Below, in pieces: positions 1 through 37,331 of a stretch of 37,331 nucleotides of DNA. The notes under the pieces are model-generated. The model saw nothing but the letters and a program-made list of their open reading frames with translations, did not search any database and had not been told where the DNA came from. Position 1 is the stretch's first letter. Each line of letters begins with the position of its first letter. A program made the translations under genes and the position numbers. Source of the stretch: an uncultured Fibrobacterales bacterium (GTDB taxonomy: Bacteria; Fibrobacterota; Fibrobacteria; Fibrobacterales; CAWVXU01); assembly GCA_963934255.1 (NCBI GenBank), contig CAWVXU010000018.1:1-37331 (forward strand), in the 5' to 3' direction.

Positions 1-2
1 CT

Positions 3-1151
3 ATGAGTAAATCCACCAAAAGCACCCTGCCCGTTACCCTAATATTGACTGCACTAATCCTAGCTGGGTTGGGTGTTTATTTTTTGACATCCAAATCAAT
101 CATCCAACAGATTGATCTTAAGAATGCTAAGGTAAGGGCTTACAGTGATCTTGATGAATTGTTGGCCAAAGATTCACTGGCCAATGACAGTCTGAAAAGT
201 CTCTATAGTCAAGCCTATACAATAACATCCCCTCATTTACTCTCATATCACACCTTGATCCGCCAACACCATGCTTGGCCATACGTTGGACTCAATGCTT
301 TCTTGGGAGATAGCCTGACAGGTGAAAATTGTCAGAGTTGGAGTAATTTTAAGTATTTAGACATTAAAATGGAAAGCACCAACTCTGAAGGGTTATACAT
401 CAATCTTTATTCTCGAGTACCAGAGAAACTTCGCCACTACCCTCAAGAGTACTTACGAATGTTGCAATTACCGACATCAATATTAACCACTCCTGATTCA
501 TACAAACTAGAACTATCCAAATTCTCTACCCCGCTTTGGTGGAAAAAGGCTCGTAAAATTCCTCTGTTGGATAATGAAAACCACTTAGAATATATATGCT
601 CCATCTCTGTATCACAATCGGTTAATTTTAGAAAAAGACCCGGAGCCGACACTCTCAATATCTATGAAATTAAACTCATCGGAGAGAGCCCACCTCAATT
701 TGCAATTGGCATCTCATTACTCAGTCTAGCACTACTGTCTCTCATTCTGCCAATTTTAAAACCCCGTTCCTTTGGAGTGATACAGTCATCAAGTGCACAA
801 CCTATTGAAATCATCAATCACGATGACTCCCTCAAAGAAAAAATCCAATCCTATTATGAATTTAATTACATGAAACAAGAAGATTCGGCAGCGCACTTTG
901 CTGGAGAAATTGGTCTGCACCCTAAGAAGCTTCAGGAAATTTTACGAAGTGATTTTAAGACCACTCACAAAGCTTGGCTCAATCATCTTAGGATTCAAGA
1001 AGCAAGTCGTCTTTTAATTCAAAGTGATTCCAATATTTCAGAAATAGCGGACATAGTAGGATTTCGAACCACCACACATTTCAATAGAGTATTCAAAGAG
1101 AAAACATCGTTTTCACCTGGAGACTATCGTAGCCAAAAAAGAGTTACATAG
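3..1151 (+). CDS. Membrane-spanning AraC-family transcriptional regulator (TM - extracytoplasmic CBM11/CIA30-like sensor - TM - AraC HTH)
   Basis: C-terminal AraC signature (WLNHLRIQEASRLL...ISEIADIVGFRTTTHFNRVFKEKTSFSPGDYR); hydrophobic segments at about aa 9-28 and aa 233-252; upstream context is outside the window. Confidence 0.88.
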   Translation: MSKSTKSTLPVTLILTALILAGLGVYFLTSKSIIQQIDLKNAKVRAYSDLDELLAKDSLANDSLKSLYSQAYTITSPHLLSYHTLIRQHHAWPYVGLNAFLGDSLTGENCQSWSNFKYLDIKMESTNSEGLYINLYSRVPEKLRHYPQEYLRMLQLPTSILTTPDSYKLELSKFSTPLWWKKARKIPLLDNENHLEYICSISVSQSVNFRKRPGADTLNIYEIKLIGESPPQFAIGISLLSLALLSLILPILKPRSFGVIQSSSAQPIEIINHDDSLKEKIQSYYEFNYMKQEDSAAHFAGEIGLHPKKLQEILRSDFKTTHKAWLNHLRIQEASRLLIQSDSNISEIADIVGFRTTTHFNRVFKEKTSFSPGDYRSQKRVT

Positions 1152-1184
1152 GGCTCAATGGAATATCAAATGCCCGAGCCCTAT
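1148..1184. terminator. Inverted repeat between convergent genes, possible terminator
   Basis: ATAGGGCTC (1148-1156) / GAGCCCTAT (1176-1184); large loop and no clear U tract. Confidence 0.35.
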
Positions 1185-1226
1185 TATGTCAAGGATCCAT
1201 TATGCGGCTGGGGTTATTGAGTAAAT

Positions 1227-1793
1227 TTAGTCCGCTTGAGTCTGTTTGAGTGCTTCTAATTCTTCAGTTATTTCTATTAATTTTTGTTGGTCTTGTAGAA
1301 GTAAAGCTTCAATGTCTATGGATTTAAAATATGCCTTATCTTTTTTCAATAAATGAAAACTCATTAAACCCAATGCAGTCCCCCATGGCGGAATCCCTAT
1401 ATTGAACCAAGCCACCCAACGGATATACTTTATTTCTTTGCGTGATTTTCTCGATCCTGATTTTCTAATCAAATACACCGCAACAAAATTTACGCCGCTC
1501 GTTAAAAGAATCAAAATTATACTTACCCACTTCAGAGTTGCATTCTCACCAAATAACCAGAGGAAGTCTGTTCCATAAACTCCCATGACTAACTCTTTTA
1601 TCTCAGGGTTTTCCAATACTAGGCGTACCTTCTTTAAAACGAAAAAAGTTAATGGTAAATACATCAGGTTAAACAGACCAAAACCTAGATGGAAAAAAGG
1701 GATAAACTCCCAATAGGTACTTTGAGGAGTCTTCTCTTTATTGATAAATTTTTCAAAATCAGAATTATTTACTGGCTGTGGATTTTCAATCAT
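1227..1793 (-). CDS. Hypothetical membrane protein
   Basis: 188 aa, about 3 hydrophobic segments including IPPWGTALG; start overlaps the stop of the M48 gene (translational coupling). Confidence 0.75.
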   Translation of the reverse strand: MIENPQPVNNSDFEKFINKEKTPQSTYWEFIPFFHLGFGLFNLMYLPLTFFVLKKVRLVLENPEIKELVMGVYGTDFLWLFGENATLKWVSIILILLTSGVNFVAVYLIRKSGSRKSRKEIKYIRWVAWFNIGIPPWGTALGLMSFHLLKKDKAYFKSIDIEALLLQDQQKLIEITEELEALKQTQAD

Positions 1794-3073
1794 TATTTAA
1801 ACTCAAATAAATCTTTCCAATTGAAGGGTTTAGATTCGGGACAAGTCATCTTTAAATTATCCCAGTGGATATCATTTAGGAATAACGATTTTTGAAGAGC
1901 TTGTTCACTTAACTTGAACTCACCATTTTGCTCTTGCTTTTTAATTGCTGAATCAAACCTTTGTATTCGATCTTGATGACTTGGGTGAGTTGAAACATAA
2001 GAAGCCCATGTTGACATAGGGCTTTCTTTGGATTCTTCTTTAGGGTTTTCTCCACTAGACTCATGGCCATGTGACATTCTCATAAAAAAATCTTTCATGC
2101 CACTCACACTTAAACCCACTCGTTGAAGCCTCTCTACAGCTTTGGCATCTGCCTCAACTTCAAATTCTCTAGAGAACTTCATCAAAACAACACCAGTTAA
2201 AATTTCGGTAAACACTTCACCCATTTCAAGAATTTCAACTCCTTCAAATAAAGTACCAAAAATCAAACTGGACAATAGAATTGTGCCCGTGGACTTCTGT
2301 AGATTTTGAACCGAGTGACGATTTTCTACGTGAGCAATTTCATGAGCCAAAACACCTAAAACTTCTTCTGGTGAATTACTCTTTTCAATCAGCCCCTTAA
2401 AGACATAAACATTTCCACCAGGGAGTGCCATTGCATTCACAAGGTGATCATTTACCAAATGAATTTTTATAGGAAAATAATCATCCTGTTTTTGCAACAA
2501 ATCTTCAGACTTTTCAAAAAACCTGACTAATTCTGGTGATTCACATTTGGGTAATTTGGAGAAGAATTCGGAATGAGCTTGATCACCTAAATAATGATCA
2601 TAACTTCTTGGAGTAATATGGTGAAGGTAATTCAACCCTTGAATATAAAGCACAAACGTGAGTGCAGCGACAGCAACTAAGCTCATCCAAAATTTAGGCC
2701 CCTGCATGAAATTCTTCAACCCACCAAAACGCGTATGCTCAGATTGATACTTTCTCCACAATTGGAGAAAAATTCGTTGTTCCACAGGTATATGTATGAT
2801 AAATATTTGGGCCGAAACTGCACTATTTTTCGTTTTGAGTTCAATTCTAAGGCCAGTGGCTGTTTCTTCAATTTCACCAATATTAGCCAAGGGGATTTCA
2901 CCTTTGACTTTAATTTTACTTGTCGAATCAGAAATATCCACATAGTGAAATGTGGATATACTCAATATCTGGCTATCCACTTTAGGTAAAGTCAATTCAA
3001 CAAAGAAAGGTTCTGATTGAAGCCCATCAAAATACTGAGCTTTTATTTTTGAAAGTGAGGTGTTTTGATTCAT
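1793..3073 (-). CDS. M48-family zinc metallopeptidase
   Basis: VNAMALPGG, HEIAH (HExxH), FSREFEVEAD and STHP motifs; one TM; follows a DUF898 gene, a known pairing. Confidence 0.92.
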   Translation of the reverse strand: MNQNTSLSKIKAQYFDGLQSEPFFVELTLPKVDSQILSISTFHYVDISDSTSKIKVKGEIPLANIGEIEETATGLRIELKTKNSAVSAQIFIIHIPVEQRIFLQLWRKYQSEHTRFGGLKNFMQGPKFWMSLVAVAALTFVLYIQGLNYLHHITPRSYDHYLGDQAHSEFFSKLPKCESPELVRFFEKSEDLLQKQDDYFPIKIHLVNDHLVNAMALPGGNVYVFKGLIEKSNSPEEVLGVLAHEIAHVENRHSVQNLQKSTGTILLSSLIFGTLFEGVEILEMGEVFTEILTGVVLMKFSREFEVEADAKAVERLQRVGLSVSGMKDFFMRMSHGHESSGENPKEESKESPMSTWASYVSTHPSHQDRIQRFDSAIKKQEQNGEFKLSEQALQKSLFLNDIHWDNLKMTCPESKPFNWKDLFEFK

Positions 3074-3081
3074 ATCAAACC

Positions 3082-4275
3082 TTAAAACAGCCCACCCATA
3101 GCATCGGCGATCTCACCAGCATCAGTAATTCCATCAGCAAGAGCTGAGGCACCAGTATCTTTAATATTTTCAATATACTGAATATCTTCCGCTCGAGCAT
3201 TTATACTTAATTTTTCAAAGAAAAGGCGCAGCCCCATAGTCATTGCAAATGGTAATAAAATACCAAAACTAAATATCATCGCAAGATAAACCATCCACAT
3301 ATCTTTACCAGAGAATGCCGAATTGAAACGACTTGTCCCCAAAGAACTATGATTGGTGTTATATCGAATCAACGCTGCAATTAAAACTGGGCCATATAAA
3401 CCCAAAGTCACAATGGAAAGTAAAATACCTTTTAGATAGATTTTAAATAGCTCAGTGCCATCGCCGTCATAAGAAAAGCCTTTGTTGCCAACCCAAGAAT
3501 TACCCGTCATATATCTATTCATTTCGACGAGGTACCATGGTGTATAGATACCTAGAGTAACAAAAGTTAAAACCATTCCTTTTACAGAAATTTTTAAAAG
3601 TTCCTCATAGTCTCCAGTGAATCGTAAACGGACATTACTCCAACTTGAGCGGCTAAGTAAAAACTTTCGGCTAGCAATTTTCATCCAAGGCGTCGCAAAT
3701 AAAATTGTTGCAAAAATAATGATGAATATCGCAATAGCGCCACCGGAATTCCCCAATATTTTTATTAAAACCTGACTAGCAATCTGGATAAATCCAAAAA
3801 ATACACTCACGATAACAGACCCAATAGCAAAACCTATGAATTTCTCTTTACCCGTTGCGTGGAAAGAAAATGATCGGCCCATGACACTTGTCGCATTGTA
3901 AATGTATTTCTGAACAGCTACTTTAGCCCAAAAGCCGTAGATACCCATCGTCACCATCGTCAGAAGTATATTTTTGATATATAATCCAAAAAACTCCCAA
4001 CCTGCACCAGAATAGTTAAAATGCAAAATTTGGTTTTGAAAGCCTGACTTAACACCTTCAGAATCTCCAGGTCTATTAATAACAGGAGGCTCACTGCCAA
4101 AAGCCGCTAGCTCGTCAGATGATTGTGCTTTAATAAATGTCGGTGCCGTAGAGCTTACGCCTGAACTCATTGGTCTTAAAATGGGCCCTTCTTCTGAAAG
4201 ACGCTCACGTTCACTATCACTAATTTGTGGGTGTTTTGGTGTGAAAATAGAATTATCTGGATTTGAATTGGTCAT
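3082..4275 (-). CDS. yjgN: YjgN/DUF898-family inner membrane protein
   Basis: Repeated modules (FNYSGAGWEFFGLYIKNILLTMVTMGIYGFWAKV; FTGDYEEL..LTFVTLGIYTPW; YDGDGTELF..LSIVTLGLYGP). Confidence 0.88.
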   Translation of the reverse strand: MTNSNPDNSIFTPKHPQISDSERERLSEEGPILRPMSSGVSSTAPTFIKAQSSDELAAFGSEPPVINRPGDSEGVKSGFQNQILHFNYSGAGWEFFGLYIKNILLTMVTMGIYGFWAKVAVQKYIYNATSVMGRSFSFHATGKEKFIGFAIGSVIVSVFFGFIQIASQVLIKILGNSGGAIAIFIIIFATILFATPWMKIASRKFLLSRSSWSNVRLRFTGDYEELLKISVKGMVLTFVTLGIYTPWYLVEMNRYMTGNSWVGNKGFSYDGDGTELFKIYLKGILLSIVTLGLYGPVLIAALIRYNTNHSSLGTSRFNSAFSGKDMWMVYLAMIFSFGILLPFAMTMGLRLFFEKLSINARAEDIQYIENIKDTGASALADGITDAGEIADAMGGLF

Positions 4276-4387
4276 ACTATACCCTTATATTATCAGTATA
4301 TTAGCACATATAAGGAGAGTATACCACTCATTTTTATCCTCTAATACAAATATTTTGGCTCCGTTTATTTTGTCACTTCATCAAATA

Positions 4388-5101
4388 TTAGCCACAGCAC
4401 TTTTTAAATTTTTTGCCACTCCCACATGTACATGGGTCATTTCGACCAACTTTAACTTCAGTATTGACGATGGGTGTTTTTTTCTGAGGAAATAAGACTT
4501 CAGATAAGCTTTCAAGATGGACAATAATATCGCCCTCAGTTCCTTTAATCTGTTCCATGAAGAATTCATCCCAATTATCCCTCTTGTCTTGATCAATCTT
4601 CACGCCAAAGACTTCTTCATATCCTTCAGATGTGGCAATCATTGCTGGCAGAGCTAATTCATGATAATGAGGTTGAGCTTTCTCTGGTAACTCATCAAAG
4701 TCCTCCCAAAGTAAAGAACCTTTAAGAAATCCACTCGACCAGGGTGCTACATATATAAATGGGGCACCATTTCGTTCAATCTCCGGTAGCATGGGATTAT
4801 ATTCTACTTCTCCATTGCGAGCAGCATAGACTTCATAGAACCAATGAAGGACTAGTTGAGTAAACTTTTCTTCTTCCTCTTCAGACTCCCAAGTAGGTCC
4901 CTTTTCATCTTCAAATATAAAAGGAATCCACAATCGAGGTTCAAGATCAATTCGGCTCAAGACAATCGCAGTAATATATCCATCAAGGTCAAAAGCCGTT
5001 GTAATTGAATCTTCACAAGCATGTTTTTCGAGGGTTTTTTCTATCCATTCGTAGTCTTTACTTTGGAGAGTCTCAATTTTTACTCTTATTTTATCCGACA
5101 T
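4388..5101 (-). CDS. yecA: YecA/UPF0149-family protein with C-terminal SEC-C metal-binding motif
   Basis: [22 protein letters not shown]-terminus [20 protein letters not shown]. Confidence 0.85.
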
Positions 5102-5208
5102 TTCGTCCCTTTTAACTCAAAAAAATCTCTCAGCTTTAAATCTAGAGAAATGAATGAAAATTTCACTATTTACTCCTAAATAAAAACGCAATAGTTGACT
5201 TCTTTTTG

Positions 5209-5214
5209 TATAAT
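5209..5214 (+). promoter_or_regulatory. Candidate -10 element for the RRM gene, implying a leader of about 100 nt
   Basis: Perfect TATAAT; no well-spaced -35 (TTGACT lies only 8 nt upstream). Confidence 0.35.
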
Positions 5215-5322
5215 TGGCTTCAGATTGGCCAAGGCTTTTCTTTTCCAAATACCTTTGACGAAAATTTGTGCGACTTCTTTCTTTGGTTATTTACATTTTG
5301 CGCACATAAGAGAGAATTCTAT

Positions 5323-5628
5323 ATGAATTTATACATTGGTAACCTAGCATACGGCATCACTTCTGATGACCTAAAAGATATCTTCACTGAATGTGGCGAA
5401 GTATCAAAAGCTGTAGTAATTAACGATCGCGAAACTGGACGTTCAAAAGGCTTTGGCTTTGTTGAATATTCTAACGCAGAAGACGGTCAAAAAGCAATCG
5501 AAATGCTTAACGAATACGAAGTAGCGGGCAGACCTCTACGCGTTTCTGAAGCAAAACCTCGTGAAGAGAAACCTCGTGGTTCTTACGGTGGTGGCGGCGG
5601 CGGACGTGGCGGAAACAACCGTTACTAA
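5323..5628 (+). CDS. RRM-domain RNA-binding protein with Gly-rich tail
   Basis: RNP2 LYIGNL, RNP1 KGFGFVEY, GGGGGGRGG tail; true start probably ATG 5323 (MNLYIGNL), not 5206. Confidence 0.95.
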   Translation: MNLYIGNLAYGITSDDLKDIFTECGEVSKAVVINDRETGRSKGFGFVEYSNAEDGQKAIEMLNEYEVAGRPLRVSEAKPREEKPRGSYGGGGGGRGGNNRY

Positions 5629-5664
5629 ATCGACACCTTCGATTACTTAATCTATTTAAGTTTT

Positions 5665-5701
5665 AAAAGCCTCTTGAGTTTACTCCCAGGAGGCTTTTTT
5701 T
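5665..5701 (+). terminator. Intrinsic terminator
   Basis: AAAAGCCTC...GAGGCTTTT stem followed by a T run. Confidence 0.85.
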
Positions 5702-5946
5702 GTTTTTAACAGGATTTTCACAACAAAAAGTCTTTCAATTTTAAAACTAAGGCGTTTTTCACTTATCATTTCTGACTTTTTTATTCCAATAAAAGCCTTA
5801 AATTAATTCATTTTTGCCAATTTCCTTAATAAATACGGAATTTAACTGTTTTGCCTATAATTTTTACCACTTTCGCCTCACTCTCTCAGCACAAATTAAT
5901 TGAAATTCTGAGATAAGATTGTTAAACTAAGTCAAGAGGTGCCCCC

Positions 5947-7947
5947 ATGAAAAAATTAATACTATTCTTATTTCTAACCACCATTGTCTGCTTGGTACAA
6001 GCGGCCCCCATATACACATGGGTGCCCTGGTATGGAATAACTGGTAGCAAAACGGTACTCAATAATACCTATAACAATGTCCTCGTGAGTGATGTCATCT
6101 CAACAACAGCTCTTCAGTTTTGGAACATTCGTTCAGATGGGACTATTCATAATTTTAATGTATCCGATCTAAAGATTCGGGAAATGGTGGATTTTGTCAA
6201 ATCCAAAAATATGAAGGTCGGCATGGCTATCACGAATATTGGGACAGAAGAAACCGGTTATGAATCATTTGATTGGACTATAGTCCGACCGGCAGCATAC
6301 GGACCACATCAAGCGTTTTTTATAACGAATATTTTAAACATAGTTGACTCATTAGATATCGATGATGTCAATCTTGATCTTGAAGGTGAAAACCAACAAG
6401 GCGGGCCTTGGACCCAAGATGACATAGACGGATATGCAGGATTTGTTGGGCTGCTAGCTGACTCTCTTCACGTAAGAAGCAAGACACTTTCCATCGCTAC
6501 CTACTCAACCAACACTTATGGAGCACCTAACCCATCTTGGTGGCAGTCTTGGAATGGTAAAGTCGATCAAATCCATACAATGGGCTATCAAAATTCCTTT
6601 TGGTCTGCACCAGGGATTAATGGATACGCCAATAAGCAAGCTTTTGCTGATTCTGTAGGTTATACCGGCGAAGAAGTCCTTCTTGGGATGCCGATGTGGA
6701 TTGACAACTGGGGAGGAGCATCTGAAAACAATGTTGGTATTTCTAACGTAGATAATCTCCATTATATTAAAAACTGTCTCCCAACTAACCAAGGGGTTAC
6801 TTTATGGGACATCCACCACCCAGCAGGTCGCTTTAACAACCAAGGCGACCTGTTGTGGAGCGCTGATTCAGTTTGGGCTTTGCTTCAACAAATCGCCACC
6901 GATACACCTCAAGACTCCACTAATTGCCCGAATACAGACAAACCTTCATGGCTAATAGATGACTTTTCAGAAATCGGTCAAAACTTTGAAGGTGGCTTAG
7001 TTGCAGCAGATTCAGACTTTTGGGGCCACCTCCCAGTAAATCGAGCAGATAGTGCCACACTCGTTTATAATCTTGAAAAAAATTATGACATGGTCGCTCA
7101 AATGGGTAGCTGGGGAGATATAGGCTACGGTTATCGCCAAGTCGACCCTACAGGTATAAATAACATTCTCCATTTCAATGTATCAACTCGCGCCACAGAT
7201 AAAGGTGAGTCAGCTTATGGCGGAATCCTATTTAATACTCTCCCTATAGACCCGTCACAGGACCCTAGTGCTAGTGCTTGGGAATTAGGCAAAGTGGGTG
7301 TGGATAGAGACTTTTCTGCTTCTAAAGAAATCGTCATTGGGGCTCGTTGTAAAAAGGATGAAATCATCCACATTGGCTTTGAATCCAAAGCGGACTTAAT
7401 AGAAGGTAACCACGGTGCTTGGCGTAAAGCGTTTACTTGTACAGGTAACTGGGAAGACTACCGTGTCGACTGGACGGAGCTTGTTGAGCCATCATGGGGT
7501 GAGACTGAATTAGTCTTTAGTTCAGCTGAAGTATTAAGAATAAGCGTCCTATGGATTAATGACATTCACCCTGGGGAGCTAAATATCGCTCTTGCAGGTA
7601 TCGCCCTTGATTCAAGTGTGATTGATTATAGACAAGCCGATCTGGATGCTTATAAAGCCAATATCAAGATCACTTCATCAATTGATGCATCACAATTTGA
7701 ATTGCAAAACCAAGTTGAGCTACAAACCACTTCTCAAGGTTGGAGCCTCACGGGGCTATCATCAAATATTGATCATTCAGAGCTCTCAGCTTATAATCTC
7801 CGAGGTGAATTAGTTGAAACTGTGAGTATTGATTCCAAAAGCCAAACTTCAGGGTTTTGGCTGAATAATCTTCAAAACCAAAATTATATATTCCAACTTT
7901 CATACAATGGAAGAGTTCTTTGGAGAGATATACAGCTTGTGAATTAA
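5947..7947 (+). CDS. Secreted GH18-like glycoside hydrolase with CBM11/CIA30-like domain and T9SS-like C-terminal sorting domain
   Basis: Signal peptide (LVQA|A); DIDDVNLDLE resembles the GH18 DxxDxDxE motif; DQIHTMGY and VLLGMP strands; C-terminus LSAYNLRGELV...NYIFQL resembles a T9SS type A CTD; RBS GAGGT. Confidence 0.7.
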   Translation: MKKLILFLFLTTIVCLVQAAPIYTWVPWYGITGSKTVLNNTYNNVLVSDVISTTALQFWNIRSDGTIHNFNVSDLKIREMVDFVKSKNMKVGMAITNIGTEETGYESFDWTIVRPAAYGPHQAFFITNILNIVDSLDIDDVNLDLEGENQQGGPWTQDDIDGYAGFVGLLADSLHVRSKTLSIATYSTNTYGAPNPSWWQSWNGKVDQIHTMGYQNSFWSAPGINGYANKQAFADSVGYTGEEVLLGMPMWIDNWGGASENNVGISNVDNLHYIKNCLPTNQGVTLWDIHHPAGRFNNQGDLLWSADSVWALLQQIATDTPQDSTNCPNTDKPSWLIDDFSEIGQNFEGGLVAADSDFWGHLPVNRADSATLVYNLEKNYDMVAQMGSWGDIGYGYRQVDPTGINNILHFNVSTRATDKGESAYGGILFNTLPIDPSQDPSASAWELGKVGVDRDFSASKEIVIGARCKKDEIIHIGFESKADLIEGNHGAWRKAFTCTGNWEDYRVDWTELVEPSWGETELVFSSAEVLRISVLWINDIHPGELNIALAGIALDSSVIDYRQADLDAYKANIKITSSIDASQFELQNQVELQTTSQGWSLTGLSSNIDHSELSAYNLRGELVETVSIDSKSQTSGFWLNNLQNQNYIFQLSYNGRVLWRDIQLVN

Positions 7948-7952
7948 GAATA

Positions 7953-8025
7953 TAAAAGATTGTGAGCAGACTCACTTCTTTTAAAATATTGGCTCTTGAG
8001 TGCATCTCAAGAGCCATTTTTTTTT
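7953..8025 (+). terminator. Tandem hairpins; the second is a strong intrinsic terminator
   Basis: GTGAG-CAGA-CTCAC hairpin, then TGGCTCTTGAG-TGCAT-CTCAAGAGCCA (7990-8016) plus T9. Confidence 0.9.
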
Positions 8026-8046
8026 GTCTTTATGTACATTTTTACT

Positions 8047-8829
8047 ATGAAAAATTTACACCAAATTATGTTCGGGGGTATTGTATTACTCCTTATTTCG
8101 ACGAGTCATGTGCTTGCTCAAAACGCAAAAACGAGTATTGCGATTTATCCATTTGAATTAAGTAACCTCAGTGCCGCAAAAGCCGGGATTTACACAGGAC
8201 AACTCAGGTCCCTTTTGGTTGAATCCAATCATTTCAACATCATTGAACGCAGCAGAATGAACCTCGTCCTTCAAGAGCAGGGTTTTACTCAATCAGGCTC
8301 CACGCAAGAAGCTATTGAACTCGGTAAGATTTTAAATGTTGAGTATATTCTCACAGGAAATTTTGCACTTAATAGCGGACGTACCTATGCGACTGCTGAG
8401 CTCATTAATACCAAAACATCACAGGTTGAACGCTCTGCTCGAATCCAAAGTGAAGAGGGTGATCACGACTTCATTAACAATCAACTTCCCATCCTAGTTC
8501 GCAAAATTGAAAACCCCGGCTTTCAACCCACCCTATCTAAAACCAAATCACTTGCCTGGATTTTATCGGGTGGTGCGTTTTTAAGTGGTGGACTCGGAAT
8601 GTATTTTGAATCTCAAGCCCAAAGCTCACTTTTGGACTTCGAAAAGCAACCTAGTTACCAAAAGCTGAGTGAACTAGACGACTATCAAAATTATAGAGAC
8701 ATTTCTTATTACACTGCAGCTGCAATTGCGACATCAGCACTGGTCTTATGGTTTTGGCCAGAAGCTGAAGATAACAATATCAGCATTATACCTTCACCTC
8801 AAAGCCTCACTCTCACAGGGAGATTCTAA
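8047..8829 (+). CDS. Exported CsgG/LpoB/FlgO-like domain protein with hydrophobic C-terminal region
   Basis: Signal peptide (HVLA|Q); FNIIERSRMNLVLQEQ..AIELGKILNVEYILTG; ends in a beta-strand-like LTLTGRF; start probably 8047. Confidence 0.75.
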   Translation: MKNLHQIMFGGIVLLLISTSHVLAQNAKTSIAIYPFELSNLSAAKAGIYTGQLRSLLVESNHFNIIERSRMNLVLQEQGFTQSGSTQEAIELGKILNVEYILTGNFALNSGRTYATAELINTKTSQVERSARIQSEEGDHDFINNQLPILVRKIENPGFQPTLSKTKSLAWILSGGAFLSGGLGMYFESQAQSSLLDFEKQPSYQKLSELDDYQNYRDISYYTAAAIATSALVLWFWPEAEDNNISIIPSPQSLTLTGRF

Positions 8830-9803
8830 TGTTCATTTTCTCCACCCTAAGCTTGCTCGCTCTGACTCTTATGAGTTGCTCTGACCATGTAACAGAGGCA
8901 GAAGATATTTTAACAGCGTACCAAACAATTGAAAAAATCAAATCCAACGCTCAATTAACCACACAATTAAAATTTTCATCTGAAACCTTAGGCTCCAAAC
9001 TAGATGAAATTGAACTCTCACTCAGCTCGACTCAAGGTGACCTAAATCAGAATACTTTCATCGCCCAATTTTGGCATGAAAAGGGTAATGAACTCGAGTT
9101 GATTAAACAAGAAACATTCGTAAAAGATCCAGTTGCATCTTCGAAACTCACGCTTAGCATAACTCACGAGGGCGGCCTGAGTGACACAAGCTTAATTAAC
9201 TATATAGATGCCATAAGTATCCAAGTCAAAGGCAATCAAGATTCATTTTTTGCTACTAAAATTCCACGAAGCCTAATGGAACAAAATTATCAAATCTTCC
9301 AAACAGCCAAAGACCAATATACGGATAATAACAAATCAATCCTCAGCTCAATCGTCCATGTTCTTAAACAATCCTCTCAACACCTCAATTTAGCCAACGC
9401 TGGAAATCATGAAAAACATCTCCGCCATGTGGCTCAATCTCTGTTCGGACGAAAAGGGCGAAATCCTCAATGGGCTGATGATGCCCCGATTAATAACGTA
9501 GATACATCCTCGGTTACTACAAAACTTAATTTCTTAAAATCATACCTCGTGGCTCAAGCTCAATGGAACGATAATGATGCCCAAGTGCACTTCACCGAGC
9601 TGTCTCTGGAAATTGCAAATTTTAATGAGTCATTATCTATAGAAATGGACCAACTTGAAGATTCATTTGACCTAGAGTCTGATCAAGCTAGTATACAAAC
9701 AAACAAACTATTACTACTGATTGACCCTTTCATCCCCAAATTTGAATATCTAATTGAGAACGTGAATGGAAAATTGGTTAAAACTACCAGTCAAGGGCAA
9801 TAA
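8829..9803 (+). CDS. Hypothetical lipoprotein
   Basis: Hydrophobic N-terminus with lipobox LMSC; start overlaps the upstream stop (TAATG). Confidence 0.72.
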   Translation: MFIFSTLSLLALTLMSCSDHVTEAEDILTAYQTIEKIKSNAQLTTQLKFSSETLGSKLDEIELSLSSTQGDLNQNTFIAQFWHEKGNELELIKQETFVKDPVASSKLTLSITHEGGLSDTSLINYIDAISIQVKGNQDSFFATKIPRSLMEQNYQIFQTAKDQYTDNNKSILSSIVHVLKQSSQHLNLANAGNHEKHLRHVAQSLFGRKGRNPQWADDAPINNVDTSSVTTKLNFLKSYLVAQAQWNDNDAQVHFTELSLEIANFNESLSIEMDQLEDSFDLESDQASIQTNKLLLLIDPFIPKFEYLIENVNGKLVKTTSQGQ

Positions 9804-10001
9804 AACTAAGCGGCGTGTCAAGTGAACAAAAGAAAACAACATCAATAGGTGTCCAACTCAGATTAGTCAAAGCAACTGATGTTTCTTTTATACCAGCCAC
9901 AGATCAAGGCAAAAGCAAAACGACAGGAAAAGGTTTATGGATTGAAAGTATTCGACAATCCCCTATTCTTAATTTGCCGAGATCATTTTAAGGAGAAACA
10001 A

Positions 10002-10907
10002 ATGAAATTAATTATCAAAACAGCAGCCATTATTACATTGATGCTAGGCTCAGTCTTCGCTGTAACAGAGCAAGAAATACTTTTGATGGAACTTTCTGCA
10101 GGCCATGGGGAAAGCTCTGCCGATTTTGATCAAACGATTACTCGTCAACAAGTTGCCAACCAAACCCTTAGAACTCCTCTTCCCAAAGGCATTAAGACTG
10201 GTATTAACACTCGCTTTGCCTATTCTTTTGAATCATTCACTAGCCAAACTCAAGCTTTTGATGTCAGTGGCCAGTCACACAACATCAAAGCTTTTATGGA
10301 AAAAGGGCTAAATGAAGATGTCATCGTCGGGGGATTTTTAAATTACAACGCTATCACAGCTCGAGTCATCAATGAGGGCTTTATAAGTAATTACGTGCTA
10401 GGGGCGTTTGGTAAATATTTTTTACCCGTCGGTGTTGAACAAAACTTAAATGTTGGACTAGGGTACAACTTCATGAGCCTTGATAAGGCTTATAAAACCC
10501 CTATGGGAGAAACTACAGGTCATGATATTTCTGTTTCAATTTCAGGTATACACACAATCAATCAAAGCACCATTCAAGCAGGTTTAATGTACGACTTCTT
10601 CACATTGGGCTATGTATCCAACCACAAAGTTTCAGGAGCATTTCAATTGATTCACCAACTAAATGACAAACTATCCTTAGGCTCTAATTTTATTTACACC
10701 AGACTTATTGGGTATATTTATGACGATGGAATTAATCCAACATATTCACTATCTACAAGGCCCACAACAGAATTCACCACAATTGGGCTTCTTGGTAACT
10801 ACAACTTAACTCAAGATATAGGGTTAAATCTTTCTCTTGAAAAAACACTCAGCATTAATTTTCACAACAATCTTGTTATAGGAATAGGTGCTGAGTTCGG
10901 TTTTTAA
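10002..10907 (+). CDS. Outer-membrane beta-barrel protein (autotransporter-beta-like)
   Basis: RBS AAGGAG (9990-9995); signal peptide (SVFA|V); alternating amphipathic strands; C-terminal Phe (IGAEFGF). Confidence 0.78.
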   Translation: MKLIIKTAAIITLMLGSVFAVTEQEILLMELSAGHGESSADFDQTITRQQVANQTLRTPLPKGIKTGINTRFAYSFESFTSQTQAFDVSGQSHNIKAFMEKGLNEDVIVGGFLNYNAITARVINEGFISNYVLGAFGKYFLPVGVEQNLNVGLGYNFMSLDKAYKTPMGETTGHDISVSISGIHTINQSTIQAGLMYDFFTLGYVSNHKVSGAFQLIHQLNDKLSLGSNFIYTRLIGYIYDDGINPTYSLSTRPTTEFTTIGLLGNYNLTQDIGLNLSLEKTLSINFHNNLVIGIGAEFGF

Positions 10908-10972
10908 TTCAATCTACTCGACCTTTTTCATCTAGTATTGAAGACTGAATAATTATCAATATGTATCATTTG

Positions 10973-10999
10973 AAGCATCTCAATCGAGGCGCTTTTTTT
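10973..10999 (+). terminator. Intrinsic terminator
   Basis: AAGCATCTC-AATC-GAGGCGCTT plus T run (imperfect stem). Confidence 0.65.
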
Positions 11000-11137
11000 G
11001 AAGAGCCTCATCATGCAAGCAAATTTAAAGAACTTTCAATTCACCAAATAACATATTGTTTTTAGCTGTAAATACTCCTTTAAATTGAAAATACTCTCTC
11101 AAAATTCCTAAATCACTAGGTATCTTCACTGAAAAGA

Positions 11138-11160
11138 TGTTATAGTATATCATAGGAGGT
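11138..11160 (+). promoter_or_regulatory. Extended -10 promoter and RBS of the LOG gene
   Basis: TG-T-TATAGT (11138-11146) and AGGAGGT (11154-11160). Confidence 0.5.
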
Positions 11161-11164
11161 CTCT

Positions 11165-12076
11165 ATGACACGCAAAGCCAAAGTTGATAACAAGAGTGAA
11201 TTAGGTTTCCCACACGAGGATCAATTATTTTTATCCAGTGCGGAAGGCCGTAATATCCGAGTACTCTCGGAGTTTATGTCTCCAGCCCATCGATTCGAAA
11301 AATACGGCATTAATAACACGATTGCATTTTTTGGTTCCGCTCGCACCCTAGGTACTCGAGATTGTAAGAAACAGCTCAAAGAAGCCAAGGCCGCTACCAA
11401 GCAGGACAAAAAAGAAATCAAACGTTTAGAAGGTCTGATGAAGGTCGCAAGATACTACGATGAGTGTCGTGAGCTGAGTCGACGTTTATCTGAATGGGGC
11501 AAATCCCGTCCTCAAAGGTATGCCATAGTCACCGGTGGTGGACCAGGTATCATGGAGGCAGGCAATAGAGGTGCCCATGACGCCAAATGCCCTTCCATTG
11601 GTCTCAATATCGAGCTACCATTTGAGCAAGCACCCAATAAGTACATCACTAATGAACTTAACTTAAATTTTAACTATTTCTTTATTCGGAAATATTGGTT
11701 TCTATACATGGCCAAAGCACTCGTTGCTTTTCCTGGTGGTTTCGGTACTTTGGATGAATTCTTTGAAACTCTCACATTGATTCAAACTCAGAAGATGATT
11801 AAGGATATCCCCATAGTTCTCTATGGTAAAGAATTCTGGGAAAAAGTTTTGAATTTGGATTACTTAGCTGAAACATCTATGATTAATCAAGACGATTTAG
11901 ACTTGTTCTTCATAACGGACGATATTGATGAATGTTTCGAATATATCACAACCAAAATTGATGCCAATGCTGACGATTTTGCCAAACTCAACGAGTCCGT
12001 CCAAACGAAAGTCATTAATCTATTTGATGAAGGCCGCCCTAACCAAACCAAACCCAAAAAGAGAAAGTCCAAATAA
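11165..12076 (+). CDS. LOG-family (TIGR00730-like) nucleotide phosphoribohydrolase, long type-II-like form
   Basis: FFGSAR, TGGGPGIMEAGNRGA, YFFIRK, FPGGFGTLDE. Confidence 0.92.
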   Translation: MTRKAKVDNKSELGFPHEDQLFLSSAEGRNIRVLSEFMSPAHRFEKYGINNTIAFFGSARTLGTRDCKKQLKEAKAATKQDKKEIKRLEGLMKVARYYDECRELSRRLSEWGKSRPQRYAIVTGGGPGIMEAGNRGAHDAKCPSIGLNIELPFEQAPNKYITNELNLNFNYFFIRKYWFLYMAKALVAFPGGFGTLDEFFETLTLIQTQKMIKDIPIVLYGKEFWEKVLNLDYLAETSMINQDDLDLFFITDDIDECFEYITTKIDANADDFAKLNESVQTKVINLFDEGRPNQTKPKKRKSK

Positions 12077-12081
12077 AACTC

Positions 12082-12897
12082 ATGAGCACAGAAGCCGATA
12101 TCAAAGCATTTGAGTTTGGAGAGCTAGACAAAAACAGGCCAGGAATTCTTTTTTTGCATGGTTGGACTTCTAGTCCTCGTGAATTACGTTTTTTGGCTCA
12201 ATACATTAGTGAGCCCATAATTTGCCCTTATCATGCTGATACCCCAAAAAAATGGAACGGAGCCTGGTGTTTCGGTCCAACACTTCCCGGCCACGCTAGT
12301 GAATCAAGTGACTTAAACCAGCTAACTAGCCTTGATTATATTCGAGCTGTTACACACTCCTTAGAAACTTTACAAGCCCAGTGTAAAAGAGTCTACATTG
12401 TAGGTATGAGTTTTGGTGGAGCACTCGCTCTTCAACTTGCAAGGTCAAACTCAATCGCAGGACTGATTTTACTAGCACCCTTTATTAATCTCACAGATTC
12501 TAAGATTCTAGGTGTATCTAAGAAATCAATTGTTCAATTTCTACCTGAGAGCACTCCAGATATCAACAAAGGTGAGCCTGGAATAAAAGACCCTGTAGCC
12601 AGATCAGACCACTTCTCATATTCTCAGACTTCTGTTCATTCACTTAAGGTTTTTTTTGATACCGTGGATCAATGTACTCGTGATCTACAAGAAGTCAATA
12701 CACCCACACTTCTCATGCATTCAACTAATGACAAGACAAGTGATTTTCAAAACTCAGTCCATATTTTATCCAAAATTAGTTCAGATGATAAACGCCTTAT
12801 TGCGCTCTCTAAAAGTAACCACATTGTCACACTTGATTACGACCGAAATCGAGTAGAACAAGAAGTGAGAAATTGGATTCTCACTCAAGAGCAATGA
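12082..12897 (+). CDS. Alpha/beta-hydrolase (carboxylesterase/monoacylglycerol lipase-like)
   Basis: LHGW, LPGH, nucleophile elbow GMSFGG, Asp in HSTNDK and His in SNHIV. Confidence 0.9.
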   Translation: MSTEADIKAFEFGELDKNRPGILFLHGWTSSPRELRFLAQYISEPIICPYHADTPKKWNGAWCFGPTLPGHASESSDLNQLTSLDYIRAVTHSLETLQAQCKRVYIVGMSFGGALALQLARSNSIAGLILLAPFINLTDSKILGVSKKSIVQFLPESTPDINKGEPGIKDPVARSDHFSYSQTSVHSLKVFFDTVDQCTRDLQEVNTPTLLMHSTNDKTSDFQNSVHILSKISSDDKRLIALSKSNHIVTLDYDRNRVEQEVRNWILTQEQ

Positions 12898-12956
12898 TTT
12901 TGTAACTTACTCATTGATCCCTAGATAAAACATCTGAACACAAAAAAGAGGTAGTC

Positions 12957-13103
12957 ATGCTCAAACAAATTTCCAACATACCAAAACACACCAAGGGGTT
13001 TGCACATTACTTGGCGTTTGTTGGTGTCATCATCTCAGTCTTTTTTATGATATTCAGCTTATACAGTTGGTGGTCTACACGCCAAAGACGTCAATCCAAT
13101 TAA
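12957..13103 (+). CDS. Small single-TM membrane protein (48 aa), not in the ORF track
   Basis: GAGGT RBS before ATG 12957; MLKQISNIPKHTKGFAHYLAFVGVIISVFFMIFSLYSWWSTRQRRQSN; fills the intergenic gap. Confidence 0.65.
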   Translation: MLKQISNIPKHTKGFAHYLAFVGVIISVFFMIFSLYSWWSTRQRRQSN

Positions 13104-13123
13104 TCATTTGTTAGGGTAGGGGT

Positions 13124-13390
13124 TTAAATACCCATTCCACTCAATCCATCAACGACTCGTCGAATCATTTTAGATAAATCAGGATGAGACTCTCTAAAGT
13201 GAGTCACCCATTTTTCAAGCTCAGTCGCTGCTACTTCATCACCTGCAAAAGTGTCTAAGGTAGGATCAAGTTCCTCTCGAATTTTTGCAGATAATTCAAT
13301 TAATGCATCGCGCTCATCAGAAGTTAGTTTTGAATGATTATCAAGTTCTTTACCTAGTGCATCTAAGGTGCTTTTTAACTTCTCTGACAT
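13124..13390 (-). CDS. DUF4404-family protein
   Basis: 88 aa, helical; C-terminus FRESHPDLSKMIRRVVDGLSGMGI is typical of the family. Confidence 0.85.
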   Translation of the reverse strand: MSEKLKSTLDALGKELDNHSKLTSDERDALIELSAKIREELDPTLDTFAGDEVAATELEKWVTHFRESHPDLSKMIRRVVDGLSGMGI

Positions 13391-13419
13391 TTTAAATCCT
13401 TGTGATTATTTGAATGGGC

Positions 13420-13722
13420 TCATTTTTGGATCACAGGGACTCGGTTTTTTATCTTAATTTGAGCCACCATTTTCCAAGGGTTCTTTAAGAGTATCAATTC
13501 TAAACCTAATATGCACATTAAAAACAAACACCACCAAGGAAAGTCAAATAAAGTAAAATCAAGGATGGACCACCAAAGGATAGAATCAACACCTTGAGAC
13601 TCTAATAGAGTAATGTTTTGGAAAACCGACGTATAGCCCACCAGAGCAACCAATAACATCCAAAGGATGTAAGTCAGTCGTAAGATCTTGCGATTAAAAA
13701 TTTGTATTTCTCTTGCTGTCAT
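13420..13722 (-). CDS. Hypothetical two-TM membrane protein
   Basis: Two hydrophobic segments; start is 13722 (MTAREIQ) or 13737. Confidence 0.6.
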   Translation of the reverse strand: MTAREIQIFNRKILRLTYILWMLLVALVGYTSVFQNITLLESQGVDSILWWSILDFTLFDFPWWCLFLMCILGLELILLKNPWKMVAQIKIKNRVPVIQK

Positions 13723-13821
13723 GCATACATTGTACAAAATGAAATCCTACATATCATAAAATAAGAAGAGCTTCTACTAGTATGTTGAGCAAGCTCACAC
13801 ATCAACCCGTGAATTTCGAAC

Positions 13822-14718
13822 TTAATTCTTTTGGGCTACAACTATAATGACATCCCCCTCAGTCATCTTTTTAGTGCCCACAAGGCCAAAGCCGCATTCA
13901 ACTAAGGCAGTGGCAACTTCTTTTTCAGTATAAAGCCTCACACTCGTTGTCTCGTAGCTGATGAGCCCATTAATTGAGGTCCTCCAAGAACAATCTAAAT
14001 AAGCCGCCTTTAAAGTTTCAGCGGGCTTTTCCAATTCACTTTCTTCATCATCTGCAATTTTCTCAATTCTTTCTTTGACACGAGACTTCACCCATCTTTT
14101 AACGTGACCTCGTTCGGTTATTTGGTCAAAATCAAGTTGTTCACTTTCATTCAAAGATTTGAAGTAGTCAAGTGAGAAGAAATCAAATACAATAATTCCT
14201 GGTGCCTTTAACTCCCCATACCAATTCTGAAGACTTATTTTGAATTCAGCAAGACTGAGATGTCCGACACCATTATACATCGCAATTAATGCCTGACACT
14301 CATTGAGGGTGACATCCATCATGTTGGCGACTTTAAATTCTAGTTGACCCTCTATTATTTGAAATTTATCCGTGGCTGTAACATAATCTGACTTCATCTG
14401 AGCCAGCTTTTTCTGAGCTTCATTGATCATTGAAGGAGAAAGGTCGCTTGCTTGAATTTTAAAATGTTTGAATAGCTCTAATGACTGCGCTCCTGTTCCA
14501 CAACAAACATCTGCTATTTTACTGACATTTTTATTTTGAAATTGAGCCTTTAGGAATCGGTTAAGATGACTTGTGGAGCCACTTTCATCGAGTTCTAGGA
14601 TATCATAAAAAGAGGCCAGCGCTTGGTATGCATCTGGCCTTAAATGGTGGTTGAGAGTGACAATGGGTATGTCTTGGTTAATATCTGACTTCTTCAATGA
14701 TTTGACCGTACATTTCAA
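13822..14718 (-). CDS. Class I SAM-dependent methyltransferase
   Basis: YQALASFYD, IADVCCGTG, SDLSPSMI, LKAPGIIVFD; start uncertain (TTG, overlapping the AP2 gene). Confidence 0.88.
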   Translation of the reverse strand: MKCTVKSLKKSDINQDIPIVTLNHHLRPDAYQALASFYDILELDESGSTSHLNRFLKAQFQNKNVSKIADVCCGTGAQSLELFKHFKIQASDLSPSMINEAQKKLAQMKSDYVTATDKFQIIEGQLEFKVANMMDVTLNECQALIAMYNGVGHLSLAEFKISLQNWYGELKAPGIIVFDFFSLDYFKSLNESEQLDFDQITERGHVKRWVKSRVKERIEKIADDEESELEKPAETLKAAYLDCSWRTSINGLISYETTSVRLYTEKEVATALVECGFGLVGTKKMTEGDVIIVVAQKN

Positions 14719-15112
14719 TTTCTTTTTGGTGACGAATAGATATGGCTTTCTTCAGAGCAGCCTCTTCGCCATATTTGCGAATCGAAACACTTGTGCGGCT
14801 TGTCTTACCAGGCTCTGACTGCCAAGTCACTTCATAAACTGGAGCATCTTTTTTCCAAGTTTTGCGTACTCCGCGAAATCCTGATGTATTATGGGGGTTT
14901 TTCTTAAAGATACGACGTTCAGTATCGGGCTTGCCTAGTTCCACCAAAATTGCCAAACGAACTTCTTTGGCTTTTTGAAAAGCCAATTCTTCTCCTCCAT
15001 TTTTGGAGTCAGATACGTATTTGCGACGGACTTCACCATCATAACTCACTCGGACAAACCATCCGCAATTAGTCTCTGTATTCATACGTGTAATATTTGG
15101 AAATTTCGCCAT
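14678..15112 (-). CDS. Stand-alone tandem AP2-domain DNA-binding protein
   Basis: Two repeats (GWFVRVSYDGEVRRKYVSDSKNGGEELAFQKAKEVR; NTSGFRGV...YEVTW...SVSIRKYGEEAALKKAISIR); no HNH motif. Confidence 0.8.
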   Translation of the reverse strand: MAKFPNITRMNTETNCGWFVRVSYDGEVRRKYVSDSKNGGEELAFQKAKEVRLAILVELGKPDTERRIFKKNPHNTSGFRGVRKTWKKDAPVYEVTWQSEPGKTSRTSVSIRKYGEEAALKKAISIRHQKEIEMYGQIIEEVRY

Positions 15113-15152
15113 TGTAACCCCTAATTAATTTTAAAATATAATTTTTTGGGGC

Positions 15153-15815
15153 TTAAAGGGTGGTTCGAATCAATTCTTTGTAAAATTGTTCTCGAATGTC
15201 TTTGGGTTGCTCTAAGTAGGCCTGAAGCTCATGTTCACGGACATAGCCTGGTATTGATTGCCTATAGATCTGGTCTTTTAGCACTTTTTTTGAACTCAAA
15301 GCTAAATATGCCTCTAAATCTACAACCTTTTCTACCACCTCTCCACGAATAAATGCGGCATCTAACCTCTGAATATGCCAAGACCAAATTTCTTCCCAAG
15401 TCTTATCAGGAGTCACAAAGTGAACATCCCAACCACTCATAGAGTCCAAATGACGTGAAGCCCAAGCATTAGTCGTTGATATCCCACCGGATTTCTCAAA
15501 ATAGTGACCGATGTCAATTATGCGTTGACCATCGAATATATACTGTAATAAATAAGCACCATTGGGGTGCAGAGCCACACGATATCTAATCATGTGGTCC
15601 TCCCCAAGCTGCTCTAGCGTGCGGTCAGCAAAATCACCTACAAAACGAAAACCTTCAGCTTTCATAGATTTTTCAAATACCGATAAGCGTACAAACTCAT
15701 CAGCAGCCGGTGTCGGCAGAGCTTCCATCACCCGAGGGACTGTATAGACAACTTCTAAAGTCTCCGCCAAACGTGAGGCTATTCCTCTAATTGTATTTAA
15801 AATTTCAATATCCAT
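15153..15815 (-). CDS. Hypothetical protein
   Basis: 220-aa ORF co-oriented with the AP2 and methyltransferase genes; no family recognised. Confidence 0.7.
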   Translation of the reverse strand: MDIEILNTIRGIASRLAETLEVVYTVPRVMEALPTPAADEFVRLSVFEKSMKAEGFRFVGDFADRTLEQLGEDHMIRYRVALHPNGAYLLQYIFDGQRIIDIGHYFEKSGGISTTNAWASRHLDSMSGWDVHFVTPDKTWEEIWSWHIQRLDAAFIRGEVVEKVVDLEAYLALSSKKVLKDQIYRQSIPGYVREHELQAYLEQPKDIREQFYKELIRTTL

Positions 15816-15959
15816 AACTAGGACTTCGGCTTTATCAACTATTGCCTTTAGTCAAACTTAAAGTACGATGTAAAAAAACAGCGAAAACTCTTCAGAAACT
15901 TGTATTTTAAGGGACTCACCTTCGTTAAATGATTGTGGCCCCTAACTCAAAGGCTTAAT

Positions 15960-16814
15960 ATGAATTCACCCCTCGCCAAAGAGGCCATAGGAATCGGTCT
16001 TCGAATTACTCATTATCAAGAGATATTTGAAACTTGGCCGGAAATTGACTTTTTTGAGATTATCAGCGAAAACTTTATGGTTGATGGTGGTAAGCCTCTA
16101 GAAAACCTTGATCGTATTCTAGAAAGATACCCAGTGGTTCAACACGGTGTGAGCCTAAATGTCGCTTCGAGTGACCCACTTAATTTTGAGTACTTAAAAA
16201 AACTAAAAGCCCTGACAATTAAAACCAAAACTCCCTTTGTATCAGACCATCTCTGTTGGACAGGTTCTCATGGCCATAACCTTCATGACCTACTTCCGTT
16301 CCCATACACAGATGCAATGGTGAAATACATCGGTGAAAAAGCACGCATTGTTCAAGATTATTTAGAAATACCTTTAGGGCTTGAAAACCTCAGCTCTTAT
16401 GTAAGTTTTTCAAATTCTGAAATGAATGAATGGGAATTTTATACTGAGGTGATTGAGGAAGCCCAATGCTATTACATGTGTGATATTAACAATATTTATG
16501 TCAGCTCCATCAATCACCAATTTGACCCCAAGGATTATATCAAAGGCTTGCGCTGGGATAAAGTTCTTCAATGTCACATCGCAGGTCACACTGAACTGGC
16601 CAATGGTACCATCCTTGACACACATGATCAAGCTGTCAAATCTAGTGTGTGGGATTTATATGACTTTGCTTGGCAGCACTCAGGCGGTTTCCCTACTCTG
16701 CTTGAACGTGATGACAACATACCATCTCTTAAGGAGACTTGGAGTGAAGCCAAGAAAGCTCTCAACGTATCGAGTCGTTGCTTAAGTATTCAAGATAAAG
16801 ATTTGAGGGTTTAG
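15960..16814 (+). CDS. DUF692/UPF0276 multinuclear non-heme iron oxidative enzyme (MNIO), RiPP maturase family
   Basis: GIGLR, EIISENFM, HGVSL, SDHLCW, DLLP, ENLSSY, DINNIYV, HIAGH, LDTHD, LLERD; start probably ATG 15960. Confidence 0.95.
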   Translation: MNSPLAKEAIGIGLRITHYQEIFETWPEIDFFEIISENFMVDGGKPLENLDRILERYPVVQHGVSLNVASSDPLNFEYLKKLKALTIKTKTPFVSDHLCWTGSHGHNLHDLLPFPYTDAMVKYIGEKARIVQDYLEIPLGLENLSSYVSFSNSEMNEWEFYTEVIEEAQCYYMCDINNIYVSSINHQFDPKDYIKGLRWDKVLQCHIAGHTELANGTILDTHDQAVKSSVWDLYDFAWQHSGGFPTLLERDDNIPSLKETWSEAKKALNVSSRCLSIQDKDLRV

Positions 16815-17753
16815 ATGAATCAAGATGAAAGTAAAATCCAAAACCTAAAAATCAACGAAATAATAAAAAGAGTCCACCCACCAGACGGACTTCAAGATTT
16901 TCAAAAGGCGTTTTCTAAAACGATGAGCCAACCTTTTCTTTTTAACAATAAAGAAAAGCAATCTTTTCAATATCAAAAAGATAAGTACGCAACTGAGATT
17001 GTTGAGCTGATGGAAGATCGTCAAGACTTAAAAGGCATTGATCGACTCAGCACTTACAATCAACAATACTGGTTTAGACTTCTCACCAGTATGCAAGGCC
17101 TCTACCCTGTATTAGTTCAACACCTTGGTCTTTACTGTTTTAATCAACTAGTCACAGCCTACCTCGTGGTGCATCCTTCAAAGTCGCCATCCCTCGATCA
17201 ACTCGATGACGAATTTCCTCAGTTTATTCTCAACGGCCACCATCGTTGGCAAAATGAAAACACATTACTTTATTTTGACATGGTAAGTCTTGATTTTATT
17301 TTCTCCAAAGCCTTTGTCTCCATGCAAAAAGAAAGCTTGATTACCTCTAGTCTGACAGCAGAACAAGTCGGCGCCCTAGCTCAAGAACCACTTCCTTTTC
17401 AACCTAGTTTTCATTTATTTAAAAGTGATTGGAATGTCCTTGAATGTAGGCGTATAGTTATCCGAAATAATTCAAATAAAGATTCAGGACAAAACTCTAA
17501 CCAAGAAGCCTTACCCATCAAGAAAGAAACTTGTCAATTGGCAGTGTATCGCAAGAATAATCAACTATTCATCGAAGAACTTCACCCTCTGGCTTTTAAT
17601 TTAATAGAAAATTTGTTTCAAGGTACTAGCCTCTCCGACGCCCTAGGAGAGCTAAGTGAAAAGGTGTCTGAAGCTGAATTAGCCTATCTCAGTAGCAATA
17701 TTCAATCATGGTTTCAAAAATGGTCTCAACTCGGATGGTTTGCATCTAAGTAA
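16815..17753 (+). CDS. DUF2063-like MNIO partner protein (HvfC/BufC-like)
   Basis: RLSTYNQQYWFRLL...YPVL..HLG..F...AYL..HPS.S..L; C-terminal WFQKW..LGWF; abuts the DUF692 gene. Confidence 0.88.
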   Translation: MNQDESKIQNLKINEIIKRVHPPDGLQDFQKAFSKTMSQPFLFNNKEKQSFQYQKDKYATEIVELMEDRQDLKGIDRLSTYNQQYWFRLLTSMQGLYPVLVQHLGLYCFNQLVTAYLVVHPSKSPSLDQLDDEFPQFILNGHHRWQNENTLLYFDMVSLDFIFSKAFVSMQKESLITSSLTAEQVGALAQEPLPFQPSFHLFKSDWNVLECRRIVIRNNSNKDSGQNSNQEALPIKKETCQLAVYRKNNQLFIEELHPLAFNLIENLFQGTSLSDALGELSEKVSEAELAYLSSNIQSWFQKWSQLGWFASK

Positions 17754-17774
17754 TCCGGACTATCTAAAATAAAT

Positions 17775-17810
17775 AAAAAACCATCCACTCAAAAAGTGTC
17801 TGGTTTTTTT
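17775..17810. terminator. Bidirectional intrinsic terminator
   Basis: AAAAAACCA-TC-CACT...AGTG-TC-TGGTTTTTTT between convergent genes. Confidence 0.75.
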
Positions 17811-17852
17811 CAAAATTGAATTGAAGAAGCAATCTCTATTTAAAAATAAAGC

Positions 17853-18338
17853 TTAAATGAATTCTAACTCAGCAAAATACTCCAAATAGGCACCCTGATC
17901 CCAAGCGTTGCCAAAAGGACAACTCTCGTCAAACGCGCGTGAGTAAGCCAATAGTTCTTCAATTTCAATCAAAGCCCAGGGCTGACCATCTAAGCTAAAA
18001 AGCACCGCTTCATCAGTTTCTGACCAAGCGAGTTGGAAACTTTGGGTTTCTTTTGACCCTTGAATAGAATCAACTGAACCATACTCATTAGGAAGAGGAG
18101 GTTGCTGTCCCTGCTCTTGCCAAGCTAGTGAGTCTTCAAAGGTGGGGCATTCTACAACGTTATAAAGAAGTACACTGACAACGGGCGCTTCACCATCATC
18201 ATCTGTTAGATAAAGCCAACAAGATTTCTCATCTTCTTCAACAATGGCCACACGCCCACTAGTTGGGTTTTCTAAAAAGACAAACTTTTTATCAGGATTT
18301 GCATCGCTCGGTGCTTCTTCAAATGTTTGTAGACCCAT
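17853..18338 (-). CDS. Hypothetical acidic protein (DUF2251-like / SUFU-associated N-terminal-like)
   Basis: IVEEDEKSCWLYL, LLYNV, LAWSE.DEAVLF..DG.P, AYSRA, PFGNAWD; AAGGAG RBS supports start 18338; family call is tentative. Confidence 0.6.
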   Translation of the reverse strand: MGLQTFEEAPSDANPDKKFVFLENPTSGRVAIVEEDEKSCWLYLTDDDGEAPVVSVLLYNVVECPTFEDSLAWQEQGQQPPLPNEYGSVDSIQGSKETQSFQLAWSETDEAVLFSLDGQPWALIEIEELLAYSRAFDESCPFGNAWDQGAYLEYFAELEFI

Positions 18339-18373
18339 GGGTACTCCTTGTTTGCACAAAAAGTAACAAAGTC

Positions 18374-18700
18374 CTAACCATGTCGGTATGATATACCTTT
18401 GATAAATTTAAGTGAGGTCGTCTTACCCCAGTATTTTGTTCTCAATCTCCAGAGATACATCTCATCATCTAATTCTTGCATATTAGGCTGAACCATTTCA
18501 AAATACTTGAAATTGATTGCATCTCCTAACTCATTGATGATGGGCTCCTGAACATGGTGAGGATAATGTTTTTGAAAATCAATGTCAGTCGCTTTTGCTT
18601 CTAGAGTTACGGGTTTGTGGAAAAAACGTGATTGCGCTTCTACTATATTCCAAGCAAGGAGGACCAGTACACCGATCATTAATGTGAAGTTTTTGAACAT
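18374..18700 (-). CDS. Small secreted hypothetical protein
   Basis: AAGGAG RBS; signal peptide (IVEA|Q); 108 aa; no Cys. Confidence 0.7.
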   Translation of the reverse strand: MFKNFTLMIGVLVLLAWNIVEAQSRFFHKPVTLEAKATDIDFQKHYPHHVQEPIINELGDAINFKYFEMVQPNMQELDDEMYLWRLRTKYWGKTTSLKFIKGISYRHG

Positions 18701-18964
18701 GGGATTCTCCTTTCCTCACACTTTCATGTGAATACTTTATAGTCCCTGTCTATTAATAGTATACGGATGTTTGAACTCAAAAACTTAGTGCTTTGATAGA
18801 AAGGTGTTCTTTATTACAATCTTTACCTCAAAAGAATCAAATACTTTAAATACCTTAAGCATTTTAATCTCTTCGTTTCAGCTCAATTAAAACAAATATC
18901 CCACACATCATAATTATCTCAAATTTGATACATTTGTTTAAAATTAATACAAAGAGACTTTGAA

Positions 18965-19516
18965 ATGATTTTAGAAATATTAAAAGAACGCTCTCAATCA
19001 TGTGAGCTTTGCAATTCAAAAACTGATCTCAATGCACATCTTGTTTCTCCTAAAATCGACGAAAATAATGACAACTGTGTACTTCTTTGCTCTAACTGTA
19101 TCACTGAAATTCAAAAAGAAAACCTTAATGTCACTCATTGGTTTTGTCTCAATGAATCCGCCTGGACCCAAGAAGCTCCAGTACAAGTTTTAGTTTATAG
19201 ACTTTTATCTCAACTTAGTGAAGATTGGTCACGTGACTTACTTGATCAAATATATTTAGAAGATAAGATAAAAGAATGGGCCGAACTTGGCTTGAATGAT
19301 GATGTTGTAAAAGTCTTCGATTCTTATGGAACTGAACTTTTAGAGGGTGATACTGTTTCTTTGATTAAAAGCTTAGACGTCAAAGGTGGAGGCTTCACAG
19401 CCAAACAAGGTACAATCGTCCGTGGGATTAGACTTGGTAACGACCCTACTCATATTGAAGGCAAAGTCAACGGAACGTCAATCATGCTCAAAACAGAATT
19501 CCTTAAAAAGAATTAA
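18965..19516 (+). CDS. phnA: PhnA/YjdM-family zinc-ribbon protein
   Basis: CELC..LCSNC; C-terminal DSYGTELLEGDTVSLIKSLDVKG..AKQGTIVRGIRL..HIEGKVNG..LKTEFLKK. Confidence 0.9.
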   Translation: MILEILKERSQSCELCNSKTDLNAHLVSPKIDENNDNCVLLCSNCITEIQKENLNVTHWFCLNESAWTQEAPVQVLVYRLLSQLSEDWSRDLLDQIYLEDKIKEWAELGLNDDVVKVFDSYGTELLEGDTVSLIKSLDVKGGGFTAKQGTIVRGIRLGNDPTHIEGKVNGTSIMLKTEFLKKN

Positions 19517-19530
19517 TCAGGACTTAAAAT

Positions 19531-20436
19531 ATGTGGAAATTGATAAAAGAAAGTGTGTTTTGTCTTCGTGATCATCACGGGACAATCCGGACCGCATCAC
19601 TCACTTATGTGAGTATTTTATCTATTGCTCCTCTGATTATTTTACTTTCAGCAATGGCAGGCCGACTCGACTACATCGGACTTTTACAAGAGTTGATGAT
19701 GGAGTGGAACACTACATACGAAATGAATATACCAGTTAAAAATATTGTTCCGATTATCAAGCAACTTCAAAATGTTAATTTCGGTTCTCTTGGTGTGATA
19801 GGTACACTCTCGCTTTTCTTTACTTTTTGGATGACTCTTCAAAGTCTTGAAACCAATATCAATGCACCTTGGGAATGTAAATCTGCTCGCCCGCTCACAA
19901 TGAGATTTGGACTTTTTGCTCCTTTTATGTGTATTCTTTTTGGGACCATTATCTCGATTAGCCTCTGGCTTGAAGCTATGCGTCATGTCGCAGCTCAAAA
20001 GCTAGACCTCTATGTGATGGAGATGAGTAGTTCCAATAGTACAATTTGGGTTGGGGGAGGGATAGCTACTGCTTTCGTTTTCGCTCTGTTTGTTTTCTTG
20101 TATTTTTGTTATGTCAGCTTGCCTCGGACCAAAGTCATACTCACCTATACAGCTTGGGTCTCCTTGGCAACATCAATTGTCATGGTCCTCATGATAGGCG
20201 GAATCATCAGTCTTCAAGGTTGGATGTTTAGTCGTTACTCAGCTATCTATGGATCCTTTGCCATCTTACCTACCATCGCCATTGGACTTTGGCTTTTCTG
20301 GTTTATAGTGCTTGTCGGTAATGCTGTTAACATACAACTCCATCTTAAAGCAGGTTGGAATCACTCGTTTGCCTATCCAAATAAAACTAGGTTTCAACCC
20401 AAGGATCATAAGTTGATTCCTAAGGTTAAGGATTAA
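19531..20436 (+). CDS. yihY: YihY/BrkB-family membrane protein
   Basis: ASLTYVSILSIAP, LETNINAPW, YSAIYGSFAILP..LWLFWFIVLVG; about 6 TM. Confidence 0.88.
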   Translation: MWKLIKESVFCLRDHHGTIRTASLTYVSILSIAPLIILLSAMAGRLDYIGLLQELMMEWNTTYEMNIPVKNIVPIIKQLQNVNFGSLGVIGTLSLFFTFWMTLQSLETNINAPWECKSARPLTMRFGLFAPFMCILFGTIISISLWLEAMRHVAAQKLDLYVMEMSSSNSTIWVGGGIATAFVFALFVFLYFCYVSLPRTKVILTYTAWVSLATSIVMVLMIGGIISLQGWMFSRYSAIYGSFAILPTIAIGLWLFWFIVLVGNAVNIQLHLKAGWNHSFAYPNKTRFQPKDHKLIPKVKD

Positions 20437-20473
20437 GATCATAAGCATTAAAAATTAGTGCTAAGATGAAGAG

Positions 20474-21190
20474 CTAAAGAAACACTTCCGATAATTCAAA
20501 AGTCTGTACTTGAGATTCATTAAGCTTATAAACATCATTGGCATCCCATGACTTCGCTTCATGTATTAAGCGAGCCGTCACTTCGCTAGCATGAATGGGC
20601 CGGTATTTACGCAAGCCTGGAATAAAACCTAATAACGGCATCAATACCGCACCAAATTTCTCACCCAAACGAAAATGATCACGCTCACCTAAAAGTAAAC
20701 TCGGACGCACTATCGTCAATTGCTCCCAATTAAATTCTTTCAGCATGTCTTCTAGCTCGCCCTTCATTTTCAAATAGGGAGATTTAGCCTGAGCCTGAGC
20801 CATTGAAGATGAAACTAATTGCAATCGCCTCACACCAAGCTGAAAACACGACTGGGCAACTTTATATTGCATGTCGACATCAACTAAGCGCTGACCCTCA
20901 ATTGAACCAGCACGCTTGATGGTAGTGCCAAGAGCAGAGAATAAAACTGTCTTATGAGAAACCTCAGTAATTTTTGAGGAGACTAGTTTTTCAAAGTATT
21001 TAGATCCACCTTTAGCCAAAAGCTTCTCAAAATCAATTACCAAGGCTTGAACCTTATTGGCGTCAAATTGAACAGGTTGACGCACGAGTGCAAGTACTTG
21101 GGTAAATGCGTCCTCATCTTGCAGAGCTTGAATAATGTGGGAACCCACTAGACCTGTGGCACCAAGGATAATAGCCGTTTGATTATTCAT
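20474..21190 (-). CDS. NAD(P)-binding Rossmann protein (YraR/TIP30-like)
   Basis: GATGLVG, LGTTIKRAGS, VSS..A, YLKMKGELE, RPSLLLGER..R.GE. Confidence 0.88.
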   Translation of the reverse strand: MNNQTAIILGATGLVGSHIIQALQDEDAFTQVLALVRQPVQFDANKVQALVIDFEKLLAKGGSKYFEKLVSSKITEVSHKTVLFSALGTTIKRAGSIEGQRLVDVDMQYKVAQSCFQLGVRRLQLVSSSMAQAQAKSPYLKMKGELEDMLKEFNWEQLTIVRPSLLLGERDHFRLGEKFGAVLMPLLGFIPGLRKYRPIHASEVTARLIHEAKSWDANDVYKLNESQVQTFELSEVFL

Positions 21191-21288
21191 AATACACCCT
21201 CATAAGTCAACCTTATCAACATGTTAGTTGGAGATAAACAGAACTGGTCGGTTTAAATAATCAAGATTCAAATTTTGACTGTTAAAGT

Positions 21289-21759
21289 CTATGCGAGCTC
21301 TTGACCTATAACTTCAATAGATTGAGTTTGGTTAGAAGCAGCACTGCCACGATGCGCAAGTGCATGGCTAACCAAAACCTTGTCATTAAGAAGTGCTTCA
21401 AGCTCAGCATCATTAGTTGTGAATTCAAATTCATCGCGGATCAATGTGCGATTTTTGAAATCTTCAACAAAATGATGCGCGTTGAAATGAGTCAGTGAAG
21501 TCTCAGGGCCTTCACAAAGAATCACAAGAAGTTTTGATGGTGAAGAAAATGGCTGAAGTATAGCTGACCAAGAGTATTGCTTCAATCCAGCTTGAAGTCT
21601 ATACTGCACCACAGAACCAGCCTGAAGCTCACCTTCGACCCAATAGCTCAGAGTTGAACCCTCTGTCGCCATACTTACAACTGCAGGTGCAGTTAAAAAA
21701 CGTTCAAATACGTCTTTTGATGGCTGAGGAACAATCGATGATTGGGCAAAATATGGCAT
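21289..21759 (-). CDS. SRPBCC-like hypothetical protein
   Basis: Pattern Y.WSA.L...GP...F...H......TLIRDEFEF; AGGAG RBS favours ATG 21759. Confidence 0.6.
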   Translation of the reverse strand: MPYFAQSSIVPQPSKDVFERFLTAPAVVSMATEGSTLSYWVEGELQAGSVVQYRLQAGLKQYSWSAILQPFSSPSKLLVILCEGPETSLTHFNAHHFVEDFKNRTLIRDEFEFTTNDAELEALLNDKVLVSHALAHRGSAASNQTQSIEVIGQELA

Positions 21760-21884
21760 AAACACTACTCCTAGTATATCAGGAATATAGTTATTTCAAT
21801 CTCAGATGAAAGTGAGTTTTTTACTCTTCATACTAAGAACATCTCTATCTCCTTTTATGACAATGAATTAACTAGATTTATTTT

Positions 21885-23057
21885 ATGACACAAGTTAAGA
21901 ATTCATATATCGCAATGGCCCGAAAATGGCGCCCACACTCTTTTGTGGAACTTACCGGTCAAGAGCATGTCGCTCAGACTCTGCGCAATGCCATTGAAGG
22001 TGATCGCCTTGCTCATGCCTTTTTATTTACTGGTACGCGTGGCGTTGGCAAAACAACATCAGCTCGCATCTTAGCTCGTACGCTCAATTGTAAAGACAAA
22101 GCAGATGTCCTAGTGCCATGTGGTCAATGTCAAAGCTGTAAAGAAATCGACACCGGTTCCTCCATGGATGTCATCGAAATTGATGGAGCATCCAATAACG
22201 GTGTGGATGATATCCGCGAATTAATTGAACAAGTCAAATATGCATCGATGGATGGAGGCTATCGTGTGATCGTCATTGATGAAGTTCACATGCTTACCCC
22301 TGCTGCTTTTAACGCACTTTTAAAAACTCTTGAGGAGCCACCTCAAGGTGTACTCTTCATCTTCGCTACAACTGAAGTCAACAAAGTTCCACAGACGATA
22401 TTGTCTCGTGTGCAGAAGTTTGATTTCAAAAGAATTGGACCCGGCGCCATCAAGGACCGTCTTGTATACATCTGTGGTCAAGAGTCTATTGAATTTGAAG
22501 AAGAAGCTCTCAGTATTATTTCTGAAAAAGCCGACGGCTCGATGCGTGATGCTCTCACGTTCTTTGATCAGGTATACGCATTTAGCGGCAAAAACCTCAC
22601 GACTGCTGCGACCCTCAAAATTTTAGGCATCCCTCCTGAAGAACTTTTCTTCAATCTCATGGACGCCATAGCAAATCACAACCAATCATCTTGCCAACAA
22701 ACCATTGGTCAATTTTTGGAACGTGGTTTAGAGATCTCTGACTTCTTAAATGGCTTGTTGAAGTTTCAACGCAATTTACTTTATGCTCGAATCAAGGGTA
22801 TTCAAGCTGTAGACATCGGTCTCAGCGACGAAGGCTTTGCTAAGCTAGAGCCATTATCAAGCCAATTTGGCCATGGTGACCTTCTGAGGCTCGCCAAAAT
22901 GACCTCTGACTTGATCTTCCAAGTTAAATCAGCTCCACAGCCTCGTATCACTCTTGAAATGGGTATTGCGCGGATGGCTTACCTTGATCGCACCGAAACC
23001 CTTCGGGAATTGATGAAAAAGTTGGACCAAGCCGATACGGTAAAAAAAAACTCCTAA
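21885..23057 (+). CDS. dnaX: DNA polymerase III gamma/tau, gamma-length product (0 frame)
   Basis: ARKWRP, GTRGVGKTT (Walker A), Cys4 zinc module, IDEVH, SR, DGSMRDAL; stops after domain III at the A9 run. Confidence 0.97.
   Translation: MTQVKNSYIAMARKWRPHSFVELTGQEHVAQTLRNAIEGDRLAHAFLFTGTRGVGKTTSARILARTLNCKDKADVLVPCGQCQSCKEIDTGSSMDVIEIDGASNNGVDDIRELIEQVKYASMDGGYRVIVIDEVHMLTPAAFNALLKTLEEPPQGVLFIFATTEVNKVPQTILSRVQKFDFKRIGPGAIKDRLVYICGQESIEFEEEALSIISEKADGSMRDALTFFDQVYAFSGKNLTTAATLKILGIPPEELFFNLMDAIANHNQSSCQQTIGQFLERGLEISDFLNGLLKFQRNLLYARIKGIQAVDIGLSDEGFAKLEPLSSQFGHGDLLRLAKMTSDLIFQVKSAPQPRITLEMGIARMAYLDRTETLRELMKKLDQADTVKKNS
23042..23050 (+). other. A9 slippery run (transcriptional slippage or -1 frameshift site) in dnaX
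   Basis: GTA AAA AAA AAC TCC TAA; the -1 frame is open from 22988 to 23623. Confidence 0.8.
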
Positions 23058-23623
23058 TTCCTAGTGAGCCCGTTGTTGCCCCTAAGACGATCACAGTCGG
23101 TGGCAAAGCTTCAAAAACGAATGAATCCAAATATCCCAATGTTCATTACTCAGTGGTTGATATCAATCACTCCTGGGAGCTCATACTCCAAGATTTCAAT
23201 AATTTTGAACCCTTTCTCGCTACTCTCCTGAGTGAGACACTCCCATCCAAATCAGACTATACTGCTGATCCTTATGATTTAACAATCACCTTCCCATTTA
23301 GTAAGGAAGCAAACTACGAGTATTTCACATCCAATAGGGATAATGTCGTGAAGTTCGTTGACTACTTACAGGAGATTTTAGACACAGCAATTCGCTTGTC
23401 TATTAAGTTAGAAGCGGTCTCTCTTGAGCATAAGGAAAAGGTCAAAGAGCAACACAGAAATGCAAATTCTAAGGATTATCTTTTTATATTAGAAAAAGAG
23501 AAATATCCGTTATTACAATTAGTGCAGGATTACTTTAACACAGACTTTAAAGGCACCTATACGATTGAGGCTAAAAAACCAGAAACAAAGGACAAATTCG
23601 ATGAACATGCAGAAGATGCTTAA
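23042..23623 (+). CDS. dnaX: Tau-specific C-terminal part of DnaX (-1 frame continuation)
   Basis: KKKLLIPSEPVVAPK...YSVVDINHSWELIL...LQLVQDYFNTDF is continuous with ORF 23153..23623; Pro-rich linker, then a tau-CTD-like pattern; lies between dnaX and ybaB. Confidence 0.78.
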   Translation, partial: KKKLLIPSEPVVAPKTITVGGKASKTNESKYPNVHYSVVDINHSWELILQDFNNFEPFLATLLSETLPSKSDYTADPYDLTITFPFSKEANYEYFTSNRDNVVKFVDYLQEILDTAIRLSIKLEAVSLEHKEKVKEQHRNANSKDYLFILEKEKYPLLQLVQDYFNTDFKGTYTIEAKKPETKDKFDEHAEDA

Positions 23624-23912
23624 AGAAATGCAAAAAATGCAGGGCAAGTTACAAGAAGCTCAAAGTGACCTTGAAACTCAAAGTTTTACTGCTGAAGCTG
23701 GTGGTGGTATGGTAAAAATTACAGTCAATGGCAAAGGTGCTTTGACTGACCTTAAACTAGATCCTGAAGCTGTTGACCCTGATGATGTAGAAGCTCTAGA
23801 AGATCTTTTGATTGCTGCTTTTAATCAAGCTATTGCTGATAAAGATTCTGCTTCTCAAAATGCTATTGGTGGATTAACTCAGGGGATGAATATCCCTGGA
23901 ATGCCTTTCTAG
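23601..23912 (+). CDS. ybaB: YbaB/EbfC nucleoid-associated protein
   Basis: MQKMQ, AGGGMVKITVNG, VDPDDVEALEDLLIAAFNQA; AAGGA RBS supports start 23601. Confidence 0.95.
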   Translation: MNMQKMLKEMQKMQGKLQEAQSDLETQSFTAEAGGGMVKITVNGKGALTDLKLDPEAVDPDDVEALEDLLIAAFNQAIADKDSASQNAIGGLTQGMNIPGMPF

Positions 23913-23945
23913 TTTAGTCAAAATTAATCTAGTTTTGATTTTATG

Positions 23946-23970
23946 AGCACCTCAATGAGGTGCTTTTTTT
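23946..23970 (+). terminator. Intrinsic terminator
   Basis: AGCACCTC-AAT-GAGGTGCT plus T run. Confidence 0.9.
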
Positions 23971-24024
23971 ATCTATAGTTTTGAATGATTATCATCATGA
24001 ACAACCGTCCCAAGGCACAAGCTA

Positions 24025-24702
24025 ATGAAAACAGACTCAACTACTTGTCCACTTTGCCAAGATGACAAATCAAAACATTATCACGAAGATTCTAGACGGA
24101 CTTATCTGCATTGCCTGAGATGTGACTTAGTTTATGTACCTCAAAAATTTCATCTCAGCTCACATGATGAAAAATTATGCTACGACCTGCACGAAAACAA
24201 CCCCGAAGATTCAGGTTATAGAAAATTCCTTTCAAGGTTGTCAGAACCAATGATTACTCGATTAAATCAGCAACATCGACTAACTCAATCAAACGAGTTA
24301 GGAGTTGGACTTGATTTTGGTTGTGGCCCAGGCCCCACTCTTTCGGTGATGATGGAAGAGGCTGGATACCAAGTCAACCTATACGATATTTATTATCAAA
24401 CAGATAAGTCAGTATTAGAGCAGAGGTATGATTTCATTACAAGTACAGAAGTTTTTGAACACCTTGCTGATCCATTTACTCAAATCACTCGCCTAATGAG
24501 CATACTCAAACCAGGCGGATTTCTTGGTCTCATGACCAAACTGATTCAATCACCAGAAAAATTTAAAACTTGGCACTACATCATGGACGACACTCACATC
24601 ACATATTTTAGCCAAAAGAGTTTTATGTGGCTAGCTCGAAGACTGGAATCTGAAGTTGAATTCATAGGAAATGACGTCATCATCTTACAAAAAAAAGACT
24701 GA
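24025..24702 (+). CDS. Class I SAM-dependent methyltransferase with N-terminal zinc ribbon
   Basis: CPLC..CLRC, LDFGCGPGP, YDFITSTEVFEH, WHYIMDDTHI. Confidence 0.9.
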   Translation: MKTDSTTCPLCQDDKSKHYHEDSRRTYLHCLRCDLVYVPQKFHLSSHDEKLCYDLHENNPEDSGYRKFLSRLSEPMITRLNQQHRLTQSNELGVGLDFGCGPGPTLSVMMEEAGYQVNLYDIYYQTDKSVLEQRYDFITSTEVFEHLADPFTQITRLMSILKPGGFLGLMTKLIQSPEKFKTWHYIMDDTHITYFSQKSFMWLARRLESEVEFIGNDVIILQKKD

Positions 24703-24725
24703 TTCTTAATGAGAACCAGTCTTTT
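24689..24725 (-). terminator. Intrinsic terminator of the dxs-LRR transcript (probably bidirectional)
   Basis: Minus strand AAAAGACTGGTTCT...AGAATCAGTCTTTTTTTT with a G-U pair. Confidence 0.75.
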
Positions 24726-24768
24726 ACATTTTAATTTTTAACGCTATTGCTATTGCTTATCCTAATAC

Positions 24769-25530
24769 TTAATTGTCAATTTTATCAAAAACAATCTTTA
24801 GGTCCTCACGAATCATGTGCGTAGGAGCTTTTTTCATTTTGTTCCCGGTTAAGCTGATCAAAGTGAGGTTTTTCAAATGACCAATCTCAGCAGGAAGTAA
24901 CTTAATTTGATTATCATCAAGCATGATTTCTTTCAGGTTCTCTAAGCCGCTAATGCTCTCAGGGATTTCTTCAATCATATTACCTGAGATAACAAATTCC
25001 TCAAGCAGTGACAAATCTCCAATAGAACTTGGGATGGAAGCAATATCATTATTATCTAGATAAAGCTTAACAAGTCCTGTGCAGTTTCCAATGTTTTCTG
25101 GGATTGCAGGGATCATGTTATCATGAAGTGAAAGTTTTTGTAAATTTTTGATTTCAAAAAGCCCTTTAGGTAGTTCAACTAATGAATTTTTTGCAACATT
25201 TAATCGATTGAGTTTGGTTAATTTTGAAATCGAGTTAGGTAATTCCGTTAAGAAATTATAGCCTACATAAAGATTTTCAAGATGAGCCAATTGACCAATT
25301 TCCTCAGGTAAGCTCATGAGGTCATTTTCACTCAATGAAAGGCTTTTCAAATTAGTCAGCTGGCCTACTTCTTCGGGCAGGTCAACCAAATCATTTCCAT
25401 CGATTATAAGTTCTTCAAGTTCTGTTAGCTCCCAAAGCTCGACTGGTAAGATGTGTAGTTTCTCATTTTTGATATCAAAAACTTTTGTGCCTGATTTCTT
25501 GGCCTCGGCAATTTTCTCTAAAATAGTCAT
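24769..25530 (-). CDS. Leucine-rich repeat protein
   Basis: About 9-10 repeats of 23 aa, LxxLxLxxNxLxxLPxxIG; GGAG RBS supports start 25530, 8 nt after the dxs stop. Confidence 0.93.
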   Translation of the reverse strand: MTILEKIAEAKKSGTKVFDIKNEKLHILPVELWELTELEELIIDGNDLVDLPEEVGQLTNLKSLSLSENDLMSLPEEIGQLAHLENLYVGYNFLTELPNSISKLTKLNRLNVAKNSLVELPKGLFEIKNLQKLSLHDNMIPAIPENIGNCTGLVKLYLDNNDIASIPSSIGDLSLLEEFVISGNMIEEIPESISGLENLKEIMLDDNQIKLLPAEIGHLKNLTLISLTGNKMKKAPTHMIREDLKIVFDKIDN

Positions 25531-25538
25531 ATTAGCTC

Positions 25539-27443
25539 CTATAATAACTGCTGACGAACAGCTTCTAAAATTTTCTCTGGTGAATATCCACAATCGTGAT
25601 GTAATTCTTCTTGGCCACCGTGCTCAATAAATTCATCCGGTATACCTAATCTCACAAGGGGTTGCGTAAACCGATGTTCTGACATAAACTCAAGGATTGC
25701 ACTTCCCATTCCACCCATAATACACCCATCTTCAACCGTGATAAATTTCTTGTATTTGTTCATTGAAAGTGCGAGTAATTTTTCATCAAGTGGTTTGACG
25801 AAACGAAGATCGATATGACCAATAGCAATATCTTCTGCCTTAAGCGTCTTAACAACTTGTTGAGCGTAGTTGCCAACAGTGCCGATTGTGATCACACAAA
25901 GTTCATCGCCTTGAGACAATTCACGTGCAGTTCCCACTTCAATATTTTGCATAGGTACACGCCAGTCTAGAGTCACGCCTGCACCTCTTGGATATCTAAT
26001 ACTCCAAGGTGAATCAACTGATTGAGAAGCTGTATACATTAAATGACGAAGCTCTGGCTCATCCATAGGGGCCGACACAACCATATTTGGTATATGACGC
26101 ATATATGCTATATCAAATGCGCCTTGATGTGTTGCACCATCGGCACCTGCTATGCCACCACGGTCAAGACAAAAAACAACCGGTAGTTTTTGAATAGCCA
26201 CATCATGTACAACTTGATCATAAGCTCGTTGCATAAAAGTGGAATAAATATTACAAAATGGAATAACACCTTGAGTTGCAAGTCCAGCAGAGAAAGTCAC
26301 CGCATGTTGCTCTGCAATACCAACATCAAATGCACGGTTCGGCATCTCATCCATCAAAAACTTCATTGAACAACCCGATGGCATTGCCGGAGTCACACCC
26401 ATTATTTTATCATTAGCACGAGCAAGTTCAACCAGAGTATGGCCAAAAACATCTTGATATTTTGGTGGCTTTTTTAGTGTTGGAGCAGGTTTTTCCATGA
26501 CACCTGAATCGGGGTCAAATTTACCTGAAGGTGCATGCCAAGTTAAAGGGTCTTGCTCTGCGCTTGAGAAACCTTTACCTTTTTTGGTACTAATATGAAG
26601 GAGTTTAGGGCCATCAATTTTTTTAAGGTCTTCTAAGATATTAATCAAATGGTTGACATCATTGCCATCAATGGGGCCAAAGTATCTGAATTTAAATGAT
26701 TCAAATAGATTAGATTGTTTGGATATAGCGCCTTTGACTGACTTCTCAACTCGACTAGCAATATCTCTGGCTCCTTTGCCAAATTTACTGAGTTTGCCGA
26801 GGCCTGTCCAAATTTCATCACGAAGCTTGTTATACGGACCAGATGCAATGACATCTACCAAGTATTCGTTAAGTGCACCGACATTGGGGTCAATTGACAT
26901 ATTGTTATCATTGAGTATGACAATAATATTTGATTCCAAAAAGCCTGCATTATTCAAAGCTTCAAAGGCCATACCACCAGTCATGGATCCATCACCAATC
27001 ACAGCAATATGTTGACGGTCTCTATTGCCTGAAGCACGAGAGGCTATCGCCATCCCAAGAGCAGCAGAGATGGAAGTTGAACTATGACCCACACCAAATG
27101 TATCGTACTCTGATTCGGCACGTTTAGGGAAAGGTGCAACCCCCCCCTTGGCTCTATTGGTGTGAAATTCATCACGACGACCCGTTAAAATTTTATGACC
27201 ATATGCTTGGTGGCCAACGTCCCAGACAATTTGGTCATCCGGAGTATTGAAAACATAGTGCAAAGCAACAGTTAATTCAACGACACCAAGCGATGCAGCA
27301 AAATGTCCACCATGTAGGGCAGCATTATTAATGATGAAATCTCGTAGCTCTTGTGACACCTGACCCATTTGGTCGGCGCCTAATTTACGTAGATCTTCTG
27401 GAAGTCCAATCTCTTTGAGGAGGCCTTTGGCTTCAGCTGGCAT
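25539..27443 (-). CDS. dxs: 1-deoxy-D-xylulose-5-phosphate synthase
   Basis: GGHFAASLGVVEL, WDVGHQAY.HK, GDGSMTGG..NDNNMSI, IAEQHAV, YSTFMQRAYDQ, DGATHQG. Confidence 0.98.
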   Translation of the reverse strand: MPAEAKGLLKEIGLPEDLRKLGADQMGQVSQELRDFIINNAALHGGHFAASLGVVELTVALHYVFNTPDDQIVWDVGHQAYGHKILTGRRDEFHTNRAKGGVAPFPKRAESEYDTFGVGHSSTSISAALGMAIASRASGNRDRQHIAVIGDGSMTGGMAFEALNNAGFLESNIIVILNDNNMSIDPNVGALNEYLVDVIASGPYNKLRDEIWTGLGKLSKFGKGARDIASRVEKSVKGAISKQSNLFESFKFRYFGPIDGNDVNHLINILEDLKKIDGPKLLHISTKKGKGFSSAEQDPLTWHAPSGKFDPDSGVMEKPAPTLKKPPKYQDVFGHTLVELARANDKIMGVTPAMPSGCSMKFLMDEMPNRAFDVGIAEQHAVTFSAGLATQGVIPFCNIYSTFMQRAYDQVVHDVAIQKLPVVFCLDRGGIAGADGATHQGAFDIAYMRHIPNMVVSAPMDEPELRHLMYTASQSVDSPWSIRYPRGAGVTLDWRVPMQNIEVGTARELSQGDELCVITIGTVGNYAQQVVKTLKAEDIAIGHIDLRFVKPLDEKLLALSMNKYKKFITVEDGCIMGGMGSAILEFMSEHRFTQPLVRLGIPDEFIEHGGQEELHHDCGYSPEKILEAVRQQLL

Positions 27444-27485
27444 AAATGTCCTTTGCTTCTAATTCTATGTTTAACTTAGAAAAAA

Positions 27486-28445
27486 TCATTTCGAACGGCT
27501 TTCCTTGACCTTATGGCACAGAATACCGTGTGCCACCGACACATTTAAGGATTCAACGCCGCCCGTATCAATACGTACAGCAGCATTAGCCATATCAATA
27601 TACTCGGCTTCAGCTCCGCGGCCTTCATTACCGATCAAAAAGGCTACTTTTTTACGTAATTTAACATCAGCGATGTCAGTTTCTGCATGTGGTGAGGTTG
27701 CAAGTACGGTAAAGCCTTTGTTTTGTAGGAACAAGATGCGCTCAGCCAAGTCAACTTTGGCTTCAAAAGGCATACGCAGCATAGTACCCGAAGACCCACG
27801 AACTACTTTAGGGTTAAATGGATCAACCGTCCCTTTACCCATCACAATTGCGTCCATACCAAAACCAAGTGAAGTACGGAAAATCGCACCTAGGTTACCC
27901 GGGTCCTGAACACCATCAATAAGAGTCACATAACGAGCAGTCTCCCAATTCGGGCGAGTACAGGCTGCGCGACAAACAACCAAGATGCCCTGACCATTGA
28001 CTGTCGTTGAAACTTCTTTAAAGTCAACTTCTTGAAGACATTCAACACGAGTGCCAGTATTTCTTAGGCCTTCAAGTAGTTCCGTGTCAGGATATCCCAC
28101 CGTATAAAGAGTCTGCATAATTGCATCTGGAGTGTGCTCCAAAACGTCTTTGACGCAACGCGTACCTTCCATCAAAAACTGATCTTCTTTTTCACGACCA
28201 CGGTCAGTCTTCAGGCTGATAATTTTTTTGAACCAAGTAGGTGTTTTCTCTTCTTGTGAAAAATCAACTGGAACATGGAATGGTTTTGGAGCGTTCTTTT
28301 GTCTAGAACGCTCTTCTATACCATAAGATTTCTCAGATGATTTTTTAAGCTTATCACCTGCGGTGAAATACGTGTCACGCTCACCAATGTCTGAACGACT
28401 GTGGTCTTTTCCTGAATACATGATTCTGTTTTTTTTGGCCGTCAT
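27486..28445 (-). CDS. TrmH/SpoU-family RNA 2'-O-methyltransferase with charged N-terminal extension
   Basis: VQDPGNLGAIFRT, KVVRGSSG, IGNEGRG, ESLNVSVA. Confidence 0.93.
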   Translation of the reverse strand: MTAKKNRIMYSGKDHSRSDIGERDTYFTAGDKLKKSSEKSYGIEERSRQKNAPKPFHVPVDFSQEEKTPTWFKKIISLKTDRGREKEDQFLMEGTRCVKDVLEHTPDAIMQTLYTVGYPDTELLEGLRNTGTRVECLQEVDFKEVSTTVNGQGILVVCRAACTRPNWETARYVTLIDGVQDPGNLGAIFRTSLGFGMDAIVMGKGTVDPFNPKVVRGSSGTMLRMPFEAKVDLAERILFLQNKGFTVLATSPHAETDIADVKLRKKVAFLIGNEGRGAEAEYIDMANAAVRIDTGGVESLNVSVAHGILCHKVKESRSK

Positions 28446-28460
28446 TATAAATACCTTAAC

Positions 28461-29330
28461 TTAGTTAACGCGAGTGATGATGAAATCAGCAATAGCTTCT
28501 AAGATAGAAGTGTCGCGATTAAGTTTCTTAAGATCGTCCAATGAGGCTTTGACTAAATCACGTGCCTGTTTTTTGGATTCTTCTAGTCCGAGAACCGATG
28601 GGTAGGTGGCTTTGCCACGTTCTACATCAGAGCCGACATCTTTACCAAGCTCTTCGGTGGTTGATTCAATATCCAAAACATCGTCAATGATTTGAAAAGC
28701 AAGGCCAATGTTGCGTCCATAATTCAAGAAAATTTCTTGTTCAGCAAGAGAAGCGCCTGCTATCTGAGCACCTACAAGTAGTGATGATTCAATGAGTGCT
28801 GCTGTCTTATGATAGTGGATATACTTGACTGTATCAAGATCAACGTCTTTGCCTTCAGACTCAATATCGATTATCTGTCCACCAATCATACCGTGAGTAC
28901 CGAGCGACTTTGCCATGGTAGTAATCGTCTCGATACGCCCAGTCTTAGCCAGTAGTTCAAATGCTAAAATGCATAGTGCATCACCAGCAAGCACAGCGGT
29001 AGCTTCATCGTATTGTTTATGAGCAGTGGGGTTACCACGGCGAAAATCGTCATCATCCATACAAGGAAGATCATCATGTATAAGTGAGAAAGTGTGGAAC
29101 ATCTCGAGAGCGGACGTTGCATAAAAAATCTTATCACCTTGGCCTTCAAAAGTCTCCCAAGCAGCATAAGCTAAACATGGACGAAGACGCTTGCCACCAG
29201 CGAACATAGAGTAGCGCATTGCCTCATGTAAACGACGTGGAACTTCTTGATCTAAGGGCAGATGATCTTGCATCTTATCGATACAAAGTTGACCAACACG
29301 GGTCAAATATTCTTTTGCAATTTCGCTCAT
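28461..29330 (-). CDS. ispA: Polyprenyl (farnesyl/geranylgeranyl) diphosphate synthase
   Basis: GGKRLRP, HDDLPCMDDDDFRRG, KTAAL, FQIIDDVLD, GKDVGSD; GGAG RBS supports start 29330. Confidence 0.95.
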   Translation of the reverse strand: MSEIAKEYLTRVGQLCIDKMQDHLPLDQEVPRRLHEAMRYSMFAGGKRLRPCLAYAAWETFEGQGDKIFYATSALEMFHTFSLIHDDLPCMDDDDFRRGNPTAHKQYDEATAVLAGDALCILAFELLAKTGRIETITTMAKSLGTHGMIGGQIIDIESEGKDVDLDTVKYIHYHKTAALIESSLLVGAQIAGASLAEQEIFLNYGRNIGLAFQIIDDVLDIESTTEELGKDVGSDVERGKATYPSVLGLEESKKQARDLVKASLDDLKKLNRDTSILEAIADFIITRVN

Positions 29331-29394
29331 AGGCTTCTCCTGAAACATAATCAGATAAAAGGTAAAAAAATGAGCTTTAGATAGTTTAGAGATT

Positions 29395-29568
29395 AAAAAA
29401 GTATTTGCCACCGCTTAGGTGTTCGAATCTTCGAACTCCGAGTATTAAATGATAGTGTTCCCTTATCAGCAGACCCTTCCCATCGAGTGGGCATGAGTGT
29501 ATTGGCAAGAAGAGGTCACTTGATAGTATAATTAACAAGTCGAGATTGGTACACGCAGTGGCAAACAC
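29395..29568 (-). ncRNA. ssrS: 6S RNA
   Basis: About 170-nt rod: 14-bp closing stem GUGUUUGCCACUGC/GCGGUGGCAAAUAC (G-U pairs favour the minus strand), AU-rich central bubble, terminal hairpin CCCA/UGGG, U6 tail; directly downstream of the zapA-like gene. Confidence 0.85.
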
Positions 29569-29573
29569 TAGTT

Positions 29574-30641
29574 TTAATCTAAATCAATATCGTCCAATGA
29601 ACTACAAATTTTTTCAAATCGCTCTAGAATCTCAGTTTCTCGTGAATTAAGTTGCATCATTTCGTTGGAGTTCACATCAATCTGTGCATGTAATTCTGAC
29701 ACTTCTAGGTTTTTAGCTTCAATTTTGAGACCGAGTTCACTTATTTGAGCACAACTTGAGTCAAATTCTTCAGCTTTAACACTTAGCTCATTGGATTTAT
29801 CACTAAGTTCTTGTGCTTTCACTTGAATTTCATGATTTTTCAATTCAATCTCAATATCCTTCTCTGTAAGCTCAGTCTCTTTTTGCTGAAGCATCATTCG
29901 AGACTCATTTAGTTCTACTTGATACTCTTCATTTATTCCCTGACTTGCATCTAGGTCTTGATGAGTTTGGTTTAATTTTGCATCAAGGTCAGCAATCTTC
30001 AATTCCAAGTCATTTATTTCAGCTAATTTCTGGTCAATATTACCGGATTTTGACTCTAATTCGTGGCTTTTAGAAGCAATTTCATTAAAACGAGCATCCA
30101 AATCTGCATTTAAATCCGAAACTTCAGTGTTCTTCAACTCAATTTCTTCGTTTTTGGCTTCGAGTTGCTCTTCAAGAGAAGAGATTCTGCCTAATAAACC
30201 TTTGGAATCTTCTTTTTGGATATTTAACTCTTGAGTACTCTGTGTCTCAACCAGTTTGATTCTGTCTTCTAATTGAAAAATTAACTCTTCACTCTTTTCT
30301 AGTGAATCCCTTAATTCTTGAGCCTCTTCAGAATGAATGGTAAGTTCTGAATTCTTCACATCAAGTCTGTTTTTAAGTTTAGTGACTTGATTATCTAGAT
30401 CTCTTAAGAGGGTCCTTTGGTCAGCGTCTTGGTTTTGAGTGTCCAACAAATCAGACGTAAGCCCTAGCATCACCATCAATAGCTGGCGTCTGGCGTTGGC
30501 AGAAGTTAAATCTACGCGATTTTCACATTCTTTATTTAAAAATTCTGAAATCTCCCCTAATTTTTCTAAGGTGAGGTCCGTCCTCAAATTAAGAATTTCA
30601 CCGATAATCTCTATTTTTTGAGATTGCAATTCTGCAGCCAT
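29574..30641 (-). CDS. zapA: ZapA-like cell division protein with long coiled-coil extension
   Basis: N-terminal KIEIIGEILNLRT...ISEFLNKE...LLMVMLGLTSDLL pattern; position between a zapB-like gene and 6S RNA; about 270 aa of heptads. Confidence 0.72.
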   Translation of the reverse strand: MAAELQSQKIEIIGEILNLRTDLTLEKLGEISEFLNKECENRVDLTSANARRQLLMVMLGLTSDLLDTQNQDADQRTLLRDLDNQVTKLKNRLDVKNSELTIHSEEAQELRDSLEKSEELIFQLEDRIKLVETQSTQELNIQKEDSKGLLGRISSLEEQLEAKNEEIELKNTEVSDLNADLDARFNEIASKSHELESKSGNIDQKLAEINDLELKIADLDAKLNQTHQDLDASQGINEEYQVELNESRMMLQQKETELTEKDIEIELKNHEIQVKAQELSDKSNELSVKAEEFDSSCAQISELGLKIEAKNLEVSELHAQIDVNSNEMMQLNSRETEILERFEKICSSLDDIDLD

Positions 30642-30656
30642 AATTATTTCAAAACC

Positions 30657-31730
30657 CTAATTTTGTGTATCGTCTTGTAAGTCACCCGTCCAAACTACAC
30701 CATCTTCTTCAACATCCTCAGAACTTGCATGTGCTTCTTGCACAGAAGGCGCGACCTCTTCGTCCCAATCATCAGTCCAATCTTCCACTTCAACTACTTC
30801 CACTTCTTGATTTGGTTCTGAGATTTCTAACATTGCACCTTCTTCGTATGAGCTATCATCATGCAGCTCAATTTTTTCATAAACTTCTGGTTGAAATTGA
30901 GTTGATTCAGCAGGGCCGTCAGGAATAAACTCAGTTGATTCTTCTGAGACCATTGACTCCTCGGAGTTTTCAGATAAAAGGTCTTCTGCAGCAAGCTCTG
31001 CGTTGGGTTCATCAGTGAAAATCCCAGGAACTGTATCTTCTATTTGAAGTGAGGCAAATAAATTTGGCTCTACAGAGTCGAAAAGAGCAGTTTCAATATT
31101 TGAATTTTCAGACGCAGGTCGTGTTTCTTCGAAATCAATGCTTTCTGCCTGGATATTTTCATTTGAAGAAATTTCCTCGACTTCAAATACTGGCTCCTGA
31201 ATATCATCTTGAATATGAGGGGCGTTTTCATTAAAATAAATCTCTTCAATTTCAGAATCAGTGTTAGATTCTGGATTATTCGAAGCTTCTGTGTTAGTCG
31301 CAGCGCTTGATTCATCTACAAAATCAAGTTGCCCCAATGAAGCTAGCATAACACTTAGTCGCTCTTGAGCTTGAGAAATCAAATTATCTTTCTCAGTATC
31401 TTGTTCGGACTTAGACTCAATGATGAGAGTCTTTTCACTTAGCTCGTTTTCTAGATTGGTCATTCGCAACTCAAGTGCTTCAATCTTTTCTTCATGCTCT
31501 AAAACCAAATATTCAGCAGCCTCTAGAGATTCATTTAAAGTTAAGTTATCCTGAGCTAGGGTTTGTTTTTCTTGAGCTAGGATTTGTTTTTCTTGAATCA
31601 AGGCATCATTCGACTTCTGTGAGTCGTCCAACAATCGAGCGAGATTGACCTTCTCAGCTTTTAGGTTTTCGATGATATAAAGTGCGCGGGCGACTTTTTG
31701 TGACAATGCATCTAAATCGTGTAAATTCAT
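30657..31730 (-). CDS. ZapB-like coiled-coil protein with long acidic disordered tail
   Basis: N-terminal LDALSQKVARALYIIENLKAEK; coiled coil closes with QERLSVMLASL; Glu/Asp-rich tail; position between pheT and zapA. Confidence 0.65.
   Translation of the reverse strand: MNLHDLDALSQKVARALYIIENLKAEKVNLARLLDDSQKSNDALIQEKQILAQEKQTLAQDNLTLNESLEAAEYLVLEHEEKIEALELRMTNLENELSEKTLIIESKSEQDTEKDNLISQAQERLSVMLASLGQLDFVDESSAATNTEASNNPESNTDSEIEEIYFNENAPHIQDDIQEPVFEVEEISSNENIQAESIDFEETRPASENSNIETALFDSVEPNLFASLQIEDTVPGIFTDEPNAELAAEDLLSENSEESMVSEESTEFIPDGPAESTQFQPEVYEKIELHDDSSYEEGAMLEISEPNQEVEVVEVEDWTDDWDEEVAPSVQEAHASSEDVEEDGVVWTGDLQDDTQN
31552..31596. repeat. 21-nt tandem duplication (one heptad)
   Basis: TGAGCTAGGGTTTGTTTTTCT / TGAGCTAGGATTTGTTTTTCT encodes QEKQILA-QEKQTLA. 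Confidence 0.9.
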
Positions 31731-31844
31731 AGTTTCCTCAGAGAAAAAGAAGGTAGGTCGTAAGAATAAAATGTTTCAGAAATACTGACAACATTTTACT
31801 TGATTATGTTTGAATAGCCTAACGAATAAATAGAGCTTTTGGGG

Positions 31845-34277
31845 TTATCTAAAAATCAATTCAGGATCTTCTGCTAGTTGAGCTGAAAGTTTGCCTTGAG
31901 CTTTATTCACGGCCTCATCAGTCAGTGTCGCCTTAGCACTCTGGTAGATACATGAGAAAAGTAAAGATTTTTGATGATCTGGGACGCCAGGACCTTGGTA
32001 TAAAGACCTAAATTCAACCCTTTGAAGATTCTTAGCGCCAATTTTTACAATCTTATCATAAACTTTTTCAGCATCTAGCCCCTGATTTACTTGCAATGAT
32101 ACTTCGCGACTCATTTCACCAAATTTGGAAAACTCTTTAAAGACCTTTTGCTTCAAGGCTTTTTTGACCAGCCAATCGAAATCAAGCTCAAAGAAAACGC
32201 TATTCATACGAATCTCATATGAACCAAGAAGCTCTGGATGAATCTCACCTACGAAACCAATTTCTCTCTCAAAATTCATGATACTGAGTTGACGCATAGG
32301 ATGCAAAAATGAATGGTTTTCTGACCGCTTCAGCTCAAGCTTAATGTTGAGAGTTTTAAATAAACCTTCGAGGATTTTTTTAAGATCTAAGATGGATGCC
32401 TGAGCATCAGATTCATCAGTAGAAAGCCTTGGCCACAAACCTGCAATTACCCCTGATAGAATTGCTTTTTGATTCACACCTGGGTCAAATTTAGAACGGT
32501 TTTCAGGTTCGTTGAAAAAGGCTTGTCCTACTTCAAACAATCGAACTTCTTTTTCTTGGTTTCTTGAGTTCAACGATACTGACTTTAACAGACGCGGAAG
32601 TTGAGAGGTCGGCATCACACCCCAATCTTCAGAAATAGGGTTTTGTAAAGGAAGAACCTTCTCGCGACGATCATCACCTTCAGCAAAAACTTTGGTAAAA
32701 TCATCCGCACGATCAAATCTAAGGCTAAGCGTCTCATTAAGGCCTGAATGAGTTAAGAACTGCCGCGTTTGACGAGACACTTCTTCAAATTTATTGAGTG
32801 GATTAGAAGCCAAAGTAAAGCTTGGATACTCAACTGGGATATTATCATATCCCACCATACGAGCAACTTCTTCAATCAGGTCGACTTCGCGAGTCAAATC
32901 AGGTCGCCAACCCGGGATACTAAATTTCAAAGCGTCTTCAGAGGAGTCTATTAGTTCAATTCCAATTGCACTGATTTTGGTCGCAATTTCATCTTGAGAA
33001 AGTTCCATTCCAAGAAGTCTCTTAACTCGGCTAGGACGAAGCACTACTTCAATTTTAGCATTCACACGATTGTCACTTGCAGCTTCAATACGACCTTCAG
33101 CCACTTGACCACCACAAATATCCGAGATGAGGCTCGCTGAGTAGTCACTCATTTTCTCTTGCATCAAAGGATCAATCCCGCGCTCAAAACGATAAGATGA
33201 ATCAGAGGTTAAACCCAAACGACGCGATTGTTTACGAACAGTGGAGGTATGGAAATAAGCACACTCTAAAAGAATATCTGTAGTGGAATCATCCACTTCA
33301 GTTGAAATTCCACCCATAACACCTGCAAGGCAAACCGCTTTGTCACCATCACAAATGACCATGTCAGATTCAATCAATTCACGTTCAACACCATCAAGCG
33401 TAATTAACTTTTCACTCTGACGAGCCTGGCGGATTTTCACCTGATTGGTTTTAAATTTATTGAGGTCAAATGCATGAAGTGGCTGACCATATTCAAGTAA
33501 AACAAAATTGGTAATATCAACGACGTTATTAATGGGACGCGTCCCCACAGCATTCAGGTAAGACTTTAACCAAAGCGGAGATTCACCAATTTTGACACCA
33601 CGAATGATACGCGCAGTGTAAAAAGGACAATGGGTATCTGAGACGATTTCAACTTGAAATCCACCTCGGTCAAGCGCTACTTCTTGCAAATTAAACTCAG
33701 GCTCATCAAAAGCAATTTTGAAATAAGCAGATAACTCTCGAGCAACACCGATATGATTCAAAGCATCAGGACGATTAGGCGTCACGTCAATTTCAATCAC
33801 TGTATCATAAAGCCCAAGCTCCGCAACAGGAGTGCCAGCTTCAAACTGATCGTCTAATACCATGATTCCATCATGAGAATTTCCTAAGCCAATTTCGTCT
33901 TCGGCACATATCATACCAAAAGACTCAACACCCCGAATTTTAGCCTTTTTGAGTTTGAGCTCGCCACCTTCAGGTAGTGGGAGCTTGGCTCCTACAGGTG
34001 CAAATACAACTGTTTGGCCGGCAGCTATATTAGGGGCTCCGCAAACTACTTGTAAAGTTTGATTTCCGTCATCAAGCGTTGTAATGGATAATTTATCTGC
34101 ATCTGGATGTGGATCACGGGTGAGAACTTTACCAACCACTAATTTGGCGTATGCTGCAGCTTGATCGTGAATACCTTCTACTTCAAACCCTAGTTGAGTT
34201 AAAGCCTCGTCTAATTCGACTTGAGTGGCATTAAGTTTTGGTATATAGCGTTTTAACCATTTGAGGCTGAGTTGCAT
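31845..34277 (-). CDS. pheT: Phenylalanine--tRNA ligase beta subunit
   Basis: HPDADKL, VCGAPN, TPNRPD, INNVVDITN, SSYRFERG, RPDLTREVDLIEEVAR, C-terminal FDX-ACB domain. Confidence 0.98.
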   Translation of the reverse strand: MQLSLKWLKRYIPKLNATQVELDEALTQLGFEVEGIHDQAAAYAKLVVGKVLTRDPHPDADKLSITTLDDGNQTLQVVCGAPNIAAGQTVVFAPVGAKLPLPEGGELKLKKAKIRGVESFGMICAEDEIGLGNSHDGIMVLDDQFEAGTPVAELGLYDTVIEIDVTPNRPDALNHIGVARELSAYFKIAFDEPEFNLQEVALDRGGFQVEIVSDTHCPFYTARIIRGVKIGESPLWLKSYLNAVGTRPINNVVDITNFVLLEYGQPLHAFDLNKFKTNQVKIRQARQSEKLITLDGVERELIESDMVICDGDKAVCLAGVMGGISTEVDDSTTDILLECAYFHTSTVRKQSRRLGLTSDSSYRFERGIDPLMQEKMSDYSASLISDICGGQVAEGRIEAASDNRVNAKIEVVLRPSRVKRLLGMELSQDEIATKISAIGIELIDSSEDALKFSIPGWRPDLTREVDLIEEVARMVGYDNIPVEYPSFTLASNPLNKFEEVSRQTRQFLTHSGLNETLSLRFDRADDFTKVFAEGDDRREKVLPLQNPISEDWGVMPTSQLPRLLKSVSLNSRNQEKEVRLFEVGQAFFNEPENRSKFDPGVNQKAILSGVIAGLWPRLSTDESDAQASILDLKKILEGLFKTLNIKLELKRSENHSFLHPMRQLSIMNFEREIGFVGEIHPELLGSYEIRMNSVFFELDFDWLVKKALKQKVFKEFSKFGEMSREVSLQVNQGLDAEKVYDKIVKIGAKNLQRVEFRSLYQGPGVPDHQKSLLFSCIYQSAKATLTDEAVNKAQGKLSAQLAEDPELIFR

Positions 34278-34350
34278 AGATAAGTCCTAAGCTGGAAAGT
34301 CCATTTTATTCAAATTTAGCAAATGGAATCGGACTTATTCACCTATATGT

Positions 34351-34458
34351 TTATTCTGATAAAAAAAGCGCTAGGATCATGATCACTGAGCAAAAAGCAA
34401 TTTTAAGCTCAAGAGGGTCTTTAATCTGAGACTCTAGTTTTTTATTTGATTGTTTCAT
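34351..34458 (-). CDS. Small ORF (35 aa) upstream of pheT, not in the ORF track
   Basis: GGAGG RBS; MKQSNKKLESQIKDPLELKIAFCSVIMILALFLSE; hydrophobic C-terminal half. Confidence 0.55.
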   Translation of the reverse strand: MKQSNKKLESQIKDPLELKIAFCSVIMILALFLSE

Positions 34459-34524
34459 ATTTTCCTCCAGTGTTGGTGGCCTATTTATATGATAGAAGAT
34501 TCAACTCACGAAATCTATGACAAG

Positions 34525-34550
34525 CCTCACATTGCGCTCCCAATGTGAGG
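34525..34550. repeat. Perfect 10-bp inverted repeat
   Basis: CCTCACATTG-CGCTCC-CAATGTGAGG; no U tract. Confidence 0.7.
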
Positions 34551-34659
34551 AGCAACACCGTGGATTATGCTTGTATATCACACTTTTGTTCCAAACAAGC
34601 CTTTACTACTTGGGAGAAATGACCACAACTAGAGAACTACTAGAAATTGAGCGTCGGCT

Positions 34660-34701
34660 AAAACCCAAACAGCCTTCCCAGTTGATACTAAGAAAGCTGT
34701 T
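34660..34701 (-). terminator. Probable terminator of the lipoprotein gene
   Basis: Minus strand AACAGCUUUCUUAGU-AUCA-ACUGGGAAGGCUGUU (15 bp, 3 G-U pairs) followed by UGGGUUUU. Confidence 0.6.
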
Positions 34702-34783
34702 CTTTGGAGTTAGAGTAATTCCTTGGGGTAAATTATTACGTAAAACCTCTAACTAAATATGAATTTTAATCTGATTCAGATAT

Positions 34784-35758
34784 TTATTCGGTACATGCTC
34801 CATCGAATCCTACACAATAGATATTGAGCTCACTTGGACCTTTCATGTATTCAGGAAAAGCGCTACCTTCCATCATAGCTGCAGCTTCTTTAAAGAAGGA
34901 TAATCTCCAAACATCAGCCGGTTTAAAAGTATTACTTGCCCAATCAGCTACTGTAAAATCAGACCAATCAAATTCAAGTAATTGCTCTTGACCGGTCCCC
35001 GTCACAACAAATGAAGCCGGAGAACTTTCACCATCATCAGCATAGCCTACTTCTCTGGCTTTAATTGTCAATGCTTCACCTAGAGGGAATTTGAATCTAA
35101 TTTGTAGCTTTTCATTTCCACTAAAGTTTTGAGCAATGGTATCGCTAAGACCACCTTCGAATTGTAATACAAACCCGGCTGAAGCCCAACCCCAGCCTTC
35201 GGGGTTCACATATTCATTCATATCTAATTGAGCAGTCAGAGCACCTTCAGTATTATAAGCATCACCGTTGGCCACATTCCAGCCCACATAGCAATCACTC
35301 ATGCCATCCTCATCTGCATCTCCAGTATTGTTTTGGGCGACACCACACTCACTGATACTTAATCCTTGAGCCATTGAATAGCCATTGAGATCTAGAATTT
35401 GAGAGGTTCCAGCATTGATATGATCATCATCTGCAAACCACAAACCTTTAGCATCAAAAGTACTTCCATTTTGAGAAGTCATATCATCTACTAGGGTTCC
35501 GACTCCGCCTGTGACATCTGTGATATCATTGCCACGGTCTACTTGAGTGGTGTCAAGTTGATTGGCATCAACTGGAGATGTGTCGCCATCTCTGTTAGAA
35601 CTTGAACTAATATCAGTCGCCGAAGGGTTAGTATCATCTAAAGGTGCAGCAGATGTGGGTGCGTCAGCCTCACTACAAGCCATAAAAGCCAATGCAACAA
35701 CTGCTAACATTGAAAGTTTTAGTCTATTCTTAAATTGATTCTTGATTTTTTTTGTCAT
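34784..35758 (-). CDS. Lipoprotein with CBM11/CIA30-like carbohydrate-binding domain
   Basis: AGGAG RBS; lipobox FMAC (Cys28); Ser/Thr/Asp linker; LVDD..W, WASAGF, DWSDFTVADWA, FKPADVWRLSF, ELNIYCVGF; DADEDG Ca-binding-like loop. Confidence 0.72.
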   Translation of the reverse strand: MTKKIKNQFKNRLKLSMLAVVALAFMACSEADAPTSAAPLDDTNPSATDISSSSNRDGDTSPVDANQLDTTQVDRGNDITDVTGGVGTLVDDMTSQNGSTFDAKGLWFADDDHINAGTSQILDLNGYSMAQGLSISECGVAQNNTGDADEDGMSDCYVGWNVANGDAYNTEGALTAQLDMNEYVNPEGWGWASAGFVLQFEGGLSDTIAQNFSGNEKLQIRFKFPLGEALTIKAREVGYADDGESSPASFVVTGTGQEQLLEFDWSDFTVADWASNTFKPADVWRLSFFKEAAAMMEGSAFPEYMKGPSELNIYCVGFDGACTE

Positions 35759-35782
35759 TCGATTCTCCTAGGTTACCCTTTT

Positions 35783-35812
35783 AACATACCTGAGGCGGGG
35801 GGGTAAAAGCAA
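35783..35812 (-). promoter_or_regulatory. Candidate sigma70-type promoter of the lipoprotein gene with a C7 tract in the spacer
   Basis: Minus strand TTGCTT-N18-TATGTT; the spacer contains CCCCCCC (35797-35803). Confidence 0.45.
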
Positions 35813-35850
35813 GTATTTGGATTCAACAAGCTCAATAAACGGACACTAAC

Positions 35851-35881
35851 TGGACTCAAAATGGACTCAAAATGGACTCAA
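35851..35881 (+). repeat. 11-bp tandem repeat, about 2.8 copies
   Basis: TGGACTCAAAA TGGACTCAAAA TGGACTCAA, overlapping ATG 35872. Confidence 0.9.
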
Positions 35882-36150
35882 TCATTTTTGTATTAAAAAG
35901 GTCATATTTAGAGGATAGCATACTTGATTTATTTAACGGTATATTCTCCCTTTGCACAACCTTTACCTATGTACTCATCTCCATTGGTTTACTAAAATGG
36001 ACTAAAAGCATCAATCTCATGAGTATTATTTCATTCCTCGTTTTTGTAGGGTTAAACGATATAGCTCTTGGTGTATTTGGTGAAACCATAAATACCCTCA
36101 TATTTAATTTCGTCCTTTTGAGCAGCATTTTATGGTTTAGAAGTAATTAA
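35872..36150 (+). CDS. Membrane fragment, probably the N-terminus of the downstream histidine kinase
   Basis: 92 aa with about 3 hydrophobic segments; overlaps the open kinase frame at 36122-36150. Confidence 0.6.
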   Translation: MDSIIFVLKRSYLEDSILDLFNGIFSLCTTFTYVLISIGLLKWTKSINLMSIISFLVFVGLNDIALGVFGETINTLIFNFVLLSSILWFRSN

Positions 36151-37331
36151 CCACATATGGAAAGTTTTAGCATCGATTGCATTTTTAGGACCCATTTTTT
36201 ATACGAGTTCTACAGCATTAGGTCTGCGAGAAACTATTAGTTTTAAGCTCTGTTTCACTCAAGGACGTATAGCTATTGATATTATCATAGGATGTGCCGG
36301 TTGGGCACTTTTAGGATATTGTCAAAAGAAACGCGAACTACAGATGGGGAAAGAGGCAAGAGAAAATCAAATGAAATTTCAGACTCTTCTCCAAGTTCTA
36401 CCAGACATGGTCTTCATTCAAAAACCAATCGATGGTGAAGTTATTGATTTTTATAGTCAAGAAAATAAATGTCTTAAAACTCAAGATATTATAGGTCAAA
36501 CCCATCATGATATCTTCCCAGATGGCATTGCTAAAAAACTTAATCATCATTTGAACAAGGTCTTTGAATCCCAAGAAACACAATCAATTCAGTTTACTCT
36601 TAAACTCAACAAGAATAATTTTGAAGACTTTATTTCCATTTCGGCTCCATTGGGCAATAATAATATCATTACTGTCTCTCGAGAAATTAGCGAGATAAGA
36701 CAAGTAGAACGTGACTTGAGGTTAGCCAAGAACAACGCGGAAAAAGCCTCTGAAGCCCGTAGTAATTTCCTTCGTACAATATCGCACGAAATCCGTACAC
36801 CTTTGAATGGGATAATTGGAAATACCGAACTTTTAAAGGTCGAAGCTCAAACGACAGAAGGTGCCTCTATTATTGAGGCTATCAGTTATTCATCAGAGCA
36901 TTTACTTAGTGTTTTAAATGATGTGCTTGATTATTCTAAAATTGAAGCTGATGCATTATCTCTTGATATCTTAACAACAAATCTCCACAAGTCATGTGTA
37001 GAACTCGTGAAAAATTTTCAAGCCAAAGCACGAGTAAACAATAATGTTTTAACGCTAAACTGGGACCCACAGCTTTCGAAATACTTTGCTTTAGATGACT
37101 TCCGGTTGAATCAAATTATTCAAAACCTACTCAACAATACCACTAAATTCACCCATGAGGGAAGTATTGAACTTAATGTAAAATCTGATTCCACTCAAAC
37201 TCCGCCGTCAATTCGTTTTGAAGTTAAAGACTCTGGCATTGGCATGTCAGCAGCCACTCAGATACAGATATTTCACCCCTTCTCTCAAGCTCACTCAGGC
37301 ATCGCTCGAAAATTTGGGGGGACCGGACTTG
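36122..37331 (+). CDS. PAS-domain sensor histidine kinase (probably hybrid), truncated by the window end; not in the ORF track
   Basis: Frame open from 36122 to the end: PAS (FQTLLQVLPDMVF), H-box SHEIRTPLNGIIG, N-box NLLNNTTKFT, G1 DSGIGM, F-box, G2 GGTGL; first ATG is at 36344. Confidence 0.93.

Follow-up and report, generated by a model that had tools for sequence, protein, structure and literature searches.

The dnaX gene of this uncultured Fibrobacterales bacterium stops directly behind a run of nine A, and a second open frame continues in the -1 register. The locus raises the question of how full-length tau could be made when its C-terminal part is not in frame with the rest of the gene. 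A first-pass annotation made from the letters alone had proposed that normal decoding gives gamma here and that tau needs slippage at the run. The window in this text is the whole stretch of DNA that was analysed (37,331 nt).

Reading frames of the dnaX locus

Frame 0 of dnaX scores 416 bits against TIGR02397 (dnaX_nterm, cut-off 250), matches PF13177, PF22608 and PF12169 in Pfam, and ends with GTA AAA AAA AAC TCC TAA. A GTG-started ORF at 23153-23623 is nested within the open -1 frame (Table 1). The run length was varied by script to obtain the possible products. Messages with A9 and A8 give products of 390 aa (..VKKNS) and 392 aa (..VKKTPNS), respectively, those with A11 and A12 give 393 and 391 aa, and those with A7, A10 and A13 give 578, 579 and 580 aa. 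All numbers of the first-pass annotation, namely the stop at 23057, the A9 run, the -1 frame, the 579-aa product of A10 and the gamma-length products of A8 and A9, were confirmed.

Table 1. Features of the dnaX region, in window coordinates
Feature	Position	Strand	Evidence
dnaX frame 0, 390-aa gamma-like product (AAA+ ATPase, lid, domain III collar)	21885..23057	+	TIGR02397, Pfam
A9 run, putative slippage site, GTA AAA AAA AAC in frame 0	23042..23050	+	sequence, contigs, phylum
TAA, stop of frame 0 (A9 and A12 messages)	23055..23057	+	sequence, computed products
TAG, stop of +1 frame (A8 and A11 messages)	23062..23064	+	sequence, computed product lengths
-1 frame, 211 aa; from 23051 Pro/Ala/Lys linker and tau C-terminal domain	22988..23623	+	HMM, fold
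ybaB/ebfC, overlaps end of tail ORF	23601..23912	+	PF02575 E 4.8e-32; TIGR00103 above cut-off
Terminator-like hairpin and T tail, would close dnaX-ybaB	23945..23975	+	consensus match only

A YbaB match is also present in 111 of 118 related dnaX loci. The promoter scan gave 8 sites versus 5.4 ± 2.5 in shuffled sequences. The best named relatives of this dnaX share 55-59% identity and are, by record title, Fibrobacter, Fibrobacteraceae, Hallerella and Fibrimonadaceae, which puts the genome within Fibrobacterales or close to it; the DNA of the window was found in marine metagenomes. Three RNA runs (X16, X18 and X19), available as contigs, contain fractions of 0.17, 0.09 and 0.06 of the sequence words. 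A single dnaX and a single tau tail are present in the genome, which is 92% complete.

The -1 frame encodes the C-terminal part of tau

An HMM built from 64 in-frame tails of relatives was searched against the six frames of the genome, and the -1 frame was its only match (E 4.9e-17). The supposed homology of this frame to the tau tail was thus borne out. The Pfam family DnaX_C (PF20964) was matched by 24 of 85 aligned tails, with a best value of 2e-8, and the window's own tail was not among them. No family was matched by the -1 frame in Pfam and NCBIfam, and a profile of the 85 tails gave no match at E 10 against PDB sequences.

The predicted structure of the tail (pLDDT 89) has a type-II-KH-like fold. 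It aligns with E. coli tau domain V (5fku_E, 520-593) over 74 residues with Z 6.0 and rmsd 2.5; DnaA domain I scores above tau (Z 8.3), and other KH-like folds also match. Foldseek returned nothing at E 0.001 with this model, its best hit being DnaA domain I (0.033) and tau 5fku_E ranking sixth (0.061). Region 520-593 of E. coli tau binds Pol III alpha. The Pfam description of PF12170 supports this binding.

By the tail HMM, the PF20964 matches in relatives and the fold, the second ORF is the C-terminal part of tau. Because the tail lies in the -1 frame only, and dnaX and the tail are each single in the genome, tau depends on recoding here, as had been proposed. This confirms the reading, drawn from sequence, that dnaX is split by the A9 run and that the long tau form would need a one-base slip.

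The A run is conserved across Fibrobacterota

dnaX was detected in 282 of 296 genomes of the phylum. From these, 120 loci were taken, namely the 30 best and another 90 picked by hand so that every family was represented, of which four were taken for their short frames. Two were excluded, L167 (genome G128, where the contig ends early) and L139 (the 5' half of the G242 gene), and in the other 118 the run was scored no farther than 60 codons from where domain III ends. An A9-A13 run was found in 96 of these 118 partly hand-picked loci, with A9 in 11, A10 in 63, A11 in 17, A12 in 4 and A13 in 1. One further locus has A12 at codon 64, which brings the total to 97 of 118. A7 was found at the site in one locus and A8 in none. 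Of the 116 rows of the tree described below, 21 have no run, and the 12 rows of family f8 are all among them. A10 runs are very rare within whole genomes, yet one of them sits in dnaX: the dnaX run is one of two A10 runs in the complete genome G274, one of three in G005, and one of about 10 in G039, G029 and G004.

The tail is in frame with the run in 64 of the 96 loci, needs one additional A in 18, and needs one A fewer (or two more) in 14. Shifted tails match the in-frame HMM in both directions, with weak matches in five short-tailed genes of family f3, some of which are not among the matches listed. In the three nearest families (f1, f2 and f4), dnaX of all five genomes carries an A10 run and reaches a stop 4-5 codons from where this run begins, with differing flanking codons. 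The tail was confirmed in the -1 frame in four of them, and a contig end truncates the fifth. Their dnaX genes cluster with that of the window on the tree, with an SH-aLRT value of 82 (unstarred) and a flag for long branches. Conservation of both the run and the frame break, which the first-pass annotation had raised, was therefore found in relatives.

Continuous dnaX genes in relatives had been named as evidence against a recoded split. Such genes do occur, and 51 of 55 genomes of the sister family f3, taken without picking, have a frame of more than 500 aa. However, they do not refute recoding, because they retain the same A10, and past it each of the other two frames runs into a stop.

Several loci differ from this common form. 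In f8 (L125-L136, for example G281 and G287), dnaX ends about 80-100 codons past domain III and the tail HMM matches weakly; judged from sequence, DnaX of this family appears to be a shortened single form in which the recoding site and a large part of the tail are gone. Five f3 loci of genera g11 and g12 (L184-L188), together with L101, L104 and L107 (Fibrimonadaceae or Fibrimonadales titles), carry A9 and a short +1-frame tail of 92-114 codons. Their stops lie mostly 16-54 codons away, not directly behind the run, and the site there looks like a decaying or altered version. The G242 gene (L139/L140, contig C350, about 66400) has a second frame break in the ATPase domain, near residue 150-165, besides its A11 run; this second break may be an assembly error. 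Among cultured strains, Fibrobacter intestinalis ATCC 43854 (L051, NZ_FUWU01000051.1) has a split dnaX with A11 whose tail needs one more A, and records titled F. succinogenes have a continuous dnaX with A10. F. intestinalis ATCC 43854 and a Fibrobacter with a continuous gene are thus a ready cultured test pair.

Outside the phylum, no run of nine or more A was found at the site in any of 38 loci whose titles point to neither Fibrobacterota nor Bacteroidota, of which two are cut short and one has A9 130 codons later. Three loci with non-Fibrobacter titles (L046, L060 and L061, titled Oscillospiraceae, Eggerthellaceae and Sodaliphilus) were excluded from the 38. They carry a Fibrobacter-like dnaX with 57-58% identity and the same A10 context, and are probably, to judge by these genes, mislabelled or mixed bins. 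A10 is present in 11 of 12 loci titled Bacteroidota, seven of them split and four continuous; in the remaining one (L094) the script had picked another P-loop gene, as judged by eye.

Stops behind the run and changes of register

In 85 of the 95 genes with a run (the 96 without L006, which is cut by a contig end), each of the two non-tau frames meets a stop no more than 9 codons past the run. From positions further down the same tails, 12.2 such genes would be expected, a comparison in which kin are not independent. Such double stops are found in most genes of 17 of 19 families, in half of the genes of one family and in none of another.

A quick IQ-TREE tree was made from 116 dnaX N-terminal parts, with L140 and L200 excluded for their short N-terminal part; 30 of its 112 branches are open. 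Among the 95 run-bearing rows, 18 changes between the split and the continuous state were counted, gains and losses taken together. The number falls to 13 without five split rows, which may reflect assembly errors or a length difference of a single base.

Transcriptional slippage as the proposed mechanism

These comparisons suggest that the A9 run of dnaX is a programmed site of transcriptional slippage by RNA polymerase, to which we give a probability of about 0.75. RNA polymerase would realign on the A9 template and produce messages with A runs of varied length, which ribosomes would then read normally. Messages with A9, A8, A11 or A12 would reach the TAA at 23055 or the TAG at 23062 and give a gamma of 390-393 aa, and those with A10 (or A13, A7) would continue through the linker and the C-terminal domain to give a tau of 578-580 aa. 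We infer the slippage in mRNA, its efficiency and the production of both proteins. The site would be ancient in Fibrobacterota. Since slippage would fill all three frames, the genomic register would be free to drift by replication indels at or beside the run. Most lineages would then make tau by default, and in the window's lineage and its three closest families tau would come from slipped messages. The "reversed logic" of the first-pass annotation stands insofar as tau would need the slip here, but it would be one of the registers between which a slippage site drifts.

Polymerase slippage is preferred to a ribosomal frameshift, as had been suspected, because the run has a length floor of 9 although a -1 shift by the ribosome needs no more than a heptamer, because tails occur in all three registers, because stops are kept in both non-tau frames as in Thermus, because runs of nine or more A are avoided in the ORFs of this genome, and because E. 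coli-type stimulators are missing at the site. With synonymous-codon shuffles of 2010 ORFs as reference, 29 runs of 9 or more A were observed versus about 149 expected, and A8 runs are near expectation (226 versus 263). A threshold of nine or more A has been tied to slippage-prone runs in the pertinent part of Baranov 2005. Depletion of such runs may also stem from replication slippage, according to the relevant section of PMC1088944, and 28 other ORFs or ORF starts in the genome tolerate A9-A10.

The strongest competitor of polymerase slippage is programmed -1 ribosomal frameshifting on A_AAA_AAA or A_AAA_AAC, which would make tau, alone or mainly, from uniform A9 messages. Both heptamers are present in frame at the site, and 17 further loci share with this one a tail in the -1 frame. 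The dnaX part of Atkins 2016 (PMC5009743) also describes a Chlorobium phaeobacteroides candidate with E. coli-like stimulators. The same part states, against this, that A_AAA_AAC and A_AAA_AAA are far less shift-prone than A_AAA_AAG in E. coli, and A_AAA_AAG is absent in frame at the site.

Signals that could stimulate a ribosomal shift are likewise weak at the site. The upstream Shine-Dalgarno duplex, computed with an assumed standard anti-SD as the 16S 3' end of the host was not found in the assembly, is -2.3 kcal versus a background of -1.9 ± 2.5, and the 60 nt on the 3' side of the run are not unusually structured (fold z -0.42). The hairpin named in the first-pass annotation is present in the minimum-energy fold; as its main stem begins about 22 nt past the run, the view that it lies too far away for a classic stimulator holds, and directly at the run end there is a weak 6-pair stem. 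Across the phylum such signals are mildly enriched, which speaks for the ribosomal reading: SD-like duplexes of -5 kcal or lower occur upstream in 31 of 96 loci versus 12% in the background, and 3' folds with z < -2 in 19 of 95. In-frame A_AAA_AAG is found in 5 of the 96 run-bearing loci, and the same-family genome G001 shows all three E. coli-like signals (in-frame A_AAA_AAG, an SD duplex of -6.8 and a fold z of -3.0). Ribosomal shifting would nevertheless leave unexplained why runs always have at least 9 A, why 14 tails lie in the +1 frame and why stops are kept in both other frames, and we regard it as unlikely.

Origin of the split and use of the second ORF

The split would disappear if the true or majority allele had A10 and dnaX were continuous, either through an assembly error or through a length variant at the DNA level. 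Homopolymers are mutable and prone to error, and A10 in frame is the form of most Fibrobacteraceae. Single-base length variants do occur, since the N-terminal proteins of G166 (A11, split) and G051 (A10, continuous) are identical. For the window, however, A9 was found without indel in contigs from three studies, of which one is possibly the source, and these contigs represent the majority form only. They belong to X1 (the possible source), X5 and X8, three of four public DNA runs compared; the fourth, X6, has no piece over the A run. The contig pieces of study P2 (22470-23515) and study P4 (22989-23322) both span the run with 0 gaps. The five genomes of the nearest families, with their stops 4-5 codons past the run start in differing flanking codons, also argue against it, and the double stops would imply slippage for gamma even with A10. 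Assembly error is an unlikely cause of the split, and the wider explanation by error or variant is already largely refuted and very improbable.

Equally improbable is that the tail is translated separately from the GTG at 23153, so that the cell makes only gamma and a free domain: this GTG sits 7 codons before a conserved Trp and would cover most of the folded domain, but it is unlikely to be a genuine start because in the nearest split relatives whose tail is complete, four in number (G001, G005, G004 and G007), no ATG, GTG or TTG lies between the run and the Trp and because similarity to the G004, G007 and G001 tails extends upstream past the GTG to the run, while a Shine-Dalgarno-like motif before it is not evident by eye and the conserved run and stops would be left unexplained.

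Phase variation was considered as the working mechanism and rejected, since the split form is fixed throughout entire clades and tau-less cells would result. Tau is essential, as stated in the relevant part of the Caulobacter preprint (bioRxiv 10.1101/2022.11.10.516041).

Implications

In this lineage an essential replication protein would rely on a decoding error, and annotation would show a truncated dnaX and a hypothetical protein. A broader reading, which we hold at roughly even odds, is that the A run is one ancestral and very efficient slippage device common to Fibrobacterota and Bacteroidota, with all frames evenly filled and a nearly neutral register, for which no fewer than 13-18 switches would have occurred among the 95 genes sampled. 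If this is true, "Thermus-type" and "reversed" dnaX would be one system, hundreds of seemingly ordinary continuous dnaX genes would secretly make gamma, and register and run length would form a natural series of tau:gamma ratios. The data bear on why bacteria retain two DnaX forms and on which ratio is tolerated.

Other features of the window

At 15933-17753 (+), a DUF2063 protein comes after a MNIO family bufferin-type maturase (NF050167, above cut-off); among the Met-started ORFs at 12800-19000, none stood out as a small Cys-containing precursor. A leucine-rich-repeat protein at 24769-25593 (-) lies immediately behind dxs, with LRR family matches below cut-offs. A small protein at 14678-15112 (-) has an AP2 DNA-binding domain (E 2.3e-7, below cut-off).

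Comparison with known systems

In E. coli, dnaX uses a -1 ribosomal frameshift at A_AAA_AAG with an upstream SD and a 3' stem-loop (dnaX sections of PMC3711429 and PMC5009743). The window's dnaX shares with it the location of the site within the gene, a run of lysine codons and the two products, which here are predicted, but it lacks A_AAA_AAG, the SD and a near stem-loop, and its polarity is opposite. In Caulobacter, by the part of the preprint on DnaX (bioRxiv 10.1101/2022.11.10.516041), the second form arises by ClpXP proteolysis. Tau and gamma both arise there, as they would here, and selection for two forms has been shown; unlike in the window's dnaX, the route is post-translational and involves no frame change.

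Thermus thermophilus dnaX slips at A9 with stops close behind in both non-tau frames (dnaX sections of PMC1088944 and PMC5009743). The A9 run and the close stops are the same in the window, where tau and gamma would likewise come from one gene. The difference is that tau is templated in Thermus, whereas here frame 0 stops at 23057 and tau would need one more A. Tau is in the templated frame in the 64 of 96 run-bearing relatives with in-frame tails, and the continuous Fibrobacteraceae genes are Thermus-like.

The closest parallel is the two-ORF dnaX described in Antonov 2013 (PMC3711429). Its dnaX section reports a GeneTack cluster of 17 such genes from 12 genera in which tau needs recoding, with poly-A (A7-A10) at the junction in 12 of 17; transcriptional realignment was proposed, and the occurrence of two shift directions was taken as its sign. 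Chloroherpeton and Chlorobium are named there, and Fibrobacteres appears as one genome in Table 3. The corresponding section of Atkins 2016 (PMC5009743) repeats the two-ORF dnaX and adds that tau and gamma can exchange roles through a single base. A literature search, in which subscription papers were poorly covered, gave no work that deals with register switching or with slippage in the dnaX of Fibrobacter.

The window shows the same adjacent ORFs, -1 shift and poly-A junction, with the shift conserved in relatives and tau expected from recoding. It is a lineage instance of a known layout, as the first-pass annotation had suspected. It differs in lineage, and the same run in continuous dnaX genes or with +1-frame tails is not reported in that section of Antonov 2013. 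The layout has been known since 2013, and the addition is a phylum-wide picture of one conserved, putative slippage site with a drifting register. This picture illustrates the Atkins 2016 idea, as given in its dnaX section, that one base reverses the roles of tau and gamma, and provides a comparative argument on the question of polymerase versus ribosome that was left open in 2013 and 2016 for two-ORF dnaX.
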